This document shows, piece after piece, positions 1 to 64,000 of a stretch of DNA of 64,000 nucleotides. The position numbers were made by a program, and so were the translations under genes. Under the pieces are notes generated by a model. It saw only the letters and a program-made list of their open reading frames with translations. It had not been told where the DNA came from and ran no database searches. The DNA comes from an uncultured delta proteobacterium. Lineage in GTDB: Bacteria; Desulfobacterota; Binatia; Binatales; Binataceae. How positions within the stretch are numbered: the first letter of the stretch is position 1; every line of letters begins with the position of its first letter. Location of the stretch: assembly GCA_963842085.1 (NCBI GenBank), contig CAWJET010000001.1, positions 1,184,001 to 1,248,000 of the forward strand. The letters run 5' to 3'.

Positions 1-651
1 CACCTTGCTGGTGCCATCGAGAGCCATGCCGGTGGACCCATCGGGGTGTCCAAACCGGTAAGCAATCGCAAGCGCCGAGAAAAAAAGCAGCGCGACAATC
101 TGGATCGCGTTGATCGCAATATTGACATTCGTGGACCCGACCACGCCCCGGTATGCGATCCAGGCCACAAAGTACGCGAAAATTATCGCAATCAGTGCCA
201 TGAAAACCGGGCCCGGGATCGCCGCATTCATATAGTTGGGAGCTATGCTGCCGACGATATAGCCGATCATGATGCCCATCGTCGCCACCATCACGCCGGG
301 GTAAACCCAATAGTAAAGGTGCGATGACCAGCCAGTGACGAACTTCGCGATTCGGGCGAACCTGTACGCATGTGTGGTATTGAGAAACGCCTTCTCCGCG
401 AAAAGGTACGAGCTACCCGCCCCTGGATAGAGCTTGGCGAGCTCCGCGTAGGAGATCGCGGTCGCGTAGGCAAGTACTATGGCGAAGAAGATTCCTGCCC
501 ACATCGCCATGCCGGACGGGTACGCGTAACCGGCTTGGACTACGAACGTGATCCACAGGAACGCGCCCGGCGCGATCAACGCCATCGCGTTCACCGTCAC
601 CCCGGTCAATCCCAGGGTCGGTTTCATCTTGGGTTCTGTTGCTTCGGCCAT
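1..651 (-). CDS. APC-family amino acid permease (3' part runs off the window)
   Basis: Manual translation MAEATEPKMKPTLGLTGVTVNAMALIAPGAFLW...YAELAKLYPGAGSSYLF; multiple TM helices; GGAGG RBS upstream of ATG at 651. Confidence 0.85.
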   Translation of the reverse strand, partial: MAEATEPKMKPTLGLTGVTVNAMALIAPGAFLWITFVVQAGYAYPSGMAMWAGIFFAIVLAYATAISYAELAKLYPGAGSSYLFAEKAFLNTTHAYRFARIAKFVTGWSSHLYYWVYPGVMVATMGIMIGYIVGSIAPNYMNAAIPGPVFMALIAIIFAYFVAWIAYRGVVGSTNVNIAINAIQIVALLFFSALAIAYRFGHPDGSTGMALDGTSKV

Positions 652-833
652 CTTGCCTCCTTCAATTCATTCGGCGCAGCGGTTGTCCGCCGCATCCGCG
701 TGCGGCGCTCCTGTTACGGGCAGGAGCGAACGATGCAGAAAGCACGAAAAGTGCCATTTCAAAATCGAGTGAGTATTGATGAAAAATGCAATGCGCCTGC
801 CCAAACGATAGGCATTCGCCTATCGGTCGGTCA

Positions 834-2342
834 TCAGTGCGCGCTAGCAGGAATTCCGACCGCCACCATCAATAGGGGACTCTTCCCCGCCGCGTGCGGC
901 TCGAAGAATTTGGTCGTGTCGTCGTCGTAAAAAGTGAGTCCGGTCGCGCCGCGGCCGAGCGAATATGCCGCGAGATAGGCCCGGCCACCGAGAATTCCGG
1001 CCTCGAGATGCGCGTCGCCGTAGCCGCGATTTCCCAAGGCGCGCAGCACGCGCTCGAGCTCGGCCATGTACACCACTAGGGCAGAACAATCCATTCCGAG
1101 CGGCTGCTCGAGGCACAAATACCCGGCCTCACCGCGGAAGTTGCCTGCCTTCAGCAACTCGAACACGCGCGCATCCCGGTCGTAATAGTATGCTCCGGGT
1201 TCCAGCCCTTCCGCTGCGTTGACGATCAGGTAAGTGTCGGTCAACCGCGGAAAGTCGGCCTGCGGATGTTCGCTTGAGGCGGCCATGATCGTCGCGAGTT
1301 CTTCGGCGGTAATCGCGTCCTGGGCGAATGCCCGCGACGATCCTCGGCGGATGATCGTCTCGCCGAGTCCCCTGGAATCTTCCGCGGCTATCGTTTCGAA
1401 ACGTAGCGCACTCGTGCTCGACGACGGCGGAGCCGAATCCAGTTGCGCAGCCGAAAGCGTAGCGACCGCATCGGTCGTGAGCAGCCGCGATTCGCTATGC
1501 ATCTTGACGAGGTCCGGGTACGCGACCTCCTTCGACGAAAGCGGAATCGACTCGAGCGTCAACGGCCCGATCTCAGGCGATGGTCCAGCGGGTTCATCGG
1601 TGCGCCCGAGCGCGACCAGCGCGATCATGCCCTCGCGCTCGCCGTCGATTCCGAGCAACGCCTCGAGCGCCGGATCCTCGAACGCGGTGATCACTTCGGC
1701 GGAAATTTCCTCGGCCGCGGCAGCCGCGAGCAGATTCGCAAGCAGCGTTCCCGCGTCCCAATAGCAATAGCGGTACGCGCGCGCGCGATATTTCCACTCG
1801 CTGCGCCAGTAAATCGCCGACAATGCGAGCACGGCTCTCGCGCGCCTAATCGACGGGCGCCTCGCAGCCGCGTCCGCAATGTAACCACGCCAATCGCCGC
1901 GCCGCAGCCCGGCCATCCGCAAATCCGCGGGTGAAAAGTGGTAAAGGCCCGCCTCGAGGCCCTCAACGTTGCCGGCAGCCGCATAAATCTCGATCGGATA
2001 CAGGGCGCCCGCAGACGGCGCGGCGCGGAAATGATAGTCGTCGGCGCCCACCCGCTTGTGCCGGGTCAGGCCGTTGGCACAGAACAAGATTCGCGTCAGC
2101 GCCGCCGTATCAATCGATGCGGAAAAATCCGCCGGCACGTGCGACGAAAGCGCCGACAGCGTCGGCGTCGCGGAAAGGTTCAGATCGCGCGGCAAAGCGA
2201 CCGACGCGGCTCCGGGATAAATCTTGTAGGGGAGCGGCTTGATGTCCCAATCGAGAAAATGCGGCGACGAACGCACGCTGGTGTACGAATGCTTGGTGAT
2301 TTCGTGAAAAACGCGCGCCGCTTCGATGTAATCGTTGCCCAA
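834..2342 (-). CDS. SagB/ThcOx-family dehydrogenase (tandem nitroreductase domains)
   Basis: RAAPSAGALYP, WKYRARAYRYCYWDAG and second-domain IIRRGSSRAF...ATGLTFYDD motifs. Confidence 0.85.
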   Translation of the reverse strand: MGNDYIEAARVFHEITKHSYTSVRSSPHFLDWDIKPLPYKIYPGAASVALPRDLNLSATPTLSALSSHVPADFSASIDTAALTRILFCANGLTRHKRVGADDYHFRAAPSAGALYPIEIYAAAGNVEGLEAGLYHFSPADLRMAGLRRGDWRGYIADAAARRPSIRRARAVLALSAIYWRSEWKYRARAYRYCYWDAGTLLANLLAAAAAEEISAEVITAFEDPALEALLGIDGEREGMIALVALGRTDEPAGPSPEIGPLTLESIPLSSKEVAYPDLVKMHSESRLLTTDAVATLSAAQLDSAPPSSSTSALRFETIAAEDSRGLGETIIRRGSSRAFAQDAITAEELATIMAASSEHPQADFPRLTDTYLIVNAAEGLEPGAYYYDRDARVFELLKAGNFRGEAGYLCLEQPLGMDCSALVVYMAELERVLRALGNRGYGDAHLEAGILGGRAYLAAYSLGRGATGLTFYDDDTTKFFEPHAAGKSPLLMVAVGIPASAH

Positions 2343-2446
2343 TTCTCACTCCCGCGAATCCATACCGATCGTTCAAATTGACAGGCCCGCCGCCGCGCGT
2401 GCTATACGGGGTTTTCCACGCAACCTGTCCTGCGGGAGAGATTATC

Positions 2447-3373
2447 ATGGCGGATAAGCTTACGCCTTCGGACGTGAAAGGATTGTTCGAGAAGCTCAGC
2501 AATTGGGGGCGCTGGGGTAAGGATGACCAGCGCGGCGCCCTGAACTTTATCACCAATCAAAAACGGGCGGCCGCAGCGCGCCTGGTGCAAACCGGCGAGA
2601 GCGTATCGATGGCGCTGCCGCTCGCCACGATCCCCGCGCCCGACAACCCTTTGCCGGTCACTCACCTGATGGTGCAAGCGGGCCACGACTCGCAGGAGCA
2701 GGCTCTGCCCCATGTCGGCGACTATTTCGCGATCGCGCCGCATGGTTATTCCAATACTCACCTCGACGCTCTTTGCCACGTGTTCTGGCAAAACAAAATG
2801 TATAACGGCTTCGACGCAAGCGAAGTCGGCTCGCATGGCGCAAAAAAGTGCGCGATCGACGTGACCCGCGCGGGCATCGTCAGTCGCGGCGTCCTGCTGG
2901 ATATTCCACGCCTCAAAAAAATCGAATGGATGGAACCGGGCGAAAAGATCCTGCCTGAAGATCTCGACGCCGCCGAGAAAGCGCAGCACGTTCACGTCGA
3001 AGAAGGCGACGTGCTGATGATTCGCACGGGCCGCGCGGCGATGCGCAAGGTCAAAGGCGGATGGGATCCTTACAGGGTCGGACTGCCCGGCCTCGACGCC
3101 GCCTGCCTGCCATGGCTCCACGAGCGGCGCGTAGCAGTTCTCGGCAGCGACGCGGTCAGCGACGTGTTCCCGAGCGGTTACGACGGGGTCCCGCTGCCGA
3201 TTCACGTCGGCACGCTGGTCGCGATGGGCATCCACCTGATCGACAACGCCGACCTCGACGCGGTCTCGTCAGCCTGCGCCGGACTCGGGCGCAACGAGTT
3301 CATGTTCTCGATGGCGCCGCTGATCCTCGAGCGCGGCACCGCGTCGCCGGTCAATCCACTCGCGATCTTTTGA
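2447..3373 (+). CDS. Cyclase family protein (kynurenine formamidase-like)
   Basis: NWGRWGKDDQRGALN N-terminus; HGYSNTHLDALCH metal motif; SPVNPLAIF end. Confidence 0.85.
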   Translation: MADKLTPSDVKGLFEKLSNWGRWGKDDQRGALNFITNQKRAAAARLVQTGESVSMALPLATIPAPDNPLPVTHLMVQAGHDSQEQALPHVGDYFAIAPHGYSNTHLDALCHVFWQNKMYNGFDASEVGSHGAKKCAIDVTRAGIVSRGVLLDIPRLKKIEWMEPGEKILPEDLDAAEKAQHVHVEEGDVLMIRTGRAAMRKVKGGWDPYRVGLPGLDAACLPWLHERRVAVLGSDAVSDVFPSGYDGVPLPIHVGTLVAMGIHLIDNADLDAVSSACAGLGRNEFMFSMAPLILERGTASPVNPLAIF

Positions 3374-3411
3374 TTAGTCAGTGACTACTGGCTACTGCGG
3401 GAGTTGATACT

Positions 3412-4611
3412 ATGAAGACCGAAGATTTGGTTATTGATTGCGACGGACATATCCTCGAACCGCCCGATCTCTGGGAGAAGTATATCGACCCCAGGTATCG
3501 GGAGCGCGCGATGCGCATCCGCGTCGGCGACGACGGCTTCGAGTATCTCGAGATCGATCGCAAACACGCCCAGATGACCCGGCCCGGCCTGCTCGGCTCG
3601 CTCGGCGGGATGGGCAAGAAGGTCGAGGACGCCAGGAAGTTGCGTGAGACCGCGACGCGCGGCGAGGTCAAGCCCGAGCAGGTGCGGATGCTCGCGCCGA
3701 AACCCGAGGACACTTACCTGAAGGGCGCGGCCTTCGGCACCATGGTCATGAAGGAACGGCTCGAGCTGCTCAACCGGGAAGGGATGGCGAAAACGATTCT
3801 CTATCCGACGATCGGGCTGCTCTGGGAAGCCGAACTCTTCGACGCCGAGCTCTCGGCCGCATACTGCCGCGCCTACAACCGCTGGATCGCGGACTTCTGC
3901 CGCGACTCGGGCGGACGCTTGATCCCGATTGCGCATCTTTCGCTCGGCGACCCCGCCGAAGCCGCACGCGAGCTCGAGCGCGCGGTGAAGGACGGATGCA
4001 AGGGCGCATTTGTCTGCCCCTTCACCATCACCCGCGTTCCCCACGGCGACCCGCGTCACGACGCCGTCTTCGCCGCGGCGCAGGCGCTCGGCGTCCCGCT
4101 CGCGATTCATCCGACCTTCGAGCCCCCGAGCTTCGGCATCCACCACCGCTACGACAACTTCGGCTGGGCCGCGTGGTATTTCGATCTGTTCGCCGGCCAG
4201 GGCGTACAGCACGCGTTCGGCACGTTCTTCCAGTTGGGCGTATTCGACCGCTTCCCGAAATTGCGCGTTGTAGTGCTCGAGTCGCAGGCGGGATGGATCG
4301 GCTATTTCCTCGATCGCGGCGACGCCATCTTCAACGGCACTACGCTCGGCGCGACGGTCCGGCTCAAAGAGAAGCCGTCGTACTACTTCAAACGCCAGTG
4401 CTACATCTCGGCGGATCCGGACGAACGTACGATCGCGGCGATGATGGAGATTGTCGGCGAGGACAAGTTTTTCTGGGCGACCGACTATCCGCATCCCGAT
4501 CACCCCGGAAATTATCTCGAGGAACTGAAGGGGATGATCGCGCCGATGAAGGAGTCCGGACGCCGCGCGATCCTCGGCGAAAACGTCGCGCGCGCTTACC
4601 AACTCAACTGA
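3412..4611 (+). CDS. Amidohydrolase_2 family protein
   Basis: IDCDGHILEP, AYNRWIADFC and WATDYPHPD motifs. Confidence 0.85.
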   Translation: MKTEDLVIDCDGHILEPPDLWEKYIDPRYRERAMRIRVGDDGFEYLEIDRKHAQMTRPGLLGSLGGMGKKVEDARKLRETATRGEVKPEQVRMLAPKPEDTYLKGAAFGTMVMKERLELLNREGMAKTILYPTIGLLWEAELFDAELSAAYCRAYNRWIADFCRDSGGRLIPIAHLSLGDPAEAARELERAVKDGCKGAFVCPFTITRVPHGDPRHDAVFAAAQALGVPLAIHPTFEPPSFGIHHRYDNFGWAAWYFDLFAGQGVQHAFGTFFQLGVFDRFPKLRVVVLESQAGWIGYFLDRGDAIFNGTTLGATVRLKEKPSYYFKRQCYISADPDERTIAAMMEIVGEDKFFWATDYPHPDHPGNYLEELKGMIAPMKESGRRAILGENVARAYQLN

Positions 4612-4640
4612 CAGACGCGGGGCTGCGCGCTCCGCACCCG

Positions 4641-4668
4641 CGGCAGGGGTGACCCCTGCACCCAGTGA
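4641..4668. repeat. REP-like palindrome family A (CGGCAGGGGTGACCCCTGCACCCAGTGA), copy 1
   Basis: GCAGGGG/CCCCTGC hairpin; near-identical copies at 8677-8705 (inverted) and 13567-13589. Confidence 0.75.
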
Positions 4669-4739
4669 TAACGATACGGCTCTGCTGTGCTGCGCCGCAG
4701 CTCAGTCTATACTCGACCATCCATCCGCTGGAGGAATCT

Positions 4740-5288
4740 ATGCCCCGTCCGAGGCTCCACCGCCGCTCACTGACTTCACCCGCCGCCGTTGTATCGCTGG
4801 CGATGCTGCTCGCGTGCGTGACTTCCTCCTGCAACTCGCAGTCGTTCCAACCGTCTTCGGGACCATCGATGCCCGTGCCTCCGCCCGCTCCGGTGCAGCC
4901 GCCCCCGCCGCCGATGAACGTCGCGCGGCTGCTCAATGGAAACTGGATGGCGACCTATCCGGGCGGTCCGCTGCGCGTGGTGATCGGTCTCGACCCGATG
5001 CTGCGTGGGCGCAACTACGTCGCGACCCTGGTTGACGGCAACAAGAATATCCCGCCGGGCCAGACCGTGTGGAAGGGAACACTCGATCAAAACGTGCCGG
5101 GTATCGTGCAGGCCGACCAGATTTGCGCCGAGCATGGATTCCTGCAGGCGCGATGGGTGAAAGCGCGAATAATCGTCAGCGACGCGAGCAACTTCCGCGT
5201 AGAACTCGTCAATCCAAATGATTGCGCCGGATTCCCGGTAAAGTTCACCCGCGTCGGACCCGCACCGACGGCACCGGTCAAGGATTGA
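4740..5288 (+). CDS. Hypothetical exported/lipoprotein with Pro-rich linker
   Basis: GGAGG RBS; hydrophobic signal ending near LACVTSSC; PVPPPAPVQPPPPP. Confidence 0.6.
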   Translation: MPRPRLHRRSLTSPAAVVSLAMLLACVTSSCNSQSFQPSSGPSMPVPPPAPVQPPPPPMNVARLLNGNWMATYPGGPLRVVIGLDPMLRGRNYVATLVDGNKNIPPGQTVWKGTLDQNVPGIVQADQICAEHGFLQARWVKARIIVSDASNFRVELVNPNDCAGFPVKFTRVGPAPTAPVKD

Positions 5289-5292
5289 GACG

Positions 5293-5440
5293 GTCATTCT
5301 GAAGCCGCAACGCGGCGTTGAATCCCGGTCGTCTGTCATCCCGACGCCGCGACCACGCACGTCGTCATTCTGACGACCCGAGCAACGCGCTTCCTCAGTC
5401 ATTCTGACGACCCGAGCAACGCGAGGGGAGGAAGAACCTC
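5293..5440. repeat. Cluster of GTCATTCTGA-type REP-like repeats between convergent genes
   Basis: GTCATTCTGA at 5293, 5364 and 5398; exact 26-bp direct repeat GTCATTCTGACGACCCGAGCAACGCG at 5364-5389 and 5398-5423. Confidence 0.75.
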
Positions 5441-5514
5441 GGACAGCTTCGCGCCACGCGAAGCCGGTACCGGTCTCTTAAATCGCGCGCTGCGCGCGCT
5501 CCGCTGCCGCGCAA

Positions 5515-6708
5515 CTATACGAGCATCCCGGCCTGCACCACGGTCGGACCGTCGCTCTTGGGGATTTTCGGCTCGGGCTTGCGCTTCATCGCCTTCTCGA
5601 GAATCGGTGCGATTTGCTCGGCCTTCTGCCGCGCGCGCTTCTGTTCGCGCTCCTTGAACTCGGGCATCACCTTCTCCGCGAACAGGTTGAGCGACGAGCA
5701 GATGTCCTCGTGCTTGTTGTTGCCCGCCTGCGAGATGAACACGACCTGGTCGACGCCGGCTTCCTCAAACTCGCGCAGCCGCGTGCGAATCTGGTCCGGC
5801 GATCCGACGCACGAGTTCGAGCCGTCCATCCCCGGCAGACTGATCGGGCTGGTTTTGAAATTGTTCCAGATGTTGGTCTTGCCTGGCTCATGCCGCCCGA
5901 ACGCATAATGATGGCCCAGCGCGTACGAAAAAAACTTGAGCCCCTCTTCGCCCATCTTGTGCGCCAGCTCCGCGTCGTTGTCGCACATGAAGCCGGTGAC
6001 GATCGCGATGTTCGCGTTGATCGCGTATCCGATCGGCTCGCACTCATTCTCGAGCGTCGTGTAGTAGTCGTTGACCCATTGCCGCGCCTCTTCCGGCGAC
6101 ACGAACGCGAACGTCAACGCGCCGATTCCCAGCTTGGCCGCCAGGTGAATCGTCTCGCGCCGCGAGCACGCCACCCACAGCGGCGGATGCGGTTTCTGCA
6201 CCGGCTTCGGCACCACGTTGCGCACCGGCATCTTGAAGTACTTGCCCTCATGCCCGAGAAACGGTTCCTCGACGAACATCCGCGCGATCGCGCCCAGCGA
6301 CTTCTGCCACATCTCGCGCTTGTCCGCGCGTGGGATGAGAAAGCCGCCGAGCTCGAGCTCGGCCGACGATTCGCCCGTGCCGAACTCGACGCGCCCGCCG
6401 CTCACCAGGTCAAGCGTCGCGATCCGCTCCGCCACGCGCGCCGGATGATTGTAGGCCGGCGGCAGCAGCACGATGCCGTGACCGAGCCGAATCTGCTTGG
6501 TCCGCTGGCTCGCAGCCGCCAGAAAAATCTCGGGCGCGGACGAATGCGCGTACTCCTCGAGAAAGTGATGCTCCACTTCCCACATATGATCGATGCCGAG
6601 CTTGTCCGCGAGTTCGACCTGGTCGAGCGCGTCCTGGAACAGCTTCAGCTCCGCACCCTCCTTCCATGGCCGTGGCAGCTGATGCTCATAAAAAGTTCCC
6701 AACTTCAT
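5515..6708 (-). CDS. LLM-class flavin-dependent oxidoreductase
   Basis: WEVEHHFLEEY, HPARVAERIATLDLVSGGRVEFGTG, PKPVQKPHPPLW. Confidence 0.9.
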   Translation of the reverse strand: MKLGTFYEHQLPRPWKEGAELKLFQDALDQVELADKLGIDHMWEVEHHFLEEYAHSSAPEIFLAAASQRTKQIRLGHGIVLLPPAYNHPARVAERIATLDLVSGGRVEFGTGESSAELELGGFLIPRADKREMWQKSLGAIARMFVEEPFLGHEGKYFKMPVRNVVPKPVQKPHPPLWVACSRRETIHLAAKLGIGALTFAFVSPEEARQWVNDYYTTLENECEPIGYAINANIAIVTGFMCDNDAELAHKMGEEGLKFFSYALGHHYAFGRHEPGKTNIWNNFKTSPISLPGMDGSNSCVGSPDQIRTRLREFEEAGVDQVVFISQAGNNKHEDICSSLNLFAEKVMPEFKEREQKRARQKAEQIAPILEKAMKRKPEPKIPKSDGPTVVQAGMLV

Positions 6709-6780
6709 AAACGCAATTCTCTCCTTGTTTTCAAAAACTTTGGATAATCCGGCTCGCCCTTCTTCCCTCTGTATCCTTGT

Positions 6781-6807
6781 GTCATTCAGAGCGAAGCGAA
6801 GAATCCC
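6781..6807 (+). repeat. REP-like element GTCATTCAGAGCGAAGCGAAGAATCCC
   Basis: Same GTCATTC head as the 5293-5440 cluster; intergenic. Confidence 0.6.
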
Positions 6808-6843
6808 GATCCTTTCTTCTTCTCGCCCAGAAGTTTTCAGGAT

Positions 6844-7536
6844 CTATTGGCGCAAGGCTGTCGGCGTTTCCGTATCCGCCGTGAACAGCGTGCGCTCGAC
6901 CATGTCGATCACTTCGCGCTTGCGCCGCTCGATCATCGCCGGCTCGAGCAGGTTCATGCTCCACAGCCGCCGGACCATCGCCGCCGTCGTAAAGTAGCCG
7001 ATCGTGATCGAGTTCAGGCTCCACATGAAATGCAGCGGATCGACTTCGGTGCGGAACTCGCCGTCGCGCTGTCCGCGGAAAATAAAATTCACCGCGATCG
7101 AAAACAGCGGCGGCAGGCGCCGTTTGAGCACCTGCCGGCCGACGCCGCTTTCGTCGGCCATCTCCTTCCACATGATTCGCACGAAATCCGGGTGGCTCGC
7201 GATAAAATCGATCGCGTCCGCGACCGCCTTTCGCATCCGCTCCTGCGGCCTTTCGCGCCCCCACGCGATCGCGTTGGCCGCGTCCTCCTGGCTCTCGAAC
7301 ATCTTGTCGAGCACCGCGAGGTAGAGCTGCTGCTTGGACGGGAAATGATGTAACAGCGACGGCGCCTTGATCCCGATTCTCTTTGCGATGTCGCGCAGAC
7401 TGGTGCCGCGGTACCCGCGCTCGGCGAACAGCGCCCGCGCCACCTGCAGCACCCGATCGCGCGTATCGGCAGGCCGCCGCAGATCGACGACCTTCGCACC
7501 GGCACGCACACCTGAATTTTTCGAAATACTTCTCAC
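6844..7536 (-). CDS. TetR/AcrR family transcriptional regulator (start uncertain)
   Basis: TRDRVLQVARALFAERGYRGTSLRDIAKRIGIKAPSLLHHFPSK HTH. Confidence 0.9.
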   Translation of the reverse strand: MRSISKNSGVRAGAKVVDLRRPADTRDRVLQVARALFAERGYRGTSLRDIAKRIGIKAPSLLHHFPSKQQLYLAVLDKMFESQEDAANAIAWGRERPQERMRKAVADAIDFIASHPDFVRIMWKEMADESGVGRQVLKRRLPPLFSIAVNFIFRGQRDGEFRTEVDPLHFMWSLNSITIGYFTTAAMVRRLWSMNLLEPAMIERRKREVIDMVERTLFTADTETPTALRQ

Positions 7537-7549
7537 AGACTCGCCAAAA

Positions 7550-7578
7550 AAACTATCTAACGTCCGTTAGGGTGTCAA
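7550..7578 (-). promoter_or_regulatory. Sigma70 promoter TTGACA-17-TAGTTT with palindromic operator in the spacer
   Basis: -35 at 7578-7573, -10 at 7555-7550; perfect-arm palindrome CTAACG-TC-CGTTAG at 7557-7570. Confidence 0.7.
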
Positions 7579-7579
7579 A

Positions 7580-7849
7580 TTACGCACTTTTGAGCAGGTC
7601 TTCCCGCACCGCCTTCACTTCCTTGCGCACTGCTTGCCGCACCACAGTTTCGAGCCGGGCGCCCCTAATGTATTCGCGCAACGCATCATTGATTAGGGTC
7701 TGATAGTTGCCGCCGCCGGCGCGATCCACTTTCTCAAGGAAATGCTCGATGATCTCATTATCCAAACGTATCGTGACTCGGGTCTTCCCCGGTGTCGGCG
7801 GTACTACCGGGCCTCGGCAAGCCTTGCGGAAATCGTATTCTTTCTTCAT
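7580..7849 (-). CDS. brnA: BrnA antitoxin
   Basis: MKKEYDF...KTRVTIRLD...YQTLINDALREY. Confidence 0.85.
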   Translation of the reverse strand: MKKEYDFRKACRGPVVPPTPGKTRVTIRLDNEIIEHFLEKVDRAGGGNYQTLINDALREYIRGARLETVVRQAVRKEVKAVREDLLKSA

Positions 7850-8117
7850 CTATTTCTTCTCTCGTACTCAGCCCGCTCATTTCGCGTGGCCTTGCGGGCG
7901 GAAATGATTCTGATCCGATCGGCGCGATTGGTGTAAACAACGACGAGGACTCTTCCGAGGGAGCTTAAACCGAGCGCGACAAATCGTTCTTCGTCCGGCT
8001 CGTCGTCCGGCATCATCAGCATCGCTTTGTCTTCGAACACGGTCACCGCTTCGGCGAAGCGTACCCGATGCTTTCGCAGGTTGCTCGTGCCTTGTTCGGA
8101 TCCCACTCAAATTGCAC
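7846..8117 (-). pseudogene. brnT: BrnT toxin with a 1-bp frameshift near codon 10
   Basis: GTG-QFEWDPNKA in one frame, SNLRKHRVRFAEA...RIISARKAT in another; shift near 8085-8090; GGGGAGG RBS. Confidence 0.8.
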
Positions 8118-8599
8118 CACCTCCCCCTTGTGCATATTTGTACACGAATGACGGATCGGCGTCCACCAACGCCGGCTTAGCCCTTATCGTCCACAATCTG
8201 CTATCATGAGCGCAGTGAACCACACCACCTGTGAACAGCCATCCCTGCCCAAAATAACGCCCGCGCCCCAGTCGCCCCAGCCGTGACCACTGCGCCGGCC
8301 GACGCCCGCTTTCGAAATCTAAAATTTGACGGAACGAACCCACCGATAGTGGTCCGCCATCCTTGCGCCCCAATAGGTAGTATGAAGTGCCTCCTGTCGA
8401 CGCTTTCCTGGTTCCGCAAAGCATCCTCAGCTCGCGCAAATGGAACACGAAGCCCCATCGCCGGACAGCTCGCCGACACCCTTTTGCACTCCGAGCACCA
8501 GCATCGATCGGCCTTCACCAGGCACCCCAGCTCTCCGTCACCGCTTCGCTTTCTAACTGCGACCCCATCGTAGTAAGTTTTGTCCGAAGGAACAGGGTA

Positions 8600-8705
8600 G
8601 AAATTCACGGAAGCGCGGCTCCTCTCATAAACCCTTCGCGAAAGCCGCGCTTCGCGGATTTCGCGTCTTTCACTTTTCACTGGGTGCAGGGGTCACCCCC
8701 TGCCG
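8600..8705. repeat. Long hairpin plus REP family A copy 2 upstream of the amidase
   Basis: GAAATTCACGGAAGCGCGGCT (8600-8620) pairs imperfectly with AGCCGCGCTTCGCGGATTTC (8643-8662); REP copy at 8677-8705. Confidence 0.6.
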
Positions 8706-8723
8706 CCCACCGCGCAGGTGATT

Positions 8724-10142
8724 ATGTCCGCCATGAACGAACTGTATTGGAAGCCGGCGTATGAACTCGCCGCGATGATTCGCAAGCGCGAACTCAAGCC
8801 CAGCGAATTGATGTACGTGACCATCCGGCGAATCGAGCAGACCAACCCCAAGCTCAACGCCTTTGTTGCGCTGCGCGCCGACGCCGCGATGGCTGAGGCG
8901 CGCGCGCTCGACGAGAAGATCGCGCACGGCGAGAAGGTCGGCGCGCTCGCCGGATTGCCGCTCGGGGTCAAAGACCTCGAGGACACCGTCGGTCTCGTGA
9001 ACAGCCATGGGTCGAAGCCGTTCAAGGACAACGTGTCCACGACGGATTCGATCCAGGTGGCACGGCTCAAAACTGCTGGAGCCATAGTTATTGGAAAAAC
9101 CAACGCGCCCGAGTTCGGATACACCGCGTTCACCAAGAACCTGCTGTTCGGCCTCACCCGCAATCCGTGGAACCTCGAGCGCACGCCCGGCGGCTCGTCA
9201 GGCGGCACTTCGGCTGCGATCGCGGCCGGCGTCGTGCCGATTTCGACCGGCTCCGACGGGGGAGGCTCGGTCCGAATCCCGGCGTGTTACACGGGATGCT
9301 ACGGGTTGAAGCCGACCTACGGCAGGATTCCGAACGACCCGACGCTCGGGATGCAGCAATGGAACGACACCTCCGTGCATGGCCCGATCACGCGCACCGT
9401 GCGCGACGCCGCGCTCTTTATGGACGCGGTCGTCGGCTATCACCCGGCCGATCCTGACTCGCTGCCCCATCCGGGAATTTCTTACAGCACGATCCTCGAG
9501 CGCATCCCGAACAAACTTCGCATCGCGTTTCATCCCGACTTCGGCCACCTCGTGCAGACCGACGTGGCGCGCGAAATCGCAAAAGCCGCCGCCGTGTTCA
9601 AGGACCTCGGCCACGACCTGACGACGATCGACGATCCCGTGCCCGACACCGGGCGCGCGTGGATGCAGGTCGGCGCGGGACAGGGGTACGCGATGCTGCA
9701 CGAATGGCTCGACAAATATCGCGGCGAGTTCGGCCGCGCGTTCGCCACCGGCACCGAAGCCGCGGTTCGCGTAACGTGGAAGCACATGGGCGAGGCGTAT
9801 CGCCGCCGTCGCGAGTTCAACGACTGGTGCCAGCGCGTGTTCGAGCGCTTCGACCTGCTGCTATGCCCGGTGTTGCCGACCGAGGCGTTTCCCGCCAAGG
9901 GTCCGATGCCGACCGAGATCAACGGCCAGCCGCTCAAACATCCGCTTGACGCCATCGTCTTCACCTATCCGTTCAACATGAGCGGCCATCCCGGCGCGTC
10001 GGCGCGCGCGGGCCTCACCGATTCCGGCCTGCCATGCGGATTGCAAATCGTCGCCGAGCGTCATCGCGAAGACCTCGTCCTGCAAGCGTCGTACGCCTAC
10101 GAGCAAGCGCGCCCGTGGAACAACAAATGGCCCGAGATTTAA
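8724..10142 (+). CDS. Amidase signature family protein
   Basis: GVKDL, GGSSGG and GSDGGGSVRIPA (Ser-cisSer-Lys triad). Confidence 0.9.
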   Translation: MSAMNELYWKPAYELAAMIRKRELKPSELMYVTIRRIEQTNPKLNAFVALRADAAMAEARALDEKIAHGEKVGALAGLPLGVKDLEDTVGLVNSHGSKPFKDNVSTTDSIQVARLKTAGAIVIGKTNAPEFGYTAFTKNLLFGLTRNPWNLERTPGGSSGGTSAAIAAGVVPISTGSDGGGSVRIPACYTGCYGLKPTYGRIPNDPTLGMQQWNDTSVHGPITRTVRDAALFMDAVVGYHPADPDSLPHPGISYSTILERIPNKLRIAFHPDFGHLVQTDVAREIAKAAAVFKDLGHDLTTIDDPVPDTGRAWMQVGAGQGYAMLHEWLDKYRGEFGRAFATGTEAAVRVTWKHMGEAYRRRREFNDWCQRVFERFDLLLCPVLPTEAFPAKGPMPTEINGQPLKHPLDAIVFTYPFNMSGHPGASARAGLTDSGLPCGLQIVAERHREDLVLQASYAYEQARPWNNKWPEI

Positions 10143-10146
10143 ATTC

Positions 10147-10707
10147 TCACTTCGCGCCGGTCAGGGTGTTGTGTTCCGCGCGACTTCCAACCCGCGTCGC
10201 CCGCTTTGAGCGGAACTTCGCGAGTGCGACGCCACTGAGCTTGTAGTTTGGCTCGCCGAATTCCTGATCCACTGCGCCGGTTGGCTCGAAGCCGAGACTC
10301 TTGTACAGCGCCGCGGCCTTGGTGTTGGTGCGAAAGCAGGTTAGCTGCACGGCGCGGCATCGCGGATAGCGCGCGGCGATCATTTTGAGCGCCGCGGCCA
10401 TTGCGGCGCGGCCGTAGCCTTTGCCCTGATGCGATGCGTCTATCATGATGTCGTCGATCCAGTAATTCTCCGCACTGTTCGGATCGCACGCGGTCGTCAC
10501 GTAGCCGACAATTTCGTCGCCGGCGCGAATCAGGTGCGGCAGATGCTCGAAGCTGTCGCCGAAGAGCCGCACGTAGCATCGCGCGAGCGTCCACCGTGGC
10601 GGCGTGACGAAGACGGCCTGCTCGGGTCGCAGCTGCATCAGGAACAGCTTGCGGTAGTTGCTCCGATCGACCGGCTCGAGCACAACGTGGAGGTCGGTTC
10701 GCTTCAT
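10147..10707 (-). CDS. GNAT family N-acetyltransferase
   Basis: IMIDASHQGKGYGRAA acetyl-CoA motif; AAALYKSLGF. Confidence 0.85.
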   Translation of the reverse strand: MKRTDLHVVLEPVDRSNYRKLFLMQLRPEQAVFVTPPRWTLARCYVRLFGDSFEHLPHLIRAGDEIVGYVTTACDPNSAENYWIDDIMIDASHQGKGYGRAAMAAALKMIAARYPRCRAVQLTCFRTNTKAAALYKSLGFEPTGAVDQEFGEPNYKLSGVALAKFRSKRATRVGSRAEHNTLTGAK

Positions 10708-12314
10708 GATTGCACGTGCAGAAAGATGTCGCGGGCGTGTTCGTCGCTGATGCGCTTGACCGACGTGATGCGATCGGCAAACTGCGCCAGCGACGAGGTC
10801 TCGGCCGAGCCCACGTCAACCAGCACCGCGAAAATCGAAAAGTCCAGCTCGGCTTTGCGCTCGCGCAGCCGCGCCAGCCATTGCGGGCTGACCTGCGATT
10901 CGCCGTCGGTGATGATCACGATGTCGCCGCGCTTGAGTTTCTTTTCGCCGAGCAGCTCGACCGCCGCGTCGATTGGAGCCTCGAAGTCGGTGCCGCCGCC
11001 GGGGAAGTACTCGGCCATCTCGACGACCTTGTTCAGGTCGGGCTGGTAACGCCGCTCGCGATTCAGGTCGAGCACCTTCAGGCTCACGTCGCCCGAGGAA
11101 AACATGACCGCACGGAACAGCCGGCGCTGGCGCCGCGCGATATCCATCAGCGTCAGCGCGACCGCCTTCGACCACATCTCCTTGTCGCCCTGCATCGAGG
11201 AGCTCACGTCGATACACACCACCATCGGGCCTTTGCCCTTCTGCTCGTCGTCGCGCAGGCGGTACTGAAGGACGGTGCCTTCGAGCACGCGGCGATGGAA
11301 GTCGCGCTTGAGCACGGGATGATGCATCGCGAGCAGCTCGGCGGGGATCAGGCGTCCGAGCTCGGCGCCGAGCTCGATGTCATAGGCTTCGGCGACGCCG
11401 CGCTCCAGCGTCTTGCGCTTGAGCGCACGCGCGTCCTGCTTGAACCGCCCGACCATCCGCGCCAGCTCGCCGAGCTTTTTGTTGCGCGCGAGGCGCCGCC
11501 CGAGCTCGAGTCGCGCGCCGGCTGCGACGCGTCCGCCCTGCCCGAATTCGCGGCTGAAGTCGTGACTGTCCTCGGCGGCTTGATCGATCTCCCCGGCCAG
11601 CTCGGCGGTCTTGAGCTGCATGCGCTTGAGCGCGCTGTGATCCGCGCCCTTGAGTTGAGTTTCGAACTGCCGCGACTTCTGATTGAGCCGCGCCTCGGAA
11701 ACCTTGGCCGCGCGCTCGGCCGCATCGGCCATTTCCGCGAGCTCTTTTTTCGTTGCTTGATCTTTTTTCTCTTCGCCAGGAGCGGATTCGCCTTCTTCCT
11801 TTTCCTGGATTTCGTTGACCGCCTTCACCGCCTCGGCGCGCGCTTCGAGGTCCTGCTCCTGGCGCGCGAAGTCCCACAGGTCGAGCATCTCGCTGCGATT
11901 GATGAGCTTCTCGGATTTCATCATCTCGAGCGCATGCTCGCTCATCACGATCGCAGCGATCGCGGCCTTGTCTTCTTCCAGCGCGGTGCGCGAGCGCAGC
12001 GCCTGGAACGGCGCCGACGGCACGATTTGCTCGAGGATGGTGCGGTTGAGCGCGGCCGCGAGACGCACGTCGCCGGATTTGCGGAACACCGGGTTCATCT
12101 TGAACAGCGCGAAAAAGAGATCCTGTATCAGCGCGCCGAAGTGAGGGACCAGCCGCTCGCCGGTTTCAGCGAGCTCGGCGATCGACGGCGCGTCGGCGAC
12201 GATTTCATTCCACGTGCGCCGGTCGTAGCTGTCGCTCTCGAACCACGACGCATTGGCGGGCACGACCGGGACATACAACCGTCGCGGCTTCATGATTTTG
12301 GCTTTGCGCGCCAT
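10704..12314 (-). CDS. VWA domain protein, ViaA-like
   Basis: GPMVVCIDVSSSM MIDAS, GGGTDF, IVIITDGE; LGRLIPAEL segment; start uncertain. Confidence 0.8.
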   Translation of the reverse strand: MARKAKIMKPRRLYVPVVPANASWFESDSYDRRTWNEIVADAPSIAELAETGERLVPHFGALIQDLFFALFKMNPVFRKSGDVRLAAALNRTILEQIVPSAPFQALRSRTALEEDKAAIAAIVMSEHALEMMKSEKLINRSEMLDLWDFARQEQDLEARAEAVKAVNEIQEKEEGESAPGEEKKDQATKKELAEMADAAERAAKVSEARLNQKSRQFETQLKGADHSALKRMQLKTAELAGEIDQAAEDSHDFSREFGQGGRVAAGARLELGRRLARNKKLGELARMVGRFKQDARALKRKTLERGVAEAYDIELGAELGRLIPAELLAMHHPVLKRDFHRRVLEGTVLQYRLRDDEQKGKGPMVVCIDVSSSMQGDKEMWSKAVALTLMDIARRQRRLFRAVMFSSGDVSLKVLDLNRERRYQPDLNKVVEMAEYFPGGGTDFEAPIDAAVELLGEKKLKRGDIVIITDGESQVSPQWLARLRERKAELDFSIFAVLVDVGSAETSSLAQFADRITSVKRISDEHARDIFLHVQS

Positions 12315-12474
12315 CTGGATCGATCCTACGTCAGCGAAAACCGCCTCGCCACGTCTCAAATCGATGCCATTGCGTTACGAGGGCGCTTGAATGTATCGCT
12401 GGATGCGTAACACAATTGAAACAGCGGCCCACGCGACGCTTTAGAAGCGAACTTCGCGCGGCGGCGCCAATGAG

Positions 12475-13521
12475 ATGACCCAGGAATCCTCAGGCAACAC
12501 GCTTTCGAACCGGCAGCACGCGCTGATCCTGGCGGCGGTGCAGGAGTTTATCGCGACCGCCGAGCCGGTCGGCTCCGCGCAGATCGTCGCGCGCCATCAG
12601 CTCGGCGTGCGCGCCGCGATGGTGCGCAACATGATGGCCGAGCTCGAAGACTGCGGTTACCTGCGTCAGCCGCATACTTCGGCGGGCCGGGTGCCGACCG
12701 AGAAGGCGTTTCGCTATTACGTGGATCACCTCGCCGCGGCAACGACGATCGGCTTCGAGGACCGTGCGCAAATCGAGCTCCATTACTCGAGCGCCGCCCG
12801 CAACCTGGGCGAAGTGCTGCGCGACACGCCGCGCCTGCTCTCTCTTCTCACGGGCCAGGCCGCGCTGGTGATGGCGCCGCGGCTGGAGGCCTCGATCCTC
12901 GACCGCGTCAACTTCGTCCGCCTGCGCGACAACCAGGTGCTGGCGGTTTTCGTCGCCGTCAAAGGCGCGACGCAGAACCGTATCGTCGATACCGAGCGCG
13001 ACCATTCGCAGGACGAGCTGGATCGCATGGCGCGCTACCTCAACCAGTCGCTCGAAGGACGCACGCTCGACGAGGCGCGCCGCTGGATCGAAGAACAACT
13101 GCACCAGGAACGGGCCAACTACGATCGCTTCATGCACGACGCGCTGGCGCTAGGCGAGGCAATTGCGGATTACGTCGGGCGTCCGGAGCTGTACGTCGAG
13201 GGCAGCCTGCAGGCGCTCGAGCAGCCCGAGTTTTCCGATCGCGACAAGATGCGCGAGCTGTTGCGCGCGCTCGACGACAAAACCGCGCTGCTCGAATTGC
13301 TCGAGCGTAGCCTGACCCACGCCGGGCTGACGGTGTCGATCGGCTCGGAGAACTATGACCCGCGCCTGTCGTCGTTGAGCGTGGTGGCGGCGTCGTACGC
13401 CAGCGGTCCGAGCGCGCTCGGCAGCCTGGCAGTAGTGGGCCCGGTCCGAATGGACTACGACCGGGTGATACCGCTGGTCGAGTACACGGCGCGCGCCCTG
13501 TCGCGCCTGATCGAGTACTGA
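12475..13521 (+). CDS. hrcA: Heat-inducible transcription repressor HrcA
   Basis: EPVGS, RNMMAELE, QPHTSAGRVPT, GPVRMDY; position before grpE-dnaK-dnaJ. Confidence 0.95.
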   Translation: MTQESSGNTLSNRQHALILAAVQEFIATAEPVGSAQIVARHQLGVRAAMVRNMMAELEDCGYLRQPHTSAGRVPTEKAFRYYVDHLAAATTIGFEDRAQIELHYSSAARNLGEVLRDTPRLLSLLTGQAALVMAPRLEASILDRVNFVRLRDNQVLAVFVAVKGATQNRIVDTERDHSQDELDRMARYLNQSLEGRTLDEARRWIEEQLHQERANYDRFMHDALALGEAIADYVGRPELYVEGSLQALEQPEFSDRDKMRELLRALDDKTALLELLERSLTHAGLTVSIGSENYDPRLSSLSVVAASYASGPSALGSLAVVGPVRMDYDRVIPLVEYTARALSRLIEY

Positions 13522-13536
13522 AGAACTTAATCGCAA

Positions 13537-13589
13537 TGAAACCCGCGGTGGGTTTCAAACTTCCTTCGGCAGGGGTAACCCCTGCACCT
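13537..13589. repeat. Hairpin TGAAACCC-GCGGT-GGGTTTCA followed by REP family A copy 3
   Basis: Seen directly in the hrcA-grpE spacer. Confidence 0.6.
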
Positions 13590-13720
13590 TAGTATCAAGA
13601 TGAACAGAAGACGGCCCGACCCGGCCTGAATCTAGGCAAAATCCAACGGATCCCGCCGTCGCCGGCAGTGGCGCGAGCGTGAATCATGCTTACGTTTAAA
13701 GCCGATTCGGTCCCATAAAA

Positions 13721-14356
13721 ATGACCAAGCGACACAAGCACCCGCAGGACGGAAATCCAGGCATGGACGGGGAATTCGATCAGGCCGATGCCGGCGCTGA
13801 GTCTGCGCACAGCGAGGGCGCCAGCGATCTGGACACTTTGCGCGCGCAGCTTGCCGAAAAAGACAAGGAAATCGCCGAGCTGAAGGACAAGTACCTTCGC
13901 ACGCTCGCCGACTCCGAGAATACTCGCAAGCGAATCCGCCAGCAGAGCGAGGAATCGGTCCGCATCCAGCGCGAGGCTATTCTCGGCGACCTGCTGCCGA
14001 TCATCGACAACCTCGAGCGCGCGCTCGCGGCCGCCCGCAGCGGCACCGACGCCAGGACGATCGTCGATGGCGTCGAGATGACGGTGCGGGCGCTGATCGA
14101 TTTCCTGCGCGCCCAGGGCGTGACACCGTTGCAGTCGGTCGGCCAAGCCTTTGACCCCAATCGGCATGAGGCCGTCGATCACGTGGCGTCCGAGGCTCAT
14201 CCGCCGAACACGGTCGTCGACGAATTCCATCGCGGCTACCTGATCGGCGACCGGACTCTGCGTCCGGCGCGCGTGTCGGTTGCCAAGGAGACCGGCAGCG
14301 ATTCCACAAAGCGAAGCGGAGGCGAAACCGATGCCTCCGACATTGAAAATAACTGA
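13721..14356 (+). CDS. grpE: Nucleotide exchange factor GrpE
   Basis: LRTLADSENTRKR, FDPNRHEAV, GYLIGDRTLRPARVSV. Confidence 0.95.
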   Translation: MTKRHKHPQDGNPGMDGEFDQADAGAESAHSEGASDLDTLRAQLAEKDKEIAELKDKYLRTLADSENTRKRIRQQSEESVRIQREAILGDLLPIIDNLERALAAARSGTDARTIVDGVEMTVRALIDFLRAQGVTPLQSVGQAFDPNRHEAVDHVASEAHPPNTVVDEFHRGYLIGDRTLRPARVSVAKETGSDSTKRSGGETDASDIENN

Positions 14357-14405
14357 AACGTGATTATTTCTCTCTTAAGTTCTATATCAGGGGACCTTTA
14401 GGAAA

Positions 14406-16349
14406 ATGGCAAAAGTTATCGGTATCGACTTGGGCACGACGAACAGCTGCGTCGCGATAATGGAGGGCGGCGACCCCGTGGTTATCGCCAACTCCGAAGG
14501 CAGCCGCACGACGCCGTCCGTGGTCGCGTTTACGGAAGCAGGCGAGCGGCTGGTTGGTCAGATCGCCAGGCGCCAAGCGATCACCAATCCGACCAACACG
14601 GTATTTGCAATCAAACGCCTGATGGGCCGGCGTTTCGAGGACACCGAAGTCCAGAAGGCGATCAAGGTGTTGCCGTACAAAGTCGTGAAGAACGACGACG
14701 GCGCGGCGTGGGTCGAGATCCGCGGCAAGAAATACAGTCCGCCGGAGATTTCGGCCTTCATCCTGCAAAAGATGAAGCAGACCGCCGAGGACTACCTTGG
14801 CGAGAAAGTCACCGAGGCGGTTATCACCGTGCCCGCGTACTTCAACGACAGCCAGCGCCAGGCTACCAAGGACGCGGGCCGTATCGCGGGCCTCAACGTG
14901 CTGCGGATCATCAACGAGCCGACGGCGGCGTCGCTGGCCTACGGTCTCGACAAGAAGAAGGACGAGAAGATCGCCGTGTTCGATCTCGGCGGCGGCACCT
15001 TCGATATTTCAATTCTCGAACTGGGCGAGGGCGTCTTCGAGGTCAAGGCGACCAACGGCGACACCTTCCTGGGCGGCGAGGATTTCGATCAGCGGGTAAT
15101 GGATTACCTGGCCGACGAGTTCCGCAAGGACCAGGGAATCGACCTGCGCAAAGATCGGATGGCGCTGCAGCGGCTGAAGGAAGCCGCCGAGAAAGCCAAG
15201 ACCGAGCTGTCCACCGTGACGGAGACCGACATCAATCTGCCCTTCATCACTGCGGATCAGTCGGGCCCCAAGCATCTCAATATCAAGCTGACGCGCGCGA
15301 AGCTCGAGGCGCTGTGCGCCGACCTGCTCGACCGGCTCGAGGCGCCGTGCGTGACCGCGCTGCGCGACGCCGGCCTCAAGGCGAGCGACATCAACGAGAT
15401 CGTGCTGGTCGGCGGCATGACCCGGATGCCCGCGGTGCAGGAACGGGTGAAGCGCCTGTTCGGCAAGGAAGGTCACAAGGGCGTCAACCCCGACGAGGTG
15501 GTCGCGATCGGCGCCGCAATCCAGGCGGGCGTGCTCAAGGGCGAAGTCAAAGACGTCCTGCTGCTCGACGTGACTCCGCTGTCGCTCGGAATCGAAACGC
15601 TCGGCGGCGTGTTCACCAAGCTAATTGAGAAGAACACGACCATTCCCACGCGCAAGAGCCAGGTGTTCTCGACCGCGCAGGACAATCAGACCGCGGTCAC
15701 GATTCGCGTCTTCCAGGGCGAACGCGAGATGGCGTCGGACAACAAGCTGCTCGGCCAGTTCGACCTGATCGGAATTCCACCGGCGCCGCGCGGGATGCCG
15801 CAGGTCGAGGTCACGTTCGACATCGACGCGAACGGAATCGTCAACGTGCATGCCAAGGACCTCGGCACCAACAAGGAGCAGTCGATCAGGATTACCGCGT
15901 CGTCGGGACTCAATGAAGAAGAGATCAAGAAGATGGTGCGCGAGGCCGAGGCGCATGCCGCCGACGACCATGCTCGCCGCCAGCAAGCCGAGGCGCGCAA
16001 CAAGCTCGACAACCTGATCTACACCACCGAGAAGACGCTCAAGGATCATGGCGCCGAAGTCGACGAGGCGGGACGCAAGCAGGTCGAGGACGCGCTCGCG
16101 GAAGCCAGGACCAAGCTCGAGTCCAAGGACACCGACGAGATCAATCGCGCCGCCGAAGCCCTCGCCAACGCGTCGCACAAGCTGGCCGAGGCTATGTACA
16201 GCAAGACCAAGGCAGGTGCAGGACCGCAAGCCGGGGCCGGCCCCCAGGACGGCGCCAGCGGGCAAAGTGGCTCCCAGGGCGGAAACGGCGAAAAAGGCGC
16301 GAAAGAAGATGTGGTCGATGCCGACTACAAGGAAGTTAAGGATCAATAA
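14406..16349 (+). CDS. dnaK: Chaperone DnaK
   Basis: [26 protein letters not shown]; full length. Confidence 0.99.
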
Positions 16350-16354
16350 CCGCA

Positions 16355-16380
16355 AGCGGGGCCGCGCATGCGGCCCCGCT
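16355..16380. terminator. Strong hairpin between dnaK and dnaJ
   Basis: AGCGGGGCCGC-GCAT-GCGGCCCCGCT; no U-tract, so possibly a stabiliser or REP. Confidence 0.5.
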
Positions 16381-16434
16381 CGTAGCCGGCTGACAATGGC
16401 GTCGCCTCGGATGTTCGCATAGAATCTTTGCGCG

Positions 16435-17571
16435 ATGCCGCCAGCACACAAACGCGACTACTATGAAATCCTCGGCGTCCATCGCGGCGCCAGCGAAGCC
16501 GAATTAAAGAAGGCTTACCGCGGTCTCGCAATTCAGTTTCATCCCGATCGCAATCCCGGCAACAAGGAAGCCGAGGAGCGCTTCAAAGAACTCAACGAGG
16601 CCTACCAGGTTCTCTCCGATCCGGAGCGGCGCGCGCAATACGATCGCTTTGGTCACGCCGCTTTCCAGGGCGCGCAGGGTGGCCCGGGCGGATTCGGCGG
16701 TTTCGACTTCAGCCAGGGCTTCGAGGAAGTTTTCTCGGACATCTTCGGCGATTTCTTCGGCACCGGCCGCGGACGCTCGCGTTCGCGCACCCGGCGCGGC
16801 GACGACCTGCGCTACGATCTCGAAATCGAATTCGAAGAAGCGGCGCGCGGCGTCGAGCGAGTCGTAAAGTTCCAGCGCCTGACTCAGTGCGACGCCTGCA
16901 ACGGCACTCGCGCCCGCGGCGGCTCCAGCGGCGCTCGCCAGTGCCCCAATTGCCGCGGCAGCGGCCAGGTGCGCACCCAGCAGGGATTCTTTTCGATCTC
17001 GACCACCTGCGGGCAATGCCGCGGCGAGGGCATGATCATCTCCGACCCGTGCCCCAAGTGCCAGGGACAGGGGCGAATCCGCAAGCACGAATCGCTCGCC
17101 GTGAAAATTCCGCCGGGCGTCGACAACGGCTCGCGCCTCAAGCTGCGCGGCGAGGGCGAGGCCGGCTACGGCGGCGGACCGCAAGGCGATCTCTACGTCG
17201 TCATTCACGTCAAAGAGCACGCGATGTTCGTGCGCCAGGACAACGACGTGATAATCGAGGCGCCGATCAGCTTCCCGCAGGCGGCGGTCGGCACCGAGAT
17301 CGAAGTGCCGACGCTCGAAGGCAAGGTGAAGCTCAAGATTCCGCCGGGCACGCAATCGGGAAAAATCCTGCGCCTCAAGGGCAAGGGTATCGTCGACCTC
17401 CACGGCTACGGACGCGGCGATCAGCTCATCAAGATTATCGTCGAAACGCCGCGCAGTCTGACCGCGCGCCAGCGCGAACTGCTCGAGGAGTTCGCCAAGC
17501 TCGACGGCAAGGCCGTCAACCATCCGCTGTCCAAGGGCTTCGTGGACAAGCTCAAGGAGATGTTCGGCTAG
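16435..17571 (+). CDS. dnaJ: Chaperone DnaJ
   Basis: HPD motif, G/F region, four CxxCxG repeats. Confidence 0.98.
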
Positions 17572-17610
17572 CCTGTGTGCAAGCGCCGTCCGGCGAAGGA
17601 GTTGAAGCTA

Positions 17611-17820
17611 ATGGCCTGCAATTCGTGCGAGAGCAGCGGAAGATTTCGAGCGAGCTATTGCGATGACTGCGAGCGCTGGACTTTCAATGTCGACAAGCGC
17701 GACCTTCTGATCGCGGCGGGACTCGTGGCAGTCGCCGCGGTGATCGTCCTGCAACCGGAGCTGCTCGTAGCGCCCGCCGGCATCATGTTCGCGCGGCGCG
17801 TAGGCGGCGCGCTCGCGTAG
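17611..17820 (+). CDS. Small protein with CxxC..CxxC motif and C-terminal TM helix
   Basis: AAGGAG RBS; MACNSC...YCDDC...LLIAAGLVAVAAVIVL. Confidence 0.55.
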   Translation: MACNSCESSGRFRASYCDDCERWTFNVDKRDLLIAAGLVAVAAVIVLQPELLVAPAGIMFARRVGGALA

Positions 17821-17834
17821 GTAATTCCGCGCGC

Positions 17835-18244
17835 TCAGCGCGGGACGTGCACCAGTTCCAGCTTCAGCCCGTCGGGATCGGTGAAGAACACCGCGTAGTA
17901 TCCCGGGAGATAGTCGTATTCTTTCGGCGGATCGGTGACCTTGCCGCCGTTGGCTGAAATTTTTGCCGCTAGATCGTCGATCTGCCGGCGGCTCTCGGCG
18001 GCAAACGCGATCTCGCATAGTCCGACGCGATGCCGATGGAACTTGTCGGCGCGGAACTCGGGGTAGACGGCCGGATCCAGAGCGAGCCGTGGTCGCCGAA
18101 ATAGCCGGCGGTGACGTCGGTCTGCGGCTGATCGTAGGACATCGCTTTCGGATAGCCGATCTGCGGCATCAGCCATGCGTAAAACTTCTTCGCTGCCGCA
18201 TAGTCGTTGACGTTGACGATGATATGGTCGACTCCCGCACGCAT
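17835..18244 (-). pseudogene. VOC/glyoxalase family protein, frameshifted near 18065
   Basis: N-half VDHIIVNVNDY..AKKFY and C-half GYYAVFFTDPDGLKLELVH lie in different frames. Confidence 0.8.
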
Positions 18245-18376
18245 AACGACACCTCCGGTAAAGCCCTTGACGATTAGAATCTACTTTTGCCTGCCCGTCG
18301 CCCCTTGACGTTCGACGGAGAGGAATTATTTTTTAGTCGAGTAGCGGTTCCAACTCTCATTCATTAGGAGGCTCTT

Positions 18377-18823
18377 ATGGCACTGCTAAGATATTCCCCC
18401 GATTTGGATCCAGTTAACAACCTGCTCGCCTTGCAGAGCGACTTGGAGCGCTTCCTGCGGAACCCCGCGTACGGGCTCGGCGTCTCCGGCTCCGGCGGTT
18501 TTCCACCGGTCAACATTTTCGACACCGGCGACGGAGTAGCGGTGATAGCCGAGATACCGGGAATCGATCCTAAGAGCATCAGCGTGTCCGGCCAGGGTCA
18601 TACGCTCACGATCAAGGGCGAGCGCCGGCGTGAAACGTCCACCGAGGCCACCGGCTATCACCGGCGCGAGCGAGCGTTCGGTGAGTTTTCGCGTTCGATC
18701 CAGTTGCCGGAGCAGCTCGATCTCGACAAAGCCGCCGCCACTTACGACGCCGGAATGCTGACCGTGAAAGTTCCCAAGGCGGAAGCCGCAAAGCCGCGTC
18801 AGATCACGGTAACCCCGGCATGA
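18377..18823 (+). CDS. Hsp20/alpha-crystallin small heat shock protein
   Basis: FPPVNI, AEIPGI, ERAFGEFSRSIQLP, YDAGMLTVKVPK. Confidence 0.92.
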   Translation: MALLRYSPDLDPVNNLLALQSDLERFLRNPAYGLGVSGSGGFPPVNIFDTGDGVAVIAEIPGIDPKSISVSGQGHTLTIKGERRRETSTEATGYHRRERAFGEFSRSIQLPEQLDLDKAAATYDAGMLTVKVPKAEAAKPRQITVTPA

Positions 18824-18868
18824 GGTATCAGCCCCAAGCAGCCGAAACTCTCAAAGGAGGAACCGAAA

Positions 18869-19267
18869 ATGACTGAGCAGGAAATCGCCACCAAGGAGAA
18901 GCAGCAAATACAGGGCCAGGAGAAAACGCGCGCGGGCCGTTTCTTTCTGCCCGAGGTCGATATCGAGGAGTTAAACGATTCCTTGAGACTGTGGGCCGAC
19001 ATGCCCGGTGTGAAACAGAGCGACGTCGAGGTAACCCTCAATGGCGGCATCCTCACTATAGTTGGGACCGTCTCGACCGAGCGTTACCACAAACTCGCGC
19101 CGCTCTACACTGAGTATAACGTCGGGAACTATTTCAGGCAGTTCGAGTTGAACGAGGATATCGACGACCAGCAAATCAAGGCCTCGATGCGGGACGGCGT
19201 GCTGGAGCTTACGTTGCCGAAGAGCGAGCGCGCGCGACCCCGGCGCATCGAAGTCAACGTGCGCTGA
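18869..19267 (+). CDS. Hsp20/alpha-crystallin small heat shock protein
   Basis: PEVDI, ADMPGV, DGVLELTLPK; typical tandem partner. Confidence 0.92.
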   Translation: MTEQEIATKEKQQIQGQEKTRAGRFFLPEVDIEELNDSLRLWADMPGVKQSDVEVTLNGGILTIVGTVSTERYHKLAPLYTEYNVGNYFRQFELNEDIDDQQIKASMRDGVLELTLPKSERARPRRIEVNVR

Positions 19268-20126
19268 GCTCTCGGCCCAGCGCGTTGAACAGAGCTGCGC
19301 GCATCACGCCGGCCGGCGGCGCAACTCGATTGAACAGCTTGAACGCGAGCTCACCCTGGTTCACCAGCATCCCGGCGCCATCGCACGCGCGCCGGCCGGC
19401 GGCGAGTGCGGGCTTCAGGAACTCGGTCGGCTCGCCGGAATAAATCAGATCGTAGAACAGGCAATCTGTCGCGGTTGAGTCGTAGTCGAGACGCGCGAAC
19501 CGCCCCGTCGTCAGACCCATCGAGGTCGCATTGACGATCAATCGCGCGTCGGCCATCAGCTCCGAGTCCATCAGCGCGTCCAGCCCGCGCGGCTCGCCCG
19601 CCGCGCGCGCTCCCCGGGCCGAAAAACGGCGCGCGAGTGTTGCCGCACGCGCCGGCGTGCGATTGGCGATCACGACACGATTCGCGCCGAGCCGGATGCA
19701 TGCGAGGACCGCTGACGCCGCGCCGCCGCCCGCGCCAATCACGATCGCAAGCCGCCCGCGCAGCTCGCATCCGAGATCGCGCAAGTCGCGCTCGAGGCCG
19801 CGCGCATCGGTGTTGTCGCCGCGAAGCGCGCCGCGCCGATTGACGACGCAATTGACCGCGCCGAGCAGGCGCGCCTCTCCGCTCAGATCCTTGATGAGTC
19901 GGGCCGCAGCCTGTTTGTGCGGCACCGTCAGATTTACGCCGATGATTCCGAGTGGATGAATCGCGCGAAGTGCCGGCGCAAGATTGCCGGCGGTCACGCA
20001 AAATGCCGCGTAGGTCCGGCTCATGCCGAGCGCCGCGTAGGCAGCGTTGTGCATTGCGGGCGATTTGGAATGTTCTATAGGATCGCCAAAAATCGCCGCG
20101 ACCGCAGTGTCGCTATGTATTGCCAA
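19254..20126 (-). CDS. aroE: Shikimate dehydrogenase
   Basis: HSKSPAMHN, NLTVPHK, GAVN, NTD, GAGGAA, NATS, DGAGMLVNQG. Confidence 0.93.
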   Translation of the reverse strand: MAIHSDTAVAAIFGDPIEHSKSPAMHNAAYAALGMSRTYAAFCVTAGNLAPALRAIHPLGIIGVNLTVPHKQAAARLIKDLSGEARLLGAVNCVVNRRGALRGDNTDARGLERDLRDLGCELRGRLAIVIGAGGGAASAVLACIRLGANRVVIANRTPARAATLARRFSARGARAAGEPRGLDALMDSELMADARLIVNATSMGLTTGRFARLDYDSTATDCLFYDLIYSGEPTEFLKPALAAGRRACDGAGMLVNQGELAFKLFNRVAPPAGVMRAALFNALGRELSAR

Positions 20127-20132
20127 GCGAAA

Positions 20133-20705
20133 TCATCCGGCGACGAGATGAGCGGCACGCTCGGCGCGCACCTCTTCCGCGGTGAAGACCCAGCTATACT
20201 TCAGGCCCGCACCCTCGAACGCTTCGACCGCGCCCTCGCCGCGCTCCACCAGCGCGATTGCCGCGATCACGTTGGCGCCCGCCTCGCGCATCGCGGCCAC
20301 CGCCTGCAGGCTCGACCCATCCGTCGTGATCGTATCGTCGATCACGGCCGTCCGCAGGCCCGGCTTGAACGCGCCTTCGATAATCTGTTGCAGCCCGTGC
20401 TGCTTGGTTTCCTTGCGCACGAAGAAGCCGCGAAGATTGACGCCGGCGCGATACGCCGCTGCCATCACCGCGTCAGTCACCGGCAACGCGCCAGCCGCCA
20501 TGCCGCCGATTTGCTCGACGCCCGCCGCCGTCGCGAGTTCAAGCACGAGTTCTCCGGCGAGGTAAGCGCCACGTGGCAGGTACAACGTGCGTTTGCAATC
20601 GACGTAGTAATTGGACGCGCGCCCGGACGAGAGTGTGAGTTGTCGCTCGAAATACGACTCCCGGGCAAGCATCGCCAGCAGTTCGCGGCGCTGTTCGGAG
20701 TTCAT
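20133..20705 (-). CDS. pyrE: Orotate phosphoribosyltransferase
   Basis: LSSGRASNYYVD, VRKETKQHG, VIDDTITTDGS. Confidence 0.9.
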   Translation of the reverse strand: MNSEQRRELLAMLARESYFERQLTLSSGRASNYYVDCKRTLYLPRGAYLAGELVLELATAAGVEQIGGMAAGALPVTDAVMAAAYRAGVNLRGFFVRKETKQHGLQQIIEGAFKPGLRTAVIDDTITTDGSSLQAVAAMREAGANVIAAIALVERGEGAVEAFEGAGLKYSWVFTAEEVRAERAAHLVAG

Positions 20706-20882
20706 AAGCGAAGGTGATCTTAACGGATGCAGCGCAGGGCACAAGAGCGATATAATTTCGATGGCGCTGGTGATAGCCTCAAACAAGCCCGCAAGGAACA
20801 ATGCATCGTGCAGTCCGCCGGGCAGCGAAGGAGAAACAGCGACGTCGCCGCGAGTAGCGCAACTCGAGCGTCGCTTCGATAA

Positions 20883-21950
20883 GTGATTAGCAACGATTCG
20901 CCCCGTGTGATCGGAACCGGCACTGCCTTACCCGCCAACTACGTCGATCAGGAACAACTGAGTTCACGCCTGCGCGAGTTATGGGAGCGGCGCTATTCGG
21001 ATTTGCGCCGCTTCGACAAAATCCAGGGCGCGCTCGGAATCACCGGGCGCCATCTTGCCCTGCCGATCGAGGAGTACATCCCGCTCGACACCTTCGCCAA
21101 GACCAACGACGCGTGGCTGCGCGCTGCACCCGAGGTCGGCAAGGCAGCGGCGGAAGTAGCGCTCGAACGAGCCGGGCTGAAGCCTCGCGACGTCGATCAT
21201 CTGTTCTTCGTCACCGTCACCGGTATCGCCGTTCCGAGCATCGACACGCGCATAATCAGCGCACTCGGGATGCGCAAGGAAATCAAGCGCACTCCGATCT
21301 TCGGGCTCGGATGCGTCGCAGGAGCGGCCGGCACGGCGCGCGCCGCCGACTACATCCGCGCCTATCCGTCGGAAGTCGCGATGCTGCTGTCGGTCGAGTT
21401 GTGCTCGCTCACGCTGCAGCGCGAGGATCTTTCGATCGCCAATATCATCGCGTCGGGCCTCTTCGGTGACGGTGCGGCCGCGATGCTGATCGGCGGCAAT
21501 GCGCCGGCGGCGGCCGGTCCACAGGTGATCGCGACGCGCTCGCTCGTTTTCCCGAACACCGAAGAAATTCTCGGCTGGGAAATAGTCGACAGCGGCTTCA
21601 AGATCGTCTTGTCATCGAAACTCACCGACCTCGTCCGCGCCAATATCCTCGACGAAGTTGATTCTTTCCTGGCGACGCAACAAATCGGCCGCGCGCACAT
21701 CAAGCACTGGATCGCGCACGCCGGCGGCCCCAAGGTGCTCGAGACCCTCGAAGGCGCGCTCGTTCTCCCCGAGGCCGCGCTGGCGCGTTCGTGGCGCTCG
21801 CTGCAATCGGTCGGAAACCTCTCGTCCGCGTCCGTGATGTTTATCCTCGACGAACTGCTCGAGGATAACGAAGCCGCGCCCGGCGACTACGGCCTGATCA
21901 TCGGCATGGGTCCCGGGTTCTCCGTCGAGCTGGTACTTCTTAAGTGGTGA
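20883..21950 (+). CDS. Type III polyketide synthase (BpsA/SrsA-like)
   Basis: Catalytic Cys (GLGCVAG), His (IAHAGGP), Asn (GNLSSAS); GPG end. Confidence 0.9.
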   Translation: MISNDSPRVIGTGTALPANYVDQEQLSSRLRELWERRYSDLRRFDKIQGALGITGRHLALPIEEYIPLDTFAKTNDAWLRAAPEVGKAAAEVALERAGLKPRDVDHLFFVTVTGIAVPSIDTRIISALGMRKEIKRTPIFGLGCVAGAAGTARAADYIRAYPSEVAMLLSVELCSLTLQREDLSIANIIASGLFGDGAAAMLIGGNAPAAAGPQVIATRSLVFPNTEEILGWEIVDSGFKIVLSSKLTDLVRANILDEVDSFLATQQIGRAHIKHWIAHAGGPKVLETLEGALVLPEAALARSWRSLQSVGNLSSASVMFILDELLEDNEAAPGDYGLIIGMGPGFSVELVLLKW

Positions 21951-21960
21951 CCGGGCTTAC

Positions 21961-22533
21961 GTGGTGATCTCGCTCCGCACCTATCTGCTCATCCTTGCGA
22001 TCCTGGTCATCGAGCGGATGTTCGAGCTTGATCGCGCTCGTCGCAATGCGCGCCGGGCGTTCCGGCACGGAGCGGTCGAAGTCGGGCAGGCGCACTACCG
22101 CGTGATGGTCGCATTTCACGCGCTGTTCATCGTGTCATGCGCGGTCGAGGCCACCTTGTTCCCGCACGCGTTTGCGCCGGTCGTCGCATGGCTCGCGCTA
22201 TGCGCTGAAATTGCCGCACAAGCGCTTCGCTACTGGGCGGTCGCGACGCTCGGCGATCGATGGAGCACGCGAATCATCGTGAGTCCCGACCGCGCGCCCG
22301 CGACCAACGGCCCCTATCGCTTCATGCGCCATCCCAACTATCTCGCCGTCGTCATCGAGATCGCGGCCGTGCCGATGATCGGCGGCGCACTCTTCACGGC
22401 GATCGCATTCTCCATCGGCAACGCCCTGATTCTCGCCGTGCGAATTCCGGCCGAGGAGCGCGCGATGGGAGGGCGCTACGCCGACGCACTCGGCTCGCGC
22501 CGCCGTTTCTTCCCCAGCTTGCGCCACGGCTAA
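21961..22533 (+). CDS. ICMT-family methyltransferase (BpsB/SrsB-like)
   Basis: TLGDRWSTRI, GPYRFMRHPNY, RIPAEE. Confidence 0.88.
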   Translation: MVISLRTYLLILAILVIERMFELDRARRNARRAFRHGAVEVGQAHYRVMVAFHALFIVSCAVEATLFPHAFAPVVAWLALCAEIAAQALRYWAVATLGDRWSTRIIVSPDRAPATNGPYRFMRHPNYLAVVIEIAAVPMIGGALFTAIAFSIGNALILAVRIPAEERAMGGRYADALGSRRRFFPSLRHG

Positions 22534-22542
22534 GATAGTCCG

Positions 22543-23220
22543 GTGTTTTTCGCGCCGTTCCTCGCCTTCTACGCGATCGTCTTCTTCTTCGTTCTGGCGT
22601 TTTTTTTCGTCCTGCTGGAAATCCACGTCATCACCTACGCTTTTGTTACAATCGGCCTTCCGCCCGAGCTGGCCTTCACCGCCCTGCTCGTGAGTCTAAT
22701 CGGCAGCTACATCAATATTCCCATCATGCGCGTTGCCGGCGGCCAGCCGCACCCCGACGCCGTGGTTCGCAGTTTCGGTGTTAGCTATAGGGTGCCGGTT
22801 CGTTACGCCACCGACTCGACGATTGTCGCCATAAATGTCGGCGGTGCGATCGTTCCCGTCCTGATCTCGGCGTACTTGCTGATGCAAATGCCCGCGATAA
22901 TCGTGCCGGCGTTGCTAGGAATCGCGATCGTTACGGTTATCGTCCATGGTTTCGCGAGGCCGGTGCCCGGGTTGGGAATCGCGACGCCGATGCTGATTCC
23001 GCCGATCGTCGCCGCCGCCTGCGGCTACTTTCTCGGCTCTTCGCAGCATCATCGCGACGCCGTCGCATTCATCAGCGGCGTGATCGGCACTCTCATCGGC
23101 GCCGATTTGCTCAACCTGCACAAGTTGCGAGATCTGGGTGCACCGGTCGCCTCGATCGGCGGTGCCGGCACCTTCGACGGAATCTTCCTGACCGGAATCG
23201 TCGCGGTGCTGCTGGCGTGA
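22543..23220 (+). CDS. DUF1614-like membrane protein
   Basis: GSYINIP, AINVGGAIVP, GTLIGADLLNL, SIGGAGTFDGIFLTG. Confidence 0.8.
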   Translation: MFFAPFLAFYAIVFFFVLAFFFVLLEIHVITYAFVTIGLPPELAFTALLVSLIGSYINIPIMRVAGGQPHPDAVVRSFGVSYRVPVRYATDSTIVAINVGGAIVPVLISAYLLMQMPAIIVPALLGIAIVTVIVHGFARPVPGLGIATPMLIPPIVAAACGYFLGSSQHHRDAVAFISGVIGTLIGADLLNLHKLRDLGAPVASIGGAGTFDGIFLTGIVAVLLA

Positions 23221-23313
23221 GCGGCCGAATCTACTCCAATCCGGGCTGTCCATTGCCACAATATCGCGTTACAATGGTTCCAAAATGGAACCATTGCCGG
23301 AGAGTCTCGGGCT

Positions 23314-23547
23314 ATGACTGTAACTCTCTCGATTAAAAAAGTTCCTGAAAAGCTGGTCAAACGACTCAGGCGCAAGGCCGCGATTCATCGGCGTTCGCTC
23401 CAGGGTGAGTTGATGGCCGTTCTGGAAGAGGCGGCTTCGCCAACCCATCTGACGGTTGATGAACTGCGACAAGCGGTCCGGCGGTTCGGGCCCCCCGTTT
23501 CCGGGAACAGCACGGAAATGATTCGCGAAGATCGCGATGCCCGATAA
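23314..23547 (+). CDS. FitA-like ribbon-helix-helix antitoxin
   Basis: LSIKKVPE...HRRSLQGE; ends STEMIREDRDAR overlapping the PIN gene. Confidence 0.8.
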   Translation: MTVTLSIKKVPEKLVKRLRRKAAIHRRSLQGELMAVLEEAASPTHLTVDELRQAVRRFGPPVSGNSTEMIREDRDAR

Positions 23548-23920
23548 GGTAGTTGATGCCTCCGTGATCGCAGCGCTGGCGTTCCAGGAATCGCGGGCAG
23601 AAGAAGCCCGGAATTTGCTTGGTAACGCGAGTCTCTTCGCGCCTGAAATACTTCCATATGAATTGGCAAGCGTGGCCTTGAAAAAAACCAGGCTCCTGCC
23701 ATCGCGACGACTCGATATCGCATCGCGGCTGCGCGCCGCGCTTTCACTGGAAGTCGAGCTGGTTCCGATGGCGCCGCTTGAACTGCTCAAACTCGCGCTT
23801 GAAACCGAGCTCACGGTCTATGACGCTGCCTATCTTCAAACCGCGCGACGACTCGGATGCACTCTCGTGACGTTCGACACAGAGCTTGCACGTCACGCTC
23901 GGCGCATCACGCCGGCTTGA
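23537..23920 (+). CDS. PIN-domain VapC toxin
   Basis: VVDASV, LTVYDAAYL, LVTFD. Confidence 0.85.
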   Translation: MPDKVVDASVIAALAFQESRAEEARNLLGNASLFAPEILPYELASVALKKTRLLPSRRLDIASRLRAALSLEVELVPMAPLELLKLALETELTVYDAAYLQTARRLGCTLVTFDTELARHARRITPA

Positions 23921-24308
23921 ACTTCACCAGCGTGCACTCAGGCGTCACGTCGTCGAAGAAAACCTGAACCGGCATCTCGACGCGTATTTGCTCCGGCGGT
24001 GCGACGATATTGCTCGTCATGCGCGGGCCCTCGGCCAGCTCGACGATCGCCAGCACGTAGGGCGCGTCCGCAAACGCCCGGCTCGACGCCCGCCGCACTA
24101 CGGTGTAGCTGTACACCTTGCCGCGCCCGCTCACGCGCTCCCACGCCAGCTTGTCCGAGAAACATTTCGGGCATCGATCGCGCGGATAGTAGATGTACGC
24201 GCGGCATGCGCCGCATCGTTGAAGCGTCAACTCGTGGCGCCGCGCGGCTTCCCAGAACGGACGGCTCGTTGGTGACGGCTTCGGAAGCGGTTTGTAGTAC
24301 TCGCTCAT
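23907..24308 (-). CDS. DUF35 Zn-ribbon/OB-fold protein
   Basis: PFWEAA, CGAC...CPKC, GKVYSYTVV, VELAEGPRM. Confidence 0.88.
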   Translation of the reverse strand: MSEYYKPLPKPSPTSRPFWEAARRHELTLQRCGACRAYIYYPRDRCPKCFSDKLAWERVSGRGKVYSYTVVRRASSRAFADAPYVLAIVELAEGPRMTSNIVAPPEQIRVEMPVQVFFDDVTPECTLVKFKPA

Positions 24309-25462
24309 GATCTGCGCTCCAGCACGAGACTCACCTGCTCGCTCATGATACCGCCGTTGCCGTTGACGTAGCCGAGCGCCGCGCCCTTGACCTGGCGCTC
24401 GCCGCCGCGCCCCATCAATTGTCTTATCGCTTCCGTCGCGTGACTCATGCCGCCCGCCAGCCCCGGCTGGCCGAACGACAACTGCCCGCCATGCGTATTA
24501 CACGGAAAGTCGCCCGCATACGTCAGGTCGTGCTCCATGACGAACGGCCCGCCCTGCCCCTTCTTGCAAAAGCCCGCGTCCTCGAGCGTGACGATCACGG
24601 TGATCGTGTAGCAGTCGTACGGACACACCAGGTCCATGTCCTTCGGCTGCAGCCCCGCCATCTTGAATGCGTTCTCTGCCGCCGGCTTGATCGGCGACTC
24701 CGTGATCGACGGCGCATAGGTGATCGTCGAGTGATTGGCGTACTCGCCGGCGCCGAGCAACCATATCGGCGGATTCTTCGCCCGCTTCGCCACTTCGGGT
24801 GAGGCGACGATTATCGCGGCGCCGCCGCTCACCGGGCTCACGATTTCATATAGATGAAGCGGATCGACAATCATCCGTGAATTCAGCACCTCGTCGATCG
24901 TAAGCGCTTTGTCATTGAACGTCGCGAGCGGATTCTTGAGCGCGCTGGTCCGCTGATCGACCGCGACTTTCGCCATCTGCCGCGCCGTAGTGCCGTACTC
25001 ATGCATATGGCGATGCGCGATCATCGCATAGCCGCAATTCGCGCCGATGTTTCCATACGGCGCCTCGAACTCGCGCTGCACCGATACCACCGGCGGGCGC
25101 TGGTCTCCGGCTTTGTTCAAATCCGCGACGATGCACAGCACCGCGCTGCACATCCCCGCATCGATTGCTGCCGCCGCGCGCCAGATCATCCCGGCCGGAC
25201 TCGCGCCGCCGATATCGACCTGGTTCAGCATCCGCACGTTGAGCCCGAGCACCTCGGCTGCGCTCGCCGGGTAAATCATCCCGGGGTCCGAAAACGGCAC
25301 GCCGACCAGGAAGCCGTCGATATCTTTTTTCTCCAGCCCGGCGTCCGCGATCGCCTCGGCCGCTACCCGCGCCATCAGCCCGAGCGCGGTCAGGTCGCCG
25401 GGCTCCTTGAGCGGTTTGAGTTCGCCAATTCCGATCGCCGCGGCTTTTCCCTTCAAGCTCAT
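24305..25462 (-). CDS. SCP-x/Ltp2-type thiolase-family protein
   Basis: YDCYTI and NTHGGQLSFG; canonical pairing with DUF35. Confidence 0.85.
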   Translation of the reverse strand: MSLKGKAAAIGIGELKPLKEPGDLTALGLMARVAAEAIADAGLEKKDIDGFLVGVPFSDPGMIYPASAAEVLGLNVRMLNQVDIGGASPAGMIWRAAAAIDAGMCSAVLCIVADLNKAGDQRPPVVSVQREFEAPYGNIGANCGYAMIAHRHMHEYGTTARQMAKVAVDQRTSALKNPLATFNDKALTIDEVLNSRMIVDPLHLYEIVSPVSGGAAIIVASPEVAKRAKNPPIWLLGAGEYANHSTITYAPSITESPIKPAAENAFKMAGLQPKDMDLVCPYDCYTITVIVTLEDAGFCKKGQGGPFVMEHDLTYAGDFPCNTHGGQLSFGQPGLAGGMSHATEAIRQLMGRGGERQVKGAALGYVNGNGGIMSEQVSLVLERRS

Positions 25463-25599
25463 TGCATCGACTCCCGCGTTTTCGTTTCCCGCATCACGCT
25501 TACGACTACCACAAATCGCGTCTCGCGAGTTCGCCGCCGCGCGGTTCAATTCGGTGAAAAAATCTTATAGCTTTGTTCGTTCGAGGTGCTTTTAGCGAA

Positions 25600-25779
25600 A
25601 TGGCATTTATCATCTGTGACGATCACAACGTTGATGTCGAAGCCGACGGAATCGACAACGCAGTCGCGAAGCAGCTGATGCTGACCGACGAAAAACCCGG
25701 CGCGACCCCGCGCGAAAAAGAGATCATCGAGTTCGGCATCAAGCATCGCAACTGCAACGTCCGCATTCTCGCCGGCTAG
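25600..25779 (+). CDS. Small hypothetical protein (59 aa)
   Basis: GAGG RBS; MAFIICDDH...KHRNC; host-like codon usage. Confidence 0.55.
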   Translation: MAFIICDDHNVDVEADGIDNAVAKQLMLTDEKPGATPREKEIIEFGIKHRNCNVRILAG

Positions 25780-25870
25780 TTGAGATTCGATCCGGGTCGG
25801 CGATGCGCTCGCCGACCAGGTGCCCCGATCGCCGCTTTCACACGCCCGCGCGCATTTTACGCATCCGATG

Positions 25871-25900
25871 TTGACCGGCTGACCAACCGGCGGATACACT
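25871..25900 (+). promoter_or_regulatory. Probable tRNA promoter TTGACC-18-TACACT
   Basis: Ends 5 nt upstream of the tRNA. Confidence 0.6.
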
Positions 25901-25905
25901 GCCGA

Positions 25906-25982
25906 GGCGGGGTGGAGCAGTCTGGTAGCTCGCCGGGCTCATAACCCGGAGGTCGAAGGTTCAAATCCTTCCCCCGCAACCA
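25906..25982 (+). tRNA. Initiator tRNA-Met (CAT)
   Basis: Cloverleaf; anticodon arm CCGGG-CTCATAA-CCCGG with 3 consecutive G:C pairs; unpaired 1:72; GTTCAAATC T-loop; encoded CCA. Confidence 0.97.
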
Positions 25983-26843
25983 CGAATTCCACAATTCTGA
26001 TCGGCACTTACGAGAAGCGCGTAAGTGCAGACAGTCGCCGCCGCTATCGCCGGTGCCGGTTCTGGTGCCGGTTCCAAATCAGCGAATACCAGGAAGTATA
26101 TGGCCCGTAGCAGCCATCGCATAATTGAACCTTGATGACAGTCCAGAGCCGATTGACCGCGTGATAGATGTTGCGAATGCTGCTCGGCTTGCCGTATCGA
26201 GCGCATTTATGCGGCGCTTTTCTGGTTCGCGGCGGCCTCAAGCAATTCCTCGACTGACCGTAGCCCCCGATTCGCCACGCCAGCGGCTATAGCGGCGCAC
26301 AGCCGTTGATGGCAGGTTTTCATCCGTATCGCTCTATATCACCTCATACGCATGTAGTCATTGTGCGCGAAGGGGTTCTCGTATTTTGGAAGGCACGACT
26401 TGTTGCCACCCAGTGATATCAAATGTGACCGAGGGTCCCCACAAAATCCCCCACAGTCGCATTCCGACCTCACGTCCAGCTAAGTCTGTAATGTGGAATG
26501 CCTCGCGCGAACGCTCTTGAGCGCCAATCCGTGGGCACAAACAGAGTTCTCCGGGCGCTTACGAGCTGATCCTCGGCTGCCCTCAATGAGGTTTGAATGA
26601 CGATGCTCTCGATCGGGGTCGCGGAACCGCGAAACTCGCGGCGGCATGGTTTCTCAATCATGGCGGTTTTTGACCCTTGCTCTCGGATGTGATTCCGCTC
26701 TTTTTTCATCAAACTGACGGTCGGGCATTGCACGGCGCCGATTTGCCGGCAGCAACGCCCTATGCTTTACAATTGAGTGCCTGTCTTCGAGGAATAAAAG
26801 ACGACACACGTTAACCTGCGGCGGTTGGCGGAACCGAACGGAG

Positions 26844-27089
26844 ATGCCGATAATGGGAAGCACTGTGCGCGCACGAGTCCACAAAGGCCGACTGGAGTTG
26901 ATCGACAAAGTTGATCTTCCGGAAGGCGCAGAAATCGCAGTGACGATCACTGAATCCGCTCCCGTGAGGGACTTTGACGCATTTCGCCGATCCGCAGGTT
27001 CATGGCGCGGCTTGGTGGACGCGGACAAACTGATTCGCAATATCTACCGTGACCGCTTGATTTCCCCCCGAAAGAAGCCGCGCCTATGA
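26844..27089 (+). CDS. DUF104/AF2212-like antitoxin
   Basis: VRARVHKGRLELIDKVDLPEGAEIAVTI; overlaps the PIN gene. Confidence 0.7.
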   Translation: MPIMGSTVRARVHKGRLELIDKVDLPEGAEIAVTITESAPVRDFDAFRRSAGSWRGLVDADKLIRNIYRDRLISPRKKPRL

Positions 27090-27436
27090 GCGTACGTTTC
27101 TTGGTAGACACCGATTGGGTGATTCATTGGTTGAACGGGCACGAGAAAATTCGTCGCCGCCTCGACGAGGTGAAAGAGCAAGGACTCGCCCTCTCGGTGA
27201 TATCGTTGGCGGAACTTTACGAAGGCATCTACTACGGCCAAAGCCGGAAGGCCGCCGAGCAAGGATTGAGGGACTTCCTGACTGGAGCGGATCTGCTCTC
27301 AATTGACCATGCGACCGCTGAGATCTTTGGCCGGGAGCGCGGTCGTTTGCGCGCCGCACGAAAAATCATTGGCGACTTCGACCTGATGATTGCCGCAACC
27401 GCACTCCACCACGGACTCACGCTACCGACTGAGTGA
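27086..27436 (+). pseudogene. VapC PIN toxin, C-terminally truncated
   Basis: FLVDTD, SLAELYEG, DLMIAATAL; ends HGLTLPTE* without the usual TxN..HF tail. Confidence 0.75.
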
Positions 27437-28026
27437 GAGTGATCGTGATTCGGTCGCCCACCTGAACGCCTCGAAGTGTTGCTGGATTCGTCACGTGGAT
27501 GTTTTCTGTCGAACCATCGGGATCCTGCAGCGTGATGCGCTGATCGGCCTGGTCGATCGCCGATACAACGACGACGAGTTGGGTCTCCCGCGCAGCGGCA
27601 GCGCCGGGAACCTCACCGGGTTTCGCAGTCCATAGCCCGGCGGCCAAAGTGGCGACCGGTGGCTTATCGCTCGGCCCCTTGCCGACGATGCTTACAGATT
27701 CCGTAAATTGCGCTACGTAACGGTCACCAGCCTTCAGAGACTGCGGGTTGTATGGATTGTTGACAGTAAGGGTCACGTCCTTGCCACCCGGCCCCTGCAA
27801 TGTAACCTGCTTGCTAGCGGAATCGACGGTGACAATCTTGCCGTGGACGGTTATGACGGTCTCCGCCGCAATTCCAGTCGCGGGTGTCGCGCTCGGCGGC
27901 GCGGCAGTCTTTGATGGAACGCTTGACTGCGGCGAACTCTGCGTGTTGGCGCATCCAGCCAAACTTAGCACTAACCGTTACCAATACTGAGAGTCCAACC
28001 TTGGCGAGGTTGCTCATATTTTTCAT
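27417..28026 (-). pseudogene. Exported lipoprotein with two OB-like repeats; frameshift in the signal peptide and 3' truncation
   Basis: MKNMSNLAKVGLSVLVT and VLSLAGC in different frames; repeats VTLQGPGG / ITLQDPDG. Confidence 0.55.
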
Positions 28027-28238
28027 CAATCTACATGATAGTCTTCAGCCGGGATTTCCTTTGATGTCAACACGTTTCGGTGAACTCCGCGGCAAGTTGT
28101 TGCCCGTCGTTCGCAGCCGACCGTTTGCTCTGGGTCTAGACTGGCGTCAGGCGAAGGATGTGTCGACGACCTAGCCGTCTCCTTTCCCCGTGTATGCCAT
28201 CTCCAAAACAACCTTCAGACTGTCACCTTTCGCGAACT

Positions 28239-28556
28239 CTATTGCTTCATCACCATGACGCTGCCCTCTTTATCCAGATAGAGGCAATCGACCTGCTCCC
28301 CCGAATAGAATGCCCCGCAAATCGACTTATCAACGCCTGGGCATTTGTAAAGATTGGGCGCCGTCTGTTGGCATTGCGTGAGGTCGAAATGCAGTTTGGT
28401 CTGCAATTTGTTCTCAGACGCCTGCGACGGCGAAAATATGTAGCAGCCCGCCAACGTGATCGTCGCCGCCAAGATCATGATCGCGGCTACTCTGACCGAG
28501 AGCGCCCTGCGGCTGGTTACTTTTCCCTTCCCTTCACCAATCTGTTCGCCTAACAT
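28239..28556 (-). CDS. Small 4-Cys lipoprotein (paralog of 63009-63332)
   Basis: LAGC lipobox; LHF..CQQ..LYKCP.VDK.IC..Y.G...C. Confidence 0.65.
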   Translation of the reverse strand: MLGEQIGEGKGKVTSRRALSVRVAAIMILAATITLAGCYIFSPSQASENKLQTKLHFDLTQCQQTAPNLYKCPGVDKSICGAFYSGEQVDCLYLDKEGSVMVMKQ

Positions 28557-28705
28557 CGCTTTTTCCTTTTAGGGCGCTCTGAAGCCCTATTCGACGATAT
28601 CTTTCTTGAGGCTCTGGACGAAGGCGACTACATCGCGCTGTTTCGCGCTTCGACAGCCGCTCGCTCGCGGCCAACTCGAAACTTCGCACGCGAAGGAACT
28701 CCCGG

Positions 28706-29005
28706 CTAGTAGCGGGAGTCCACTCCCATTTCGTCGTCGTCGCTACGCGCCGACCCAACCCCGGTCGCGCGAAACAATAGCTTGGCGGCGAAAAGCTTTT
28801 CGCTGATGCGTCCCTGGGATTGGAGTTGGCCGCCATGCCGTTTGCAGTGCGGACATACCGTCGAACCGCTGAGAAGACTTGCGTTCTCGGGCGTTATTCT
28901 GAGATCAAACTTGAACCCGCAGCCGGGGTTCCGACAAACCGTGCGGTACACGATTCCATGGTTACCGGTTGTTCTGGACTCACGTCTGTTAACCGCTGTT
29001 TGCAT
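28706..29005 (-). CDS. Small Zn-ribbon-like protein
   Basis: CRNPGC...CPHC; GGAGGA RBS. Confidence 0.55.
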   Translation of the reverse strand: MQTAVNRRESRTTGNHGIVYRTVCRNPGCGFKFDLRITPENASLLSGSTVCPHCKRHGGQLQSQGRISEKLFAAKLLFRATGVGSARSDDDEMGVDSRY

Positions 29006-29184
29006 TTTAAATCCTCCTGCATCGCCTTACTCGGCGAGAAAGTCGCGGACGAAAATACTTTTCCCGACACCTTAGCTTGCAATTCGTTGACCGTAGTCCT
29101 CGTGCACTGTTAATGAATCGCGCCGTACTGCGGGCGCACGCAGCGGCATTGCACACAGTTTGCGCCACCGTTCCTAACTGGCGC

Positions 29185-29233
29185 AATTGGACCTTGGTCC
29201 ATTGGACCAAGGGGCATTGGACCTTTGTCCAAT
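29185..29233. promoter_or_regulatory. TGGAC-box locus 1, three units at 15-bp period
   Basis: ATTGGACCTTGGTCC ATTGGACCAAGGGGC ATTGGACCTTTGTCC AAT between divergent genes. Confidence 0.75.
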
Positions 29234-29619
29234 AGAACTAGATGTTCGATTTGGCTTACCTTCGAGGCGATCGTCGTCGGATCCAATTGACCGACCGGGA
29301 GAAGCTTCCACGCCGGCATCATTTCCTCAAATCACCCTTCGAACCCACCAGGAGAGACGACTACTATCATGCGCGCTCTGCCCGCGCCTTCATTGGAAAA
29401 AGAGTGGACCCGTCAACGAGCGCACCGGTTGGCGACCGCTCCTGGCCGTATCCGAAGGTGAGCCAGGGGTTCCGCCACCGAGTCTAGATGACCGATCTCT
29501 CGAGCTTGAGTCATGCCGGGCCGCATTACCCGCACACACCAACTCTCTAGTCTTTCGCCGCGTTTCGGCGTTTTCGGTAGCGATAACTATGATTCGCGCT
29601 CCATGTTGGAGGAACGGCG

Positions 29620-30726
29620 TTGAATAAAGTCATCTGCATTTTAGCAGGGGTGATGTGCGTCGCCCTCGTGGGCCCGGCCTATTCGCAGTACGCCAGTACC
29701 TCGGCTACTTCCGTACAAAAGAGCTCGAAGCTTCGGATGGCTGTGTGCGTCGCGCCCCCCAGTGTCATGGAGCAAAACGGCTCGCTGACCGGGTTCAGCA
29801 TCGATCTTTGGAATGCAATTGCCGCGCAGTTGAAGGCGAGGGCCACGTATCAGATCGAACCGGATGTGCCGGCTCTTGAAGAGGCGATGCTTTCGAAAAA
29901 GGCCGACCTCGCGTTGGACGTCTTCATAACGTCGGCGCGCACTACGGCATTCGACTTTTCGATACCGATAATGGAGGCAGGGCTGCAAATTGTTGTGCGA
30001 AGGACCGGTGGGAAGGCTCATCCGGAAAGCCTGCTATCGGACATGTTGCGCCTGACGTTCTCGACCACGACCCTGGAGTGGCTCGGTCTGGCATTGCTCC
30101 TCATCCTGATCCCTGCCCACCTGGTCTGGTTCTTCGAACGAAGGACAGACGACGGTATTGTTTCGAACCCAAACTACTTCCCTGGAATTTTCGAGGCAGC
30201 CTTTTGGGCGTTATCGACGCTGACGCAACAGGCGGAAGCCATGCCTCGTCAATGGATTGGGCGGATGGTCGCAATCTTCTGGCTGTTCGTGGGGGTGGTT
30301 TTCGTAGCGTTCTACACCGCCCAGTTGACGACTGCCATGACCGTCGATCAGATCAGCGGCGGCATTGATGGTCCCGGCGATCTACCCGGCAGGGAGGTTG
30401 CGACACTGGCCGGCTCGAACGCCGTTGAATATCTGACGAAGCATCACGCACGGGTGCAGGAATTTCCGACCACCGAGCAAATGTTCGAGGCGCTGCTCAA
30501 CAAGAAGGTGGATGCGGTGGTTTCGGCCGCACCGATGCTGCTTTACTTTGCGAGGCATGAGGGGAAGGGACGGGTAAAGGTGGTCGGCCTCAATTTTGAC
30601 ACCGCGCCGGTTGCCATCATGTTTCAGCTCGGCAGTCCGCTCCGCAGAAACGTAGATACTGCGTTGGCCGCGCTTCGTGAGAACGGCACCTATCAGCAGA
30701 TTTACGACGAATGGTTCGGCCCCTAG
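29620..30726 (+). CDS. Prokaryotic glutamate-receptor-like channel (split SBP domain plus M1-P-M2)
   Basis: GFSIDLW, ITSAR..FDFS S1 lobe; TM-pore-TM with FYTAQLT; S2 lobe ending NGTYQQIYDEWFG. Confidence 0.85.
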   Translation: MNKVICILAGVMCVALVGPAYSQYASTSATSVQKSSKLRMAVCVAPPSVMEQNGSLTGFSIDLWNAIAAQLKARATYQIEPDVPALEEAMLSKKADLALDVFITSARTTAFDFSIPIMEAGLQIVVRRTGGKAHPESLLSDMLRLTFSTTTLEWLGLALLLILIPAHLVWFFERRTDDGIVSNPNYFPGIFEAAFWALSTLTQQAEAMPRQWIGRMVAIFWLFVGVVFVAFYTAQLTTAMTVDQISGGIDGPGDLPGREVATLAGSNAVEYLTKHHARVQEFPTTEQMFEALLNKKVDAVVSAAPMLLYFARHEGKGRVKVVGLNFDTAPVAIMFQLGSPLRRNVDTALAALRENGTYQQIYDEWFGP

Positions 30727-30899
30727 AAACACGAGATCAGAGGTCGCTTCTCAGCTGGTAGAAAATTCATGGGGCAGACTTCTGAACAGGATGTTGTTAT
30801 TTCGGTCCATTTAGGGAAAATTCCGGCTGAGCAGCCAAGAGCGGTCGCGCTTGCATAGCCTGCCCATTTTGAACGATGAGAAGCGAATCGAGGGGCAAA

Positions 30900-31787
30900 A
30901 TGGAAAGTCGGCCTGAGACGGATTTGCGAGCTTCGCTGCTCGCAATCCGGACGCTGATACTGGCGGCGCTGCTGAGCATGCATGCTTCGATCGGTTACGC
31001 GCAACAGGCATCAAGGTACCTCAGTCGGGATGAAGAGGAACCGCTTGTCGAACAGCTAACTGATCCGCTCGCGCACCTGACGCAGATACAAATCAAAGAC
31101 ATATATACTCCGGCCGAATACGGGACCAACGCGCAGCCTAACGCTATAGAGTTAAGGGCGGTCCTCGCGATTCATCCGTTGTGGTTCATACCCGTCGAAC
31201 AGCTTCTGCGGCCGACCATTCGGATCGTGACCATTCCCAACGGAAAAGGAGCGTCGACCGCCACGACTTACGACGACATGCAGCTGCTCGACCTGTTCCA
31301 GATGCCGTGGCCGAAGACCCAAGAGATAGGTTTTCGCTGGGGACTAGGGCCCTACTTCGTGTTTCCGACCTCCGCGAGCGATCGCGTCGGAAAGGGGGCC
31401 TGGCAAATGGGACCAGCCTGGGCATTTTCATATCGCGGAATTCCGCATCTCAATATCGCGGCACTTTTCCAACAACCGACATCCTTCGCGTACACTTCGT
31501 CGAGGTCGAAGTCCACCGCCTCGCTGACGTTCCAACCGATTCTCAACTATCAGCTCGGGGGTGGATGGTACCTGAAATCGAGCGACGCGACCTGGGTCAT
31601 CGACTTGCGCCACAAGTCCTCGACCGCGATCCCGCTGAGCGCAGGAATCGGCCGGGTCTGGAAGCTCTCCCCGCACTTCGCGATCGGCACTTCGGTTGGA
31701 GTCCAGGAGAATGTTTATCGACAGTTCGCCGATCAGACCGAACAATTCACGATCGATTTCTCGGTCAGGCTCCTGTTCCCCGATTGA
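30900..31787 (+). CDS. Putative outer-membrane beta-barrel protein (paralog 1)
   Basis: Signal peptide; WGLGPYFVFPTS..GKGAWQMGP; alternating aromatic strands. Confidence 0.65.
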   Translation: MESRPETDLRASLLAIRTLILAALLSMHASIGYAQQASRYLSRDEEEPLVEQLTDPLAHLTQIQIKDIYTPAEYGTNAQPNAIELRAVLAIHPLWFIPVEQLLRPTIRIVTIPNGKGASTATTYDDMQLLDLFQMPWPKTQEIGFRWGLGPYFVFPTSASDRVGKGAWQMGPAWAFSYRGIPHLNIAALFQQPTSFAYTSSRSKSTASLTFQPILNYQLGGGWYLKSSDATWVIDLRHKSSTAIPLSAGIGRVWKLSPHFAIGTSVGVQENVYRQFADQTEQFTIDFSVRLLFPD

Positions 31788-31967
31788 GAAAGAGAGGCCA
31801 GGTCAAGGAGCGTGTGGGCTTGAGCATGCCGTCGACGCTATTGGTGGTCTGCCAAAAGCTCCGGTCTTTTCACCACTTCGTAGTTTTTTGATAGCTGCAG
31901 GCTACGCGGCTAGTTCGTCGAGCAGCGCGCATTACTCGATCCCAGGAACAAAAGAAGGAGTGACCGT

Positions 31968-33380
31968 ATGAAATGGATGAGGCTTTTGCTGTTCGTCGGA
32001 GTCGTGGTGTTTCTTCGTCCGGCACTGGCAGCAGCCCGGGACGAGGCGAACGAGCGAAGGAATCCTTCGCCGTCGCGCCCGTTGGTACAATCGGTGAAGC
32101 TAGAAGCAAACCGTCGTATCTCAACTCCGAACGTATCAGTCGAAAACCTGAATCTTCTTGATCAGCTTCCGGGTCTGCCGATCGCCGGGAAAACCACATT
32201 CCGCGAATACATGCAGCGGGTGGAAACATCGAACCTCGATTTGGCCGCTCAGCGCTTCAACGTTCCGATCTCGAAGGGACAACTTCTAGCCGCGCGAATA
32301 TATCCTGACCCCGACTTTCAGGCAGGTTATGGAGGCGACGTGTCCGGGCAGAGGCAGGCGACCACATACGAGGGGAACCTTAGTCAGACTATCCTGCTTG
32401 GTGGAAAGATTGGCGCTCGCACCGAGGCGGCGAATGCCACCCTGCAAGCCAGCCAGGCTCAACTCAGCGACTTCCTGCGTAATCTCCGCGCGCTGGCCGC
32501 CAACTCGTATATTGACGCCGTTACCGGTCTTCTGACGCTTCAACAGCAGATCAAAGCGCTGCAAAAGGCTCAACAGTTGGTCGATCTCAACACACGCCGA
32601 GTGGAAGCAAACCAAACATCCGAAGACGACTTGATTAGAGCTCGGATCAATGAGCTCGAAGAGCGCGGCAAGGTGATTCGTTACGAATCCTCCCTACACC
32701 AAACCTTGATCGCGATGGCCGCCCTGGCAGGCGACCAGAGTGATGCCGGTCTCGTGGTCCCTACGGGACGACTGCAAATCCCGCCCCGCCAATTCTCACT
32801 GGAATCATTGTTGGCCGAAGCTGTCTCCTCGCGCAGCGATGTGATTGCAGCGGCACGTCAGCTGGATGACGCCCGCGCGGAATACCAGATCGCCAAAGCC
32901 AACCGCGTGCCCGATCTCACTGTGGGCGGCGCGTATGCTCATGAGACCCGAGTCACGAACCCCATTGATCCGGCCCCTGCCTGGGATTCCCTAGGAATTT
33001 CTCTTTCGATCCCGATACCGCTTTCCGACCTGAATCAGGGCCCAACAGAGGCCGCATATTATTTGCAATCTCAGGCCGAAGAAGAATTGCGGGCCGCCAA
33101 ACTCCGAGCAGCATCGGAAGTGCGCTCGGCGTACGAGCGTTACAGCCTGTCCCAAGCTCTAGTGGGGCAATTCACCGACGAGACACTTCGCGACAGCGAC
33201 CAAGCTTACGAGTCACGGTTTCTAAGGCTGCAACGGAACGCAGCTACGTTGGTGGATGTACTTGATACGCACCGCGCCATGAATCAGTTGTATTTCGACT
33301 ACTTCGGCGCTCTCAACGAACAAGCAAAGGCACTGGTCTCCCTCGAACGATCGGTCGGTATCTGGGACGTCGACTTCTAG
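31968..33380 (+). CDS. TolC/CzcC-family outer membrane protein
   Basis: SNLDLAAQRFNV, two OEP repeats, AKANRVPDL, LERSVGIW. Confidence 0.85.
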   Translation: MKWMRLLLFVGVVVFLRPALAAARDEANERRNPSPSRPLVQSVKLEANRRISTPNVSVENLNLLDQLPGLPIAGKTTFREYMQRVETSNLDLAAQRFNVPISKGQLLAARIYPDPDFQAGYGGDVSGQRQATTYEGNLSQTILLGGKIGARTEAANATLQASQAQLSDFLRNLRALAANSYIDAVTGLLTLQQQIKALQKAQQLVDLNTRRVEANQTSEDDLIRARINELEERGKVIRYESSLHQTLIAMAALAGDQSDAGLVVPTGRLQIPPRQFSLESLLAEAVSSRSDVIAAARQLDDARAEYQIAKANRVPDLTVGGAYAHETRVTNPIDPAPAWDSLGISLSIPIPLSDLNQGPTEAAYYLQSQAEEELRAAKLRAASEVRSAYERYSLSQALVGQFTDETLRDSDQAYESRFLRLQRNAATLVDVLDTHRAMNQLYFDYFGALNEQAKALVSLERSVGIWDVDF

Positions 33381-33438
33381 CGCGAATCTCGTACTGAATG
33401 TCTGCGGTCTTAACATTCTAAATCTGGGGGAAAAAGCG

Positions 33439-33588
33439 ATGAAGTACGGTGGCTGGTTCAAGATTGCTTTCGAACGTGAACTCGAACGCCAGCTGACGAC
33501 GGTTACAGTCGGCGATCGCCGGCTGCTGTGCGTCAAACGCGTACAAGGTGACGATGCCGATGCCGGCCAATCCTCTGCAAGCGACTAA
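33439..33588 (+). pseudogene. N-terminal fragment resembling a Rieske oxygenase
   Basis: MKYGGWFKIAFEREL...VGDRRLLCVKR then early stop; no CxH motif. Confidence 0.35.
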
Positions 33589-33932
33589 CTGATCAAACCT
33601 CTGACCGCCGCACCACCCTGGCACGCTGAAGCGACTCGTCTCCGAAGCGGGCGAAATCGGCACGGGCGACACTCAGGCGGCCGCTGTTGATCTAGATACG
33701 GGCTCGTCGAGCGCTGCCGACTCGACGAATCGAGTCGGCGTTTAGACTTCCGACTGTTCGCTGCACGCAGAAACCCCTCAAGCGCCTTGGTACCGAAGCG
33801 CTCCCCGAGCCGGGATATCCAACCAATCGGCTCGTGTTTCTGGCATTCAGTTTACGGGCAACAGGAAGAAGCTGTTGAAGTTCCTTCGCGGTGACAGGAT
33901 ACTGTTACGATCGTGAGCCAAGGAGAGTCATA

Positions 33933-34250
33933 GTGGACCTGGACAAAATCATCGCGGAGTTGAAGCTCGAAAGAGACAAGATACATCGGGCCATCACTGC
34001 CTTGCTCGAAGGCGCAGGCGTGAGTGGCAAAGGCCCTACTCGCAAAGCCGGGCACAAGAGGCGAGGTGGCATTACTCCGGAAGGGCGACGTCGCTTGTCG
34101 CTGGCGATGAAACGACGCTGGCGGGCGAAGAGGTTGTCCAGTAAGACTGCGGCACCAAAGAGACCTGGACGACTCACGCCCGCAGGCAGGAAGAGGCTGT
34201 CCGAAGCGATGAAAAAGCGCTGGGCGGAAAGGAAGGCAAAGGCTTCCTAG
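33933..34250 (+). CDS. Small, highly basic protein with coiled coil and duplicated TPxGRxRLSxAMKxRW motif
   Basis: AGGAGA RBS, GTG start; two near-identical helical repeats. Confidence 0.75.
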   Translation: MDLDKIIAELKLERDKIHRAITALLEGAGVSGKGPTRKAGHKRRGGITPEGRRRLSLAMKRRWRAKRLSSKTAAPKRPGRLTPAGRKRLSEAMKKRWAERKAKAS

Positions 34251-34360
34251 CAGGCTCGACGCCGGCCCCGGCCTGAACGAGGCGGCCGTAGGCCACCGTC
34301 TGGTTCGTTATCCTGCGATCGATCGGCGGAAGGGGGTTTGCCATATGCTGAACAGCTCGA

Positions 34361-34406
34361 GACGCAAGAGGGGCCGAGCCGTTTCGAGCCCGGCCCTTCT
34401 TGCGTC
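34361..34406. terminator. Hairpin between convergent small genes
   Basis: GACGCAAGAGGGGCCG ... CGGCCCTTCTTGCGTC. Confidence 0.55.
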
Positions 34407-34409
34407 GTG

Positions 34410-34640
34410 TCCGAAGTACCTCTCAGGCTTTGCCTTCCGCTCCGGTGCCGCTGATCCGTGGCGCTTACTAAAACACTTGCGGCATCGGCGATCGCGCCGC
34501 TTGGTGAAACTAGGAGCCAGGTCATCGCTCCCGCAGTCGCGGCAGACCAGTTTCTCTGATTTCGACCTGCTTCCCTTCTCCTTCCGGAGCGGCTGTGCAG
34601 ACGTCCTCTCCGCCAGGCATTCGATCGCGAATGCCAGCAT
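34410..34640 (-). CDS. Small basic CxxC..CxxC protein, possibly degenerate (boundaries approximate)
   Basis: KLVCRDCGSDDLAPSFTKRRDRRCRKCFSKRHG within ORF 34308-34715. Confidence 0.4.
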
Positions 34641-34798
34641 AGCTCCAGCAGCCTCCGCAGGCACGGATGGAAGCCACGTTTGTCGCGCACGACGACAGTG
34701 ACCCTCCGGGCTCAAGACCGGGGAAATCCCGAAAGGAACGATTTTGGAGGAGGTCTAGATGAGCGGGGACGGCGGGCGGGCTGCGAGCGGCAGGCAGC

Positions 34799-35270
34799 TC
34801 AGATCATGGTCGGCGACTGCAACGACGATGGCATCGAAGCCGGTTGCGACCTCGCTGACAGGAGCAATTGCGACGCCAGCGAAGGGACGGTCGAAGTGCC
34901 AATGCTCGAGCCGATGGGGATCGCTTGCGACGATTGGGTTTTCATCAGCAGAAATAGCAGGAAGCCGAGGTTGAACGAGAACCTCCGAGTGGCTGTCTGC
35001 AGTTCGCTCATCCATTTCGGAGGTCGGGTGTCCCTGCGCTTGCGGAAAACTAGAACGATCAGGATCAACAACAGGATGATGACCCCGTAGTCAATCACAT
35101 CGCTTCGAGAAACCATCACAGAGGCGGCGAGCTTGCTGCTGAGCAGGTACGCGGCCATCACCCCGATTGTGGTGGCTAGGGTCGCGCCGGCGAGGAACGC
35201 GGCGGAGTCCCGCAGCGTCCGCGCGCTTGTCGCGAGCAGGAGCGCGCTAATGATCTGGGGTCCGGCGACA
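34799..35270 (-). pseudogene. GAP/SfLAP-family membrane protein remnant
   Basis: GPQIISALLLATS, AAFLAG, PPKWM motifs; no proper start; frame breaks after FLLFLLM. Confidence 0.5.
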
Positions 35271-35413
35271 TTACCACCGCCATCGGCAGAACCTTGAAAA
35301 GATCTAGCACGATAATCCCGGTTCAAGCCGTGCAGCGCCCTCTTTTTCTATTGCCCCCACCTCCATCTCCCTGAACAATTCCTCGGCGCGCCGAAGAGCC
35401 TTCTTGGTCAAGC

Positions 35414-35830
35414 TCAGAAGGGGGTAACGACGCCCGTGTTCTTTGGCTGTAGAAAGACAGGATTTCCCTTGTCGTCCCACATCTCCATATCTGGCGTGCC
35501 TCCCGCAGCCATTTTCATTTCCGCGCGAAGCTTCCCCTGATGTGTGAGGCCGATCGAGGTCAAGCCGTCCGCGCCCGCGGCGATCACCGCACGCGGTTCG
35601 CCGCTGTTCGATAGGAGAGTTAGCGCAACCGCGCCTGACTCGCCGCTGACGGCAAGGGTCCCGCGGACCTTACCCGCGCCATCTACAACTTCAAACTGCT
35701 GGGCGGTTAGAGTCTTTTCCTTGCTGGCCAACGCAAGACTGCTCGAAAGAAAGCCGTTCGCAATCGTTCCACCCAGTAAGCCGCCGATTGCGGCGATCGC
35801 TAACACTGAAAGGCTTTGCTTTTGAAACAC
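35414..35830 (-). CDS. Hypothetical exported protein
   Basis: GGAGG RBS; signal GGLLGG; AQQFEVVDGAGKVRG beta repeats. Confidence 0.65.
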   Translation of the reverse strand: MFQKQSLSVLAIAAIGGLLGGTIANGFLSSSLALASKEKTLTAQQFEVVDGAGKVRGTLAVSGESGAVALTLLSNSGEPRAVIAAGADGLTSIGLTHQGKLRAEMKMAAGGTPDMEMWDDKGNPVFLQPKNTGVVTPF

Positions 35831-36917
35831 GATGTCCTCCCATTTTGATTCGCGATCAGCGAATCATTGCTTCTGACCTCTAGGATTTCCGTATAGCGCT
35901 CCGATTTCAACTCTCCTTGTAGACGGAACGGCCTCTCTCGGCAAGGGTTTGGCCCGCTTTTGGTCCACGGTGTTTCGGCGGGCGCTGGAAGGGGCGGCTT
36001 CGTGTCGGGCGTGCTCGCAACGGCGCAAGCGGACTCTGCGGCGCCTGGGTCTTGCGCCCTTCACCCTGCCCTGTAAAAGCGGTCGCCGCCTTCCCTATCG
36101 ATTCCGAAGCGCCATCTCCCGGTTGAAGCTTTCCAATTGAAGGCTAAAGTTGGGTATCGTACTGAACTGACAGCGAACCCATTCTCTCGAGGATGCATGC
36201 GGAGCTCGACCAGAAAGACCGCCAACATTTGCGCCCGTTTTCCTGTGCCATGGCCCCGAGGTTTTGCAATTCTAGAACTCGCATTTCTTGATCATCTTTC
36301 ACAGAGGGAAAAGATGAATCCAACGAATGCCGGCACCTGGATCGGCGACTGGGCCTGGAGCCTGGTGACCTTGGTGATCCATGTATGCGGACTCGCTCTA
36401 ATCGGTGAGAGAGTCGTCAGTGTTCTGAGCGTGTCCTCGCGAGCTTCGATTACGGAGCGCACTGCGAGCAGGAAGCTAATCAGCAACGCGAACATCGCGC
36501 TTTGCAGTAACATACTTGCCTTCTTTCGTCACGCAGACGAGGTTTTGATTAGGGATAGGATCGGCGCCCGACTCGACTCGCGCCCTTAATCGCATCGTAC
36601 TCGCCGCCACCCCAAATCTCACACGATATGGAATTTTGCGCAGGCACAGGGGTACTTGGAGTGCGTGACTGGTATCGGCATTTGAGTTCGTTCGATTTGT
36701 TGCTCAGAAGCGGGAACTATCCGGGCGGTGAGAACTATAATAGGCACACCGCAAGGCCAAGCACCAGAACCGGTTTCTTCATCTTCGGCAGTCGCTCCTG
36801 TCAATCACACCAAGAGGCACAAAGTCGTTGAGGAGGACTTCTTGTAGCGCTTCCGGCTCACGTGTCGGCAATACCTATCCCACTTATCGGGTCAAAACGC
36901 CCAGTCGCAAGCCCAGA

Positions 36918-37871
36918 CTATTCGTCGACTTCTTGCCAGGTCTTGTCTGGATTATATTCAGCTATTTCGGTTGCCAACTTGGCGGTGTCAGGGCCAAGGT
37001 CTTTTTGGACGATGACACCATCCTGGTTGATCATGAATGTCGTCACGCCCGAAGCGCGATACTCGGCGGGATAGGCCAGAAATGCGAACCCCGCGGTCAT
37101 CTTGCCGTTCTTTAAATAGCTCTTTGCGCCGCCCGGAGCATTCTTGCCCTGCTTCGTTAGTTGTTTGTAGTAGTACCCGTGAAATGGGACAGGATTTCCC
37201 CCACTTTCCTTTTTATATCCCTCTGCGCTGGCGCTCGCGACGAGCGGTCCAATGGGACTCTGGGGCTGTCCCTCGGCAGCTTCCCAATACAAACCGTTAT
37301 GTTTACCGGGATCACTCAGGATCTTTGGAGCGAACTGACCGCTGTTTTCGCCATCATGCGCTTCGCCGGCATACTCCGATTGAGCGTCAGCTAGATCTTC
37401 GAGAACTTTGATCGTGAACAGCTCGTTTCGACCTATCCGTCTGTACAGCAGCTCATGTTTGCCAGCCGCCGTATCGAACACCCAACCGCCAATCTTCTGT
37501 ACGAGCGGAATCGGAACGGGCCAGTTATTGGCACCTACATAGAGAACAACACGACCCTGATCGTCGTATTCGAGCCGATGCATTTCCTGGTAGCGGTTTA
37601 CGAAGTCTTCGCGTGCATTCTTGTCGGCGACCGCATCTCCCGACGAAAGGACCTGATCCGCGTCCGGGCCGAGTATCGAGCTCAGTGTCTTCATGTCGTC
37701 CGATTTGCTGGCGGCGACCAGCGCGTCGGCTGCGGCGCCCGGTGATGGGAACTCTTGCTGCGTGGCGGTTTCTCCCGCGGATGCGAAAGGCGGGAACAGC
37801 AGCCACGCCAAAAGAAGGGCGGAAAGGACGAGTTGGTTCATAACTCGAGATTTGTTGAAAAGATTTGTCAT
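36918..37871 (-). CDS. DUF2950 family protein
   Basis: WPVPIPLV, RRIGRNEL, GLYW, PFHGYYYK, YPAEYRASGV.TF, KDLGPDT. Confidence 0.88.
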   Translation of the reverse strand: MTNLFNKSRVMNQLVLSALLLAWLLFPPFASAGETATQQEFPSPGAAADALVAASKSDDMKTLSSILGPDADQVLSSGDAVADKNAREDFVNRYQEMHRLEYDDQGRVVLYVGANNWPVPIPLVQKIGGWVFDTAAGKHELLYRRIGRNELFTIKVLEDLADAQSEYAGEAHDGENSGQFAPKILSDPGKHNGLYWEAAEGQPQSPIGPLVASASAEGYKKESGGNPVPFHGYYYKQLTKQGKNAPGGAKSYLKNGKMTAGFAFLAYPAEYRASGVTTFMINQDGVIVQKDLGPDTAKLATEIAEYNPDKTWQEVDE

Positions 37872-37956
37872 CAGTCTAATTCCTGTCGGGTTGGTGGTTC
37901 GCGCAGATGGATATCGACGCATTCCTTAGCTATTCATTCAGCGCCATTGGAATTTG

Positions 37957-39573
37957 TCATCTGCCCTTTTTTCCGCCTCGATTGCCACCGCCCCTTCCAT
38001 TTCCACCGCCTCCGCCGCCTTTGGCATTGCCGCCAGCGCCAGCTTTGCCGCGTCCACCAGCGGGGTTCTGGCCTCCCTTTAAGCTGGTTTGTCCGCGGTC
38101 CCTGGAGGCAAGCGCGTTTCCGCCGGGCTCATATCCACCGAAGGCGCTGTTGCGGCCGCCCGTGCTGCCATTGTCTTTCGCAAAGCCTCGAGCCGGGTCC
38201 GCTGCACGATTGGCAGGCTTGGTAGCTGTCGGCCGATTTCCTGTGGCAGGATTGGCGGGCCGAGTTGAGGCGACGGGATTCGAAGGCTGATTGGGTCGAT
38301 TCTTCGCAACGTCTCTATTGGCCAGATTAGACCCAGCGGGACTGTTCGGAAGTGTACTGGCTTTGGGAAAATTCGGCTTGGCGATATTAGGATTGGCCGG
38401 TCTCGCGGTTGCCGGGTTGTACGGCCGCGTGGCAGGAATTCCGCCGTTGTTCGCACTATTGTACCCGCCGCTGTTGTTGGCAGGCCTTGTTGCCGGATAT
38501 GGCATAGGTCGTGGCGGATTTCCCGGACGTGGATATCCTCCACTGGGCGGCGGGTATCCCACGGTAGGTGGCCGGTAGGCAGGAGGCCGTCCCGGGTACA
38601 CGTTGTTGTGGGTGACGTAAATATTGTTGTTATATTTGACCGAGCTGCTGTGGCCGCCGCCTCCATACCAATTGCAGCCCCAGTTGTTGTTGCCGTTATT
38701 GATCAGCGACCCAAGCAAAATTCCGGCTCCAAACGACAAGACACCTGTGAGCAGCAGATCGCTGCCGGTGTATCCCGGTGGCGGCGGGACGGGGGCGCCG
38801 TAAGCACTGGTCGGATTGTACTGTGGAACGTAAACCGTGTTCGGCTGGGCGGGCTGGATAATCACTGTATGTGTCACTGCCGGCTGCGCACCACCTTGGG
38901 CAGCAGGAGGAGTCGGCTGCACTTCAACTTTCTGCTGGTCGGTCGATTTCAGCGTTCCCGCGTTCACCGCCATGTTGCGAAGGACCTGGATAGCATTCAT
39001 TACGTCGGCGGGCTGATTGTAGTATGCCTCGCCCAGCGCCGAGGTCCACGCCAGGCTGTCCTTCATCGTTTGGAGCACGCTGGGGAACTGTGTTAGCGAC
39101 TTGATACTTGGATCCCAGGCTTGCTGATTCACCTGGGAGGCTAACTGATCGACGCTCAAGTTAGGGTTCTGCTTGAGCCATCTATCTGCTTCCACCACCT
39201 GAGGCGGATAGGTGGAACCGGCCAGGATCTGCGCGACCAGCACGTCAGGATAGAGTGCGATCGGTGAGACCAGTTCTTGCAACTCTTGCGCGCTAGCAGC
39301 ACCCGGCGGAGGAGCGGGTTCAGCGGCCGCAGCGGGAAGAGGAGCAACCGGTGCAGGAGTAGCTTCTACGCTCGCCGACGCCTGTGACGACGGAGCTGCG
39401 GCTGGCTGGTCATCGCCGCGCGAGCAACCTGTCACCATCGGTGACGTCGATACCAGGACTGCCACCGCAAGTATCAATGGTAGGGATCGCCCTTCGGGCC
39501 TGCATAGCAGTTTCATTCTCGAAAGACATCGGCGTCGATTGACGGACGATTTCACGCCAGCGACATTGCTCAT
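37957..39573 (-). CDS. DUF3300 family protein with long disordered Pro/Asn/Gly tail
   Basis: LVSPIALYPDVLVAQILAGSTYP, WDPSIKSL, VYVPQYNP. Confidence 0.88.
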   Translation of the reverse strand: MSNVAGVKSSVNRRRCLSRMKLLCRPEGRSLPLILAVAVLVSTSPMVTGCSRGDDQPAAAPSSQASASVEATPAPVAPLPAAAAEPAPPPGAASAQELQELVSPIALYPDVLVAQILAGSTYPPQVVEADRWLKQNPNLSVDQLASQVNQQAWDPSIKSLTQFPSVLQTMKDSLAWTSALGEAYYNQPADVMNAIQVLRNMAVNAGTLKSTDQQKVEVQPTPPAAQGGAQPAVTHTVIIQPAQPNTVYVPQYNPTSAYGAPVPPPPGYTGSDLLLTGVLSFGAGILLGSLINNGNNNWGCNWYGGGGHSSSVKYNNNIYVTHNNVYPGRPPAYRPPTVGYPPPSGGYPRPGNPPRPMPYPATRPANNSGGYNSANNGGIPATRPYNPATARPANPNIAKPNFPKASTLPNSPAGSNLANRDVAKNRPNQPSNPVASTRPANPATGNRPTATKPANRAADPARGFAKDNGSTGGRNSAFGGYEPGGNALASRDRGQTSLKGGQNPAGGRGKAGAGGNAKGGGGGGNGRGGGNRGGKKGR

Positions 39574-40214
39574 CAGATCGCTTCTCCTTTCGCCTTGGAT
39601 AGATCGGATTCCGAAGTAACGCCACCCTGCTGCTCGGCCTCGGCGCGGATCGCGGCGGCGATGTCGGCGCTCATCTTCGCGAGCGTCAAGCTGTGCGCTG
39701 CCGCCAGCGCGTCGAAGCCCTGACCCTGCACCGGCTCGCGCGCGAAGGTGCGTCCCGAGTGGATTGCTCCACCGGCGGTCCTGCGCACCGCCCAGACGGC
39801 CTCGAGCGTCGCTGCCTGGCCCGGAACCGATTCGAAGCGCTGCACGTCGATAGTTACCCTGTAGTCCGGCGTGAAGTTAGCCAGCCCTTCCGAGGTCACC
39901 TCCGGCGTGCCGAGCAACACTACCAAGTCGCCGGCGACGGCTCGCGCAATGCTGTCGTTCAGCGGGGAGACCCACCGATTGAATTCATCAACCTCGACGC
40001 GGTTCGCCGCGACCTGCACCACGAACTCCGGCTGGTCTACCGAAGCGGGTATCGTAACCGGTCCGACCGCGACTGTCGCGGGCGTGGCTGGCGTGCCATC
40101 TGCCGTCGCCGTCGAGGTCAGTGAATAGAATCGCGATGGTGCAGTGCTACATCCTGCGGCTAACCCTGCCGCCAAAGCGATCAAGATCAGTTGCGCGATG
40201 CGCCGTGCCATCAT
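39573..40214 (-). CDS. PqiC-like lipoprotein
   Basis: AAGC lipobox, RFYSL, NRWVSPL, IDVQRFES; follows pqiB. Confidence 0.8.
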   Translation of the reverse strand: MMARRIAQLILIALAAGLAAGCSTAPSRFYSLTSTATADGTPATPATVAVGPVTIPASVDQPEFVVQVAANRVEVDEFNRWVSPLNDSIARAVAGDLVVLLGTPEVTSEGLANFTPDYRVTIDVQRFESVPGQAATLEAVWAVRRTAGGAIHSGRTFAREPVQGQGFDALAAAHSLTLAKMSADIAAAIRAEAEQQGGVTSESDLSKAKGEAI

Positions 40215-41800
40215 TTCGCCTTCCCCTTCTTGCCGAGCAGTAGCGCCTCGGGATGGCGCTCGAGATAATCCGCCAGCACACGCAAAGACCGGGCCGCGCG
40301 GCTCACCTCTTGCAGCGTGCTGTCGAGTTGCTCGACTTGCGAGGAATTCGGCTCGGTGAGGACGGTCGTGTTGTCCAACGTCGCGCGTGCGGTCGACAGC
40401 GTGCCTTGTGCGGTCACCAGCGTTGCATCCAGTTGCGTAATCGCTTTGTGCAGGTCTTCGCCGATCTGCTGGAACTGCACCTTGTCGAGCTTCTTGACGA
40501 TGTTCTCCAGCGTCGCCTCGGTCGCTTCGAGCTGCCCCGGAGCCGTCGGCAGTTGAACCGGCTGCTGCGACCAGTCGACCGTCGCCGGTGGCGCTCCCGG
40601 GAAAAAGTCGAGCGATACATATACGGTTCCCGTCAACAGGTTCGCAGTCCGCAGTTCAGCTCGGAGCCCGTGGGCTATCAGGCTGTCGATCATCTTCCGG
40701 CGCACGGCTTCGAGATCTATGTGGGCCGATTCGTCCACGAGCTTCACCCCGAGCCTCGTCGGGTCCAGGTGGATTGTCACCGGCACCGTGAACTCGAATG
40801 TCTTCAAATCGATCTGTGCGCGAATATCCGCGACCTCGCCTATAGGAATACCGCGAAAGTCTACCGGCGCTCCCACCGCCAATCCCCGTACTGACTCCTT
40901 GAAGACAAGCTGATAGGTCTGCGGGTTTCGCGGGGGTGGGTTGAAAGCCTGCGTCCGGTTGGCGAACAAGGTAAAGACGGTGTTCTCCTCAGCCGGCTGC
41001 AGGATCGGAGCGGTCGGCGCCGTTTCGAATGCGATTCCACCGATAAGGATCGACAGAAACGACTGAGTCTGTACGCTAAGGCCGCTCGCCGAAAGCGACA
41101 GGTCGATCCCGCTCGCCTGCCAGAAGCGCGTGTTGGGGTTGACGTACTGATCGTAAGGAGCTCGCACGAACACCGTGACGCTCAGGTCTTTCCCTTCCTT
41201 GTCGAGCGCGTACGACGCAACTTGACCGACCTGCAGGCGCCGAAAGTAAATCGGCGTGCCTAGGTCGAGCGAGCCTAAGTCGGGGGTCTTGAGGACAAAA
41301 AAGCGGCCCGGGGTTTCGCCGGTCACCACCGGTGGCGTTTCGAGCGCCACAAAATCGCGCCGGTCCTCTTTCGAAGACCCTATTTCCATTCCTATGTAGG
41401 CCCCCGAGATAAGAGTGCCCAGCCCCGTAACATTGGCGCCCGATATCCGAGGCCGCACGACCCAGAACTTCGTGTCATCGACAAGAAATGCTTCGGTCTT
41501 GGGAGCCATCTGCGCGGTCAGAATCGCATGCTCATGGTCCTTCGAAAGCTCTATGGTTGTGACAGTGCCGATATCGACGCCGTTGTAATGGATCTTGGTC
41601 TTGCCAGCCTCCAATCCTTCCGCCGACCTCATGACCATTCTGATCTTAGGCCCCTCGCTCAGCACGCGCGTCACTGCCACCCAGGCGCCCACAACCGCCG
41701 CTACAATCGGAATGAACCAGACAAGCGAGAGCCGGGTACGGCTTCTAGGCACGGGTCGCGACTCGGGGACTGAAGAGCGTGGTGGATCGCGATCGGCCAT
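40211..41800 (-). CDS. pqiB: PqiB (three MCE/MlaD domains)
   Basis: WFIPIVA, AEGLEAGKT, FWVVRPRI, GLGTLISGAYI, LADYLERHPEALL. Confidence 0.88.
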   Translation of the reverse strand: MADRDPPRSSVPESRPVPRSRTRLSLVWFIPIVAAVVGAWVAVTRVLSEGPKIRMVMRSAEGLEAGKTKIHYNGVDIGTVTTIELSKDHEHAILTAQMAPKTEAFLVDDTKFWVVRPRISGANVTGLGTLISGAYIGMEIGSSKEDRRDFVALETPPVVTGETPGRFFVLKTPDLGSLDLGTPIYFRRLQVGQVASYALDKEGKDLSVTVFVRAPYDQYVNPNTRFWQASGIDLSLSASGLSVQTQSFLSILIGGIAFETAPTAPILQPAEENTVFTLFANRTQAFNPPPRNPQTYQLVFKESVRGLAVGAPVDFRGIPIGEVADIRAQIDLKTFEFTVPVTIHLDPTRLGVKLVDESAHIDLEAVRRKMIDSLIAHGLRAELRTANLLTGTVYVSLDFFPGAPPATVDWSQQPVQLPTAPGQLEATEATLENIVKKLDKVQFQQIGEDLHKAITQLDATLVTAQGTLSTARATLDNTTVLTEPNSSQVEQLDSTLQEVSRAARSLRVLADYLERHPEALLLGKKGKAK

Positions 41801-41833
41801 AGTGCGAAATCTCGGCGGATTCTATTCTGGGAC

Positions 41834-43114
41834 TTAAAATCTCCAGATGACGTTGAGTGCGGCGAAGTTTAGAAGGTTCGTCGAGTAGTGTCCCTGCAGC
41901 GTTTGAGGCAGCAGCGTCTTCGATCCTCTGGTAGCACTATAGGGACCAGGCCCTGCATCCATGAGCTCCCATGAGACGCCGGCTGTTAAGTCACGATTGA
42001 TCTCATATTGGATGCCGGTGCCGTATCGCAGTTGGCGGTCCAGGGGCAGGACTGGATTACGGTTCGCTCTCGAGACCGGCGAACTGTCATACGCAAATCC
42101 TGCGGACCACAGCCACTTCTCACCGATCTGCAACTGCTGTCCGATGGCGACGTGGCAGGTGTCCGAGAAATGCAGATTCGCCTCGACGGTGTGTTGATTC
42201 TTAGCCGAGATTCCGACCGGGAACTCTCCGAAAGCCGACCAATTCTGCCATCCCACGTCACTCATCAGACTCCACTTGGGCAAGACCTCGTAGAGGCCAC
42301 TCAACATCACCTGCTGCGGCTCGGTCAAAGGCACATTGAATTTTGTCCCGCCGATTCTTTGCCGAAGACGGCTGAGGATCGGACCGAGACCTGTAACGTG
42401 CGGGCGAAAGCCGAACTTGTAGTCTTCGGGCGACTGATAGGTGAGTCCTATGCGAAGCTTGGAAATTGGCCTGAGCAGAATGCCGACCTTAGATCCAAAC
42501 GCTTCATCCCATGACTCGAACGAGTAGCCGCCATCCTGCGCGCTCGGAAGAGGGTTATTAATCTTCGACTGAAAGGTGAGGCGCCCGACCCCAAAGCTGA
42601 AGCCCGCTCCCACTGAGAACCAGTCATTTACGTCGTAGGCAAGTGACGGGTTGATTTTGCCGGTGATTAGTGAGGCCGAGGTTATGAAATAGCGTCCGAC
42701 CCAGCTTTTGCCGTAGTCGCCGTTAAGACCGTAGTCTGAATAGACCGCGACGCCGAACCGCAGTCGCTCGGACAGCTTGTTCACGTAGAAGAACGAGCCA
42801 ATTGGGAAAAATACACCAGCGTTGCCGCCGCCACCGCCTTTAATCGTCGTTTGTGAGGCAACGTCGAAATTGGTCGAAGGGAGGAGTACACCCGGTGAAG
42901 TCATCAATTGCGAACGGTCGAGTAGCGTCATCCCGGCAGGATTCTTGGCTGCGGTCGAGGCGTCTTCCGCCAAAGCGGCTTGTCCGGCGCTCGCCGTACC
43001 GATATCTCCGATTTCATAAAGCTCCAGCGCAGCGCCTCGCGCGGAGGCGACAAATGCAAGTAGGACGAGCGTCGCAAGAGAAGCTGCTCTCCGAACCTCG
43101 GCTAGTATGTGCAC
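41834..43114 (-). CDS. OmpP1/FadL family outer membrane transporter
   Basis: ASAGQAALAEDAS..NPAGMT; C-terminal Phe. Confidence 0.85.
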   Translation of the reverse strand: MHILAEVRRAASLATLVLLAFVASARGAALELYEIGDIGTASAGQAALAEDASTAAKNPAGMTLLDRSQLMTSPGVLLPSTNFDVASQTTIKGGGGGNAGVFFPIGSFFYVNKLSERLRFGVAVYSDYGLNGDYGKSWVGRYFITSASLITGKINPSLAYDVNDWFSVGAGFSFGVGRLTFQSKINNPLPSAQDGGYSFESWDEAFGSKVGILLRPISKLRIGLTYQSPEDYKFGFRPHVTGLGPILSRLRQRIGGTKFNVPLTEPQQVMLSGLYEVLPKWSLMSDVGWQNWSAFGEFPVGISAKNQHTVEANLHFSDTCHVAIGQQLQIGEKWLWSAGFAYDSSPVSRANRNPVLPLDRQLRYGTGIQYEINRDLTAGVSWELMDAGPGPYSATRGSKTLLPQTLQGHYSTNLLNFAALNVIWRF

Positions 43115-43257
43115 TGTTTCCTCCCCTCTATTTACTCACCGAAACGTCGTGGACTTTAAACGGATAAGCGAAGACTTCGGCGCCGAGGAACTCCGTTACA
43201 TGTTGCCTGCGAGGCGGCACATCCAAACGTTTGAATAACTCCTTTGCAGCTCAATTC

Positions 43258-44223
43258 CTATTGCCCGAAATCGAGAAGATTTCCCTTGATCAGCTTCGGT
43301 ATTACTGGCGCTATTACGACCTGAATATCCCACTTCTGTCCGAACGCGTCGGGATGTACTGGCATATACTGAGGCTGAACGACAATCCTTATCGGCAGCC
43401 GGCCCAGTTTAATCACTTTGGCAACACTCACTCCGATCGGGAACGTGACCATATTACCGCTCTTGTTTGCGTACCAGTTGACCAACATGCTGGGCGACGT
43501 GCCCACGCTCCATCCGTTGGGCAGAAAGTATGACGCGAAATACTGCATGTTCAGCTGGCTTACGGTGTTCGCGCCCGGACCACCGACTGACCACCACTGC
43601 TGCGGGAACACGCCAGCTATAAACTTATCTCCCAGGTAGCCAACTACGCCTGCCGGTCCTATCTGCCATTTATTCTGCCCGAGCCGGGAGTTGGTAGCGG
43701 TTGGGAAAATGAAAGTAGGTCCTGCAGCCAGCAGCCAACGACCTACCAGGTTCTCGGTGGGCGACAACATCGTGACAAAGACAGTATCGCCGAAGCCTGT
43801 TACTCTATGGATATTGCCGCTCTGTGTGTTTATGTACGGGGTTGAGTTCAGCACCGGTATTACAGGCCGATTGATCAAATTCCAGTTGTCGGTCAAAGAC
43901 ACCGGCAACACCGGCTGAAACTGCAGATTGATGACGTTTCGATCGGCATGTCCGGTAGGCATGTTGACCCAATAGGTGTTCTCCTGGAGGGTTATCGACC
44001 AGATGCTGGAAATAGGGTTGGTAAGTTCCTTATTGACCTCAGTCAGAGATTTCTTGTCATCGGGTAGCTTCGACTCATCGATCGGTGGCGGTGCGAGTGC
44101 GCTTGAAGCAGGACTAGTCTGCGCGAAGCTCGAAGCGACAACGAATAGAGTTAAAGCACACGCGACGGCGGAAGCTTCGACCGCTCTTCCGACCCGATTT
44201 AACATAGCGGCTCTACGATTCAT
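43258..44223 (-). CDS. Putative outer-membrane beta-barrel protein (paralog 2, more distant)
   Basis: NKELTNPIS, FQPVLP, GFGDT, GPTFIFPTA..LGQNKWQIGP. Confidence 0.7.
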   Translation of the reverse strand: MNRRAAMLNRVGRAVEASAVACALTLFVVASSFAQTSPASSALAPPPIDESKLPDDKKSLTEVNKELTNPISSIWSITLQENTYWVNMPTGHADRNVINLQFQPVLPVSLTDNWNLINRPVIPVLNSTPYINTQSGNIHRVTGFGDTVFVTMLSPTENLVGRWLLAAGPTFIFPTATNSRLGQNKWQIGPAGVVGYLGDKFIAGVFPQQWWSVGGPGANTVSQLNMQYFASYFLPNGWSVGTSPSMLVNWYANKSGNMVTFPIGVSVAKVIKLGRLPIRIVVQPQYMPVHPDAFGQKWDIQVVIAPVIPKLIKGNLLDFGQ

Positions 44224-44275
44224 TGCATCCTCCCCCGCTCGTCTCGACTTTTATAGGATTCCACTGCTCCGCCAC

Positions 44276-44294
44276 AATTGGACTTTGGTCCGAT
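44276..44294. promoter_or_regulatory. TGGAC-box locus 2
   Basis: AATTGGACTTTGGTCCGAT about 50 bp upstream of start 44223. Confidence 0.7.
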
Positions 44295-44323
44295 CCCTCC
44301 CTCAAAAGAGAATTGGTTCCTCC

Positions 44324-45229
44324 TCATAGCTCCACTTGCGGCAAAAGCAGACTTACTCCAAATCTCAGGGTGAATTGCTCAGTCTGAGGGTCAAACTGCC
44401 GATAGACCATGCATTCGCTGGAGACCGATGTATCGATTGCGTAGCCTTCGCCGAATTTCCAGACTTTCCCAAATCCCGCGCTCAGCGGCATCTCGGTTGA
44501 AGTCTTGTGACGGTAGTTGATTTTCCAAGTCGCGTCGCTCGATTTCAGATACCATCCATGACCTAGCTGATAGGACAGGATTGGTTGTATCTGAAGCGAG
44601 CTGACCGGAACCGAATGCGACGATGAGTAGGCGAACGACGTCGCCTGCTGAAAGAGACCAGCAATTTGCAGGCTCGCAATGCCCCGGTAACCGAAGGCCC
44701 AGGCTGGCCCCATCTGCCAAGCCCCTTTGCCGGTGAACTGACTCGTGGAGGTGGGAAACACGAAATATGGTCCGATTCCCCATCGGAAGCGCGTTTCGTT
44801 CACGTTCGGCCAAGGCATCACAAACAGGTCGAGAAGTTGGAAGTCATCGAGCGCAGTGGTGGTTGACGCGCCTTTGTTGCGAGCAACGGTGACGATTTGA
44901 ATACTCGGCCGGATGAGTTGCTCGAGCGGCGTGAACAATTGTGGGCGTACTGCGAAGAGTGGCCGGAACTGCAGTGTGTTCGGCTGCGCATTCGTACCGA
45001 ACTCCGCCGGCGTGTAAATGTCCTGGATCTTGAACTGAGTCAGACTCGCAGTCGGATCGTTTACCTTCTCGGCCAGGGATTCATCGGCGCTACTCGCAGT
45101 GGTGGTTTGCTGGGCGAGACTGATCGAACACGCCCCCAGTAGGACGAGAAGCGCGGCGCCGGTAACAATAATTCGCCACCGGTGCCGCGTGGTGTGATAA
45201 CAAACGACGCCACGCGTGAGATCTATCAC
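44324..45229 (-). CDS. Putative outer-membrane beta-barrel protein (paralog 3, close to paralog 1)
   Basis: DIYTPAEFGTNAQPN, RWGIGPYFVFPTS, GWYLKSSDATW shared with 30900-31787. Confidence 0.7.
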   Translation of the reverse strand: MIDLTRGVVCYHTTRHRWRIIVTGAALLVLLGACSISLAQQTTTASSADESLAEKVNDPTASLTQFKIQDIYTPAEFGTNAQPNTLQFRPLFAVRPQLFTPLEQLIRPSIQIVTVARNKGASTTTALDDFQLLDLFVMPWPNVNETRFRWGIGPYFVFPTSTSQFTGKGAWQMGPAWAFGYRGIASLQIAGLFQQATSFAYSSSHSVPVSSLQIQPILSYQLGHGWYLKSSDATWKINYRHKTSTEMPLSAGFGKVWKFGEGYAIDTSVSSECMVYRQFDPQTEQFTLRFGVSLLLPQVEL

Positions 45230-45233
45230 GGTC

Positions 45234-45962
45234 CTATTGTCCTGCTGGCGTTCGTCCCTGCAGCTCGAGCAGACGAATCGTAATCCTGTGAACCCAGTAG
45301 TCCATAGCGGCCTTAGCGTCGCCCCACTGCCACTGCACCGCCTGGCTCATCGCCATCCCGCCGGCGCGCTGGTCGATCGCGCCCGCCAAGAACTGATTGG
45401 TCGATCCATCAGTCACCTTCATTTCGGCTTCGGCGGAACCCACGAATGCGTAACTGCCGGTCGCCAGCGACTGGATTGCATTGAGGGCTCGGGCCTGCGG
45501 AATTATCACCGACACCGTCCGTAGCGCCGGGGTCGCGGCGGTCGCGTTGACGATCGCGACTCGCAGCACAAGCACGCCCGGCCCCGGCTGGTCAACCAGC
45601 GTGAAATCCTTGGACAAACCTTCCTTGAGTTGGTTGTAGAAGTAGGCCCCTAGCATCTGTTGATCAGACGCCGACACTGTCGTACTGGCGTCGTCCCAGA
45701 ACTCGACCGGCTCCAGAAGAATCTTATTGTACTGGCTCCACTGTGCATTCGGGTTGACATACACCATTGCGGCCTGGTTCCCGGTGCCGGGTTGCAGCAA
45801 CGATGCATCCTGCCCGAAGAATCCGCTTATCACAGGAGCAGGCTGACCGCCCTCGACCTGCTGCATGACGCCCGGCTTGCTCTCCACCGTTTGCGCGCAT
45901 CCAGACATGAGCAGCCCGCAGAATAGAGCGGCAAGTACAGGCACTACAACTGAGACTTTCAT
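45234..45962 (-). CDS. DUF3313 family lipoprotein
   Basis: MSGC lipobox; SGFFG..LLQPG, YNKILLEPV, PGPGVLVLRVAI. Confidence 0.75.
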   Translation of the reverse strand: MKVSVVVPVLAALFCGLLMSGCAQTVESKPGVMQQVEGGQPAPVISGFFGQDASLLQPGTGNQAAMVYVNPNAQWSQYNKILLEPVEFWDDASTTVSASDQQMLGAYFYNQLKEGLSKDFTLVDQPGPGVLVLRVAIVNATAATPALRTVSVIIPQARALNAIQSLATGSYAFVGSAEAEMKVTDGSTNQFLAGAIDQRAGGMAMSQAVQWQWGDAKAAMDYWVHRITIRLLELQGRTPAGQ

Positions 45963-46077
45963 AGAATGCGACCTCCCGCGATTATCTCGTTTCAGCGACA
46001 AGTCACTTGACTGGCTGCAACTCCGCCGGTCGCAACTCCGCCGACGACCAGTCTGGCGCGTCCAGTACTCGTAAGTA

Positions 46078-46096
46078 AATTGGACCTTGGTCCAAT
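46078..46096. promoter_or_regulatory. TGGAC-box locus 3 (perfect arms)
   Basis: AATTGGACCTTGGTCCAAT upstream of DUF3313. Confidence 0.75.
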
Positions 46097-46282
46097 ACAA
46101 ACTTTCGCTTATATTTCTCTTTTGTTCTTCACCATCCGCGAACTGATAGCGAAGAATTATTGGCTGGAATGCGGTGTTGATCTCCTACTTCCTTTTTTAC
46201 TGAGAAAGAAGTGCGATAGGCAGATGCGGCACCGGCCCTAAGTGCGTATATGAACGCAGACAAGTTGTGGACGAGCAAATCG

Positions 46283-46939
46283 CTACTCTGACAACTTGGC
46301 TTTTGCCCTTGAGAAGTCGTCGCCGACCGGACGAACACCAAGACGCTCCGCCATTGCCACGAGACTGGCAAGCGAATCCGCCCGCATCTTTTCCATCACT
46401 CGCGCTCGATGAACCTTGATCGTCTTCTCGCCGGTTCCTAGCTCGTGACCGATCTGCTTATTGAGCAAACCACCGGTCACGAGAGCTAACACTTGCCGCT
46501 CGCGGGGAGTGAGAAGCTCGTATCGACGACGAAGTTCTTCAAGTTCAGCGTACGAGATTCTCTGTTTGCGGCTGCGTTCGGCGGAACGTCGAATCGCCGC
46601 GATCAGGTCTTTGTCATCGACTGGCTTCTCCAGGAAGTCCACTGCGCCAGACTGAATTGCCTTGACGGTCATCGGGATGTCACCGTGACCTGTTATGAAT
46701 ACAACTGACAGATACGGCAGAGTCTTCGCCAACGTCTCCTGAAGTTCGAAGCCGTCTACGTCAGGCATTCGCACATCGCTGACAGCACAATCGAACTGAT
46801 CGCGCTTGCTGTTTCCGAGAAACTCGCGTGCCGATGAAAAAGAAACTACTTGGATGCCGGCCGACTTGATCAGTCGTGCTAATGAGGTGCGCGCTGATTC
46901 GTCATCATCTATTAGTGCGACTTTGATCGAAGCAGGCAT
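46283..46939 (-). CDS. FixJ/TodT/NodW-type response regulator (REC plus LuxR HTH)
   Basis: IDDD, SDVRMP, ITGHGDIPM, FLEKP, LTPREREQ-like helix, GLLNKQIG..TIKVHRARVMEK. Confidence 0.93.
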   Translation of the reverse strand: MPASIKVALIDDDESARTSLARLIKSAGIQVVSFSSAREFLGNSKRDQFDCAVSDVRMPDVDGFELQETLAKTLPYLSVVFITGHGDIPMTVKAIQSGAVDFLEKPVDDKDLIAAIRRSAERSRKQRISYAELEELRRRYELLTPRERQVLALVTGGLLNKQIGHELGTGEKTIKVHRARVMEKMRADSLASLVAMAERLGVRPVGDDFSRAKAKLSE

Positions 46940-46954
46940 CGTACCCGACTCGAA

Positions 46955-48289
46955 TCAGGCGTGACTTCCGATACTCGGTCCAGTCGGTAACGTGAACTCA
47001 AGCGTTGCGCCACGGTCCGTATTCTGCGTCGCCCAGACCCGGCCACCGTGGTTCTCGACGATTGAACGAACGATGGCGAGCCCCATTCCCATTCCGGTCG
47101 ACTTGGTCGTGAAGAAGGGGTCGAACAGACGAGTCATAACTTTGGGGTCAATGCCCTTGCCCGAATCCCGGACCGAGATATGCATATGGCCAGGTTCGTT
47201 GAGACCGGCACAAATGACGACGTCGCGCGCCCCCCCGGCCTCGCACACAGAATCGAATGCGTTGAGGACCAAATTCAAAACGGCTTGCGTCAATTCGGTC
47301 TTGTTCCCCAGCACCGTTGGCAGCGAGTCGGGCACTTCGATCGACAAAGAGATGTCTTTCATTCTCGCGTCGGCGCTCACGATGCGATTGACGTCCAGCA
47401 GGAGCTCTCTGACATCGACGGGAGATGTTTTCGCTTCACCTCGTCGAAAAGTCGCGCGAACATTTCGGACGATTTCGACCGCTCTGGCATCGTCGCGGAT
47501 GATATCGTCCAGCGCGCTATCGACTTCGGTCAGATCTGGAGTTTTGGAAGCGAGGAGTCGCCGCGCGGCCCTCGCATTGTTCAGGATTGCGCCGAGCGGT
47601 TGATTCAACTCGTGCGCCAGCGAGGCGGTCAGCTCTCCCATCGTCACAACTTGTGAAACCTGACGCAATTCCTCCTCCAGGAGGCGATGTTCCGCGAAGG
47701 CGAGCTTTCGCTCGAGGGCGTTTCCAACGATCTCGGCGACCAGTTTCAGACGCTGGACCTCTTTCTGAGTCCACGCTCTTTCCGCCCAACTGGTGAACGA
47801 CATAGAGCCGACGACCGCTCCGCTGATCTTCAATGGGATGCTCACGTGAGCCTTGATACCATGAAGACGCGCTGTGGCCACGTCGTCGGAGGCTTCAGGT
47901 GGAAGTTCTTCAACGTGCGAGAATATGACAATTTCACCAGCGAGGACCTTGGCGGCGAGCCAAGGAAACGACTGAGTGCTGTTAACCCTCGTCCCCAAGA
48001 ACGGTGTCGTACTTCCGTTTCGCGCCGCCTGATGCGTGATGTACAAAGCACCGTCGACCGGGTCCAGTTGCGTCACTATGCCCCGATCGACCTGCATCGA
48101 AAGCACGATCGCTTGAAGCCATCGCTCTATTTCGCCATCGATCTCCTCGACCGATACGCGGATGAAGGTGGAGGATAAATCCCCCAGCAGCTTCTCGAAA
48201 TCTACGACTTCCGGGTTCGGAGCGGCGTATGCGGGTGAATCGGTCTCTGTCGTACAGACTTCTTCTGCTCTCTCGAAGCGATTAACCAT
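46955..48289 (-). CDS. Cytoplasmic GAF-domain sensor histidine kinase
   Basis: AHELNQPL H-box, [27 protein letters not shown]; N-terminal GAF; no TM segment. Confidence 0.9.
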
Positions 48290-48377
48290 AGGGTTCAGCG
48301 CCGCCTCGATGCGCGGTCTACCGAGCGGGCATCCTTCGTGTTGGCTTCACTGGCTCTTATACGCCAGATCCACTTCT

Positions 48378-48851
48378 TCAGGAAAGAGCGAGAGCACGGG
48401 CAATTGCCCCGAGCAGCGGCTCCTCGTCGAATGGCTTGAACAGGACTGCCACCGCGTCCGACTGCGCGGCCAGCGAGCGAATCCGGGCGTCGGTTCGTCC
48501 GGTTATTAGTATGGTGGGCAGGCCGTGTCCTGAACCTTTCAGAACCTCACACATCTCGATTCCGTTCATTTCAGGCATGTCGATGTCGACGACCATGCAG
48601 GCGTTAGATCTCGGTGTCTCGCTTGCGAGTAATTCAGACGGACCATTGAACGTCTGGACTAGAAAACCAGAAGCAGAAATCAGCCTCTTCAACGAGCGAA
48701 GGACGGAAGGATCATCATCCACCACCAGCACGGTTGCCGCGATCGTTGTGTCGGTCACTTCTGTCTCTGGAGCGATTGGCTCGGCACGTTTGCGCGCTCG
48801 CTCAGGGGGGACCGCGGCCCCCTTCCTGGCCATACTTGTTGCAATTTTCAT
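48378..48851 (-). CDS. Single-domain response regulator
   Basis: VVDDD, VDIDMPEMNG, ILITG, FKPF. Confidence 0.88.
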   Translation of the reverse strand: MKIATSMARKGAAVPPERARKRAEPIAPETEVTDTTIAATVLVVDDDPSVLRSLKRLISASGFLVQTFNGPSELLASETPRSNACMVVDIDMPEMNGIEMCEVLKGSGHGLPTILITGRTDARIRSLAAQSDAVAVLFKPFDEEPLLGAIARALALS

Positions 48852-48946
48852 TTCAGATTCATCTGCGGCCTTCTCTTGATACGCGGAGCGGTAATCTTGG
48901 ACGCTGGCTCCCGCCTCTATTCTGTTACGAACGTGTGAATCAGAGC

Positions 48947-48965
48947 AATTGGACCAAAGTCCAAT
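48947..48965. promoter_or_regulatory. TGGAC-box locus 4 (perfect arms)
   Basis: AATTGGACCAAAGTCCAAT upstream of the two-component cluster. Confidence 0.75.
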
Positions 48966-49051
48966 ATGGCCGATTCTCCACGAAGTCTCGTGTCAGGGCT
49001 GGGACCTCGCGACTTCGGCAATCGAGGTAACAGGAAAGTGCGCCTCCAACT

Positions 49052-49840
49052 CTATTGCGACGGTACTCCGCCTGCCGATGAGTGAACTTCACCGCCATCC
49101 GCAATGGCGTGGACGGCGGCCGCTCGGGGGAGACTGACGGCCGCCGTCTCGCCAGTGGCAACCTTGCTTGAGTTGCCCAAGATCTCCAGATTCTTACGCG
49201 CGGGCTCATAGTCCGGCACGTCGCGTACGAGATCACGCCATACGAGCGACGCGCTGGCAGTCTTTCCCTCCTGAGCGTAGATAACACCTAGCAGGTTGCT
49301 TGCGTCCGGTTGCTCAGCATTCAAGCGCAGCGCGGCCAGTGTCTCGTGCTCTGCATCGGTCAGCATTCCACGCTGTGCCTCGACGAGGGCAAGATTGAAA
49401 TGTGATTCGGAGTGTTCGCCACCGAGAAAAACCGCGTGTCGCAAACTATCCGTCGCGACGTCCAGGTCGCCATTTTCGAGCTGAGCCAGCCCTAGGTTCA
49501 GGAATAAATCCCAATTCATCAGTCCAAGCGCAGCCGCGCGCTGATACTCACTGACTTCCGCGGTCCTGTCGCCGACCATTCCCAGGGCAAAACCCAGATG
49601 GTAATGAGCGAGCGCGTTGTCCGGATGCTTGCGCACGATTTCCACGTGACGACGAATCGCCTCTGAGTAGTCTTCGATGCCAAGGGAGTAATCAGCGCCG
49701 ACATCGCAGACTTGCTGCTCAGCTCCACCCGCGAATACGAAGTTCGGGATCCACACTGAGAGCAGCAGCATCGTTGCCGTAATTGTTACCAGCGCGATAG
49801 TTCGCACCTTCCGCTCCTCGGCTGACTTGCCACTCGACAT
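49052..49840 (-). CDS. Exported TPR-repeat protein
   Basis: N-terminal TM; AHYHLGFAL, FLNLGLA, SHFNLAL, NLLGVIYA. Confidence 0.8.
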   Translation of the reverse strand: MSSGKSAEERKVRTIALVTITATMLLLSVWIPNFVFAGGAEQQVCDVGADYSLGIEDYSEAIRRHVEIVRKHPDNALAHYHLGFALGMVGDRTAEVSEYQRAAALGLMNWDLFLNLGLAQLENGDLDVATDSLRHAVFLGGEHSESHFNLALVEAQRGMLTDAEHETLAALRLNAEQPDASNLLGVIYAQEGKTASASLVWRDLVRDVPDYEPARKNLEILGNSSKVATGETAAVSLPRAAAVHAIADGGEVHSSAGGVPSQ

Positions 49841-49864
49841 TGCGCCTAATCGAGGGTGTCGTCT

Positions 49865-49914
49865 ATTGGACGTTGGTCTAATGTACTTAAGTCCATTGGA
49901 CTAAGGTCCAATTG
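49865..49914. promoter_or_regulatory. TGGAC-box locus 5, three units at 15-bp period
   Basis: ATTGGACGTTGGTCT AATGTACTTAAGTCC ATTGGACTAAGGTCC AATTG between divergent genes. Confidence 0.75.
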
Positions 49915-50038
49915 CGTGAGTTAAGCTCGTGGCGCAAACTCGGCGCATAAAACGCTCCTGCAATCGAGAGCGCTGGGCTGACTGACTCTTCCCGCAACCG
50001 GGTGTTCAAGCGCAAGCAGGGAGGAGGGAGTACAACAA

Positions 50039-50479
50039 ATGAAAAACAGGCTGCAACTTCTGGCGATCGCCGCCGCAATCACTGTTGCAGGATGCTCTGA
50101 GTCCGCGATCAAGCCTCAAGCGCGCTGCGAACTTATGACCGCGCAGATGTGTTCGCGCGCCGCGGAGTCGCAATTGCGCGATGGCACTCTTGCCGTCAGC
50201 TACATATTTCAGCCAGAGGATGCGCGGGTAGTTCCATTTGTTGTACCTGTATTTGAGAAAAACGGTACCTTGGCTGCGGAAGTAGATTGCTACGCCAGCA
50301 CCGATACTCATACTTATTCGATAGTCCGATCAAACCTCGCGATTCCGCCAGCATCTCAGGAATCGGTCGACTTTCTTAGAAATCAACACTTATGCTCCGA
50401 CAGCGGATCGTACGCCGACGATAGAGACCCACTTGTCGAGACGGCATCAACTCTGCCACTAGCCTCACAACGAAAATAA
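50039..50479 (+). CDS. Hypothetical lipoprotein with 4 further Cys
   Basis: VAGC lipobox; GGAG RBS. Confidence 0.65.
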   Translation: MKNRLQLLAIAAAITVAGCSESAIKPQARCELMTAQMCSRAAESQLRDGTLAVSYIFQPEDARVVPFVVPVFEKNGTLAAEVDCYASTDTHTYSIVRSNLAIPPASQESVDFLRNQHLCSDSGSYADDRDPLVETASTLPLASQRK

Positions 50480-50534
50480 TGGTTCTCGGGCCAACCACAT
50501 GTTTCAGCACCATACCAGTACACAGGAGAACGCG

Positions 50535-50882
50535 ATGCCGATTCGATACGCCTTGATCGGGCTCATCGCTCTACTCACGGTTTCGGGGTGCGCTCCCAGT
50601 CAGCAACAAATGCTTAATAACTCCCAGGCGATGGCCGTCCAAACGGCCGTCAACCGCGGACAGTTCGACCTGCAATGCCGTTCCGCAACGGGAACAGCCA
50701 TTTCCCGTGGAGTCGTCCAACCTGCATTGCAAGGTCCTTGGGTGAACGGGATCCAACCTGCCGAATTCACCGTAGGCGTCGAGGGTTGCCGTAGGCGCAA
50801 GAGCTATATCGTCGTGTGCCCTGAGGGTGGCGGCGGGTGCTTTGCGGCTGGTCCCGGACCGTTTTATCCAGACTGGCAATAG
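50535..50882 (+). CDS. Hypothetical lipoprotein with 4 further Cys
   Basis: VSGC lipobox; RGQFDLQC, VGVEGC, VVCP..GCFA. Confidence 0.7.
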   Translation: MPIRYALIGLIALLTVSGCAPSQQQMLNNSQAMAVQTAVNRGQFDLQCRSATGTAISRGVVQPALQGPWVNGIQPAEFTVGVEGCRRRKSYIVVCPEGGGGCFAAGPGPFYPDWQ

Positions 50883-50961
50883 CAGCGGAAGGCTACTGCT
50901 GAGCGTTGACGGAGCACCTCAGGGCATTGAAATCCGGCGAAAAATGGGAGAAGGGACCTAA

Positions 50962-51723
50962 ATGAGAACGCTCAGGATTGTAACTCTCGGCCTCGTGCTG
51001 CTTGCCTCGGGATCGGCTCGCGCCCAGGGCGTCGTACTGCCGCTGCCGCCCCAGGACCAGCAAAGGATAACCGCACAGCTCGGACCGGGTGTCGTGGGCA
51101 TCGCATTACCCAGCCAGCCAATCAGCGATCCCAGCGTCTTCTTTCCACTTCAAGCCAAAGCGCTGACCTACCAGGTCATGGCCGGCCCAAATGCCGGCAA
51201 CACTCAGTCTCTGGGACTCTTCAAGACACGGCGTCCAAGCGGGGCGTCTGCATGGCGGTTTCAATTATCGCCGTCGCTCGCTGGGTTCCTTCGTCAGAGC
51301 GCGGAGGGCGATATCATAATGCCTGCCGTGAGCGATGCCGGCGAGGGTGTGGTTGTGGTCACTACGCCTCCTAATCCATTCGTGCCCAAGGGCATGCAGC
51401 CGGGCGAGACGCGGACCTACTCGCAGCGAGTCTCGGTAAATTACCTGGACGATCCATCGGACCAGAAATATTCCGGCTCGGTCACCGGAACTTATACTTA
51501 TGTCGGCACCTATCAAGTCACTGTGCCCGCGGGTACGTTCCCGGCGGTGCTGTTTCGCGTTCATTGTGATGGCAAGGTCGGGCCTGCTCACACGGTTAAC
51601 ACTGGCTACAACTTTTTTGCGCCGGGCGTCGGCATGGTCGCCATGATCTTGCAAGAAGACGTGACGGCTTTCTGGATCTTCAACATCGATAGCACCACCG
51701 GCAAGGTGCTGATGTCGAATTGA
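50962..51723 (+). CDS. Hypothetical exported protein
   Basis: Signal peptide ending ARA; VTVPAGTF and FAPGVGMV motifs. Confidence 0.65.
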   Translation: MRTLRIVTLGLVLLASGSARAQGVVLPLPPQDQQRITAQLGPGVVGIALPSQPISDPSVFFPLQAKALTYQVMAGPNAGNTQSLGLFKTRRPSGASAWRFQLSPSLAGFLRQSAEGDIIMPAVSDAGEGVVVVTTPPNPFVPKGMQPGETRTYSQRVSVNYLDDPSDQKYSGSVTGTYTYVGTYQVTVPAGTFPAVLFRVHCDGKVGPAHTVNTGYNFFAPGVGMVAMILQEDVTAFWIFNIDSTTGKVLMSN

Positions 51724-52050
51724 AATGAGGGCGAACAGTCTGCACAAGAACAAAACTGCATCGAAAATCTGTTCAGCCGAGATGCGAGATGGCGCGGCGG
51801 GTGCGGATTTGGCAGGGGAGGCGAAATGATCATGAGATGGACCGCGGCTGGAGTTCTGGAAAGCCGAGCTCAACTTCCGCAAGGTCGCCGGCTTTGGCGC
51901 GCTCGAGAGGCTCGACACCGCCCTGCGCGCTCATGATGCCGCGATCAATCCAGGAGTTGATAATCGAAGGCAGGCCAACTAAATTATCCAGCCGCTACTC
52001 AATTCCAACAGCGAATGGGACATCGCCCACGATTGAGGGCGCTACGTATT

Positions 52051-52345
52051 ATGCTTGGGTTCAACCTGGACATTTGGGACTATGCGACGTTTGTCGCCAT
52101 TTTCATCCAGGCCGCCGCTGCCGTTGTAGTGCTCGTTTTGCTTGCGGGATTGCCCGGTCGGATCGCGATCGGGGGGCATCATCCTGAAGCAGAAGCAGGT
52201 AAAATCATGGGCTGGGCAGGGTTTCTAGCCGCAGTTCAGTGGATCCAGGCCTTCATCTGGGCGTTCAAACCGACCGAAGGGTGGACATTCGACGCTTTCC
52301 TTCCGAAGAGCGAATAGCTGAAGCAGCGGATCTCGCTCGGCTAGG
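52051..52345 (+). pseudogene. DUF3302 (YibI-like) membrane protein with 3' frameshift
   Basis: LAGLPGRIA..HPEAEA..MGW..WIQAFIWAFKPT; continuation VDIRRFP in another frame. Confidence 0.6.
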
Positions 52346-52528
52346 TTGTGGTAAGCGGATGCCAGCCTCGGGGAATATATGCCGCCCCCCCTCCAACACC
52401 TCGGCCCGAGGGTTCTTTATAATGTGGGTGACGCGCCCCGCGAAACTAGTACGACCGGCAGTTGAGAAATTCGGCCTGGCGTGGTCGGTTAGTGCCGGTA
52501 TTTCCGGCGGTTTGAAACCTCCAGTAGC

Positions 52529-52851
52529 TCAACTGAGAACCTCTCGCAAACCGTCCGACGAAGCCGTCTCGCGCGCTGCGGTTTGCCAGCGGTCGGCGAA
52601 CTCCTCGGGCGCAGGGTCGCCGAGCGCACTGTGCGGGCGAACCTGGTTGTAATCTAGCCGCCACTGCTCGAGCTTGTCGCGCGCGTCGGCCACAGTGAAG
52701 AAGACCTGTACGTTCAAGCACTCATCACGCAGCCGACCGTTGAACGATTCGACGAAAGCGTTCTGGGCCGGTTTGCCGGGTTCGATGTAATGCCACTCCA
52801 GTCGCCCGGTGGCCCAACGCAGCACTGCGCAGCTGGTGAGCTCGGTCCCGT
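52529..52851 (-). pseudogene. IS3 orfB 3' half
   Basis: TELTS...IEPGKPAQNAFVESFNGRLRDECLN...YNQVRPHSALG. Confidence 0.9.
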
Positions 52852-52940
52852 AGTACGTCGGGAAGCGGTCATGGCCGACGATTAACACTCCTGCGATGGT
52901 TGCGGTGCAAGCCCAACCTTTAGCGGGAGGATCTCCAGCC

Positions 52941-54380
52941 ATGACCGAGAGCAACGATACGCCCCAACGCGTGACACTGGTAGCGGTGGACATCGCCAAG
53001 CACTATCACGATGTTCTTATCGAACCGCCGGCTCCGAAACGACGATGTCGGCTGCGACTGGCGAACAATCTCGAGGATTTTGAGCACTTGGCCGGTTATC
53101 TGAGAGGGTTCAAGAGTTCGGTGTTGGTCGGCTTTGAAGCGACCGGGAACTATCATCGGCCGCTGGCGTATTTTCTCCACCGCCAGGGTTGCGAGCTGCG
53201 TCTGATTTCTACTCTGGCGCTGGCCCGTACTCGCGAAGCCATGCACAACTCATGGGATAAGAACGATCCGAAGGACGCCCAAGTGATCCTCCATCTGTTG
53301 AAGACCGGATTGGCGCAGACCTGGCACGATCCAGTCGTCAACGGCATCAACGATATTCAGGAACTCTCGAAGACCCATTTCCAGGTGACGCTGGCGCGGG
53401 TACGGGTCTGGCACACGCTGCGCAACCTCTATTTCCCGGAGATTGATCGCTTCGTTCGCTCGGACCATAGCGTTTGGTTGATCCAACTGTTGGCCAGCTT
53501 TCCGACGCCGGCCTCGATTACCGCGTTGAGCGAAGAGGAGTTCCAGACGCGGGCGTGGAACCTGGTCGGCCGCAAAGTGAGCAAGCGGGCGCTGCTGGCG
53601 GAGATCTACACTGCCGCGAAACGGTCGATCGGTGTGCCGGTGGCGATCGATAGTGCCGCCATTGCAATGTTCCGCCTGGTTCTCGAGCAGTATTTGATCC
53701 TGCATCAGTTGCGTGAGCGGATCGCCGAACAGGCTGCGCTCCTGTTGGAAGGTAATTCCGATAGCCGGCGACTCATGACCGTGCCGGGCATCGGGCCGGC
53801 CAACGCCCTAACCATTCTTGCCGAGGCCGGCGATCTACGCCGCTTCCGGCACCATCGCCAGTCCCTGAATTTCTGCGGCTTGAACCTCTCCACCCTGCAG
53901 TCGGGTAAATCGCGTGGTCAGAGCCACATCTCGAAGTACGGCAATGCCAGGCTGCGTACCGCTTTGTGGATGGCGGCGCAGACCGCGGTCCGACTGCGGG
54001 AGAACAGTTTCCGTCGCAAGTTCGACAACTACGTTCGCGGCAATCCGCTCGATGCGGACCTCCGGCGTAAGGCTTACACTGCGGTCGCTGCCAAGCTGGC
54101 GCGAGTGATCTTCGGGTTGATCAAGCATCAGGTCGATTATCGGCCGTTTTTTGAACACCAGTTCCAGGTGGAGGAGCCCTCTCGTGCAAGTGCCGTTGGG
54201 GCGGTTTCGACCCCGTCGATAATGTTCGGGCCTTCCACCTGGGTTGGCATATCTGTTTTGAGTTCGGTGAGGACCACAGCGCTTGGCCTGCTGGATCCTG
54301 TGTTTACTATGGTGAGAGCCGCGCCCACACCTGAGGTGGAACCACTTGGATTGCCTGTTCGCATCAGTACGGCTGCGTAG
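52941..54380 (+). CDS. IS110 DEDD recombinase/transposase (homology ends near 54155)
   Basis: AVDIAK, GFEATG, KNDPKDA (DEDD); VPGIGP; QSG catalytic Ser; SKYGNARLR; GGGAGG RBS. Confidence 0.92.
   Translation: MTESNDTPQRVTLVAVDIAKHYHDVLIEPPAPKRRCRLRLANNLEDFEHLAGYLRGFKSSVLVGFEATGNYHRPLAYFLHRQGCELRLISTLALARTREAMHNSWDKNDPKDAQVILHLLKTGLAQTWHDPVVNGINDIQELSKTHFQVTLARVRVWHTLRNLYFPEIDRFVRSDHSVWLIQLLASFPTPASITALSEEEFQTRAWNLVGRKVSKRALLAEIYTAAKRSIGVPVAIDSAAIAMFRLVLEQYLILHQLRERIAEQAALLLEGNSDSRRLMTVPGIGPANALTILAEAGDLRRFRHHRQSLNFCGLNLSTLQSGKSRGQSHISKYGNARLRTALWMAAQTAVRLRENSFRRKFDNYVRGNPLDADLRRKAYTAVAAKLARVIFGLIKHQVDYRPFFEHQFQVEEPSRASAVGAVSTPSIMFGPSTWVGISVLSSVRTTALGLLDPVFTMVRAAPTPEVEPLGLPVRISTAA
54164..54330 (+). 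ncRNA. Putative bridge RNA (target-binding and donor-binding loops)
   Basis: Two stem/internal-loop/stem lobes whose loop strands match target and donor junction sequences (see findings). Confidence 0.65.
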
Positions 54381-54611
54381 CAGTCCGGGAGCTTTAGCTC
54401 CCGCTAACTACCCACTCAGCCGCAGTGGCGGCGCCGGTCAAGGGCGGCGTCAGCCGGCGAGCTCCGCGAGCGAACCCTTGACGGTGCGCCGACACGGAGG
54501 CTACAGCGCCGGTTCACCGTCCCTAGACTATTGCGCAATCGTAGCCCACTGCTCGCTTCGCGAGCCCTCGCAGATGTGTGTTCGCTCCCGGCCATTGCTT
54601 TCTTACTTAGT

Positions 54612-55159
54612 CCGTTGTCGCTAACCACCATCCGTGGCAGTGCGCGCTCAGCTGTTAGCCGGTCCAGTTCGCGCACCACGCGCACCCCGCCCAGTGAAGT
54701 GTCCACCACCGTAGCCAGACATTCGCGGCTGAAGTCGTCGACCACGCATAGGATGCGGAAGCGCCGCCCGTCGCTCAGTGCGTCTGCCACGAAGTCCAGT
54801 GACCACCGTTGGTTGATCGCGCCCGGTAGCGTCATCGGCGCCCTGGTTCCCAGCGCCCGCTTGCGCCCTCTGCGCCGGCGTACCATGAGCTTTTCCTCGC
54901 GGTACAACCGATAGAGCTTCTTGCGGTTCAGCACGTGACCTTCCCTCTCCAGCAGCCAGCCCAGGCGCCGATAGCCGAAGCGTCTGCGCTCCGCGGCCAG
55001 CTCGCGCAGCCGCTGCCGCAGCAGCGAGTCGTCCGGCCGCCGCGGCCGATAGTTCATGCTCGAGCGATTGACTCCGACCAGCCTGCATGCGCGCACCTGG
55101 CTCAGCCCGCGCTGCTCGACCAATCGAGCAACTGCCGCCTTCCGCGCCACAGGTTTCAA
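54612..55159 (-). pseudogene. IS3 orfB 5' half
   Basis: RRFGYRRL, WSLDFVAD, VVDDFSRECL, VVSDNG. Confidence 0.9.
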
Positions 55160-55422
55160 ACGTTTTTTCCGAGCAGGTCCTTCAGCGCCGCGTTGTCCAG
55201 CATCGACTCCGCCAGCAGCTTCTTCAGCCGCCGGTTCTCATCCTCCAGCGACTTCAGGCGGCGCGCCTCGGATACGTCGAGCCCGCCATACTTCGCTTTC
55301 CACTTGTAAAAGGTCGCGCTTGAGATCCCGTGGCGGCGGCCGACCTCCTCGGTCTTCGCCCCCGCCTCATGGTCGCGCAGCACCCCGATGATCTGCTCCG
55401 CGCTGAATCGGCTGCCTTTCAT
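55156..55422 (-). CDS. IS3 orfA with A-AAA-AAC -1 frameshift site
   Basis: MKGSRFSAEQII, HGISSATFYKWKAKYGG, ENRRLKKLLA; GGA AAA AAC at the end. Confidence 0.92.
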   Translation of the reverse strand: MKGSRFSAEQIIGVLRDHEAGAKTEEVGRRHGISSATFYKWKAKYGGLDVSEARRLKSLEDENRRLKKLLAESMLDNAALKDLLGKNV

Positions 55423-55491
55423 TGTCCGTCTCCTTTCTGTCGACGGACTCTACCTCAATTCTGCTGGGCGTTAGGCGGGCAGGCCAGCGGT

Positions 55492-55854
55492 CTATGTACC
55501 CAAGTTTTTCATCTTGTTGGCTTTTATCGGTACCCGAGTCAGAAGTGTCGTTAGAATCAGGTGCAGGACGACCGCCGGCCACAGTAGTATGCCGTTCAAA
55601 CCGCCCGCGAAGCCGACGTAGGCGAGATACAGCGTGACGGCCGCGCTGTAGGTCAACATGCCGGCCAGCGGCGGCCCCGGCCAGCACGCAATACTTAACG
55701 CGATCAGCGCGATACCGGCCACGCGGGCGGCCGGTACCGCAACGCCGGTAAGTTCCTCGCCGAACAACAACTTCCCAACGAGCGACGGAACAATCAGCAA
55801 CGCCACGCCAGTCGCCGCTTCGCCCATGGCGGCAAGAGTAAGCCACCTACTCAT
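55492..55854 (-). CDS. Small 4-TM membrane protein
   Basis: EAATGVALLIVP...LLWPAVVLH; immediately downstream of the sulfatase. Confidence 0.65.
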   Translation of the reverse strand: MSRWLTLAAMGEAATGVALLIVPSLVGKLLFGEELTGVAVPAARVAGIALIALSIACWPGPPLAGMLTYSAAVTLYLAYVGFAGGLNGILLWPAVVLHLILTTLLTRVPIKANKMKNLGT

Positions 55855-55867
55855 CGGCCGGTGCTAG

Positions 55868-58369
55868 CTAGTCCTTCGCGCGGGCCACCGCGTCCTCAAT
55901 GGCCGGCATGTTCTTGCGATCCTGATCCGTGTACTGCGCCGGGCCCAGGTTGAAGGTCAGCTTGTCGATCTTGCCCGTGAACTTGAACGGACAATCATAA
56001 CGATACTCGACGAGCGCAACCCCGGTTAGTGTATCCAACCCGACGTCGAAGTCTTCGTCTTCGGGGAACGTGATGGGAGTGGTGTGATCCATGTGCTTCT
56101 TATCCACTTCCTTGCCGTCCACCGATAGCACTCCCGTGCCGCCCTTGCCGAGGCCGGGGCCGTCGAGCTTGAAGTCGAACACGATCGTGTGCTCGCCGGC
56201 GCTCAGTTCCGGCCCTTCCCAAATCGTGCGCTTGAGATCGAGCAGATTGTAAAGGAACACGACCTTCCCGTGGCGGACTCCCATCTCACCCTTGGAGAGG
56301 AATAAGCCGTAGCCGCCGAAGCGACCGCCCTCGGTCACGATCATGCCTTCGGCGCCGCCCTCGGGGATGTCGACATTGGCGGTGATGGTGTAGTCCTTGT
56401 CCAGGATGTTCGGGGCGCTGCTCGGCGGCACGCCGCTCAGTTCGCCTGAATAGGTGAATGTGGTCCGTCCGGCTGTGGCGCTCGGGCGCTGCGTCAGGAA
56501 GCGAGCGAGGGTCGAGTTGTCGAGCGGGAGCACATCGTATTTCTTAGCCTGCTCATAGAAAACATCCTGCAGTTGCTTGAGCTTGTCCGGCATCTTGTCG
56601 GCCAGGTCGTTGTACTCGGTGACATCTACATTGAGGTTGTAGAGTTCCCACTTGTAACCGGTAATCACATCCGGCGGCGTGGCGGTGCTCAGCTCCCACG
56701 GAAGACTTACCGGCGTCGTCACCGCTATCCATCCGTCCTGGTAGATCGCGCGGTTCCCGAGCATCTCGAAATATTGCGTCGTGTGGCGGGTTGGTGCGTC
56801 GGCGTTCTTCTTGTCCCACGTGTACACCATGCTCACGCCTTCAATCGGGCGCTGCTTGATGCCGTCGATTGTGTCGGGAGCCGGGATGCCGGTCACCTCG
56901 AGGATCGTGGGCACGATGTCGATGACGTGAGAAAACTGGCGGCGGATGCCACCGACGTCCGTGATGTGGCCGGGCCATGACATGGCCATGCCATTGGCCG
57001 TCCCGCCGCGATGCGACGCGATCTGCTTCACCCACTTGAACGGGGTATCCATCGCCCACGCCCAGCCGGCCGCATAGAGGGGAAAGGTCCGATCCGATCC
57101 CCAGAAGTCGTACCAGAGAAACTGGTCCTTGACCGGCACGGCGACGCCGTTGAAGGTTGTGAACTCGTTTGGCGTACCGTTGAGCATACCCTCGGCGCTC
57201 GCGCCGTTGTCGCCGCTTATATAGATGATCAAGGTGTTGTCGAGCTCGCCGAGGTCGTCGACGGCCTGGATGACGCGGCCGATTTCGTGGTCGGTGTATG
57301 CGAGGAACGCCGCATAGACGTCGGCCTGCTTGATGTACAGTTTTTTCTGCTCGAGGCTCAGGGTATCCCACGCCGGAAGATCCTTCGGCCACGGCGTCAA
57401 CTTGGCATCGGCGGGCATGATGCCAAGCCGTTTCTGGTTGGCAAAGATGGTATCGCGCAATTTGTTCCAGCCACCGTCGAACAGGTTCTGATCGCTGATC
57501 TTTTTAATCCACTCGGGCGTCGGATGATGGGGCGCGTGAGTACCGCCCGGAACGTAGTAGACGAAGAACGGCTTGCCGGGAGCGATCTCCTTGAGCTGCC
57601 TCATGTACTGGATGGCGTCGTCAGCCATCGCGGTGGTGAGATTCCAACCAGGGTGCCCCTGGAAGGGGTAGATGGCCGTCGTGTTGCGGAACAGGTTCGG
57701 TTGCCACTGGCTGGTGTCGCCGCCGATGAAGCCGTAGAAATACTCGAAGCCCATCCCGATGGGCCATTGGTCGAATGGCCCGGCCTGGCTCGCCTGGTAA
57801 AAGGGCGTGTTGTGGTCCTTGCCGAACCACGCGGTCGCGTATCCGTTTTCCTTGAGGATCTCGCCGATGGTGCCGGTATCCTTCCTTATAATCGAATCGT
57901 ACCCCGGGAATCCGGTTGCCGCCTCGCCAACAACCCCAAAGCCGGCCACGTGATGATTTCGTCCCGTGATCAAGGCGGCGCGGGTGGGTGAGCATAACGA
58001 CGTAGTATGGAACTGCGTGTACCGCAGCCCGCTGTTCGCAATGCGATCCAACGCCGGAGTCTCGATGACGCCGCCAAAGGTGCTAGGCGCGCCGAAGCCT
58101 ACGTCGTCGGTCATGATGAGCAGCACGTTCGGCGCACCCTTGGGCGGCACAATGCGCGGCGGCCACCAAGGCGTTGACTCCGAGGCTCTTCCCTTGATCA
58201 CCCCGCCGAATTTCGGATCGGGCGGCGGAAGTTGATTTCCGGGGATGGTCGTGGTGGCGTTAGGTGAACCCAACTCACCTGTGACTTCCTGCGCGAGGCA
58301 AGAGGATGAAGGAAGCGTAAAGGCTGCGATGCAAAGCGCTACGGCGACAACATGTCTGAGTGCAATCAT
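55868..58369 (-). CDS. Exported arylsulfatase (Cys-type, FGly-dependent)
   Basis: IMTDDVG, LCSPTRAALITGRNH, FGKDH, GDNG; C-terminal beta-sandwich. Confidence 0.92.
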   Translation of the reverse strand: MIALRHVVAVALCIAAFTLPSSSCLAQEVTGELGSPNATTTIPGNQLPPPDPKFGGVIKGRASESTPWWPPRIVPPKGAPNVLLIMTDDVGFGAPSTFGGVIETPALDRIANSGLRYTQFHTTSLCSPTRAALITGRNHHVAGFGVVGEAATGFPGYDSIIRKDTGTIGEILKENGYATAWFGKDHNTPFYQASQAGPFDQWPIGMGFEYFYGFIGGDTSQWQPNLFRNTTAIYPFQGHPGWNLTTAMADDAIQYMRQLKEIAPGKPFFVYYVPGGTHAPHHPTPEWIKKISDQNLFDGGWNKLRDTIFANQKRLGIMPADAKLTPWPKDLPAWDTLSLEQKKLYIKQADVYAAFLAYTDHEIGRVIQAVDDLGELDNTLIIYISGDNGASAEGMLNGTPNEFTTFNGVAVPVKDQFLWYDFWGSDRTFPLYAAGWAWAMDTPFKWVKQIASHRGGTANGMAMSWPGHITDVGGIRRQFSHVIDIVPTILEVTGIPAPDTIDGIKQRPIEGVSMVYTWDKKNADAPTRHTTQYFEMLGNRAIYQDGWIAVTTPVSLPWELSTATPPDVITGYKWELYNLNVDVTEYNDLADKMPDKLKQLQDVFYEQAKKYDVLPLDNSTLARFLTQRPSATAGRTTFTYSGELSGVPPSSAPNILDKDYTITANVDIPEGGAEGMIVTEGGRFGGYGLFLSKGEMGVRHGKVVFLYNLLDLKRTIWEGPELSAGEHTIVFDFKLDGPGLGKGGTGVLSVDGKEVDKKHMDHTTPITFPEDEDFDVGLDTLTGVALVEYRYDCPFKFTGKIDKLTFNLGPAQYTDQDRKNMPAIEDAVARAKD

Positions 58370-58415
58370 GCGGGGGTTTTTCCTTCTAGACTTGGCAACA
58401 AGCTTCTCGTTGGGC

Positions 58416-59315
58416 TTACTCCCGACACTCGTTGAGGGGCGGGACCTTTCCGTTGAGCTGGACGGCCAGAGCGGCAGCCGTGCCGACAGGGGCGCCGACA
58501 TAGATCGTCGAACCCGTTTTGTTAGTCGCGATGGCACCTTTGCAATATTTGAAGAAGGACTTGTCGCATGGGTAAGGCCCGAGGATCTGGTAGCTTTGGG
58601 CGTTGTCTCCAGTGGACTGGGTGATTGGGCAGGAACAGATGATCTGTCCTTTCGGCACCGGTTTGTCGAAGCCCGGGAACGTCGTCTCCTCGGTGCTTCT
58701 GAAGCATAGTCCGCCGTCGCACTGAGCGTAGGCGCCGCCCTCCTCGCCCTGGCAGGTGTAGACCGCGCCGCCTCCCTGAGGAGAGGCGATCGACTCAGGC
58801 AGGCTGTAGGTGCTGACCATGTATTTGTTGGCGGCGCCCGCGGCGTTGATCGAACAGACGTCTTCGTCCTTGCCCATCGGAAACGGCAGGCTGATGCTGT
58901 CGCCGTGCTTCACGTCGCACTGGCAGTAAGCGACGCCGTCGAACACATTGCAGCGCGCCGCGGCGCAAAGCGCGTAAGTCTGATCCTTGCAGATCTTGAA
59001 TTGCGCGCCGGCCATCGCGTCGAGGAGTTTATCGAGGCAACCTTTGGAAAGCTGGCCCATCTTGTTCTGTACACAGCTCTTGATGCGTCCGACATCGGGC
59101 AGCACGTCCGAGCAGAGACTCCAGACGTCGCCGCCGCATGCTCGGACGATGCCCAAATCCTTGCTGAAGCCCTCCTGCGCCATCGAGGGGGCGGCCACGC
59201 CCACTATCAACATGAGCGCAACGGTCAACCCTGCGCCCGTCAGCCGCGTCCTCGCGGAACAAAGTCCTGACCACGTAGCCCCTTCCGCTTTCGATTTTTG
59301 GTCTCGATGCAGCAT
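58416..59315 (-). CDS. Exported cysteine-rich protein
   Basis: Signal ending SMA; ACGGD..LC..GRIKSC..LSKGC module plus 14-Cys domain. Confidence 0.75.
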   Translation of the reverse strand: MLHRDQKSKAEGATWSGLCSARTRLTGAGLTVALMLIVGVAAPSMAQEGFSKDLGIVRACGGDVWSLCSDVLPDVGRIKSCVQNKMGQLSKGCLDKLLDAMAGAQFKICKDQTYALCAAARCNVFDGVAYCQCDVKHGDSISLPFPMGKDEDVCSINAAGAANKYMVSTYSLPESIASPQGGGAVYTCQGEEGGAYAQCDGGLCFRSTEETTFPGFDKPVPKGQIICSCPITQSTGDNAQSYQILGPYPCDKSFFKYCKGAIATNKTGSTIYVGAPVGTAAALAVQLNGKVPPLNECRE

Positions 59316-59367
59316 TGAATTCCCTTCCGTCCTTTTGGATACCTTTTAGACCCTTCGCTGTTATTTC

Positions 59368-59934
59368 CTAGGGAGTCTGGTCCTGGATCTCAATGTTGAT
59401 GCGGCGATTCTGAGCCCGCCCTTCCGGGGTGTCATTTGACGCGATCGGACGATATTGTCCGAATGCCACCGCTGAAAGCTGATTTGGATCGAGCCCCTGA
59501 GCCACGAGGTAGCGAACCACGGAGATCGCACGGGCGGCGGAGAGGTTCCAGTTCGTTGGGAAACGCTCGGAGAGCGGCGGCAGGATCGGCAAGTTGTCCG
59601 TGTAGCCCTGGATGACAATCTGTTTGCCGGAAACCCCCTGCAACGCCGGTACGATCTTATTCAACTCCTGCTGTCCCTGCTGGTGTAGTTCCCATCCACC
59701 CTCGGGGAACAAAATGGCGTTAACCATCGTCACCTCCAATCGGTTCTGCAACTGTCTGACCTTTACCTGATCGGAATTAACTTCAGAGTTGAGGCTCTGG
59801 TTGAGTTGCTGATAGGTCGAATTCAGATATTGGAGTTGCTGAGCCTGTTGGACCTCCTGATTGTACTGTTGTTGGGGAACGCATCCTGTTATCAGCAATG
59901 AAGCGAGCAATGGAGCTAGTAGCTTGAGTTTCAT
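59368..59934 (-). CDS. OmpA/MotB C-terminal domain lipoprotein
   Basis: ITGC lipobox; GYTDN, NWNLSAARA, GRAQNRRI. Confidence 0.88.
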   Translation of the reverse strand: MKLKLLAPLLASLLITGCVPQQQYNQEVQQAQQLQYLNSTYQQLNQSLNSEVNSDQVKVRQLQNRLEVTMVNAILFPEGGWELHQQGQQELNKIVPALQGVSGKQIVIQGYTDNLPILPPLSERFPTNWNLSAARAISVVRYLVAQGLDPNQLSAVAFGQYRPIASNDTPEGRAQNRRINIEIQDQTP

Positions 59935-59952
59935 CTGATCCTCAATCCGTCG

Positions 59953-60903
59953 TTACGGCTGCGAGACCATGTAAACGACCTGGCTGCCGCTGTAGAAGGG
60001 TTTGTAGTAAACCCCGTTTGCCATGTAGTAAGTGCTTCCGTTGATCGTGGTCTCGAAAGCGCCAGGTGGGAGAGAGTAAACAGTCGACCCCATCGCTGGA
60101 GGCCCGTACGGGGCGGGCTGGTATCCATAGGGTGGGTAGTTCTCGACCACAGTTGTCGTAGGTGCTTTTGCTTGCGCATTCGCGGTTAGCATCGACCCGA
60201 CCGCCATACCTCCGACCGCCCCCAGAGCGGCCGCACCGAGTGCCTCGCCGGTGCTCGAGCCGCCATCGCTGCAGCAGTCGTTATACGGGCCGTAGTAGCC
60301 TCCGCCTCCTCCGTTGTAATTGGTATCGCCTACGTTGTTGTTGACTGTGTTCATCGTCGAATTGTGCATCGACTTTTCGGTCTGTTCGTTGTTCGCTTGC
60401 AGCGAATTGGCTTCGTTGTACTTGGACTGCTGCTGGGCCGTCTGATTGGTATTGTACGTATTGTAAGCGTTGCCATTGCCCTTCTGGTATTCGCTGGACG
60501 CTTGCGAGCTGCTGTTGGGATGGAACTCGTTTGACGATGACCCAGAACTGCTACTCGGGTGCTGCCACGAGCTGGAACCACCAGATGAATGACCCATTGA
60601 CGAGCTACCGCTATGTCCGAAGCTACCGCCGCCGAAGCCATCACCACCGAAGCCTTTGAAGCCTCCGCCGCCTCCACCGCCGTGGAACCCCCCGCCTCCT
60701 CCACCTCCGCCACCGCCAAAGCCGTGGAACCCTCCTCCGCCTCCTCCACCAAAGTGACCGCCGCCTCCTCCACCAAAGCGACCACCGCCGCCGCCAAACC
60801 TTGCAGATGCTTGTGGCGCGGCGGCCAGGGAGATCGCAACCGCCATCATCGTTGCAACTGTGAATGCGCGAGCCGTTCGCATGCCGCATATCGTGGTAAT
60901 CAT
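59953..60903 (-). CDS. Exported Gly/Ser/Asn-rich low-complexity protein
   Basis: Signal ending ASA; GGGGF repeats; C-terminal LPPG..YY.NGVYYKP domain. Confidence 0.7.
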   Translation of the reverse strand: MITTICGMRTARAFTVATMMAVAISLAAAPQASARFGGGGGRFGGGGGGHFGGGGGGGFHGFGGGGGGGGGGFHGGGGGGGFKGFGGDGFGGGSFGHSGSSSMGHSSGGSSSWQHPSSSSGSSSNEFHPNSSSQASSEYQKGNGNAYNTYNTNQTAQQQSKYNEANSLQANNEQTEKSMHNSTMNTVNNNVGDTNYNGGGGGYYGPYNDCCSDGGSSTGEALGAAALGAVGGMAVGSMLTANAQAKAPTTTVVENYPPYGYQPAPYGPPAMGSTVYSLPPGAFETTINGSTYYMANGVYYKPFYSGSQVVYMVSQP

Positions 60904-61688
60904 GGCTTCGACTCCTTACCCGTCAGAAACTCAATGCGCTTGAAGTCCTTGGGCACATCTGCCCGAAAACGGCTCGCCGATATTTTTTTTGGAAATTTCC
61001 AATCTGAAAGGAGTGCAATGTACTCAGGCGATCCCGGCAAGCTCCTGTAGTTAATCACGACCTTGCGAGGGATTGGCTTTCCCGAGCGATCGAGCCAGAG
61101 TTGAAAATCGGCTTTTGGCGATGAAAGAGCGATGTGATCACATTCTATTCCATTGACGTCTCCTATTCCGACGTATCCGCCATAGGTGGTTTCCTTGCGA
61201 AGCAACTTGCATGTATCGCTCGCGGCGAGGTCGGACAGAGGAATCGTGAGGTTGTTCATCTCCGCTACCCGATCCAGCATTCCATCGATGACTGAAGGCA
61301 CCGCAAGGGTCGTATAGACCATGCGCGAGGGGTCGAGGATGGTTAAAGTGCCGTCGCTGTACCAAAGCTCCTTGGCGCCCAGGTCGCTCTGGTAATCGAC
61401 GGCGAGCTCGTCCGGCCGTTGAACGGCGAAGTCCATGGCGCCTGCGAACTGAACCTTCACGTTGGGAGGCAGAACCTGATCGAACATGATTTCGGCGTGG
61501 AAGCTGAACGCGTCAGCCGAACTCAGCGCCTGGCATGCCTTGGTCAACAGCTTGTCCGCGTATGGTGCAATGCCACTCGGCCGGGCGCTGGATGTCGACG
61601 TCGGTTCGGCGGCGAATGTCACACAATAAGCGCCGAGCATCGCGGCAATCAAAAACCCGAGGTTGACGATAAATACTTTGCTACGCAT
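60900..61688 (-). CDS. DUF2092 family periplasmic protein
   Basis: VQRPDEL, IPLSDL, CDHIA, DFQLWL..PIPRKVVI. Confidence 0.8.
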   Translation of the reverse strand: MRSKVFIVNLGFLIAAMLGAYCVTFAAEPTSTSSARPSGIAPYADKLLTKACQALSSADAFSFHAEIMFDQVLPPNVKVQFAGAMDFAVQRPDELAVDYQSDLGAKELWYSDGTLTILDPSRMVYTTLAVPSVIDGMLDRVAEMNNLTIPLSDLAASDTCKLLRKETTYGGYVGIGDVNGIECDHIALSSPKADFQLWLDRSGKPIPRKVVINYRSLPGSPEYIALLSDWKFPKKISASRFRADVPKDFKRIEFLTGKESKP

Positions 61689-61766
61689 GTTCGCCTCTTA
61701 CCTGGATCTGATTTCTGTTTCCTATGCTATCTGGAACAACTGTCGCAAATTACACAACCAAGAGAT

Positions 61767-61784
61767 ATTGGACTTTGGTCCAAC
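61767..61784. promoter_or_regulatory. TGGAC-box locus 6
   Basis: ATTGGACTTTGGTCCAAC upstream of DUF2092. Confidence 0.75.
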
Positions 61785-61975
61785 ACCTTATAGCTCTCAT
61801 AGGTCGCTGCGGAGGGGCAACGGCCGCCGTTCGGGCCAAAGCAGCCTCGCGTTGGCTGCCTAAAGACGATAGGTGGGCATGCAAGCACAGCGGCGGAAGC
61901 AGCCGTGGCAACGAACAGGAGAGCGGATATCTCCATCGTCTTTCTCGATAAGTGCGTTTCCCATTCAAAGCATTT

Positions 61976-62698
61976 TTAAGACGACCACCCCTGTCGATTG
62001 TAGTAGTTGACTACCTGCTGAACGATCTGATCGGTGGTCTTATCCACGAGATAACCGGTTGAAGAGGTAATGTTCTTGACGCCTCCGGCAGCGAGATTCA
62101 CCCCCAGCGACGCGGCCGCGGTGGCGCCGCCCGCAGCTGCTCCGGCTGGTCCGGTGATTCCTGCACCGGGCATGTATCCGCTGTTAGCGTTCGTAGCGAA
62201 GTCAATTATCTCGGTCGAGCCTTGATCGGTCTTTTGAATAACCTGAACTACTGTGTCGACTTTCGATGCGCCCGCGCCAAGGCCGATCACCATTCGACGT
62301 AGCCGGTTTCCTTGGCTGATGTCCGTGAACTGGCCATCCAATATGAGAACATTGTTGCCGGTCGGAGGCACACCCCGCTGCAGGCAGGTAGTATTGATAC
62401 CCTTTCCCGTCAGGTTCGCCGCGACCTGGACGCAGATATTATGTGCCGTCTGGCGGGCGATCTCTTGCTCTTGGGCAGTCTGGTTGTCATCCGTCATGTT
62501 TCGGTAGGCTACCTGGAAGATGCTGGAGTTGAGTGAGACATCCGAAACACTTACGGCGAATGGATAAACGACCACTGCGGAGGGTGGTGTGGCCGAGATC
62601 GGCGCTGCAGAACTCTCTTGTGTCACATGCGCACCCGCGCATCCGAACGTCGCCAAGGCTAACAGCACATATGTTCGACTAAGAATTTGAAACCTCAT
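61976..62698 (-). CDS. DUF4410-like lipoprotein
   Basis: TFGC lipobox; GQFTDISQGNRLRRMVIGLGAGAS, SGYMPG. Confidence 0.75.
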   Translation of the reverse strand: MRFQILSRTYVLLALATFGCAGAHVTQESSAAPISATPPSAVVVYPFAVSVSDVSLNSSIFQVAYRNMTDDNQTAQEQEIARQTAHNICVQVAANLTGKGINTTCLQRGVPPTGNNVLILDGQFTDISQGNRLRRMVIGLGAGASKVDTVVQVIQKTDQGSTEIIDFATNANSGYMPGAGITGPAGAAAGGATAAASLGVNLAAGGVKNITSSTGYLVDKTTDQIVQQVVNYYNRQGWSS

Positions 62699-62778
62699 GG
62701 TATTCCTCTTTTAAGCTGGAGTTGATTCCTTCTAGTCGTTTTCTTGTCCGAGTTTTGCATATTGAACTGGCTCTCCAC

Positions 62779-62812
62779 AATTGGACTTTGGTCCAATTGG
62801 TCCCTGGTCCTA
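62779..62812. promoter_or_regulatory. TGGAC-box locus 7 (perfect unit plus degenerate unit)
   Basis: AATTGGACTTTGGTCCAATTGGTCCCTGGTCCTA. Confidence 0.75.
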
Positions 62813-63008
62813 CTGGTGCCACGCTCACTTAGTCTGCTGCAGTGCCGGCGGCTTCTACGACCTGTCGAGCGCGGTCTTTTGAGGTCAATAGAAACGCATC
62901 ACCATTGAAATTCTCTTCTGAGCCATCGCCTTCATTCCACTAAAATGGAGACAGCTTGGGCCTGAATGTCAGGACCATCGCGTCAACTCAGGGCCAGTCG
63001 CGCCTCTG

Positions 63009-63332
63009 CTAATTGGCAAAGCCGCTCTGGACGAAGACGCTACCTTTCGGTCCGATTCGGACGCATTCGGCCTGGCCGTTATAGTCGGGACTGCAAATGG
63101 GCTTGTCGACGGACGGACACTTGTACAAACCCGTGTCGATCTGCTGGCACGTGTTGATATTGAAATGTAACTCGGTCTTCGCCAGTGAGGCTTGCTGAGC
63201 CGCCGATGGTTCAGACGACGAGCACCCGCCAAGCGCGAGCAGCCCAACAACCGCGATCGTTGAAATCGCACGCTTGGTAATTCTTCGACCGTTCGAGACT
63301 TGATTCCAATTTAGCACAATAGCACCTCCCAT
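63009..63332 (-). CDS. Small 4-Cys lipoprotein (paralog of 28239-28556)
   Basis: LGGC lipobox; LHFNINTCQQ..LYKCPSVDKPIC. Confidence 0.7.
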   Translation of the reverse strand: MGGAIVLNWNQVSNGRRITKRAISTIAVVGLLALGGCSSSEPSAAQQASLAKTELHFNINTCQQIDTGLYKCPSVDKPICSPDYNGQAECVRIGPKGSVFVQSGFAN

Positions 63333-63464
63333 CAGTTGATCTGTGTATCAGGACTGCGCGGCAGACTTTTCCTTCAGTTGTAGAATACGATTCCATATTT
63401 CCTGTGCCGGTAATCCATATCCTCTTCACTGTCCGAGTTTTTGGCAGATTGAACCGCGCAAAAC

Positions 63465-63504
63465 AATTGGACTTTGGTCCATTGGACCTTGGTCCTATTG
63501 GTCC
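63465..63504. promoter_or_regulatory. TGGAC-box locus 8, tandem units at 15-bp period
   Basis: AATTGGACTTTGGTCC ATTGGACCTTGGTCC TATTGGTCC. Confidence 0.75.
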
Positions 63505-63806
63505 CCGTATCTGTGATTCTCTCGGTCGTGTTCTTCTTGATCGCAGATATAGACACCCCACGTGAAGCTCGCTCAATCGCATTGGCAGCGAAAACACGGG
63601 GTAGGCCATTCCGGCTCCCATCGCCGCTCGCTTCTAATGTCCTTCTAACCAGATTGAATTTGACCATTTCCGGGGAAAGATAGTCGACCGGTTTGACTGA
63701 TGCGAATCGATTCGTAATGAAAAATGGAAAGTGGGTTGTAGAGAGGGAAAACCATTAGTCCGGTCCACCATTTGTCCCTCGCGCGCCTGTCTGCTAAATC
63801 ATGGGC

Positions 63807-64000
63807 ATGAACCCCCTCCACGCCACCGCGCTCGCGCTCGTGGGCTGGTATTTGATGGTGCCACCTCTCGAACGATTCCCTAATGGGTGGGAGGCTTTCG
63901 ACTTCAACGCACCGCTGAGTCAATGGGATCGCTGGGATTCCTATTATACTGCGCGCGAATGTTCGGATGTTGATCGGAATTTAATTGAGAGAAGCCAGAG
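63807..64000 (+). CDS. Hypothetical exported protein, runs off the window
   Basis: MNPLHATALALVGWYLMVPP...APLSQWDRWDSYYTAREC open to the end. Confidence 0.6.
   Translation, partial: MNPLHATALALVGWYLMVPPLERFPNGWEAFDFNAPLSQWDRWDSYYTARECSDVDRNLIERSQ

What the first reader, a model, noticed from the sequence alone, without database searches (positions are those of the whole stretch)
52840..54625. Transposon that targets transposons: insertion into the IS3 catalytic Asp motif, with guide tuned to codon wobble
Seen: the IS110 splits IS3 orfB exactly at VVSDNG|TEL, the second D of the DDE triad. The putative right guide reads C-GAT-AAT-G (Asp-Asn-Gly) with U at both third codon positions, so it could pair with GAC/GAT and AAC/AAT alike. 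The left guide GTGCCGT is the reverse complement of AC-GGC-AC (Asn-Gly-Thr, common GGC codon). Inference: the guide tracks a protein-constrained motif, giving a safe, abundant target across many IS3 variants and inactivating them. From memory, ISEc21 has been reported to target this IS3 motif, so the behaviour may not be new. The wobble reading and right-end RNA location should be compared with it.
Basis: partly seen in the sequence, partly recalled or inferred. Interest (0 to 1): 0.72.

Follow-up and report, generated by a model that had tools for sequence, protein, structure and literature searches.

The report
RNA-guided IS110 element targeting transposase catalytic codons
A mobile element of the IS110 family sits in the codons for the catalytic Asp-Asn-Gly motif of another transposon's transposase, steered there by its own guide RNA, whose bases at the synonymous codon positions can pair with either codon variant; related behaviour is already known for ISEc21.

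Summary
Window 52852-54615 (+) is an IS110-family element (DEDD and Transposase_20 domains). It splits a minus-strand IS3 orfB inside GAC-AAC-GGG, at the second D of a D(35)E motif. A 99%-identical copy elsewhere in the genome splits a different IS3 at the same codons.

Among 74 relatives from other genomes, nearly every readable junction lies in GAY-AAY-G of an integrase-fold transposase. Most are IS3; one is IS30, and some resemble IS481 or Mu transposases.

The region downstream of the transposase gene folds into a covariation-supported two-loop bridge RNA. The right guide reads GAUAAUG in 53 of 54 elements. Its two U face the Asp and Asn third positions, and the left guide's G faces Asn3 on the other strand. 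Occupied sites and 21 intact sites carry both codon variants, so wobble tolerance is supported by comparison. Selection for it is inferred only.

ISEc21 already shows IS3 catalytic-codon targeting. This ISMex12-like clade differs: about 22% transposase identity, RNA downstream, opposite orientation, insertion 4-5 nt further on. It is a new member of a known kind and probably convergent.

The parts
52852..54615 (+). IS110-family insertion sequence (ISMex12-like clade), 1764 bp, counting the right-hand CCGT as part of the element
   Evidence: Limits come from alignment to the second copy and to intact IS3 copies. The head-to-tail junction ...AGGAC-GT-AGCAC... in relatives L038-L042 shows that one GT/CGT lies between the right and left ends.
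52848..52851 (+). Target-side CCGT at the left junction, repeated at 54612-54615
   Evidence: Both copies align to the same 4 nt of intact IS3 copies. The intact site is GGTCCCGTTGTCGCT on this strand.
52852..52940 (+). Short non-coding left end (89 nt). Its first bases AGT pair with the right donor guide.
   Evidence: The left-end triplet co-varies with the right donor guide across loci.
52941..54380 (+). Transposase ORF, 479 aa. The conserved recombinase is about residues 14-398; the last ~75 codons are read-through across the bridge RNA.
   Evidence: Pfam DEDD_Tnp_IS110 at 14-162 and Transposase_20 at 276-359. NCBIfam NF033542 at 211.5 bits, cut-off 140, residues 14-398. PDB IS621 transposase E=7e-18. 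In relatives the ORF stops inside the target-binding loop.
54164..54242 (+). [quoted passage not shown] Outer stem 54164-54179 with 54228-54242; inner hairpin 54197-54215.
   Evidence: Consensus fold of 22 sequences. Pairs hold in 97.8% of cells, 15 of 29 pairs have compensatory changes, and 0 of 500 shuffles reach the observed values. Coordinates.
54187..54196 (+). Left target guide CAAGUGCCGU, same sense as this strand, so it pairs with the coding strand of Asn-Gly-Thr
   Evidence: Position-wise pairing with left flanks in 45 events. Guide U versus G at position -5 follows target T versus G (Fisher p=1e-4). Retargeted variant in L046/L048.
54216..54224 (+). Right target guide UCGAUAAUG, which reads as GAU-AAU-G and pairs with C-R-T-T-R-T-C of this strand
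   Evidence: GAUAAUG in 53 of 54 non-redundant elements and in 4 of 4 plasmid copies examined.
54256..54312 (+). Donor-binding loop. Left donor guide 54256-54268, hairpin 54269-54299, right donor guide 54300-54312.
   Evidence: All 6 hairpin pairs are kept and 5 have compensatory changes. Guides co-vary with the element ends: left donor guide versus right end TAC/TAC 37, GAC/GAC 19; right donor guide versus left end GCU/AGC 48, ACU/AGT 4, GUU/AAC 1.
54351..54588 (+). Lineage-specific G+C-rich 238-nt stretch between the bridge RNA and the right end. Absent from most relatives.
   Evidence: Gap in the alignment. In this genome it is found only in the two copies of the element.
54616..55159 (-). 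IS3 orfB N-terminal part (HTH_21 and the start of rve), ending ...VVSDN
   Evidence: Pfam. It is 96.5% identical to three intact copies in the same genome.
55156..55422 (-). IS3 orfA (HTH_Tnp_1)
52532..52851 (-). IS3 orfB C-terminal part (rve_3), starting G-TELTS
   Evidence: Pfam. It is only 82-84% identical to the intact copies over 234-237 nt.

Best explanation
This is an IS110-family, bridge-RNA-guided insertion sequence of the clade that NCBI annotation calls ISMex12-like.

Layout and RNA. The element has the IS1111-style layout: a short left end and a guide RNA encoded downstream of the transposase gene, overlapping the gene's 3' end. The RNA has two internal loops.

Target-binding loop. 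The 5' side (..GUGCCGU here, ..GGGCCGU in most relatives) has the sense of the non-coding strand of the target. It pairs with the coding strand of AAY-GGN-(A/C)C. The 3' side (GAUAAUG) pairs with the other strand across GAY-AAY-G.

Donor-binding loop. Its two sides pair with the element's own right and left ends.

Reaction. The DEDD/Ser recombinase then joins the circularised element into the Asn codon of the D-N-G motif, always antisense to the transposase gene. That splits the catalytic core and so inactivates the host transposase.

Third positions. The guide bases facing the synonymous positions of Asp and Asn are U in the right guide. The left guide has G facing Asn3 on the other strand. 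These can pair with both codon variants (rU with dA or dG, rG with dC or dT). The four-fold Gly third position is simply tolerated as a mismatch. One guide thus recognises a protein-constrained motif across many diverged transposase genes.

Shown here: element limits, domains, the RNA fold with covariation, guide-target and guide-end complementarity with covariation, a clade-wide common site, and natural G/A variants beside one guide.

Inferred: expression and processing of the RNA, the circular intermediate, the exact crossover point, and that the U/G bases are kept by selection for breadth.
For: 1. Family. Pfam DEDD_Tnp_IS110 and Transposase_20 match. NCBIfam 'IS110 family RNA-guided transposase' scores 211.5 bits against a cut-off of 140. 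IS621 and ISCro4 transposase structures are the only PDB sequence hits. The D, E, D..D and SG(K/S)S positions align.

2. Same site, independent events.
- Two copies in this genome sit in two different IS3 elements.
- 59 of 76 loci are flanked by IS3-orfB halves on the opposite strand.
- Junctions read ...GGNCC(G/A)T|AGCAC... and ...TAGTACGT|T(G/A)TC....
- All three plasmid copies whose right end could be read abut ...D-N: Kozakia, Sulfitobacter and Brucella pituitosa. The Methylorubrum copy shows G-P-E-F at its left junction; its right end is cut by another IS.
- Flanking genes also include IS30 (123 bits, cut-off 80) and IS481- or Mu-like rve proteins with weak hits only.

3. RNA fold. In 22 sequences, 97.8% of cells pair and 15 of 29 pairs have compensatory changes. 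No shuffle of 500 reaches the observed values. Slid controls pair in 33-50% of cells.

4. Guides (54 non-redundant elements, 45 with a left flank, 45 with a right flank).
- Right guide positions: C paired in 36 of 37 readable. R1 is 16 Watson-Crick, 20 wobble, 1 mismatch. T 37 of 37. T 44 of 45. R2 is 8 Watson-Crick, 35 wobble, 1 mismatch. T and C 43 of 44 each. The next three positions look random.
- Left guide positions: 0, -2 and -3 paired in 44-45 of 45. Position -1 (Asn3) is 25 Watson-Crick, 19 wobble, 1 mismatch. Position -4 (Gly3) is 17, 10 and 18.

5. Covariation with the target. Guide U versus G at position -5 tracks Thr-type versus Pro-type targets (9 of 12 against 3 of 29). In L046/L048 the left guide GCUGUCGU faces GCTGTCGT and GCTATCAT of a D-N-D gene.

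6. One guide, several codon variants. Identical copies in one genome lie next to G/G, A/G and G/A sites (L014-L020). Of 35 events with both flanks, 18 carry at least one A and one carries a C.

7. Variation exists before insertion. 21 distinct intact D-N-G sites read GACAAC 8, GACAAT 7, GATAAT 5 and GATAAC 1.

8. Wobble tolerance has precedent. G.U and G.T wobbles are tolerated at defined guide positions of ISPpu10 and IS621 (preprint 10.64898/2026.03.19.712850, passages read).

9. Strand rules match the IS621 model: left guide to the bottom strand, right guide to the top strand, core included in both. IS1111-group bridge RNAs lie in the right end (Durrant et al. 2024, PMC11208160, passages read).
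Against: - No RNA evidence: no Rfam family reached threshold, and nothing could be checked about expression.
- The single-sequence minimum-energy fold of the window RNA does not reproduce the consensus fold.
- The G/A at the left junction (Asn3) might be inherited from the donor rather than the target. The right junction is always G. This weakens the Asn3 count but not the Asp3 count.
- The events are related elements, so the Fisher test and the counts overstate independence.
- Conserved U could be a tolerated relic of an A+T-rich ancestral target.
- About 11 copies of an IS481-like element in this genome carry GACAACGGACC and are unoccupied. The motif alone is therefore not sufficient, or the element is barely active. 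The second copy has a frameshifted transposase gene.
- The register of the left donor guide needs a one-base bulge to put GU on the core.
Confidence: 0.85

Rival explanations
1. The mechanism is the same, but the U and G at third-codon positions are not an adaptation. They are a frozen relic of an ancestral GAT-AAT target, kept only because wobble pairs happen to be tolerated. Breadth is a by-product.
For: GATAAT, the perfect complement, occurs in 5 of 21 intact sites. One element (L027) has drifted to GACAAUG, and three (L005, L027, L109) have A instead of G in the left guide. Wobble tolerance is a general property of these recombinases.
Against: The 7-mer is unchanged in 53 of 54 elements whose transposases differ by 20-55% and whose hosts are G+C-rich. 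Most occupied sites carry G (35 of 44 at Asp3). A neutral U-to-C change would improve pairing with the commonest target, yet it is nearly absent.
Confidence: 0.3
2. The shared site reflects spread of composite IS3::IS110 units by descent, horizontal transfer or mobilisation in trans, not repeated targeting.
For: Some loci share identical flanks (L016, L017, L019, L022; L038-L042). An interrupted IS3 keeps its ends and could be moved by intact copies.
Against: Flanking transposases are 31-65% identical to the window's IS3 and include other families. Identical IS110 copies sit in at least four different IS3 sequences in one genome. The guides are complementary to the site and co-vary with it.
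Confidence: 0.04
3. Site choice is made by the protein or by a DNA structure at the site, and the complementarity of the downstream region is incidental.
For: No direct RNA or biochemical data exist for this clade.
Against: There are compensatory changes in the helices that frame the guide strings, a retargeted guide in L046/L048 and donor-guide covariation. Experiments on relatives show that the non-coding RNA is required.
Confidence: 0.03

Closest known systems
ISEc21 (IS110 family; Siddiquee et al. 2024, Nat Commun, PMC11187229; passages read)
   Same: [quoted passage not shown] No target duplication.
   Different: - Its non-coding RNA is upstream of tnp; here it is downstream.
- Its Tnp is 358 aa; here about 400-437 aa.
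- Only 21-24% identity over two partial BLASTP segments (E=0.003).
- It inserts right after the D codon of H-S-D|Q-G, in the same orientation as orfB. Here insertion is in the Asn codon of D-N-G, antisense to orfB.
- It hits a different IS3 subgroup.
IS621 and its bridge RNA (Durrant et al. 2024, PMC11208160; passages read)
   Same: Two-loop RNA. The left guides pair with the bottom strand and the right guides with the top strand, and the core is included in both. DEDD plus Ser recombinase; nearest solved structure.
   Different: IS621's RNA lies in the left end, its core is CT and its targets are REP-like. Here the RNA is in the right end, the shared bases are (C)RT, and the target is a coding motif.
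IS1111-group elements (ISEc11, ISPa11, ISKpn4; Siddiquee et al. 2024)
   Same: Short left end, long right end carrying the guide RNA downstream of tnp. The apparent short duplication is assigned to the element.
   Different: - Their Tnp is stated as about 330-350 aa; here about 400-437 aa.
- Subterminal inverted repeats were significant in only 1 of 7 elements tested.
- The RNA overlaps the tnp 3' end here, whereas it lies 39-86 nt after the stop in ISEc11 and ISPa11.
ISMex12 (name taken from the RefSeq annotation of Methylorubrum extorquens CM4 pCMU01)
   Same: 54% aa identity. The same GAUAAUG guide, and a left junction in ...GGACCGT of a G-P-E-F gene. It is a catalogued member of this clade.
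   Different: A different host phylum. That copy's donor loop is cut by an IS3-like ISMch1. No paper in the searched library mentions ISMex12.
IS4321/IS5075 (IS1111 family; known only from the reference title listed, otherwise recalled)
   Same: IS110/IS1111-family elements that target another transposon.
   Different: [quoted passage not shown]

Membership tests
IS110 family (sensu lato) | DEDD (RuvC-like) N-terminal domain plus the Transposase_20 C-terminal domain | tested here: met
   Pfam PF01548 (E=2.6e-19) and PF02371 (E=5.4e-25). NCBIfam NF033542 at 211.5 bits against a cut-off of 140.
IS110 family (sensu lato) | Catalytic D-E-D-D and the Ser nucleophile are conserved | tested here: met
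   The alignment to the IS621 transposase (8wt6) keeps D in VAVDIAK, E in FEATG, D..D in DPKDA and S in QSGKS. Which IS621 residues are catalytic is recalled, not taken from a call.
IS110 family (sensu lato) | No terminal inverted repeats, no true target duplication, site-specific insertion | tested here: met
   The only redundancy is 4 nt (CCGT). In relatives the right copy differs from the target (ACGT against CCRT). The site is common to the clade.
IS110 family (sensu lato) | Circular intermediate with abutted ends | not testable with these tools
   The only proxy is the head-to-tail junction RE-GT-LE in L038-L042 and L055.
Bridge RNA / seekRNA | Structured non-coding RNA with an internal loop whose two sides match opposite strands of the target | tested here: met
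Bridge RNA / seekRNA | A second loop matching the element's own ends (donor) | tested here: met
   Covariation of both donor guides with the right and left ends. The inner hairpin has 5 of 6 compensatory pairs. The outer stem and the exact register are not settled.
Bridge RNA / seekRNA | The RNA is made and binds the recombinase | not testable with these tools
   No expression data could be examined. No Rfam family reached threshold.
IS1111 group | Guide RNA in a long right end, with a short left end | tested here: met
   The left end is 89 nt. The right end is about 235 nt after the ORF and about 460 nt after the conserved Tnp part. The same layout is seen in 22 aligned relatives.
IS1111 group | Subterminal inverted repeats of 7-17 bp | tested here: inconclusive
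   A local alignment of the left end against the reverse-complemented right end beat 300 shuffles in only 1 of 7 elements (L004). In the window, 37 of 300 shuffles did as well. Short split matches exist, for example 52885-52899 with 54565-54579.
IS1111 group | Transposase of about 330-350 aa related over its full length to that of IS1111 | tested here: not met
   For length, the conserved part is about 400 aa and relatives' ORFs are 418-432 aa. Relatedness to IS1111 itself was not tested, because no reference sequence was at hand (one search failed).
ISEc21 cluster | Upstream non-coding region, Tnp of 345-385 aa, close sequence relationship | tested here: not met
   The non-coding region is downstream here. 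BLASTP identity is 21-24% over partial segments, E=0.003.

The most novel reading that the evidence does not exclude
A widespread ISMex12-like clade has evolved a codon-aware guide. The clade is found here in Acidobacteriota, several orders of Alphaproteobacteria, and MAGs labelled Nitrospinota and Bdellovibrionaceae.

- An almost invariant right guide reads GAU-AAU-G.
- A left guide ends in CCGU.
- Both use rU-dG and rG-dT wobble at the synonymous Asp and Asn positions, and tolerate a mismatch at Gly3.

In this way the guide recognises a protein motif, the D-N-G of integrase-fold DDE transposases, rather than one DNA sequence. It thereby parasitises and inactivates IS3, IS30 and IS481/Mu-like elements. 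This would have arisen independently of ISEc21, making the second catalytic Asp of rve transposases a convergent 'safe harbour' for RNA-guided insertion sequences.
Probability: 0.5. Interest if true: 0.7.

Novelty: new member of a known kind. Interest (0 to 1): 0.55.

Why it matters
- It gives a natural example of an RNA guide shaped around the genetic code. Invariant guide bases face first and second codon positions. Wobble-capable bases face two-fold degenerate positions. A tolerated mismatch faces the four-fold one. That is a design rule that could be tested directly for bridge recombinases.
- Transposon-on-transposon targeting of the catalytic Asp of integrase-fold transposases now appears in two very distant IS110 lineages. 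In some genomes it has hit most copies: 8 of 10 IS3 orfB genes in one Granulicella MAG. That bears on how insertion-sequence loads are limited.
- The general behaviour is already published for ISEc21, which limits the surprise.

Tried and rejected
- Rfam scan of 52300-55600 at E<=1. The only hit was a sub-threshold one (Scr6925, 26.9 bits against 50, minus strand). No bridge-RNA family matched.
- Public sequencing runs: no RNA holder listed.
- Single-sequence fold of 54160-54352. The minimum-energy structure differs from the alignment consensus, so I relied on covariation.
- Subterminal inverted repeats: not significant in 6 of 7 elements.
- The first regular expressions for guides found nothing or picked the wrong upstream string for the L004 group. 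They were replaced.
- In one search, 3 of 13 ORF checks were unusable (L001, L046, L053), because of a wrong frame or a frameshift.
- Fetching ISEc11 as an IS1111 reference failed, because the accession is not in the collection. No tree was built to place the clade between IS110 and IS1111.
- Pfam and NCBIfam gave no family for the N-parts of the D-N-D target gene of L043, L046 and L069. Its family stays unknown.
- BLASTP could not align the E. coli IS3 N-part with this IS3 across the D. The equivalence of the two D residues rests on their spacing to the aligned E region.
- I considered whether the A at left junctions comes from the donor through a core heteroduplex. Intact sites show AAT in 12 of 21, so a target origin is plausible, but this is not settled.
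- Supplements are closed. Supplementary Fig. 11 and the target logos for more than 300 ISfinder entries in Siddiquee et al. may already show the ISMex12 target, and I could not see them.
- The claim that the wobble reading and this clade's target are not in print rests on searches only.
Full report
**What is in the window**

Reading 51000-56500 and listing ORFs shows an IS3-family element on the minus strand.
- orfA is at 55156-55422 (HTH_Tnp_1).
- The orfB N-part ends ...ALPRMVVSDN(G) near 54611-54622 (HTH_21 and the start of rve).
- The orfB C-part starts (G)TELTSCAVLRW... at about 52849 and runs to 52532 (rve_3).

Between the two orfB parts lies a plus-strand gene with Pfam DEDD_Tnp_IS110 and Transposase_20. 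It scores 211.5 bits on NCBIfam 'IS110 family RNA-guided transposase', cut-off 140, over residues 14-398. Its only sequence relatives among solved structures are the IS621 and ISCro4 transposases. The D, E, D..D and Ser positions align; which residues are catalytic in IS621 is my recollection.

The intact form of this IS3 occurs three times in the same genome and reads AGC GAC AAC GGG ACC GAG CTC. In it the D of SDNG is residue 178 and the E of VESF is residue 213.

**Limits of the element**

Alignment with the intact IS3 copies shows that window 52848-52851 and 54612-54615, both CCGT, match the same four bases. The insertion point is therefore defined only to within these bases.

In relatives the left junction reads ...GGNCC(G/A)T|AGCAC... 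and the right junction ...TAGTACGT|T(G/A)TC.... The copy at the right end (ACGT) differs from the target (CCRT), so I assign it to the element. This follows the practice described for IS1111-type elements (passage read). The element is then 52852-54615.

Head-to-tail copies in L038-L042 and L055 show ...AGGAC-GT-AGCAC.... This is the expected abutted-end junction.

**Not chance, and not one event**

The genome holds a second copy, 99% identical, whose transposase gene is frameshifted. It lies in a different IS3 (37% identity in the N-part) at ITVDN|G-TEF.

A scan of one genome per species returned 74 related loci at 34-81% aa identity. They carry Acidobacteriota, Hyphomonadaceae, Nitrospinota, Bdellovibrionaceae and other labels.
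- In 59 of 76 loci (including the two own copies), tblastn with the two halves of the window's IS3 finds both or one half on the opposite strand. The hits almost always end at residue 182-183 of the N-half and start at residue 2-3 of the C-half.
- Loci without such hits still show D-N-G-x-(E/D/Q)-F at the junctions. One flank is an IS30-family transposase (L044, 123 bits against a cut-off of 80). Two are rve proteins with weak IS481 or IS3 hits and a Mu-like C-terminus (L011, L059). Four (L043, L046, L048, L069) belong to an unclassified gene reading T-D-N-D-S-V-F or C-D....
- Among plasmids of cultured bacteria, 201 records hold a relative. All three copies whose right end could be read abut ...D-N. 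The fourth examined is annotated 'ISMex12 family' on Methylorubrum extorquens pCMU01. It has its left junction in ...GAACTCCGGACCGT, that is G-P-E-F.

**The RNA**

The region downstream of the conserved transposase part is alignable across the clade.

RNAalifold on 22 non-identical sequences gives these features:
- a long outer stem;
- an internal loop;
- an inner hairpin;
- a second inner hairpin further on.

Counting on that structure gives the following:
- 97.8% of cells pair.
- 15 of 29 pairs have changes on both sides.
- None of 500 shuffles reaches the observed paired fraction or covariation score.
- Sliding the partners by 1-3 columns drops pairing to 33-50%.

In the window, the first loop is 54164-54242. 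Its 5' strand is CAAGUGCCGU (54187-54196) and its 3' strand is UCGAUAAUG (54216-54224). The second loop has UUUUGAGUUCGGU (54256-54268) and GUGUUUACUAUGG (54300-54312).

The strand logic is that published for IS621. The 5' strand of each loop has the sense of the top strand and so pairs with the bottom strand. The 3' strand pairs with the top strand, and both reach into the shared core (passage read).

**Guide-target pairing across the clade**

From 62 loop-bearing loci I kept 54 non-redundant elements, of which 45 have a left flank and 45 a right flank.

Right guide. It is GAUAAUG in 53 of 54; L027 has GACAAUG. It faces top-strand C-R-T-T-R-T-C as follows.

| Top-strand base | Result |
|---|---|
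| C | 36 of 37 readable paired |
| first R (Asn3) | 16 Watson-Crick with A, 20 wobble with G, 1 mismatch |
| T | 37 of 37 |
| T | 44 of 45 |
| second R (Asp3) | 8 Watson-Crick, 35 wobble, 1 mismatch |
| T | 43 of 44 |
| C | 43 of 44 |
| next position | 6 paired, 38 mismatched |

The following two positions show no consistent pairing, so the guide ends there.

Left guide.

| Position | Result |
|---|---|
| 0 | 45 of 45 paired |
| -1 (Asn3) | 25 Watson-Crick, 19 rG-dT wobble, 1 mismatch |
| -2 | 44 of 45 paired |
| -3 | 44 Watson-Crick, 1 wobble |
| -4 (Gly3) | 17 Watson-Crick, 10 wobble, 18 mismatched (free) |
| -5 | 31 of 45 Watson-Crick |
| -6 | 40 of 45 Watson-Crick |
| -7 (third position of the next codon) | 16 Watson-Crick, 12 wobble, 17 mismatched |

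The recognised site is therefore about GG-N-CC-R-T-T-R-T-C. In coding sense this is GAY-AAY-GGN-CC.

**Covariation with the target and with the ends**

- Elements with U at left-guide position -5 (the window, its 81% relative L003, and the Hyphomonas group) sit in D-N-G-Thr/Ser targets with T there in 9 of 12 cases. Elements with G sit next to T in 3 of 29 (Fisher p=1e-4, not corrected for relatedness).
- In L046 and L048 the left guide has become GCUGUCGU. The left flanks are GCTGTCGT and GCTATCAT. The second differs only by two G-to-A changes, which would be rG-dT wobbles.
- The donor loop behaves the same way. The three bases of the left donor guide next to the core equal those of the right end: TAC/TAC 37, GAC/GAC 19, TTC/TTC 1. 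The exceptions are TTC/TCC in the window (a wobble) and GAC/AAC once.
- The right donor guide is the complement of the first three bases of the left end: GCU/AGC 48, ACU/AGT 4, GUU/AAC 1, and AUU/AGT 3 (wobble). ACU/AAT occurs once, in the second, defective copy.

**Are third-position variants really used?**

Copies with identical non-coding regions in one Granulicella MAG lie next to sites with (Asn3, Asp3) = A/G, G/G and G/A (L014-L020). Of 35 events with both flanks:
- 16 are G/G
- 13 are A/G
- 3 are A/A
- 2 are G/A
- 1 is C/G

Variation exists before insertion. Twenty-one distinct intact D-N-G sites were collected from the host genomes and from 40 relatives of the window's genome. They read GACAAC 8, GACAAT 7, GATAAT 5 and GATAAC 1. 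Copies of the window's own IS3 lineage at 80-96% identity differ at exactly these positions.

A guide with C instead of U would therefore mismatch 13 of these 21 sites. Wobble pairs at defined guide positions are tolerated experimentally in ISPpu10, and a G.T wobble occurs in IS621 (passages read).

What is not shown:
- That the U and G are maintained by selection. The rival is a tolerated relic.
- That the left-junction base always comes from the target. The right junction is always G, which fits a crossover to the right of that base, but a donor-inherited base is not excluded.

**Comparison with ISEc21**

Siddiquee et al. [quoted passage not shown] I fetched their E. coli copy. It lies at H-S-D|Q-G-S-Q-Y, in the same orientation as orfB. 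Its transposase aligns with the window's only in two partial segments at 21-24% identity (E=0.003).

The present clade therefore shares the idea, but not the lineage, the RNA position, the orientation, the exact site or the IS3 subgroup. Independent origin is the simpler reading, but I built no tree.

In passing, the best same-sense match to the left flank inside the published ISEc21 seekRNA span is CACAGCGAU against CATAGCGAC. This is again a U opposite Asp3. It is a single case from my own scan.

**Classification**

The element meets the IS110-family tests. It has the IS1111-style layout: the left end is 89 nt and the RNA lies in the right end. Two features fail or are unclear.
- Its transposase is about 400-437 aa, against the 330-350 aa stated for IS1111 members.
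- Subterminal inverted repeats were significant in only 1 of 7 elements.

I therefore file it as 'IS110 family, right-end bridge RNA, ISMex12-like', not as a proven IS1111-group member.

**Novelty**

No paper in the searched library mentions ISMex12. Searches found no description of this clade's target or of a codon-wobble reading.

**Verdict**

The behaviour has a published precedent in a distant relative. The new content is:
- a second, widespread and probably convergent clade;
- a target range wider than IS3;
- a guide whose degenerate-position bases fit codon wobble.

Function of the RNA and selection on those bases remain to be tested.

Noticed in passing
L142:2780-2920 (Methylorubrum extorquens CM4 pCMU01): The ISMex12-family copy is itself cut inside its donor-binding loop, just after the left donor guide, by an IS3-like ISMch1 whose transposase gene starts at 2911. 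An IS3 has landed in the guide RNA of an IS3-hunting element.
   Followed up: partly
window 52532-52851 versus 54616-55486: The two halves of the interrupted IS3 do not match equally. The N-part with orfA is 96.5% identical to the three intact copies. The C-part is only 82-84% identical over about 235 nt and then diverges. In a Granulicella MAG, L014 shares its left flank with L054 and its right flank with L018. This suggests recombination between IS110 copies sitting in different IS3 elements.
   Followed up: partly
window 54216-54380; L004, L008, L010, L023: In 4 of 10 readable relatives the transposase stop codon is the UAG of GUAGAUAAUG, overlapping the first base of the right target guide. 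In the other 6 it lies 10-24 nt upstream, still inside the loop. The window has UCG there, so its ORF runs about 75 codons on through the whole bridge RNA to 54380.
   Followed up: partly
window 54351-54588: A 238-nt G+C-rich stretch with hairpins lies between the bridge RNA and the right end. Most relatives lack it, and in this genome it occurs only in the two copies of the element. A weak minus-strand Rfam hit (Scr6925, E=0.11, below the gathering score) lies at 54378-54507.
   Followed up: partly
G000, e.g. C1:56548, C1:67475, C2:114639 (12 places listed): A multi-copy IS481-like element with R-L-L-S-D-N-G-P-S-Y carries GACAACGG(A/G)CC, which fits the right guide and most of the left guide. 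All listed copies are uninterrupted, so the motif alone does not ensure insertion.
   Followed up: no
G001 (genome of L016): Of 10 IS3-orfB genes found with the window's IS3 as query, 8 are split into N- and C-parts about 1.57 kb apart and only 2 are intact. In G002 the counts are about 3 split and 1 intact.
   Followed up: partly
L038-L042 about 2990-3010; L055 about 1383: Head-to-tail tandem copies of the element are present, with the junction ...AGGAC-GT-AGCAC.... The same arrangement occurs in five Hyphomonas/Henriciella assemblies.
   Followed up: no
L109:1-814 and L111:1-993: A second, different IS110-family transposase gene is annotated within 700 nt upstream of the ISMex12-like copy on the Kozakia and Brucella pituitosa plasmids. 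This may be nesting of IS110 elements.
   Followed up: no
L077:717-725 (ISEc21 non-coding region): My scan finds CACAGCGAU as the best same-sense match to the ISEc21 left flank CATAGCGAC, with U opposite the Asp third position.
   Followed up: no

Follow-up and report, generated by a model that had tools for sequence, protein, structure and literature searches.

Bridge RNAs are the guide part of compact programmable recombinase systems, which are being engineered for genome rewriting. According to the published accounts of IS621, its bridge RNA carries a target loop followed by a donor loop, its guides overlap in the bases surrounding the point of exchange, and its partner is a DEDD/Ser recombinase (PMC11208160, PMC11208158). 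Bridge or seek RNAs whose genes lie in an element's right end have already been published (PMC11187229; PMC11208160), and ISEc21 has been shown to insert into catalytic codons that belong to other insertion sequences (PMC11187229). G:U and G:T wobbles at such guide interfaces were reported as tolerated in experiments (bioRxiv 10.64898/2026.03.19.712850).

The locus described here lies in a stretch of 64 kb, the whole of which is called the window below. A first-pass annotation had proposed that the right end of an IS110-family element in this window encodes a bridge RNA with a target loop followed by a donor loop, and the proposal is supported by covariation within the structure and by covariation of guides with DNA in relatives of the element. 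Because a conserved paired structure carries guides that covary with DNA, the locus is read as a right-end-encoded bridge RNA with the guide order of IS621. With a probability of roughly 0.88, 54163–54317 is the bridge RNA of the IS110-family element at 52852–54615, and the target is the D-N-G-x-E-F motif of rve-type transposase genes. The boundaries, the conserved structure and the guide-DNA covariation were established directly from the sequences compared here. The locus is thus a well-supported new example of right-end bridge RNA, a type known since 2024, and its guide layout is the one published for IS621 (PMC11208160), with the target loop likewise first, the donor loop second, guides whose overlap covers the bases next to the exchange point and a recombinase of the DEDD/Ser type as partner.

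The Element and Its Insertion Site

The element occupies 52852–54615 on the forward strand (1764 bp including the right-hand CCGT), with junctions taken from three target copies of the same genome that carry no insertion (L003–L005); these read ...GAGCTCGGTC-CCGT-TGTCGCTAACC... and agree exactly with the target that had been reconstructed in the first-pass annotation. The left junction, GGTCCCGT/AGTACG, falls at 52851/52852 and the right junction, CTTAGTCCGT/TGTCGC, at 54615/54616. Comparison of empty and filled sites places the left copy of CCGT, common to target and donor around the exchange point, at 52848–52851. The left end, delimited by alignment, is short (89 nt, 52852–52940, forward strand) and starts with AGTACG, the right-donor sequence, a start that covaries with the right donor guide. 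The right end measures about 460 nt when counted from the end of the conserved protein (~54155), and its tip, CTTAGTCCGT (54606–54615, forward strand), consists of the left-donor sequence and the shared bases. No comparable RNA structure was found in the 89-nt left end.

The interrupted gene encodes an IS3-type transposase (OrfB) on the reverse strand. Its N-terminal part lies outside the insertion at 54616–55159 (Pfam HTH_21 and rve), and its C-terminal part lies at 52529–52851 (Pfam rve_3, 1.8e-28), as also seen from an intact copy. The insertion point coincides with the D-N-G catalytic codons of this gene; the intact L003 copy encodes ...VVSDNGTEL.... Relatives of the element were found in Acidobacteriota, Hyphomonadaceae and some uncultured proteobacteria. 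With the catalytic motif D-N-G-x-E-F of rve (IS3-type) transposase genes as its target, the clade as a whole inserts into other insertion sequences, and it illustrates an insertion sequence lineage that lives by disrupting the catalytic codons of others. The genome holds only two copies of the element, the second of which (copy 2) lies elsewhere and is 99% identical.

The transposase reading frame (52941–54380, forward strand) is open for 479 codons. Its product, a recombinase with a DEDD (RuvC-like) and a Tnp domain and the only protein of the element, matches Pfam PF01548 (2.6e-19) and PF02371 (5.4e-25), and it reaches 212 bits with the NCBIfam model NF033542, ‘IS110 family RNA-guided transposase’, whose cut-off is 140. 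It is similar to the IS621 structure (7e-18) and the ISCro4 structure (7e-17), and a plasmid search with the protein returned the generic name ‘IS110 family transposase’ and no specific ISfinder name.

A Conserved Two-Lobed RNA

The RNA gene lies directly 3′ of the transposase gene and overlaps its last codons in intact relatives; since the RNA overlaps the stop codon, the left target guide falls inside the coding tail in those relatives. Lobe 1, the target-binding loop (54163–54243, forward strand), is closed by an outer stem of 54163–54179 with 54228–54243 and contains an inner hairpin at 54198–54214. Lobe 2, the donor-binding loop (54252–54317, forward strand), has an outer stem of 3 bp (54252–54254 with 54315–54317) and an inner stem of 54270–54276 with 54292–54299. 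Every string and coordinate in the first-pass annotation proved correct: CCAGGTGGAGG, from 54164, pairs with CCTTCCACCTGG (54231–54242) in the outer stem of lobe 1, the inner hairpin GGGGCG/CGACCCC sits at 54198–54214, and the guide strings are found at 54190–54196 (GTGCCGT), 54217–54224 (CGATAATG), 54261–54266 (AGTTCG) and 54305–54312 (TACTATGG).

The structure is conserved well beyond the window. The RNA region has blastn matches in 57 of 74 relative loci, and lobe 1 is ~80% identical between elements whose proteins are ~56% identical. In the Granulicella lineage, nine loci (L020–L026, L028 and L060) have a single RNA sequence in common. Among 36 distinct homologues, 97.7% of cells pair, compared with 36–45% when the partners are slid, and compensatory change is seen at 19 of the 38 consensus pairs; the observed score was reached by none of 500 shuffles. 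By RNAalifold consensus and pair counts, the 16-pair helix of lobe 1 is 97.0% paired with compensatory change at 8 pairs, and its hairpin is 99.1% paired. The inner stem of lobe 2 is also 99.1% paired, with compensatory change at 6/6 pairs, and its outer stem shows such change at 3/3. The window sequence itself makes 37 of the 38 consensus pairs.

The single sequence is less telling. Its minimum-energy fold is equal in stability to that of shuffles (z = −0.04), which counts against the bridge-RNA reading, and the comparative evidence is relied on because the single-sequence fold lacks a stability signal. The centroid of this fold retains the inner stem of lobe 2 as well as the stem of lobe 1 and the hairpin, and the guide segments lie in internal loops in the centroid and the alignment consensus alike. 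Folding, put forward earlier as a check, therefore bore out the placement of the guides in internal loops, but not a single-sequence stability above that of shuffles. A scan of 52500–55000 against Rfam release 15 with E values up to 1 matched no family to the two-lobed region, which also counts against the bridge-RNA reading. The sole hit of the scan, the family Scr6925 on the reverse strand at 54378–54507, outside the lobes, scores 26.9 bits against a gathering threshold of 50 (E = 0.084) and was rejected as a chance match in G+C-rich palindromic DNA.

Downstream of lobe 2, a conserved 3′ tail, GGUGGAACCACUUGG (54335–54349, forward strand), repeats the sequence of each strand of the outer stem in lobe 1, and pairing with either one is possible. 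Its pairings with the two strands are found in 95.8% and 95.2% of cells and show covariation, and the tail’s own small hairpin is 85.4% paired only. A covarying tail able to invade both strands of the target-loop stem suggests, on sequence grounds, that the RNA may undergo a conformational switch, and the RNA probably extends to about 54349.

Guides and the DNA They Match

The four guide matches were assessed jointly, as left-target, right-target, left-donor and right-donor matches occurring in this order within 167 nt at the match quality of the first-pass annotation. On both strands of the window, the sole occurrence of this arrangement is the locus under study, and it was found in 1 of 3000 mononucleotide shuffles of 54164–54330. 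Taken singly, the right-donor match is the rarest (a site in 7% of shuffles), and the left-target match is weak, no better than chance, an equally good site being present in 92% of shuffles.

The donor guides track the ends of the element. The left donor guide AGUUCG (54261–54266, forward strand) corresponds to a right end of AGTCCG in the window copy and AGTTCG in copy 2. Over 50 loci, it follows the right-end tip in three covarying states: AGUAC with AGTAC (33 loci, and one further locus with AATAC), AGGAC with AGGAC (14 loci), and AGUUC with AGTTC in copy 2 and with AGTCC in the window. The right donor guide UACUAUGG (54305–54312, forward strand) pairs with CCGTAGTA, which comprises the core and the start of the left end. 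It tracks that start in two states, A being found with AGT (5 loci) and G with AGC (43 loci), and all 48 loci are consistent. The donor matches claimed from the window alone are thus supported by covariation in 50 loci for the left guide and 48 for the right.

In lobe 1, the left target guide AGUGCCGU (54189–54196, forward strand) shares the sense of GGTCCCGT, the left target on the top strand, and the right target guide CGAUAAUG (54217–54224, forward strand) pairs with the top-strand sequence CGTTGTCG through six Watson-Crick and two U:G pairs. The 5′ guide, having top-strand sense, therefore pairs with the bottom strand, and the top strand is the partner of the 3′ guide. At its own site, the left target guide matches 6 of 8 bases. 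Both mismatches fall at third codon positions of the target gene; they are non-wobble (G opposite G, A opposite C), which counts against the bridge-RNA reading. Across 37 distinct insertion events, the left target guide tracks the left flank, with 227 Watson-Crick matches against 204.7 ± 4.5 when the flanks are permuted (p = 5e-5, a permutation value that overstates independence, since the relatives are not phylogenetically independent). At position −6, a U in the guide accompanies T in the flank, and a G accompanies G (Fisher p = 0.0014; 37 events). At position −4, 34 events have C:C and the other 3 have U:T, without exception, and specificity is absent at position −5 across the 37 events. 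In the relative L052, the left target guide matches its own flank at 8/8 bases.

The right target guide behaves differently. Relatives carry its sequence GAUAAUG with almost no change, and T[G/A]TC follows CGT in all right flanks; the guide is compatible with the flank in all events, yet invariant, and covariation offers no means of distinguishing its match from a conserved protein-binding motif. Covariation of guides with targets, which the first-pass annotation had named as a check, is accordingly present for the left target guide and absent for the right.

A side observation concerns codon degeneracy. G or U stands opposite every synonymous site of GAY-AAY-GGN, fitting at 4/4 guide positions, which are too few to test; one idea is that codon variants of the target could therefore still pair.

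The clade offers a natural data set: about 50 related loci, together with 37 distinct insertion events for which junctions and empty sites are clear. Guide rules become readable from sequence in such a set: discriminating positions, e.g., the Thr/Pro codon after D-N-G, can be located (at −7/−6, left target guides of the U type belong to Thr sites and those of the G type to Pro sites), mismatch-tolerant guide positions are third codon positions, and donor guides track the element ends.

The Exchange Point and a Proposed Mechanism

CG is the sole dinucleotide that each of the four guide matches reaches in the window copy, and C-G-T is common to target and donor in the window. The ‘probable CG core’ proposed from these matches is nevertheless not secure, as the left donor guide has A opposite G at −2 in 29 of 50 relatives and left junctions read CAT in 16 of 37 independent insertions. 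Right junctions, in contrast, read CGT in 50 of 50. This asymmetry indicates that the G/A base stays with its left neighbour and that exchange occurs 3′ of G/A. On the tentative sub-clade reading raised further below, the CAT/CGT asymmetry (16 to 0) would mean that exchange in this clade differs from the IS621 model, in which the top strand is exchanged 5′ of the core.

A mechanism can be proposed in which transcription, recombinase binding and the chemistry of exchange follow by analogy with IS621 and ISEc21. The RNA folds into two internal loops, each closed by stems. The left (54261–54266) and right (54305–54312) donor guides of loop 2 would recognise the right and left ends as they are joined in the excised element, and the RNA, bound to its DEDD/Ser recombinase, would bring circle junction and target together, with strand exchange presumably at the shared ...C-G-T bases.

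Condition of the Window Copy and Alternative Explanations

Similarity to the proteins of relatives stops near residue 405 (~54155), where most tblastn matches end, and some matches extend to residues 435–468. Intact relatives have transposases of 418–432 aa, compared with 479 codons in the window, and their stop codons fall 30–52 nt into lobe 1 at varying positions. This usual stop codon is missing from the window copy, which is why the frame runs through the RNA gene; the annotation of a 479-aa ‘transposase’ is an artefact of the lost stop codon. The window transposase also lacks four codons that are carried by copy 2 and by 9/9 intact relatives examined, and the promoter formed at the junction scores 6/12 in the window against 9/12 in relatives. 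With this deletion, the loss of the stop codon and a weak junction promoter, the window copy looks impaired. The earlier label of ‘candidate programmable recombinase’ would, judging from these features, suit the clade better than this copy.

The best-surviving alternative accepts the RNA gene as genuine and holds that the window copy is a decaying, non-autonomous relic whose guides are fossils and which has no usable recombinase system, an outcome to which we give somewhat less than even odds. Decay would fit the four missing codons, kept in copy 2 and 9/9 intact relatives, and the frame that runs on to 479 codons past the stop lost from lobe 1. It would likewise fit the broken frame of copy 2 (deletions of 2 nt and 1 nt), a right-end tip that departs from the left donor guide at one U:G pair, and the presence of just two copies in the genome. 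Still, the window frame is open, and a four-residue deletion at a domain border need not abolish activity; transposase could also come in trans from another active copy. The RNA keeps 37/38 consensus pairs, and the 99% identity of the two copies implies fairly recent movement.

Another explanation takes the structure to be a 3′-UTR regulatory element of the transposase mRNA (a terminator, stability element or translational brake), with coincidental matches to flanks and ends. Signals for transcription are relevant here. A promoter scan for the RNA found no promoter-like site, which counts against the bridge-RNA reading. A junction promoter is convincing in three relatives (L052, L054 and L075) and unconvincing in the window and among the lineages of Acidobacteria and Hyphomonas, with best scores of 5–7/12. 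No RNA run containing the sequence was present among the runs listed in a sequencing-run search, and two soil runs of one study contain 5% of its words. The terminator scan gave one terminator-like hairpin, at 54131–54145 within the coding end, which would suit a 3′-UTR element, although a single site is fewer than in shuffles, and the outcome of the promoter and terminator scan as a whole favours neither side. The overlap of the RNA with the end of the coding sequence and the unvarying right target guide would also suit it. However, loop bases covary with DNA outside the RNA gene at 3 of the 4 guides, which a purely cis-regulatory structure does not predict, and we consider this explanation improbable.

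Least probable of all is that 54156–54380 is conserved as the coding sequence of a C-terminal protein extension and not as an RNA: the window frame is open through the region and some tblastn matches reach residues 435–468, but most protein matches end at residue 405, intact relatives stop at varying places 30–52 nt into lobe 1, the changes are base-pair compensations across stems, and in intact relatives the reading frame includes neither lobe 2 nor the tail.

Comparison With Described Systems

Beyond the layout of loops and guides, the element resembles IS621 in that T, which belongs to the CT core there, is invariant at the last shared position here as well. Several features set the two apart in the accounts available for IS621 (PMC11208160, PMC11208158). 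The IS621 RNA lies in the left end, whereas the RNA described here lies downstream of the gene for the transposase, within a long right end, and overlaps the stop codon. The IS621 recombinase has 326–328 aa compared with ~420 aa here, the shared bases are CT in IS621 and C-G-T here, and the conserved 3′ tail is an extra feature unlike IS621. Sequence similarity to IS621 is limited to the C-terminal domain (7e-18). The narrow, IS621-like IS110 group is defined by an RNA upstream of the recombinase gene, and the window element falls outside it.

The seekRNAs of the IS1111 group, as described by Siddiquee 2024 (PMC11187229), are likewise encoded in a non-coding region downstream of the transposase, and elements of that group also have a short left end (here 89 nt) and a long right end (here ~460 nt). 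Joined ends form a promoter in the IS1111 group, as in close relatives of the window element. Elements of the IS1111 group carry subterminal inverted repeats of 7–17 bp; here there are possible arms only, at 52885–52899 and 54565–54579, which match at 12/15 bases and lie 33 and 36 nt from the element ends. Lineage-specific repeats reach 18/22 in relatives, and matches between cognate ends average 9.8 against 7.7 ± 2.4 for non-cognate ends, which is not clearly above background, so that the sequences are at most suggestive of subterminal inverted repeats in the clade. The transposases of the IS1111 group, which are related to that of IS1111 over their full length, have about 330–350 aa (PMC11187229), compared with 418–432 aa in intact relatives here, and the guide order is opposite: the segment complementary to the top strand is 5′ in the IS1111 group, whereas here the 5′ segment is complementary to the bottom strand, as in ISEc21 and the IS110 types. 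ISEc21, a member of the IS110 family (PMC11187229), shares this guide order, but its RNA lies upstream of a 358-aa transposase and not downstream as here, a comparison made from the published description.

The IS110-family members of the ‘green group’ in Fig. 1b of Siddiquee 2024 (PMC11187229) likewise have transposases of IS110 type and size and a long downstream non-coding region, and the clade described here may or may not be that group. Within the literature cited on IS621, the IS1111 group and ISEc21, the features of this clade are not described together, and Durrant Supplementary Table 5 or Siddiquee Supplementary Fig. 2 may list it. We tentatively raise the possibility, itself rather unlikely, of a distinct IS110 sub-clade, in which a downstream RNA overlapping the stop codon would be combined with IS621 polarity, D-N-G targeting of DDE transposases with G/U at synonymous sites, and a stem-invading 3′ tail.

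Insertion Site and Boundaries of the Element

When 52300-54700 was read and the proposed RNA segments were re-extracted by coordinate, all of them were found where the first-pass annotation had placed them. A search of the window's own genome with 52780-54680 returned 8 matches, among them the window copy, a second copy with 99% identity on the genome's other contig, and three sites in which the left flank runs directly into the right. These uninterrupted sites read GAGCTCGGTC-CCGT-TGTCGCTAACC, exactly the target that had been reconstructed from the window, and therefore place the element at 52852-54615; comparison of the empty and filled sites puts CCGT at both junctions (52848-52851 and 54612-54615). 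The minus-strand frames flanking the element carry Pfam HTH_21/rve and rve_3 and form, in an intact copy, one IS3-type OrfB of 285 aa (...RMVVSDNGTELTS...), in which the insertion point lies within the Asn codon of D-N-G, the second catalytic Asp motif. The same kind of site, D-N-G of a transposase gene, is given for ISEc21 in the text excerpted from Siddiquee et al. (PMC11187229). The second copy (L002; contig 2 of genome G000, 1655209-1656997) lies inside another DDE transposase gene, at T-V-D-N-G-T-E-F, and its right-end tip, AGTTCG, is a perfect match to the left donor guide.

The protein was used in a single scan of genome contigs, which yielded 74 relative loci; most belong to Acidobacteriota, Hyphomonadaceae, or uncultured proteobacterial genomes. 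Their junctions, located by simple sequence patterns, were clean in most loci: left flanks read ...GAACTCnGGnCC[G/A]T, then AG[C/T]AC, and right ends TTAGTACGT or CATAGGACGT, then T[G/A]TC. Because these flanks encode D-N-G-x-E-F on the opposite strand, the entire clade targets DDE transposase genes. The copies in one Granulicella genome have the 1658-bp element alone in common and differ in their flanks, which confirms the element ends. In five Hyphomonas/Henriciella loci (L044-L048), no DNA separates the right end CATAGGACGT from a second copy's left end, AGCACATT (at ~4503 in L044). The two copies form a head-to-tail tandem, joined by a sequence equal to the circle junction, with a second RNA copy ~1.7 kb downstream.

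A Conserved Two-Lobed RNA

At the match quality of the first-pass annotation, with wobble pairs allowed, a search of both strands of the 64-kb window for four sites in the order left target, right target, left donor, right donor within 167 nt gave this locus alone; of 3000 mononucleotide shuffles of 54164-54330, one contained such a set. The sites contribute unequally, an equally good left-target site being present in 92% of shuffles and an equally good right-donor site in 7%. Folded as a single sequence, the region was no more stable than shuffled sequence (z = -0.04); the centroid of this fold retains the stem and hairpin of lobe 1 and the inner stem of lobe 2. Given the unequal matches and the lack of a stability signal, the window sequence by itself is suggestive of a bridge RNA, not decisive.

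Most protein matches in the relatives end at residue 405, and the DNA of 54100-54620 recovers 57 of the 74 loci by blastn. Lobe 1, the target-binding loop (54163-54243), is ~80% identical where the element proteins are ~56% identical; a coding tail or spacer would show the reverse. An alignment of 36 distinct sequences, from which L009, L034, L039, and L067 were left out as truncated or diverging inside the RNA, gave a consensus fold in which lobe 1 has an outer stem of 16 pairs and a hairpin, and lobe 2, the donor-binding loop (54252-54317), has an outer stem of 3 pairs and an inner stem of 6; a few invariant pairs lie in the loop interiors. On this consensus 97.7% of alignment cells are paired, vs. 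36-45% with the 3′ partners slid by 1-3 columns; both-sided changes occur at 19 of 38 consensus pairs, and the observed covariation score was reached by none of 500 shuffles. The window sequence makes 37 of the 38 pairs, and the guides fall in the unpaired sides of both loops, as had been proposed.

A 15-nt conserved tail lies 3′ of lobe 2 (54335-54349, alignment columns 198-212), and two strands of the lobe-1 stem, the inner 5′ and the outer 3′, recur in it. The tail covaries with each of these strands (95.8 and 95.2% of cells paired; 85.4% for its own hairpin), and could act by invading the stem of the target loop or by joining the two lobes in a single closed domain. The RNA is separated from the right-end tip by ~150 nt of G+C-rich DNA (54407-54560) with long internal inverted repeats, e.g., 54418-54434 with 54486-54502. 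This segment is common to the window and L051, absent from L052, L054, and L075, and has a weak minus-strand match to Rfam Scr6925 (26.9 bits, below threshold); it may represent the insertion of a small repeat.

Guides That Change With the DNA

The first-pass annotation had held that the guides match the element's own target and donor sites. Among the homologs, three of the four guides vary in step with DNA outside the RNA gene, while the right target guide is near-invariant. For the left target guide (54189-54196), 37 distinct guide/flank events over 9 positions gave 227 Watson-Crick matches with the cognate flanks vs. 204.7 ± 4.5 with flanks permuted (p = 5e-5; p = 1e-4 with wobble pairs allowed), p-values that overstate independence because the loci are related to each other. 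The signal is located at -7, -6, and -4. At -6, U goes with T (Thr codons after D-N-G) and G with G (Pro codons; Fisher p = 0.0014), and at -4 the flank has T in all three events with U; at -5, opposite the Gly codon's third base, no specificity was seen in the 37 events. In L052 all 8 of 8 guide bases match its own flank. The window guide has two mismatches (AGUGCCGU vs. GGTCCCGT), each opposite a third codon position of the target.

The left donor guide (54261-54266) reads AGUAC with a right-end AGTAC in 33 of 50 loci, plus one locus with AATAC, and AGGAC with AGGAC in 14; AGUUC accompanies AGTTC in the second copy and AGTCC in the window, the latter through a U:G pair. For the right donor guide (54305-54312), of 48 loci 5 have A, paired to the T of AGTAC, and 43 have G, paired to the C of AGCAC, with no exceptions. 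The right target guide (54217-54224), GAUAAUG, is invariant except in one locus and compatible with every right flank, and covariation here speaks neither for nor against pairing. The guide bases opposite synonymous third positions of the target GAY-AAY-GGN (within 54217-54224 and 54189-54196, and at the same guide positions in the alignment) are all U or G, each of which pairs with two bases. Both TATC and TGTC, and both CAT and CGT, are in use in the flanks, and the choice of U or G may be a way to tolerate D-N-G codon variants.

Core and Strand Exchange

CG is the sole dinucleotide touched by all four guide matches in the window, and a CG core had been considered probable. A simple CG core is opposed by the relatives: the left donor guide has A opposite the G in 29 of 50 loci, and the left junction is CAT in 16 of 37 distinct insertions drawn from the window and L010-L078, as expected for a target codon AAT, whereas the right junction is CGT in 50 of 50, under a search pattern that permitted CAT as well. 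In IS621, according to the excerpted account (PMC11208158), the core varies at its first base and has a nearly invariant T at its second; by this analogy a G/A-T core would be at least as good a candidate. The variable base at -2 stays with the left-hand DNA in both products, which places the exchange between -2 and +1. The asymmetry of CAT, 16 left to 0 right, is not expected from an IS621-like exchange 5′ of a mismatched core.

Transposase and State of the Window Copy

The plus-strand transposase frame starts at ATG 52941, contains DEDD_Tnp_IS110 and Transposase_20 domains, and scores 212 bits against the NCBIfam model 'IS110 family RNA-guided transposase' (cut-off 140); among solved structures it resembles the IS621 and ISCro4 transposases, in the C-terminal domain only. 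In intact relatives (e.g., L010, L020, L033, and L035) the stop codon lies 30-52 nt within lobe 1, and the last 10-17 codons, the left target guide among them, are dual-use. The window has lost this stop through a TGA-to-GGA difference vs. L052, and its 479-codon frame therefore continues across the RNA gene to 54380; over 54156-54380 an annotator would wrongly call a longer protein. Directly before the RNA, the last conserved transposase codons contain a hairpin with a T-run behind it (GGTCGATTATCGGCC GTTTTTT, 54131-54145). No other site in the element resembles a terminator, and shuffled sequence yields at least as many.

The window transposase also lacks four codons in a stretch conserved in the second copy and nine intact relatives. 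The frame of the second copy is broken by 2-nt and 1-nt deletions, and those of the nearest relatives (L009, L052, L054, and L075) are broken too; these are metagenome assemblies, in which indel errors are possible. The bridge RNA of the window copy is itself intact. As for the suggestion of a candidate programmable recombinase, the clade is a reasonable source of such a system, but the window copy, with four codons and the stop codon lost, may not be usable as one.

Relation to Known Bridge RNA Systems

The finding is real and its main interpretation, a right-end-encoded IS110 bridge RNA, is right, being borne out by the conserved structure and by guides that change with the DNA. The element adds a well-documented example to a kind first described in 2024; some of its features are variant and deserve expert attention. 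As excerpted, Durrant et al. (PMC11208160) describe a target-binding first loop and a donor-binding second loop, and state that most bridge RNAs of the IS1111 group are right-end-encoded; the corresponding text of Siddiquee et al. (PMC11187229) reports that the RNA lies downstream in the IS1111 family and in certain IS110-family elements, that IS1111 transposases have 330-350 aa, and that IS1111 types carry the top-strand-complementary segment 5′ of the bottom-strand one, an order reversed in ISEc21. Judged by these descriptions, the clade is like IS1111 in its downstream RNA, short left end, and long right end, but differs in guide order and in its transposase of 418-432 aa, and it is therefore not assigned to the IS1111 group. 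Subterminal inverted repeats in the clade are suggestive only. The guide order is the same as that given for IS621 and ISEc21 in the excerpted sources and, together with the transposase length, files the clade among IS110-family bridge RNA systems, here with the RNA in the right end. The excerpt from Siddiquee et al. (PMC11187229) mentions an IS110 subgroup whose non-coding regions lie downstream, and the clade may be part of that subgroup.
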